Source of the DNA: Harriotta raleighana
Taxonomy: Eukaryota
Assembly (NCBI GenBank): GCA_050575255.1
Contig: JBNZDD010013567.1
Span: 1,050,001 to 1,114,000, forward strand
Direction of reading: 5' to 3'
DNA length: 64,000 bases
The position numbers were made by a program, and so were the translations under genes. Under the pieces are notes generated by a model that made no database searches, was not told where the DNA came from, and worked only from the letters and a program-made list of their open reading frames with translations. Positions 1-64,000 of this stretch are shown piece after piece (position 1 is the stretch's first letter; each line of letters opens with the position of its first letter).

Positions 1-435
1 TGCTATAGGATAGGTCATATGTTGTTGCGATGGATTATTCTATTTATTCTTCTATTCTTCACAGATGAATTAAGCTAGCCCGCACCCTCCCCTCTATGAA
101 GCGTGCTATATAAATGTGGGTTGTAGTAGTACTTCAATTTTGTAATTTCCTGCTTCTGTTCCTCTGCCTCAATCCCTCTTTATCCATGATAAACCTTCAA
201 AACCACCTTGAAACTTACCTTTTCAACTACACCTATGGTCATCTTTGTCCCCCCCTCCCAATTCTGCAATCTTCGCAATTCTTGCTGTATAAATATCTAG
301 GAAGAGAGACATTGAGTCACACCCAAAAAGTTTCTGAAAAATAGTTATTAATTATACACAGCAGCACATTTTAAACTAAAATGAATATCTGGAAAACAGA
401 TTTTTTTTAAATATCATAAATGTGCAGAATAATGA

Positions 436-14106
<13,671 letters not shown>

Positions 14107-15198
14107 CAGTGTTAACACGTGGCTGACAACCATATGTGGCACGAAGTGGGATATTCCCAAAGGAACATTGGTTCAAGTTTTTTTTCTTTTAAATCCTTAA
14201 GTGCTGCTTGCTAATGATTCCCTGTTTCATGAGGAGGAAGCATCATTTAAACTATATTGCACTTTTCACAGAATTTAGATATCACTTCTGCAGGGAAGAA
14301 GGATGTCGACAGGTCAGTGGTTCATATGTAATGAAAGTTAACCAATTTCAGCCTGTAGACTAAACTGGAAAGTAGCAGGCCAAAGGTATACATCTGTGTT
14401 AAGTGGCAGATCAGTAGGACTCAGCATGTTGTGCTAGCTGCCATACCAATGACCTTGACAATTTGATAACTTCACTCAACAATATTCATACTGATTTCAG
14501 TATCAGTTTAAAGGACTGATAGGGAAAAGGAGAAGCGGTATTGTAAAAGTCTGTTCACTACTGGACAGTTGCATTGGATAGCTGATCATAATGTTTGCAA
14601 AGCGAGATCGAGCGTACATTTTGACCATCAAAAAGACCATCCGATCACGAGAGCAAATGGGCCTATCAACCCTTAAATTGTATTGTGAATTGGGTTATAG
14701 ATTTAAGGATGTGAGCAGTTAAGATAATTGAGCTTGCAGTAACAATCACCATATTTTTATAGAGGAGAACAAAGTTTGGCTTATTAAAGCCATCGAGTAA
14801 ACTGGCCGCGGTGACTTTGCATGCTCTGAAGTTCACAATCAGTCCTGTGATGCTAGCTCTCAGCCTGCTGGCTGCAATTCTGGTGCTGTTGCAAAAATGA
14901 CTCAGCAAAGGACCCTATCGGAGCACAGTTTTTATGGTAAGGCCACTGAATAGGTTTTATTTCTTTTAATCCCTTAATTATTGGGTATTCATTGCTTCTC
15001 TAGCAGAGAGCATCACTTGACACTACAGAGCCAATACTAAACAGTTAAAAAAAAGAGGATATATCCCTTAAATGCTGTACAGTTTTATATACATTAACCA
15101 ATGTACTATGATGGCAATCGCTGCCTTTAGATAATTTATTTTGCCACACATTACTGCACAGTTGTAAATAACTTCTCATATACTGTAATATCACTCTG

Positions 15199-15224
15199 CA
15201 GAGCTAAATGTATAAAAGAATAAA
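15199..15224 (+). terminator. Candidate proximal ANKRD11 poly(A) signal (UGUA plus AATAAA)
   Basis: cagagctaaatgtataaaagaataaa about 1.1 kb after the stop codon. Confidence 0.5.
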
Positions 15225-18200
15225 AAAATCCCTCCGTATGTACAGATCTTTTTAGATGGCACTTTCACTTCAATTTGGAAAATGGGCCAAAACGAAACAT
15301 TGAAATGCTCATTGTTTTACTGCTAAACATTTGGAAAATCACACTTGTACAAAATAAATAGATTTCTGTTATAAAAAATTCATTTGGTTACTCAACATTT
15401 TACACAAAGTTGTTGGTGTAGTGTAGTTCCTCTAATAATTATTTTTATTATTGAACTGTGTAGAGTTTTTTTCTAGATGTTTACATATTTACACATGGGT
15501 AAAACTACTGCACAGTAACTTTTTTTGGAAAAAGCACTGATACTGATTCAGCAGATTCAAATTAACCTTTTTTTGGTTTAAGGGCAAGCACCACATACCT
15601 AGTGTAAAATGTGTGGGTTCATAATGGGTATTTCAAGTTTCATTTATTTTTGTGAGGTAGGGAATATCTGATTATATGCACACCCAATAGTAAATGCGTT
15701 TTTGAATTATTAGACTATTTTACATTATTATTACATATAGTTTATGGAGCAGAACTTGAGTGACCCTGGAGGCTGCTAATCCTTGCTGAAATGTTAGAAT
15801 TTCCAATAAATAAATAAATATGTGCTTTTGTACCTGAAAAAAAAATTGACTAGCGGTTCCACAGAGGCATTATAAGAAAGGAGTACTGTACTTAGTTACA
15901 AAATTGGTAAAAATATAAACATTCATAAGAGACCGTTTATCCCTTTGCTCGATTACATTGACTAGATTTGAAACATTATAGCTAAGCACAGACTTGGATA
16001 TAGGTGTTTCATTATTAGTTATTTCCCAACCACACATATTTGTGATGAGTTTTATGAATTTCTAAATCCAATCTAGAACAATTATGATAGCCCAGTTCAC
16101 CAATCTTCACAATCTGTGAACAATCAAATAATTTGAGTTATCTGACTTATGAGTTACCATAATGTGTAGGAGTGCTCTTATAACAGAGCTAAATGTATAA
16201 GATAAATTTAAATATTTTACAGGGGAATCCTATGTCCAATATGAAATTTGAACAGCCTATGTAATCTTTTTCACCCCATTTATACTATACAACTATGTAA
16301 AGTAAATGTCTGTTAAATTGTGTCATCTAATAAATTCACCACTGCTGCTACTGCAACTGTCATACAATAGCTATTTGCTGTTTTATTACAGTGCAATTTT
16401 AACTATCACAATTTTTAGTTTCAATTACATGAGCTAACATTATAATCAGTGGTTCATGGTGACCAATTCTGAAATTGCTGGAAAATATCCTGAAATCCCA
16501 TCAGTTATCTCTTAAACATTAGTTTACACAGCAGTTTTCAGCATGCACTTAAAAAAATTCTAATTTGAAGACTTGCCAATTGTTTTTTTAATTTATTCAG
16601 TGCAAAATAAAGAGAAGTCAAATAATTTAAACATAATATTTGCTGTACCACCATCATGTTTGGAAATCACAAATTATCCCTTTTATTCAATCTTACTTTC
16701 AGCATAAACAGCCCTCAAACGATATCCACAATGTGGTGGTCTGTAGAAATAATATTTGTGCTTTTAAAAAGGCAACTGTTTTTTCAAGATAACTGAATTG
16801 GAACAGTATTGTCAAATACTTCGAAAAAAAATTTAAAGATTGGGACATGTTGAGTGCTGTGCAAGTTTTTTTTATATTGTAAATCCGGTCTTTAGGTTTA
16901 CTAAGGTATGCTGTCATCTGTTTGTGTAAAGACAATAGTCTAATAGCACTATTGTGTTTGTTTTGAACTACCTGATTACTATGAAGGCTCATTGTAAAAC
17001 TGAATTACTTTTGCTGAACACACAAACAGTATGCAGAATGTCCTTCGGTTAGTGCCTGGAGATAACAGTTTAATTTTATCCAGGTAAATGCTGTTAATTA
17101 GAAAATGAATCTAAAAGTTCAGCAAGAGATATTTCTAATTGTTTACACTAATCTCTGAGTGTCCAATTCCTGTTCTGTACTGTATTTTTTTTGATTAGTT
17201 GTACTTTTTTTTGGAGAATAAATGTATTGTAAATCAGGCACATACTATAATGTTATTGCTGTAATGTTAGCAGTTGAACTGCGTGCATTGTGTACCATTG
17301 TAGCAACTGAATTTCTTGAACGTAGGGCTCAAACAGTGGACCGACCTGCCACAAAACAAGTTAACATACTAATGAGCACAGATGAATGATACTCACTAGA
17401 CTAATGATTTAATGTAATCACTTTTTAGCAATCAGATATAACATTTCCATTTGTAAAATGACTCAGTTAATCCTGATGATTGTGTTCTTAATTTTTTAAA
17501 CATTGTTTTTCAAGAAAACTCACCTGTCTGAATCCAAAATTCTACCTGTTCTGAACTAGTAGACAAGTTGTTGAAACTTTAGTATAATTTGACTAAGGTT
17601 TTTTTTAATTTCCCTATGGAGTTTAATGACGTTCATGCCAATGACCTTTATTTGCTTTCTGTGGGATGAGAACTGGGTCAGTGATTTCATTATCCTTCAT
17701 CTGTATACAGCAGGAAAGGATCTTATCCAGAGCTCCATGTTCAAAATGGGAAAGAGACTTTCATTTCTAAGGTTATTAACTTTAGTGTACATGACGATAG
17801 CTATTGGAGGACCAATGCAAACACTGAAGCCTTATCTGCAACTAATTTTACTGACTCTTTTTAATGCATTTGTGAGGTGAGGCTCCTGGATTTTGTAAAT
17901 TGTCATTGCAATATCTAATAATAGTGAAGCATATTATCTCAAGTGAGACATGCAGTTTATCATCCTTTTCTTCACCCCACCTTATCGTAATTTCCTAAAG
18001 GATAACTGTTAGTTTGGCTTAGAAGGACAAAAGTAACTGTAAATGTGTCTGATATGACCAGAAACTCCCAATTTCCAGTTACTGCAATGTGAGGAGAACG
18101 CATGGCAGTGTTATATTTTGTGCTGATTTTAACGGAGTTTTCTATTTATAAACCAATTTTAAATTTTCCATAAAATTTCATGAGAATTTTCTTCACCCTA

Positions 18201-20105
18201 ATGCCCCCTACCCCCGCATTATTATCATGTACAGCTGGATCCTGCATTCCATTTGTTTTACCTATCTAAATAATTGTGACATTTTTAAATCTGCAGTCTT
18301 GTGTGTCATTAGTCTGTGACAATTTAGCATCAAATATTGCATGTAATGTCACATTGCTTGTATGGAATGTATGTCACTGTCACATCAATATATTTACTGT
18401 TGGGCACAAAATGAGAATATTCAAAGACTGAATGAATAATTACAATTAGAAATCTTTTTCTTCTGATCTATTTTAAAAAATTGTTTGAGCCCTACTCTTC
18501 TCTCTAAAAATGAATCCTGTTCATAAAGCATGGAAAATTGTTCCTAGCAGAGATGTGCAGAAAGGTTGGATTTCCTATGATGATCATTGAGTTTGAATTG
18601 TGGGTTACATTTATTTGTCCTTTCCTAGTTCCCTGGTATTGCAAATAGTACAGTATTTCTGTTTAAAAATAACTTTTTAGTTCAGAGTTTTTTGTACCCT
18701 GCATCATAGACAGATTAAATTACTATTAGTAGTAATAGGATGTTTTTTTTAGCCCCTATTTTTCATATCTTGATTTGAAACCAGTGATCACTGTGTGTGC
18801 ATATATATATTTTTTTTTTTTTCAAACCTTCTTTTTGACACAAGTATACATAAAATAAATATACCCAAACTTGAAGTTGGTATTTTTAGTTCTCTAGATG
18901 TTTTCATTCCATGCAGACTTTCAGTTCTTGTGGATCAATGAGTATCTGAAAATTATTGCAGAACAACGGTATAATGAAATTCACTTCTAGTGCTTAACAG
19001 TCAATCAGGACCCACACAGTTAACTTAAACTTATTTCACCATGGCCGGAGTTGGAAACAAATTTTGGCTTGATTGAAGAGTTGCTATTGAGTACCAGTAG
19101 TCCTCTTGAGCATTAATAATGAAAACATTAGACTACATGTAGAAAATCTGATCCCCTCCCTCAAAGCTTTATCCCATGCAGTTGAATAACAAGATGGTTT
19201 TATTTGTATAAGCTAATATTTTGTCTGCATGTTTATGAAGCTATTTACTTAATAGATGTATACCACACATTGGTTTCAGAACTATAGATGGGTATCCTCC
19301 AAAACCAATACTGTAATTCCAAAACTTATTTTTAAAAATGCTGAAAATTCAGTGACAGTTACTGACTGTAGCCATTTGTTGATCATCACAGAAAAATAAA
19401 CACATTTTTTCTGTTTAAATCTGAAGTTCTCCTAGTTAAATTAATTTTATAGATACATATTATATATTATACATAAACACACACACACATGTGTATGAGT
19501 GTATATGTATGAATCATTTCTGATTTAGCGTGTATAAGATTGGGATGTTTTTTTTACTTTGATATGTGCTCAGGAACTTTGCTTATTTCCAAGTTCCCAG
19601 ACCTACAAAGAACACTACAGAAAGTTTTTTTTTTAGTTTTTTTTAGAAATCTAGCTCTCGTCAATTACCCAGTGATTAATCTTGGTAGTCCAAAACTTTT
19701 GCACATCTTCATTTAATAGGGCGATGAACCTATTTCCCCCCCCCCCTTCTGACACCTGTGGTATGCGGATTAAAGTCTCAGATGTGTAAATGTTCCTCTT
19801 GCATCAGTACGAGACATTGTACATAACTGTAAATAACACATAGGTTCACACCCTTCTTTGTACTAGTAAACTGTGTAGAATGTTTTTTTTTAATAAAAAA
19901 CAAACAGTGGCAAACATGCCATCGTGATGTAACGATGTAATTTTTTTGTACAATGTAGGTTAATTGTGTACATATTGTTTGGCAGCGCCCAGCTGCAGTA
20001 CTGTCACTATCTGTATGAGTTCCTGCAAAACAAATGTTATTTTCTACAGTTGCATGTACAGAGAGAAAAGAGAGATGCTGTCGTCCCTCAAAAATTATGT
20101 TCGTA

Positions 20106-20146
20106 AATAAATGAAAAGAAATCATTTGGTGTGTTGTACTTTTTTT
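20106..20146 (+). terminator. Candidate distal ANKRD11 poly(A) site
   Basis: AATAAA at 20106-20111 followed by GU/U-rich ttggtgtgttgtactttttt; dense TGTA motifs upstream. Confidence 0.5.
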
Positions 20147-21039
20147 CCAACTGAGCTGTTGTGTGCCTCAGTTTGTTCAATTGTAAAAAAAATGAAATGA
20201 TCAAATCTATTTAGTTACATTTAAGATTAAAACAAACCTTCAGACTGGATGACGTTAATTGGACAATCTGCCTTGATCACCATTATTGATAGGATGATTG
20301 AGACTGTGTGTGTTTGCATGCAGAAAATTGCAATAATGTTCTATTATCAAACACCCAGGGGAAAGTAAAAAGTGTAAGGAAATAATCTCCCATCACGATC
20401 TATTTTCCTCTCTGCCAAAAGATTCTACAGCTCGATTTCTTGCTATCCAACATCACCTGCCACAAGGTGAACACAAGGAGATGCTTGAAGATAAATGCCC
20501 CTCATAATCAAATTGCCTGTCAATATTGAGGCTCGCAAATGATTAATAGCATTTAAGAATTTGCAAAAGCTTTATGGAAGCATAATCCGAAGAAGGAACA
20601 ATTGAATCGATACTAATCTTGTATTAGAAATTGCACTTTGTTGCCTCACAAAAAAAACATCTTCAAGCCTTCGACAGGGTTTACTACAAAGTGTTGTGAC
20701 TGGATTTGTAGGTGAATTGCTTGGGAGAGAGGTGGGTCTGTTGCATTTTTGATCTGATATATCTTAATTAATCTAGTTTGATCTGATATACTATAAATCC
20801 CTTGTTATAGTAACATTTCATTAAAAATACAATTAAAAGTTTAGGCACAAGCCTATTTGCCTATGAATGCTGTCCGAATTCCCAACATTTAGCTGACAGT
20901 ACATGGATTCTGAAATTTATATATGGGCACTTAATACAAAAGTCAGAAAATAATTCAACTTTCAGGACATTGGTTAGGCTGCTATTCAAGAGCACTATGT
21001 ACTTCTCTGCTGCACCATTAATAAAGGACATCCAAGCCA

Positions 21040-21320
21040 TAACAAAAACAAAATTTCACATCGGGAGGACATTCCAAGGCGTTGGACAGTGTTTTAGACC
21101 TGAGCTGGGTTCAGGGAGGGTGGAGAGAAGGGGGGTGATTGATGGCAGGGTCGAAAAGGAGGGTCTAGAGGCAGGACTTGAAGGAGGCCAGGAAGGGGGT
21201 GAGGTGGAGGGATTGCGGGATGGAATCCAATGGCTGGGGGTGATCTGGCTGATCCTGTAAACACCGATGGTAAACCGGCTGGGGCGGTGGGCATGGAGCA
21301 GGCCGGAGCTCGCTGAGCAT
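21040..21320 (-). mobile_element. L2-clade LINE 3' fragment (end of ORF2 plus tail)
   Basis: The reverse strand reads tggattccatcccgcaatccctccacctc...ttcaagtcctgcctctagaccctccttttc, a decayed WNSLP...FKxxLKTxLF end motif, followed by the (ttg)n-type tail. Confidence 0.65.
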
Positions 21321-22120
21321 TAAAACAGGAACATCTTGGGTTTACAGGATCATACCGAGGATGAAGGAATATTAATAATTAGATTTGATATTTCAGACAT
21401 TCCAACTCTGATGGGATACAATACAGATTCACATTTGTAAGTGGATTTGTATTGCACTCTACATGCAGGGACCCTTATCACTCCCCTCCCATTAACGCGG
21501 GAAACCAAAGCGCTGGTGGGTAGGGTGGTCCTCACCGGATAATCAACAGTAAAGCTAGTTAGACTGTGCTGTCGATGCCCAGCTATGTGGTTTTAAGAAC
21601 CGGTTTGACTCCAGCAGTCATCCACCCCCATCCACCCCCCACAACCTACCCTTGGTGGTTGCCAAGCCATGACTCTCGCCAACCTAATACTCTGTGGAGG
21701 GAGGGTGCGCATCGCATGCCAATAAAATAAAAACATCTCTGGAGCTCCCAATGTACAGGTGTGTTCATATGGAAATCTCAAGTTTGATTCAAACACACGT
21801 TAAGTCTGGTGGGTAATGGCTTTCCCCAGGTGACAGACACTTGGCTGACCCCCCCCCCTCCCTCCCCAATATCTGTGTATATATATGTAGGTATTATATA
21901 TACCTGCATATATATATATATAGTACTTAGCGAGTCAGGAGATTGTTCCAGAGGGGATTGGGGGTAAAGATTGTTGGGAATCGGAGCTGCTTTAAAAGCT
22001 GATTGAGGTGAGTGACTGAGCAGTGGGGGGGTGGGGGGGGACCGCCTATTCATGCACGGGTTTAATTTGAATAGAAACTTTCACCCAGTCAAGGTGTTTG
22101 TGGGTGTGAGTGTGGGAGGG

Positions 22121-22384
22121 ACAGAGAGAGAGAGAGAGACAGCCAGCCAGCCACACAGGAGATACGGGGGGGGGGGGGGGGGGGGNCATAGAGTGAGACA
22201 AGACAGAGAGTGAGACAGAGTGAGACAAACAAGATAGAGTGAGACAGAGGGACACAGAGTGAGACAAACAAGATAGAGTGAGACAGAGGGACATTGAGTG
22301 AGACAAACAAGGGACAGACAGACAGACAGACAGACAAAGGGATAGAGAGTGAGATAGGGACAGTCACACACACACACACACACA
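22121..22384. repeat. Compound simple repeat: (GA)n, poly-G, GAGTGAGACA-based minisatellite, (GACA)n, (CA)n
   Basis: Directly visible; contains an N at 22187; ends about 13 nt before the SLC22A31 ATG. Confidence 0.9.
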
Positions 22385-22397
22385 GTGAGGGAGGGTG

Positions 22398-31959
<9,562 letters not shown>

Positions 31960-33316
31960 CCAGTCTTTGTGTTGTCTGTAGAAATTCTATAAGCTGATGG
32001 TGCATACTATTGCACTGCAGCTAATTGTTGTTTGGTCATCGAGAAACTGATGTGTTAGAAACCACAGACTAAATACGGGATCATCTCAGAAAACATATTG
32101 CCTAAACGCTAGTTTGTGAACTAGAGTTAGGATTATGTTCGAAACATTAGACAAATATATTAGAAATGTTAGTTTCTGTTAAACTCTAGTCATTGCTGAA
32201 AGTCCCAGTTTGTGTTCTGTATAATAATCTTTTGTATTTACAATTCATCATGGGGAAAATGAAGTCTAATTGTGACATTCTGATATTTGCAGAACTTATT
32301 CTGTTTTAGCCAACTCATTCGAGAGAGGGTTAAGATATTTTTATTAAAAAGCAAAGCTTCATGTACTTTCTTCATTTCCATTCACTAATCTATAAAATAT
32401 TTTGGCCTGACCTCAAATCCTGCTTTGAATTTCTTTTTATTCTGAATTGTGAAAATGAAATTCTTACACTCCTGCTGATGTTCTGTTAATCAAACACTTG
32501 TGGGAATTGTTTGCAGTCATTTCAGCTGTGTTGTTCTCAAATTCTCAGTTTTTTAATAGTGGTTCCAGAACTCAATCAGAAAACTACACATCAGATACTC
32601 TTCCATGTTTTTCCCCCCTATTTGTGCCTTGAGTGGTGCTGCTGAAATTTGGAGAATGTTAATATTTACCTATATTTTGATTAATCAAAATTTCTTGAGG
32701 ATCCAGGTGAAAGCTGCCAGATCCAGCAATTACAAAGTTCTTAGTAGTTGTCAACTTTTTCAATCGTGCAAAATAGCATGTATTATACATTTTTAAGAAA
32801 AGTTTAAATGTACCAAATATTTTATTTCTGCAATCATTTCCCCCCCAATCACCTCAACAATTGAAAGCTACGTTAGATCATCTGTATGGCAGCATTGTTT
32901 AATGAGGTGAGCAATCATTCAAGACCTGAAATGATTTAACCTGTAACAATTTGTGGCAGTGTAAACACACAGTAGCTTAATGGATGTGGGGCATTTTACA
33001 GTGCTTTGGAATTAGTACTCGACTTTGTTTTCCTTCTAGATTCTCAAGATGATTTTAGGTTTTAATAACTATGGCCAACTATGTGTGTCCATCAACAACA
33101 AAAATTTGTAGAGTGGCTTTCACGTCAGGAGGATGTTCAGTTGATTGAAACTCTAGCTGTTCTGGCCACCTAAGGTCTATTGCTGAAAGCGCAATTCACA
33201 ACACAATTTTGTATTTGAGCTGTAAATGTTTAAATGTTATTTGACTGTTTTAATAATCTTTGAAAGTCAACATGTTTTCTGCAGACTACTGTGCATCGCC
33301 TGAAGCCTTACAGATT

Positions 33317-33596
33317 TAATAATAATACTAGTCCTTGCATTTGATATAGCGCTTTTACACATCTTCTAGGGTCTCAAAGCGCTTCATAGAATGTACTGTA
33401 AAGTGAAATGACTGTATATTTGTGGGAGAAATGTGGCAGCCAATTGCACACAACAGTGTCCCACAAACAGTTGTGGATTGAAAATGACCAATTTTATTAA
33501 TATGTTTATTTTTGGAGGGATTATTATTAGGCGTGTGGAGTAAGGAAATTTCCCCAAGGTTTCACCTTTACCTGCCTGGATTCTAAAACAGATCTC
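33317..33596 (-). mobile_element. Young Deu-type SINE with truncated head
   Basis: Colinear with the copy at 35641-35966. Confidence 0.85.
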
Positions 33597-34087
33597 GATT
33601 TAGGTTAAAAAGGCCATAGAAACCATTCCAGCTAATTCAGGAAGAAGAATATCCTTTGCAAGGTATCAGTTTGTTTCCTGTCAGCACAATGGTACACAAG
33701 GGTATCAATACTTGTGTAAGGAATTGATAAATATCTAATTTACATGGTGATTTTGGATGTGGGTGGGAGAAATGATTTTTACTATTTTTTCTTTTTCAAA
33801 ACGGGAGAAATTCCTGTTGATCACCTGCTACAATAGTTTGCAAATAAAATTACAATGTGATTACTGCTTTAACTGAAAATAAATTCCTTCTTACGGCAGT
33901 AATGATAATTCTCAGCAACAATAGTGCCATCTACCAAGTGGTACTGATGCCAACTTTAGCAAATGACAGTGTTCACTTGTGGATGATATTTGTTTAACCT
34001 TGTATTTAAATGGTGTTGCTTTATAAATATTTGCGTATATGTCTATTGCATGTAGTTACGTATAATATTCTGTAGCATTCGCTCCCA

Positions 34088-34093
34088 AATAAA
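34088..34093 (+). terminator. Candidate SLC22A31 poly(A) signal
   Basis: AATAAA preceded by TGTA motifs and followed by ttggttgtt. Confidence 0.35.
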
Positions 34094-35640
34094 ACTTGGT
34101 TGTTCATCTCCACAATGGTTTCTAGAGGAGCGAGCATGAATTTCTGATGTCCACTTAATTGCCATAAAATTGAGACTGGTTACACCACAAAGTTTAGGAA
34201 ACTGATCCTGCAAACAGTGTTAGATTAAGGAGTTTGTTCAATCAAGGCCCTATTTTTGTAAGATCTATATGTATGTATAGTTGATATACCTGTGATAATG
34301 ATATCTCTTCAGTGACATCTCTTGCATGTTGCACAGAGCATGCAGGAAAGCCAGCAACTGCTCAGGGGCTATGTGCACTGTTCACTCACTGCTGTGATGT
34401 GTGTTTCAGTGCTGATAGGTTGAAAGTTCTCTCTGAGTGATACACTTTTTTTTAGTTGTTCACGCACATAGCACAGATGTGGGATATTCTGCTTTTCATA
34501 TGTGTTCTTTCTTAATATGCTCACGGTAGAATTCCCTACACATTTTGTTGGATAAATAGAAGTGAAGGGAATTCAATGATTCTGGATGATGTCAGGAAGT
34601 TACCACAGTGTCTCATTTGCCTGTAGAGGGCACCCGAGCCCCAGTTAAGTGCTTGTGCAGAACTTTTTTAACAACGTTTTTAAAAAAACATATATATTTT
34701 ATCATCAGAAAAAACAATTCTGTATTTAATTTCCTATGATCTAAACTTCATAGACTTGTTATACATTTCAATGACCTTGCAAAAGTATTTATTACTTAAC
34801 TAGATTGTAATTATTAACCAATACAATCACAGCACAATGCTTATAATAATCCTTGTAAGCCATTTACCCACTCTCGATAAGTATCCATTGATCAAGATTC
34901 TCAACATGTATACAAACAAATGAACAAAATATGCTCTTCAAAGAAATCGTTCTTGTAGTACGTGATGACTGCAATCCCAAAGCACCCAGAGTAAATCTTG
35001 CACATGCTTAAATCTTCTAACCCTTTCGGATCTGCTTTGAAATCTGCAAGTCTGGACTTCTAATCAACTAGTGAGTGCGTATAATCATTTTAGGAATCAT
35101 TAAATTATTTTATGTGTTGATTAAATGCCCAGCGATGCTCCTGTTAATACACATTTTACATCCCGTTCGTGAGAGGTGAGTTTAATAAATGGAGAAATAA
35201 ACAAAATAAAATGCGGAAGAAGAAACAATGTGAAATATTTTTACAGTTTTATATGTAAGTTTATTTACCTGGTTATCGATTTGATTTATAAAATAATTCA
35301 CAGAATGTCATCCTATAATTATAATCTTAACCAATCTGCCAAGGTGTTATCACATGTTTGCATAAACTAGCAAGTATATTGCATATTATAAAACTTGGAA
35401 TAATGATAGTTGGGCAATTTGCTGATAAAGCAATCAACATGTTTTGGTTAAAATGTATTTGCAATGTTGTTGCATAAATTGGAAGTTTGGTTAGTTTTCT
35501 GCTCCTTTGATTCAGTCAAAGTTGTTTGGCTTGTTCTATAGTTATTGGCGGGTTTAGACCAAAATTGCATTTTCGGTTCACTTTAATTTACAGATATTTC
35601 TGAATCCGAGCCTTAGTCCTTTCGTTTCGCCCACATATAT

Positions 35641-35966
35641 AATAATAATAATAATAATAATAATCCTTGCATTTGATATAGCGCTTTTCACATCTTATTG
35701 ACGTCTCAAAGCCCTTCACAGAATATACTGTGAAGTGAATTGACTGTATATTTGTGGACAAAACGCAGCAGCCGATTGAGCACAGCAGTGTCCCACAAAT
35801 AGTCGTGGATTGAAATGACCAATTTTATTATTGTGGGGTTTTTTCAGATGGATTATTATTAGCCATGTGGAGTAAAGAAAACTTGTCCAAAGTTTTTCCC
35901 TGACCTGCCTGGATTCGAACACAGGTCTCACGGCTTGTAAGGCGAGTGCTCTAAACACTGAGCTAT
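35641..35966 (-). mobile_element. Full-length young tRNA-derived SINE (Pol III A and B boxes, Deu-like core, L2-like tail, (TTA)n end)
   Basis: Reverse strand starts tagctcagtgtttagagcactcgccttacaagcc...gttcgaatcc; core ctgtgctcaatcggctgctgcgttt; ends aaatgcaagg(att)n. Confidence 0.9.
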
Positions 35967-35969
35967 CTT

Positions 35970-36051
35970 CAATTCACTTTACAGCTCTGTGAAGCGCTTT
36001 GAGATGTCCAAAAGATGAAAAGCACTACATCAAATGCAAGGATTATTATTT
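35970..36051 (+). mobile_element. SINE 3' tail, inverted relative to the adjacent copy
   Basis: caattcactttacag...gtgaagcgctttgagatgtc...caaatgcaaggattattatt. Confidence 0.8.
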
Positions 36052-36846
36052 TTTAGTCCTTGAAATAGTACCCTGAAAATGCTGACCTAAGTCTATATTA
36101 TTGTAGATTCCTGTTTTATGTCTTGAACAGTTATCTGCAAGCAGAGTTGCACAAAATCCTGTTTAACTTAGTATTGAAAATTAGTATTGCAATATTTTGA
36201 ACTCTCTTCGTAGCAAACATTATCTGTCGGATGCTCTTTCTCAACTACTCTTTATTCTTCAAATAGTGGAGTCATTCATGAATGCTGTATACATTATGGA
36301 GCCCGTTCATATCCCTCTAGGCACTTCCTGATAAATGTCTTGTTCATTCCTTCACTAAAAAATGAATTGGCTGAATTTTCTTTCATCTTATCTAATTCAG
36401 AAATTTAAAGCAAAAGACATCTTCACTGCTGTGTGGGTGGAGCTCTGAATTCCCTAAACAAATTGACATTCCATGGTGGCTATTTTCAGAAAGGAGTGGG
36501 TGTTTAGACAGTTTAGTTAATTTTGCTTTGTTGGTCTTGATTCTGTGACAATATCACCGAGCTAACCAGATCCCACTGTCCTTTAACAAGTTGCCATTAC
36601 AGTACTTAGGCATTCTGATTTAGGTCATCTCATTAGAAATATTGTTATGCAGTGTTAACGTTTTGACCCTTACAAATGAACTCTCTAAACCAATGCTGTG
36701 GCCCAGGTCATTTACCAAACGTATCATTTTGGGAGAGAAACAGGGTAAGTAAGACACACTTCTGCAAAGTAGAACTTTATATCTTTTTCACAACAAACGT
36801 AATAAGGTGTTTCCTTGCCAGCAAAGCAATTCACAGTGATGGTAAC

Positions 36847-36960
36847 AATAATAATCCTTGCATTTAATATACCATCATGTCTTCGAGACGTCTTAAAGCG
36901 CTTCACAGAACATACTTCACAGAACATACTGTAAAGTCGGTAGTTGGTATTGTGTAGGTG
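36847..36960 (-). mobile_element. Young SINE 3' fragment with internal 16-bp duplication (cttcacagaacatact twice)
   Basis: Matches the family tail. Confidence 0.7.
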
Positions 36961-38357
36961 AAAGGTGCACACAACAGAGTATAATTGGCAAGATGCAGGA
37001 TTGGTTATTTAGTAAATATGCAGGGTACATTTGAACTTCTGGATGCAGTTTACAGCATTTTGCTTTCAAAGTATCGAGCACGATTCTAAAATTCATAACC
37101 ACCTCATGAAGAAACTTGGTTTTATTAGAGTAACTAGTTGTTAACAGGATTATTGAGATGGACCCCAGGATCTTTTGTAATTCTTCATATTCCTATGTTT
37201 CTTTGAAGAACAACATTTGGGATGTTGCTTGGTTTTAACATCTGGGGTCAATGAGAAACTTTACAGAACAATTCCAGAAAAGATTTAACATGCATGGATT
37301 AGATCTTTGAGTAAATTGTGTGTGAGGGTGTGTGTGTGTGTGTGTATCTATATCTATATATATATATCTCTCTCTCAAGGTGTTAGCTCTTTTTTTTCTT
37401 TGAAAGCACAATCTTTTTCAGTAATTACATTGAAGCACAATGTTGGAAGTACAGATTGTACTTATTTTGATAAAAGCAATGATCGGTTCGTCACCTTCCT
37501 GCAACAATCCTATTTGTTATTAATCAATAAAAAGAATCAGCATTGAACTTCAAGTTCATCAACAAACCTTTATTTTCTCTGTGTTTCTGACAACTATGAA
37601 CTCCAGCTGTAGCCATTCACTTCTATTTTGCCTGGATGTTGCATAAAATGTGTTTGTACAATTTGAAAGGGCCTGTTTTAACCACATTTTCGAAAGAATG
37701 TGGCACTTGATGAATAAATAGTCAGCAGTTTGGGGCATCTTTAAAATAATGCTTTGAAAATTAATTTACTTCTGCACATTTAAATTTTGTGGGATTTATG
37801 AGATGATTCATTTTGTGCCCAATTTCCAAACTAGGTTCTAAGTGTAATAGGATAATAAACAATTTAAGCGGCTAGCAGTTTACAACAACTGTCCGAAATC
37901 AGTTATATAATCCAGTTGTTGTTCCTGTTTACTTTCCTTTGAGTTCAATCTTTCATTGTCGTAATAATAATCCTTGCGTTTCATATAGTGCTTTTCACGT
38001 CTTCTAGACGTACACAATAAGGTAAATTCAGATCAGTAACACAACTAAGTTTGTCCTGTATGGGAGAAATGTATTTGTACTCTGTATAAAGATAATTGGC
38101 AGTGAGCTCCAGCTGTGGATTTCAAGCAATTCATCTGTATTTAGCTTGCCCAAGTTGGTAACACTCCCAACATCTGGGTTAACCCACATCTGTACTTCAA
38201 CTTGGGCTGTCACTGGAGCCCTAAACAGGGGCTATGCTGCATTGTCAGCGATGTGGTCTTTTGAATGAAATGTTAAATGTAAATTAACTGTCAGTTTGTC
38301 TGTTCTCCAGGTGGATGTTAAAAGATTCCATGACACTTCATAGATTTGAAGTCCTGC

Positions 38358-38654
38358 AGTTCAGTGTTTAGAGCACTGGCCGTACAAACGTGAGACCTGT
38401 ATTTCTAATCCAGGCAGGTCAGGGTGAAACCTGGGGCAAGTTTCCTTACTCCACATGCCTAATAATAATCCGTAAAAAAACAACTAAAAACCCTATAATA
38501 AATTGATTATTTCAATCCACGACTGTTTGTGGGACACTGCTGTGCACAATTGGCTGCTGTATTTCCCCCACAAATATACATTCAATTGACTTTACAGAAT
38601 TTTCTGTGAAGTTCTTTGAAACGTCTAGAAAAGCTAGGATTATTAGATTATTAA
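38358..38654 (+). mobile_element. Full-length young SINE about 0.9 kb upstream of MC1R, preceded by an old Deu-SINE fragment at about 38220-38340
   Basis: agttcagtgtttagagcactggccgtacaaacgtgagacctg...aatccaggcaggtcagggtgaaacc...caattggctgctg...ggattatt. Confidence 0.85.
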
Positions 38655-39486
38655 TAATTTTTATAATATAATAATTATTAATATCATGCCGAATTGCTGC
38701 AGTTAACCTGACCACGAGTGTTAGCGAGAGAGACGTAGCTGAGAAAGTCTGTGCAGTTTGGAATGCAATAATCTGCTGTCATTCTGGATTGATTGCTCAA
38801 AGAGTCAAACATCAAGAAAACAGATGATCTTTGATTCTTTCCACTTCACGTCCAGCCATTCCCGAGCAACTGCCAATCAATTGAGAGGACGCCGGGGAAG
38901 ACACTTGTGATAGGTTGATGAATGTCTAGATTTAATGGGTTGTGCTGTGTTGAGTGCCTGATCTTTTATGAGAGTTTATTTTCTGAGCATTTTTTCCCCA
39001 ACATCATGCGTTCCATTTGGCTTTTAACAAACCAGCAAGTTTAATGAAGCCGTCTTGCAGAAAGTCCAGGAAACCAAACCGTTGCAGAAAGAGCTTTGTG
39101 TCTTTCAGAAACCATCTCTTAAATTCATTAGTTGAGAAGCAACTAAAGTCAACATCAATGAAACAAGCAACGTCGCATCAGAATCTTACAGTGAATGTGA
39201 CAGCAGAAAAACTCTTGCCCTCTGGAAACAGCTGATGAACATACAAGCAGCCCAGCCTTGAAGGGGACGAGTAACTTATTTCATACCATTGATTCTTTCG
39301 GGGTTTATTTTAAGTTACGTTAAGGATTCTCCTATCTATTACCGAGAAGCTGGAATCATCGGTTGGACTAGGATTTTCTATGTGTTAATCAGGTTGTTCA
39401 GCCCTCAGCAATCCAGTGAGGAACAGTGAACACCCAATTGAAGCTTTAATCTTCTTGCTGCCTATCTCCACATTAGCTTCAGTGGA

Positions 39487-39535
39487 CAGTTAGTTAGTTT
39501 GTTAGTCAGTCAGTCAGTCAGTCAGTTAGTCAGTC
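39487..39535. repeat. (GTTA/GTCA)n microsatellite immediately 5' of the MC1R start codon
   Basis: agttagttagtttgttagtcagtcagtcagtcagtcagttagtcagtc. Confidence 0.9.
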
Positions 39536-39545
39536 TTATCAAACG

Positions 39546-40499
39546 ATGAATGTCACAGCTTTGTCTCCTTTCGGGAGATCACCTGAAGATAACAGGTTCC
39601 ACTGGCTGCCACACAGTGCTAACAGTTCCTCCAATTTGTCAGCTGCGGCATGTCAACATGTTAATGTCCCAGACGAGATTTTCTTGTCATTTGGGATTGT
39701 GAGTTTGGTGGAAAACATTCTGGTGATGACAGCAATCATTAAGAACCGGAATTTGCATTCCCCTATGCACTATTTCATCTGTTGCCTGGCAGCAGCAGAT
39801 ACGCTGGTCAGTGTCAGTAACATGGTGGAGACTGTGGTTCTTATTCTAATGGAGCGAGGAGTTATGGTAGTGCAGAACTATCTCCTCAAGCAGATAGACA
39901 ACCTGATAGATATGATGATCTGTAGTTCAATAGTTTCATCGCTCTCTTTCCTTGGAGCCATCGCTGTTGACAGGTATATCACTATCTTCTACGCCTTGCG
40001 CTATCACACCATCATGACAAGACGACGCGCTGTGGCCATCGTGGTTGGTATCTGGGTGGTCAGCATCGTCTCCAGCACCATCTTCATCATCTTCTCGGAA
40101 AGCAGCGCAGTGGTCATCTGCCTCATCTCCTTCTTCTTCGCGATGGTGATCTTCATGGGGGCCCTGTACCTCCACATGCTTACTCTTGCCCGAATCCACG
40201 CCAAGCGGATCGTAGCCCAACACCAGAAGCGAACACTTCACCAAGCCACCAGCATGAAAGGAGCCATTACATTCACCATCTTGTTTGGCGTCTTCCTCAT
40301 TTGCTGGAGTCCTTTCTTTCTTCACCTCATCCTAATTATCCTCTGCCCTACCAACCCGTACTGTCAGTGCTTCACCTCGCATTTCAATATATTTCTGATA
40401 CTCATCATTTGTAACTCTGTCATTGATCCGATCATCTACGCTTTCAGAAGCCAGGAACTCCGCTGTACTTTAAAGAAACTAATTTGCTGTTCCTGGTAA
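39546..40499 (+). CDS. MC1R: Melanocortin 1 receptor (class A GPCR), single coding exon, 317 aa
   Basis: Seven TM segments with melanocortin receptor motifs SLVENILV, KNRNLHSPM, AVDRYITIFYALRYH, CWSPFFLHL and NSVIDPIIYAFRSQELR; MC1R-type C-terminus CCSW; upstream of beta-tubulin as in human. Confidence 0.95.
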   Translation: MNVTALSPFGRSPEDNRFHWLPHSANSSSNLSAAACQHVNVPDEIFLSFGIVSLVENILVMTAIIKNRNLHSPMHYFICCLAAADTLVSVSNMVETVVLILMERGVMVVQNYLLKQIDNLIDMMICSSIVSSLSFLGAIAVDRYITIFYALRYHTIMTRRRAVAIVVGIWVVSIVSSTIFIIFSESSAVVICLISFFFAMVIFMGALYLHMLTLARIHAKRIVAQHQKRTLHQATSMKGAITFTILFGVFLICWSPFFLHLILIILCPTNPYCQCFTSHFNIFLILIICNSVIDPIIYAFRSQELRCTLKKLICCSW

Positions 40500-40727
40500 G
40501 GTGCCCGGACCTAAATCATTTTTTTAATATAACAAACAAAACAGGGATGGATGTCCTGCCAAAGTTAAAGGCCTGACATAAATCCTGTTTGTTGTTGTAA
40601 TATCAGTTCTTACAGTGTTTTGTTTTTGGCTGATACTCTTAACTAACCTTTTATTTTCTGAAATGCTCATTTGGTTTGAAAGTGACTTGTTTCCTCTTCT
40701 ACACATGTTAGGGGACAGGAAGGGACA

Positions 40728-40733
40728 AATAAA
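40728..40733 (+). terminator. Candidate MC1R poly(A) signal
   Basis: First AATAAA after the stop, about 230 nt downstream. Confidence 0.4.
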
Positions 40734-41025
40734 CTTGTTTCCTTAATGCTGCACATTCAAAGCATCATGTATCCTTTCTATTTCCTATCTTTTACCTCTG
40801 TGTGTATATCAACGTTTTCACAATCTATTTCTTCACAGTCTTGTCAAAGAATCCCCCACCACACACACACACATATCCACCAAGACCAGGGAACCGTTAT
40901 AGCTTTGATACCAGTGTGTGATGAGGAACTATTTTGACCTGAATTTTGTTAAGTTGATATATATAGACTGACGTAAGACTTTTTAGTCATCAAATTGTCT
41001 CTTTGCATTCCCCCACTCCCAACTC

Positions 41026-41030
<5 letters not shown>

Positions 41031-41063
<33 letters not shown>
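41031..41063. repeat. (CA)n microsatellite
   Basis: About 16 perfect units. Confidence 0.95.
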
Positions 41064-41067
<4 letters not shown>

Positions 41068-41603
41068 TCTCGATAGGAATACAATGTTTCCTGCAACACC
41101 TTAAAAATATCTATGAGAATCCATTGCCTAAGATTCGAATCCACGTTGCAAATATGGTAAATGCAGTTACAGTTTACTAGAGTAAAAAAAATCAGAGGCA
41201 TTTATATATTGGTCCCCAAATGGCATTTGGCAGCATTAAAACAAAGCTAAAATAATAGTTTTGTCTCTTATTTTGTGAAAGTCATACACATTTGGAATAA
41301 CAATTTAGTTGTGGAAATCCATCCTGTTAATTAAAATCCACTACCATATAAAAGAAAATAATTTTTATACTGTTGAAAGAATAACTCCACCTATTTTAAA
41401 AGTTGCAAAGGTTCTTTGACACTCCAAAAATTACATCACGGTATCACACCACACTGGTTCATGTGTTTTATCAAACCTGGTGTACATTGAGTTCATTGAA
41501 TATTTGTTTCTAGTGGAGTGATAAAGCTACCTAAACATTTATACTTGCTGCAGTCGTGCACACTAATGTAGGAATGGAAAACTGTTAAACTTGACTATGA
41601 ATA

Positions 41604-41862
41604 TAATAAGAATAATTCTTGCATTTGATATAGCGCTTTTTACACTCAACGCTTCACAGAATATACTGTAAAGTGACTTGACTGTATATTTGTGGGCGAA
41701 ACTCAGCAGCCAATTGCTCACAGCGGTGTCCCACAAACAGTCATGGATTGAGTGACTAAATTATTATAGTTTTTTGGGGGGAGGAATTATTATTAGCCGT
41801 GTGCAATAAGGAAACTTGCCCGAGGTTAGATTTTAAACCACCTGAATTAGAAGCCAAACCTC
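41604..41862 (-). mobile_element. Young Deu-type SINE
   Basis: Colinear with the family consensus through aaggaaacttgccc. Confidence 0.85.
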
Positions 41863-43388
41863 AATTTGATATTTTACTGAGAGGATGATACCTCCAACAA
41901 CAACAATTTGCATTTGTTAGCACCATCCGCACAGCGTAGCATCCCAGAGTGTTTAACAAACCAGCAGCTTACCTGCCACTACACTGGTGGTTTGTGAGTC
42001 TTGCCTATCACTTTGGATAAGTTCACCATTCTGGGTGTTGCATTCACATCAATAGGTTCCCAGGGATTAAAGTACAGTTTGGCACTATTAATTCAAGGCT
42101 CTTGTCGCATTATATGCTTGATTTTGTAAATTAACTGCACTACCAAATAGTGTTTATTCATGCTCTTATCTATCTCAAAGCCATTACAAGAGACAAATTC
42201 AAAATTGTCCCATGGACCGAGTTGCCCAACAATGTATGAGATCATAAACCTTCTATCCCATTCATGAGTACCATCCCATGTATTAGTTACAATACAAGTA
42301 TGTACTTTAGTATAAAGAGAATTGAAAATGAATTATTAAGAAAGTGTGTTAACTTCCAACAATTACTGAGACATTGGATATAATTACACATTCATGTCAC
42401 ATACACAAAATGGATGTCTGTGATTTTATTTGGTTTCATAGGGACCTTGTTGAAAGAATGTAGTACAGATATTACATTAGAAAATGAATACAGTGTTTGT
42501 GGATCCTTAGTATAAATCATATCTCTGATATTTTGGTAAAGATTGCGCAGAATATTCATTTTAAAAGTTGCAATGAAAAATATCAGCTAAATATTCTATT
42601 AAAATTTAAAAAAAAGAATATTGAAATGTAAGCCTGATATAACTTTTTGTATATGTGTAATAAGTGAAAAGAATAACATGGTTAAATGTACTGATTAAGT
42701 GTATTACCAGATTTAAGTGACATCATTCTTTATTCTAGTTGCTTATTTACAGCACCATGTCCCATTCACCAATTTCAAGCAATTGTTTCAAAGTTTTTAT
42801 GGAGCTACCCTTAGATGATCAAATATCATCTCCACATCAGTTCTGCTCTGGTGAACATAATGTGCATACAGCAGGGGATATGAAATGTTCAATACTTTAA
42901 CAAAAATGCATTTGATTTCTTGATCTTACCTGAGCAGTCAAACCTCAAGATATACTTGTACAGAATGTAGATTTCCATTCTCACAAAATTGCTGGAAATT
43001 AAATAAATCTGTGTCAACACTTATCTTTAATTCTAGTTTACATTCTGTATTTATTGAAAGTAATCAATGCTTCAGTTGCTATATATATACATATATATAT
43101 ATACACACACATATGTTTAAAAAAAATTATGTGAGAACTCTGTCTGATATCCCGTGATATTGTAATCAAAATGTAAACTATGTCTCTGGGTGCTGGGACT
43201 CCATTTACTATATTTGTCACATTACAAGTACTTTTGATTAATTTTCTGATTCAGGTTTCGAGATACTTTGAGACAAACAAAACGTTTGATTAATAAAAGT
43301 TTTGATACCAGCGCTAATTTCATTGTTTTAAAAAAGTAATGTCTCACAGATTTGAAAATCTTAACTGGTGATTCATGTATCTAAAATA

Positions 43389-43540
43389 TAATAAAAATCT
43401 TTGCATTTGATAAGTGCCTTATCATGCCTTTTAAACAAAGCGCTTCACAGAATATACTGTAAAGTGAATTGACTGTATATTTGTAGGTGAAACACGGCAG
43501 TCAATTGTGCACAGTAGTGTCCCACAAATAGTAGTGGATC
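43389..43540 (-). mobile_element. Young SINE, 3' half
   Basis: aagcgcttcacagaatatactgtaaagtgaattgactgtatatttgt...gtgtcccacaaatagtagtggat. Confidence 0.8.
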
Positions 43541-46500
43541 AAATATAAAGATTTTAAAAATATATTTACTGATTGGAAGCAGGGAACAGTGTTTGAGAAT
43601 TGCAGAGGATTCTTGTAGAAATCACAAAATGGACTTTATACTTATCATTGATTGCCATTTCCAGACCTAAGAGGACTAACTTTTACATTCAGTTATACTC
43701 CTGCACTAACTGTAATACTGTACGAGTGAGACATCCCTCAATCAAACTATGTGATATTATTTCTCGCTGTTAAGTTGTTGGTTGATGTTCAGATACCAAA
43801 GTGCCAGCAGAACTAAATGTACAGTTATTTCTGAGATCTAAAGTGTGCCAATATCTAATGTGGTGAGAATCTAGTTTACTGGATTTCATAATGAGATTCT
43901 TTATTAAGGAATTCAAATGGTGACTTCTCCCGCTAACTGGAAGTATGTATATTGACCCATGGGAACTCTGCTCCAAAACTAAAGCCCATTTCCTTAATTA
44001 AGGAACCCTGTTCAAAACCGACATCATTTCTGAAAATGAATAATTCCAGGAGGAAAACTAAATTTAAAGTGTGATTAATCCCTTTAATAATGAATGATTA
44101 ATACCTTTAATGGAGGAAAGGTATACGCAGATGGAAAGGGAAGGCTTTCAATATCCAATTACTTGGCCATTGCTGGCCTGACATTCTGTCAATACAGTTG
44201 TAAATACTCACTTCTTCAGCTGCTCACAACTTTGTTTAGGTTTGTTAAGAATCTTATATTGAGGATTCTCTTCTAATTGTAGTTTTGTTTTTCAGATGGA
44301 TTACAGTGGAGTTTAGAAAATCAAGTATGGGAGATGGTGCTGTTCTCAGAAGCACTTTGTTATGGAGGTGGAGACAAGGATATGTGGAGGGATGGGAAAG
44401 TGGGAAGAGAGGTTCCCAGGTGAATGAACTAGTTCAGCTTACCCTGAATGGGACGAATGTGCTCTATTAATACAAATTCTACAAAATGACTGTGTGTAAC
44501 CTCTGCATTTTAAAACTGGCAGCAGATTTCCTATAACTATGTCTAATGTAATTTGAAAAATACCAAAAGTAATTTGAGACATTTTTAGTATAAGGAATAA
44601 CTTCACTGCATCTATAAAAGATCAAGCTGATTTGATTCAGACCTTGTGATCGTGATTGAAGTTAAGAAATATTTCAGTTCAGAGATAGGCTGGCCCACAT
44701 TCCCAAATCCCCGATGGAACACAGTCTGAATCAAAAATTCCTGTCAACAGGAAGAAGCTAAACAAAAAAAAATTATGTCAAAAACATGTTCAGAATAACG
44801 TAGCCTGAAACATTTATTATTGGGTATCATTAATAATTAAGTTAGCNTAAAAATTCCTGTCAACAGGAAGAAGCTCAACAAAAAATTTTTATGTTAAAAA
44901 CATGTTCAGAAAAACGTAGCCTGAAACATTTATTATTGGGTATCATTAATAATTAAGTTAGCAATCCTTGCATTTGATATAGTGGCTTATCACATTGTCA
45001 AAACATCTCAAAGTGCTATATTACTGGAGCCAATGAATAACCAATTTGATTTGGGGGTTTGTGGCCACGATAAAATCTCTTCTGGTTTTGAGACTAATGT
45101 TTGATTAAGTAGCTTTTATTTTAATACGGGACTTTGGCTTATTTACAGATATGGTGACCTCTCATAATGCAATGTTCCCATTGTAACCTTGTTCTGCCAA
45201 GTTTCATAAATGCCCCAACTTTCTGAAAATCACCTCTTATCACCATAATCTCATTAGGTTTATAAAAGGCACCCATCGCATCCTGTGATATTGTTGTGAA
45301 AACGTAAAATAAAAAAGTGCAGAATGTAACTCAGGGGCAGAATTGGATAATGTCCTCTTTCATGCCTGATTTTGGAAGTTGATCTACTATAATCTAAGAA
45401 GAATTGTATTAGTTTAGCACTTTTTGGTGGACTTCAGTTGCAGGAATTCATAATAATCATTTCATTTTATATTTTTATTGAAACACAAAATTTACACAAA
45501 TCTGAAATGTCAGTTGTGTAAAACTAAGGGGATGGTAGAATAACCCAAATGTCTGTCACTTCGACTGCATTGTTGAAACCTACATGTGCATTTTGTATTG
45601 ATGAAGCTGATACTTTATTACAAGAGAATTTTGGATATTAATTTGAATAAACATTTAATCTGAATTGATTGTTCCCATATTGTGTTCCTTGTTCCCAGTT
45701 AATGCAATGGGTGCACCATCACCACAGGACCCATTAACAAATGAATTACAATGATCTGGCTGCTCTCACGGAGGATACGACAACTAGATTAAACCTTTCA
45801 TCCTATCAGATTAGTTCAGAATAATGTTGGAACAGCTATCTGACAAGTTCATTCAGAAAATAGTATTATTCTAACCAGTTTTCTCGATTAGGTAATGATA
45901 CAATGCCCATCATTTAATGGAGGCAGTCCTGCACAACAATGTAAAAAGTTTAATATGGTACTTTGTTTTTGGGGGTATTTAATTTGGCTAATGTTGTCTT
46001 ACAGAATCATTAAGCATCTCTCCGTTCCATTCCAACATTGAACATTGAATATTAGGAAGTGAACTGTAGGTTGTATTGTGCTGATGTGGAAACATCTGCC
46101 TCCAGCAACTCTATGCATTTATTGCACATTTATTCACAGTAACTTTTTGTTTTTTGTAGCTGGTGTGGTTCTGAGGAATCAGGCGACATCATTAATAGAG
46201 CTTTAAAGTTGATTGTTTAGTTAAAAAAAAATCTGTGCAGCCTGGTACAGCTTGTGAAAAAACCACTCCTTAAGTATTGAATAAAGATATTCTATGTGAT
46301 CCAAACATAAATTAATGAAGCTGAATGGTGTAATGTGGCAGAATCCATGAATTAAAGATATGTGTTGAGCAGGCATTTTAAGGAGCATTTATTATTGCAT
46401 TTTTTAAAATTTGTTTTACAAGTATTCCCATCTCATCAACACAGAAATATACACTCTAGCCAATATTTTGTGAAGATGTACTCTTCATTTTCATATGCTT

Positions 46501-48074
46501 GCAACTATTTTATGTTCAACAGCAGTTATTTTAAGAACATTGAACAGTATTGTTTTGCTGACTGTGTGATCATTGCATCAACCCCTTCTCTCCCCTTAGG
46601 TCATGAGAGTTTGTGCTGGGAGAACGCATTTTATTTTTAAAATGTTTAAAATAAATATTGTACAATGCACAATGACAACAGAACTGTTCTTAAAGGGGAA
46701 GAGCTAAATATCATTAATTGATATGAGAACATGCAGCGCAATTTAATTCTCGCTAAGAAGAAAGATCATCGACTGCCGTCCCAGATAGACAGACAGACAG
46801 TTGCATCCACACCTGGATACTTCTGTTGGGGGAAATTCCACCTGGATCTCGATGTATTCATTTTGATTATAATAATAATCCTAGCATTTTAAGATGTCAA
46901 GAGTTTGTCAAATTGTTTTTAAAAAAAACAAATTTGTCAGCTAGATGTCTGACAGATGCGTAAATCCATCACCATGATATAAAGATTATCCAAACAAACC
47001 CGGCTGAGATTTTCATGCAACTCACCTACACATGAATATCCCAGAGATAGATTGTTGGATTGAAATGTGCACCCTCTCCCTAGAGTTTATCCAGCTAAAG
47101 TTGGTCATTCAACATGCAACAAGTGAAGCTTTGAACCCTCACTGGGTGGATTGCAGATACAAGGAACTCCCTCTGAACTTCCCGGTGAGCGAAACCTCTC
47201 AGTATGAAATGCGTATTGCCACCATGTCTCCCGGTCCACAGCTCAAGCACACATCCCTTCCCATTCAGCAATGGTTCTACCAATTGGAGTTGAGGAGTTT
47301 AAGCAGCAGCTGCTTGCCTTTCTGTAAGGCCAATCCAGGTGGATTGGAGGCGATGGACGTACAAATGTATTGGATTCCAGGTATCGCCTTGTATGATTCG
47401 ATTCCAGGTTACTCCTTCCAGCAGATGTCGCCCCAAACCTCAGAGTTTCCTCAACAATTTTCAGTCATAAGTTTGAAGCCTTGCTTTCCATAGTTGTTAA
47501 ACTTACAGAAAAACCAACGCCAAAATTAAGGCTGTGTTTTTTTTAAGAATTTACCAAATTGTGGGCATTCTGAAACGTTCCATCAAGTGAATCTAATCCT
47601 AGGTTAGGATTTCTCTCCATAGATCTACAAATTTTTGAGTTTCTTTCCTATAACTTGACAAGCTGAAAGAGGTAGAAGTGAAAACTGCAGAATATACTTT
47701 TGGCTTTGACATTAGCTTTATATTGGGGCTTATGTTTTATGGCTGGTGCCTCACTTCTGAGCACTTCTCCTTGTTGTGTCTGTTCTTCCGACCCCTCATT
47801 TACTCAAGTGGCGTTTAATGGTTTAAATAAAGTCATTTCAGGATCCCTTAAAAATTACCTCCAAAACTTTGCTAGTTAAACATGCTTTTTGTATCTGGGT
47901 TAAAATCTCTTGCAAGCTCTCACGTGATATCCGGTTCACGGATCTGCAATGCTTTGTATACTTTCCCCAGTACACTGTCTAACAATAACTTAAAAGATTT
48001 GCTCACCGTTATAGTACCTTTTGCAAATAGTGCTTGAAGTATGACTTTAAAAAAGTTAATTAAACACCAATCAA

Positions 48075-48393
48075 GAAATGTGCAGTTTTGTAGACAAAAC
48101 ATGGCAACCATTCTGCTCACAAATGGATATGAGACGAATGACCAATTAATCAGAATGATTTTTGACCAGGACACCAGGAGAAACTCGCTGCTTTTGTCAA
48201 ATAGTGACAAAGGTCTTCAACGACCTTCTGAACAGGCCGACATCAGGCAGCAGTTTAATATCTCCTCCAAAGAATAGCACCTCTAACAACACAGTGCTCC
48301 CAACAGTAAAGCACTGAGAGTTGGACTAGATTTTGAACTCAAGTCCCAATGTGGTTTCATCCCACAAACTTAAGGAACTGAGTCAAGCTGATA
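48075..48393 (-). mobile_element. Old SacSINE1/AmnSINE1-like SINE
   Basis: ccaggacaccaggagaaactc...caaatagtg...gtttaatatctc...agcacctctaaca...actgagtcaagctga is the antisense of the old-family body and head. Confidence 0.6.
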
Positions 48394-48675
48394 CCAAGTG
48401 TACACTGATTCTCTTACACATGGGTTCCACCCAGCAAAAGCAACATTTGTGCATATCTCCCACCAGACTGACAGGGCAAAGAGATATATGGTTCCTTAGG
48501 AACAGCCTTTCACTAACCTGATAAGGATAAAAACAACAAAAAATTATAAAATGGGAATGAATGAAGCTTTTGTTCCAATGTATCCAACCACAGATACCAG
48601 CAATTTACCTGCCAATTAGCATTACACTCAGAAACTATTGAGACACACTTTGATCCTTTACATGTGGCTCCTCAG

Positions 48676-62622: not shown

Positions 62623-62679
62623 ATGAGAGAAATCGTCCATATCCAAGCTGGCCAATGCGGCAACCAGATTGGTGCCAAG
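62623..62679 (+). CDS. TUBB3: Beta-tubulin exon 1 (MREIVHIQAGQCGNQIGAK), probably class III; gene continues beyond the window
   Basis: Canonical 57-nt first exon with AAG|gtaaca donor. Beta-tubulin identity is certain; the isotype is assigned only by MC1R-TUBB3 synteny. Confidence 0.85.
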
Positions 62680-63379
62680 GTAACACTTATTATGCCTCGA
62701 ATCTTTTATTAACAGGAGGAGGGGGTATAGGGGGTGGTGGTGGGGGATGTGGGGATGGAGAATGCTGTTGAAATGACAGTGTAGTTTCAATGCAAAATTA
62801 AAAACCTTGAGAAATGTGCTTTCAATGATTTTTTCCCCTCCCCAAATTATATACATACTCTATATACATACTCTATATATATATATATATATATGTATTT
62901 AACACATTTTTAATTTTAAGATTGAACTGGAGATAGTTCAATTGATGCCATGCATTAGTTATGCAACTGATATATATTTTTTTTAAATGTCATGTGCAGT
63001 GAGTGAGTGAGTGGAGTGGAGTGAGAGTGGTCATCAAATGTCTTTCTGCCTCTTAGGATGATGAGTGGATTGCAATNATTTTTTAAATGTCATGTGCAGT
63101 GAGTGAGTGAGTGGAGTGAGTGTGGTCATCAAATGTCTTTCTGCCTCTTAGGATGATGAGTGGATTGCAATCACATACTGTGTTCGAGTCTGGGCTCGTT
63201 TGGATTAGTCAACATGGCGAATTGGTGTGTGCTCATTGTTGCTGATGAAAGAGAGAGAGAGAGAAGGGAGGGAGAGAGTGTGTGGAAGGCTTTGCACGTT
63301 GAAACGTGTCTCAATGCTGATTTGAACAGTCGCAGGGTTCTGCAGACAGAGCCACACCCGATATACTGCAGATATACTG

Positions 63380-63465
63380 GAGAGAGGAGAGGGGGGAGGG
63401 GTGGGGGGGTGTGTGGGGGGGGGGTGGTGGAAGAGGGGGAGAAGAGAGAGAGAGAGAGAGAGAGG
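63380..63465 (+). repeat. G-run and (GA)n low-complexity tract in tubulin intron 1
   Basis: ggggggaggggtgggggggtgtgtgggggggggggtgg followed by (ag)n. Confidence 0.8.
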
Positions 63466-64000
63466 ATTAGCTCAACTCTGCACTGCTGTACAGTCCAACT
63501 GCAGGATCACTGCAAGCCTCCTGCACATCCCATGCATTCAAATCACACTTGGGTGGAGCCAAGGTTTGAATTCCCAGAGACAAAGGAACCCCTCGTTTCA
63601 GACTTAAAAAATCCAATTCGCGTATCAATCCGATCCCAAGAAATGGAGACATCACCATCACCCTCCCCAATCCTTGCCCAAATACCACGACGGATCATAT
63701 TATGTAGGTTTTATAATCCTTGATTGTTTACAGATTATAGATCAAATGTGTCACCATCGCTGTCGGTGGGAGTTTTAATTTTAAATGCCTCAATTTTATG
63801 CATCCACGCTATCAAGGAGATGAAGAGTAAACAGTGATATCCTGGGCATCAGTTAATATCAGTAAATGTTGCTATTGAGGTCTTGTTTGAGTAATCTTGC
63901 TTGATTTGATGTGACAGTCGTGATTGGAATAAATTTTGAGAAATTGGAATAGAAGTTTAATTATTGTGATAGAATGAGTAGCATTTTGAACTTTATTATT

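Follow-up and report, generated by a model that had tools for sequence, protein, structure and literature searches.

In the holocephalan Harriotta raleighana, the MC1R coding sequence ends in what looks like a 5′ splice site, and a beta-tubulin gene lies downstream of it. A comparable layout gives rise to MC1R-TUBB3 chimeric mRNAs in human, and the first-pass annotation of this DNA had proposed that the stop-skipping donor and the linkage of the two genes may both date from the gnathostome ancestor. The locus raises the question of whether the site is an old splice switch or a latent sequence that follows from the way in which the receptor ends. We addressed it in a stretch of 64,000 nt (G000:C13567:1050001-1114000, hereafter the window; positions refer to it unless a contig or locus is named).

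The MC1R-TUBB3 locus and its gene order

The locus is laid out as follows:

39546-40499, plus strand: MC1R coding sequence, uninterrupted, 317 aa, ending Cys-Ser-Trp-stop (open reading frame and database matches)
40500-62622, plus strand: MC1R-tubulin interval, 22.1 kb, with 23 AATAAA and 20 ATTAAA hexamers on this strand
62623-62679, plus strand: coding part of TUBB3 (class III beta-tubulin) exon 1, followed by a phase-0 donor (homology)
L006 5581-5689, 6803-6913 and 7842-8917, next stretch of the contig, past the window: TUBB3 exons 2-4

The top database match of the receptor is the MC1R of Callorhinchus milii (90% identity), and the next MC1R matches are those of sharks and rays (66-75%). 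The four paralogous melanocortin receptors found elsewhere in the genome are 50-59% identical to it, and none of them has the Trp-stop ending. The gene is then nearest to MC1R proteins and stands apart from the other four receptors of its own genome, as an MC1R ortholog should. Two of the loci found in the search, L003 and L005 (G000:C13716:564272-575528), are melanocortin receptor genes that lie on opposite strands with about 9.5 kb between them; by inspection they are MC5R-like and MC2R-like, the known MC2R-MC5R pair. About 65 nt upstream of the MC1R ATG, a pyrimidine-rich tract with terminal TAG and CAG (39445-39483) is a possible acceptor of a 5′ UTR intron, in which case the coding exon would be internal and measure about 1 kb.

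The co-oriented beta-tubulin gene, which the first-pass annotation had placed 22 kb downstream, is there and belongs to class III. The assembled protein has 450 aa, matches the tubulin portion of every database model compared (10/10) at 94-98% identity, and carries a class III-type C-terminal tail. The distance from the MC1R stop to the tubulin ATG is 22,124 nt, a value that includes two assembly Ns of unknown size. By inspection, no recognisable gene was found in the interval among ATG-started reading frames of at least 100 aa, and TUBB3 is the next gene downstream of MC1R on the same strand, as in the human locus. AATAAA hexamers are not enriched in the interval, where about 19 would be expected from composition against the 23 present, and they count as no more than further opportunities for cleavage. 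Near-identical direct duplicates surround assembly Ns at two places in the window: the longer, at 51400-54014 (99.7% identity over 1200 nt, offset 1414), spans the N at 52682, while the N at 63077 is spanned by a shorter duplicate at about 62970-63180. Both are probably scaffolding artefacts.

About 17 kb after the tubulin gene, at G000:C13567:1137597-1140331, lies a gene with a Rubicon homology domain, which we take to be DEF8-like. On the other side, the immediate neighbours of MC1R (window 3653-31959) presumably correspond to ANKRD11 and an SLC22-family transporter. TCF25, the upstream neighbour of MC1R in tetrapods (PMC9251544, available part), is found on the minus strand, about 360 kb upstream (G000:C13567:727672-732943). 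Judging from these positions, the upstream flank of the block differs from that of tetrapods. A comparison with the elephant shark among its species describes the order tcf25-mc1r-tubb3-def8 for Xenopus and mammals (PMC9251544, available part), and a wider block is reported as conserved in teleosts (PMC3151243, available part). Overall, the arrangement supports an MC1R-TUBB3 tandem order common to this holocephalan and bony vertebrates.

A donor-like site over the Trp and stop codons

The final MC1R codons are TCC TGG TAA, followed by GG, with the Trp codon at 40494-40496 and the stop at 40497-40499. The feature of interest is:

40493-40501, plus strand: donor-like 9-mer CTG/GTAAGG, its GT formed by the last base of the Trp codon and the first base of TAA (sequence)

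Used as a donor, the site would end the exon at 40495 in phase 2. The near-consensus donor straddling Trp317 and the stop, which the earlier annotation had pointed out, is borne out both by its sequence and by its pairing to U1. As a measure of strength we used pairing and duplex energy against the 5′ end of the genome's own U1, a cruder measure than MaxEntScan. The site pairs with U1 at 7/9 positions, with a duplex energy of -8.5 kcal/mol, and 63/6882 GT sites on both strands of the window pair as well or better, which places it in the top 1%. It is the strongest donor-like site within the MC1R coding sequence, and all three genuine donors of the tubulin gene are weaker (-6.5, -7.0 and -6.9 kcal/mol). 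In the MC1R-tubulin gap, 4 GT sites pair with U1 at least as well.

A part of this strength comes with the ending itself. The annotation had already cautioned that TGG followed by TAA creates GGTAA automatically: TG/GT is forced by TGG plus any stop codon, positions +3 and +4 come from TAA, and the free positions are -3 C and +5 G alone. When the free positions were enumerated, a site of at least this strength had a probability of 0.06-0.10 given Ser-Trp-stop, and the motif GT[AG]AG one of 0.10-0.19, both ranges depending on the assumed base and stop-codon frequencies. The site thus reads as a good donor by its sequence, and one that is only modestly surprising over chance.

Then, we evaluated the conservation of the ending. 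Trp-stop was found in 18/23 chondrichthyan species (26 cluster members, 302-411 aa), and also in sturgeon, turtles, birds and the coelacanth, the last with a changed penultimate residue. Given this distribution, the Trp-stop ending, which forces TG/GT, is likely ancestral, without being invariant. Among the 120 listed of 794 near-length matches, 40 end with Trp at this position and 76 (one of them MC5R-like) run past it. The Trp is kept in 65 of these 76 extended receptors, and in 60/65 the codon of the next residue can begin with T, so that the GT may persist; descent from the stop codon accounts for such persistence equally well.

Trp-stop is absent from the models of 5/23 chondrichthyan species, two of the five being aberrant or partial. 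In the elephant shark, the nearest relative, both MC1R models are Cys-terminal, while Heterodontus ends with Leu and Narcine with Tyr. The Cys-stop of the elephant shark could be the spliced product of the same donor, and the agreement of two independent models favours a plain substitution. The long models of Pristis, Heterodontus and Carcharodon were also considered as donor products and set aside: one of them diverges too early, another has an N-terminal extension, and another is a partial model with Ser at the junction. The aberrant C-termini of the white shark and sawfish models (P0274 and P0009) are incompatible with this donor and may stem from errors of assembly or annotation.

At the DNA level, a metagenome scan returned 6 loci, of which one was a teleost-type MC1R (L012) and four resembled other melanocortin receptors. 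In L012, the sole other MC1R seen as DNA, the Trp site reaches -3.8 and the stop of the gene itself -2.1. The stop codon also varies: it is TAA in this fish, TGA in an alpaca primer (PMC4313674, available part) and TAG in a quail primer (PMC7005409, available part), and positions +3 and +4 of the site are therefore variable. The comparison of positions +3 to +6 covers this one teleost MC1R as DNA and the two primers, which omit +5 and +6. Taken together, the proposal that donor and linkage descend from the gnathostome ancestor holds in part: the tandem order is shared, and the Trp-stop ending is likely ancestral. A working donor, or read-through, in that ancestor is unsupported, considering the mouse without chimeras, the Cys ending of the elephant shark, the weak teleost site and the variable stop codon.

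Transcript end and possible uses of the site

Whether the site could be used depends also on the sequence that follows, which contains the hexamer noted at 40728 by the earlier reading:

40728-40808, plus strand: canonical AATAAA (40728-40733), then a T-rich, G-poor stretch (sequence; predicted poly(A) signal)

The AATAAA begins 229 nt past the MC1R stop, with a TGTA upstream at 40596. Downstream of it, positions 40769-40808 are 53% T and 10% G, and G makes up 10-11% and T 37-53% of the 75 nt that follow the hexamer; this G-poor stretch contains no G-rich element of the human type beside the predicted cleavage site. We consider this hexamer the likely MC1R poly(A) signal.

If transcription ran through, a splice from the donor to tubulin exon 2 would bridge 27,085 nt and add four residues before a stop. 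The predicted clash between a phase-2 donor and a phase-0 exon is real in this respect. This stop is complete at nt 13 of exon 2, which leaves 96 nt to the following junction and 207 nt to the final one; under the 50-nt rule (PMC13187750, available part), such an mRNA is therefore a predicted target of nonsense-mediated decay. Joined directly to exon 2, 3 or 4, the donor would add 4, 19 or 25 residues, respectively; among these joins we found no chimeric message with a stable frame of the human kind, which runs in frame through exon 1a or stops in the last exon. The four residues added by the exon 2 join (L006 5581-5593) resemble the short tail of teleost MC1R, a likeness that is likely a coincidence, because L012 encodes that tail contiguously.

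In our judgement, the strong donor-like sequence is probably latent, a by-product of an old Trp-stop ending rather than an ancient fusion switch. The MC1R transcript would end at the AATAAA 229 nt past the stop, and the Trp-stop ending would be kept for the short tail of the protein or by simple descent. In human MC1R, Cys315 is palmitoylated and Ser316 is phosphorylated. With the ending retained, a usable donor would therefore be present in many vertebrates, and an isoform switch would arise only in lineages, such as the human one, that gain suitable acceptors together with a weak poly(A) site. Rare read-through to tubulin exon 2 here would extend the receptor by four residues up to a premature stop, and the message would be degraded by nonsense-mediated decay. 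A latent donor is coherent with the chance estimate (0.06-0.10), the 63 equally good GT sites of the window, the losses of Trp-stop, the weak site of L012, the mouse without chimeras and the one common 3′ UTR of alpaca MC1R. Against it stand the top 1% strength of the site, its being the best in the gene, the ending shared by 18/23 chondrichthyan species, a 75-codon frame 216 nt away, and 108 database fusion models with Trp or Cys at the junction, not all of which need be artefacts; moreover, poly(A) strength is unreadable from sequence.

The 75-codon frame belongs to the first alternative, local use of the donor. The two features involved are:

40683-40711, plus strand: acceptor-like site in the 3′ UTR, with branch-like TGAC (40683-40686), pyrimidine tract and TAG (40709-40711) (sequence)
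40712-40937, plus strand: hypothetical 75-codon continuation of MC1R (40495 joined to 40712), stop TGA at 40935-40937 (frame)

According to this explanation, which we regard as unlikely, a 216-nt intron (40496-40711) is removed and the stop skipped, which yields, from an mRNA that ends at a distal poly(A) site (ATTAAA at 41235 or 41330), a tubulin-free receptor whose 75-residue tail brings it to about 391 aa. Besides the branch-like motif, the pyrimidine tract and the TAG, it is favoured by the layout, similar to that of human MC1R-002 with its tail of 65-66 residues (PMC4676704, available part), and by the fact that the region 40683-40937 is single-copy in the genome search. Furthermore, only one of the 40 acceptor-like sites of the gap (1/40) opens at least 75 codons (median 9), a length reached in 31/2000 shuffles, but this was a post hoc find and the acceptor rule is crude, with about 1.8 sites per kb. 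The AATAAA also lies 16 nt inside the putative exon, ahead of its TGA, so that cleavage there would leave a message without a stop. The tail does not resemble primate exon 1a (E 0.30), and no chondrichthyan database model examined has such a tail from this position. In its wider form, the donor would be active in cartilaginous fishes through the acceptor ending at 40711, producing the 391-aa receptor, and Trp-stop would be a splice switch as old as gnathostomes; we find this improbable. If it were true, different lineages would use different acceptors, and human MC1R-002 and the TUBB3 chimeras would be one outcome.

A second alternative needs no splicing: U1 snRNP would bind the site and damp 3′-end cleavage or nuclear export, thereby tuning the receptor level, and the leaky cleavage of human would be a derived use. 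The predicted U1 pairing is strong and lies about 230 nt upstream of the AATAAA, and 5′ splice-site motifs in unspliced mRNA are reported to repress cleavage and to cause nuclear retention through U1-70K and ZFC3H1 (PMC9074902, available part). The site is lost or weakened, however, in the elephant shark, in the teleost and in quail (TAG stop), which argues against a conserved need, and we consider this explanation to have little chance of being correct.

A way to look for conserved read-through is to examine the database proteins that are longer than MC1R. Tubulin is carried by 118 of the 120 listed of 165 longer MC1R relatives (P0121-P0240), and the fusion taxa among the matches listed are turtles, crocodilians, birds, squamates, monotremes, a marsupial, placentals and 4 teleosts. 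In the best 120 of 165, the junction residue is Trp or Cys in 108 models, as TG plus one base gives. The linkers of these 120 range from 0 to 533 residues, with 85 different six-residue starts among the 112 that are non-empty, and among the matches listed they differ even between close relatives. Tubulin exon 1 is read into by 94 of the 120 listed long matches. The top long match reaches 437 bits, below the 459-572 bits of the MC1Rs of Chondrichthyes; no chondrichthyan or Logan-contig fusion is found among the 120 listed of 165, and no tubulin fusion among the 26 chondrichthyan cluster members (302-411 aa). This pattern shows a widespread tandem order with an available GT rather than real splicing, and the models are probably artefacts of predictions that followed the homology with the human fusion. 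A misnamed MC1R is probably concealed in many of the database records titled "tubulin beta-3 chain". As for alpaca, short genomic amplicons of blood DNA have been sequenced (PMC10541998, available part), and the 790-aa "isoform" records probably derive from them, a link that we draw ourselves. With scattered linkers, inclusion of exon 1 and no chondrichthyan listed, the fusion models were set aside as proof of conserved read-through.

Read-through splicing of MC1R to TUBB3 from this donor as a conserved gnathostome mechanism is, in our view, very improbable: the gene order and donor position are as in human and fusion models are annotated in reptiles, birds, mammals and 4 teleosts among the matches listed, but mouse has no chimera (PMC3064779, available part), the linkers are scattered and 94 of the 120 listed enter an exon that human chimeras skip, no chondrichthyan or Logan-contig fusion occurs among those 120, the long alpaca records are probably from genomic amplicons (PMC10541998, available part), and the join here would lead, over 27 kb and past a canonical poly(A) signal, to four added residues and an early stop.

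Placing a raw donor sequence and an MC1R-TUBB3-DEF8-like order in a holocephalan is the result of this analysis, whose significance is otherwise small. If the donor were used in a cartilaginous fish, a feature called "human-specific" would become an ancient or recurrent change of a GPCR tail, testable in any vertebrate.

Comparison with known systems

Composite terminal exons are a known case in which a stop codon lies inside a 5′ splice site, and transcripts show both the spliced and the unspliced form. The MC1R exon of this fish resembles them in having its stop in the donor and a poly(A) signal downstream, so that splicing and cleavage could compete; it differs in that both of their forms are seen in transcripts, whereas here the unspliced form alone is supported, by homology. 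For MC1R itself, we found no report of donor use or of MC1R-TUBB3 chimeras outside mammals in the literature searched, which covers few of the subscription papers on shark and stingray receptors.

Mouse Mc1r is like this locus in its donor sequence and downstream tubulin gene, and we infer a chimera-less state here too. Its 5′ splice site is identical to the human one and its TUBB3 intron 1 is shorter, and no endogenous chimera was detected in mouse according to the available part of PMC3064779, whose authors term the chimeras human-specific. The donor sequence alone is therefore not predictive of use. Conversely, the mouse 3′ UTR has 2,287 nt and reaches the Tubb3 promoter (PMC3064779, available part), whereas the hexamer here stands 229 nt past the stop. 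In alpaca, 3′ RACE gave one common MC1R 3′ UTR, with AATAAA (PMC4313674, available part).

The closest comparison is with human, where the published junction follows the TG of the Trp codon (PMC3064779, supplement; available part); the human features given in the first-pass annotation, a receptor of 317 aa that ends Cys-Ser-Trp and a donor in use at that point, agree with this. The position after the TG of the last codon is the same here, as far as the DNA can tell, and both genomes have a co-oriented TUBB3 directly downstream of a 317-aa receptor with the C-S-W end. In MC1R-002 the human donor is joined to an acceptor in the 3′ UTR, giving 382 aa with a tail of 65-66 residues (PMC4676704, PMC3064779; available parts). 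The locus studied here shares with it the place of the donor, the presence of an acceptor-like site in the 3′ UTR and a similar frame length (75 vs 65-66 residues); the tail sequences are unrelated, and the AATAAA falls inside the putative coding exon. Human Iso1 continues by way of exon 1a, of which we found no homologue here, to TUBB3 exon 2 in frame (797 aa), while in Iso2 the donor is joined directly to exon 2, out of frame (432 aa) (PMC3064779, PMC4676704; available parts); tubulin exon 1 is skipped in both sequenced chimeras (PMC3064779, available part).

The resemblance to "one human chimera" that had been claimed for the out-of-frame product extends to the frame, since the direct exon 2 join is out of frame in both species, and not to the stop, which falls 13 nt into exon 2 here, with predicted decay, and in the last exon in human Iso2, where we infer the boundary by homology. 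The transcript ends differ as well. The human chimeras rely on a poly(A) site that is inefficient and has G-rich elements, and MC1R is 2.5 kb from TUBB3 (PMC3064779, available part); here, the hexamer is canonical with a T-rich, G-poor downstream region, and the distance is 22.1 kb. Coherently, a strong synthetic poly(A) site placed in human constructs sharply lowered splicing (PMC3064779, available part). Under the latent-donor reading that we prefer, the human chimera would have been built on an old, ready-made site and not on a new one.
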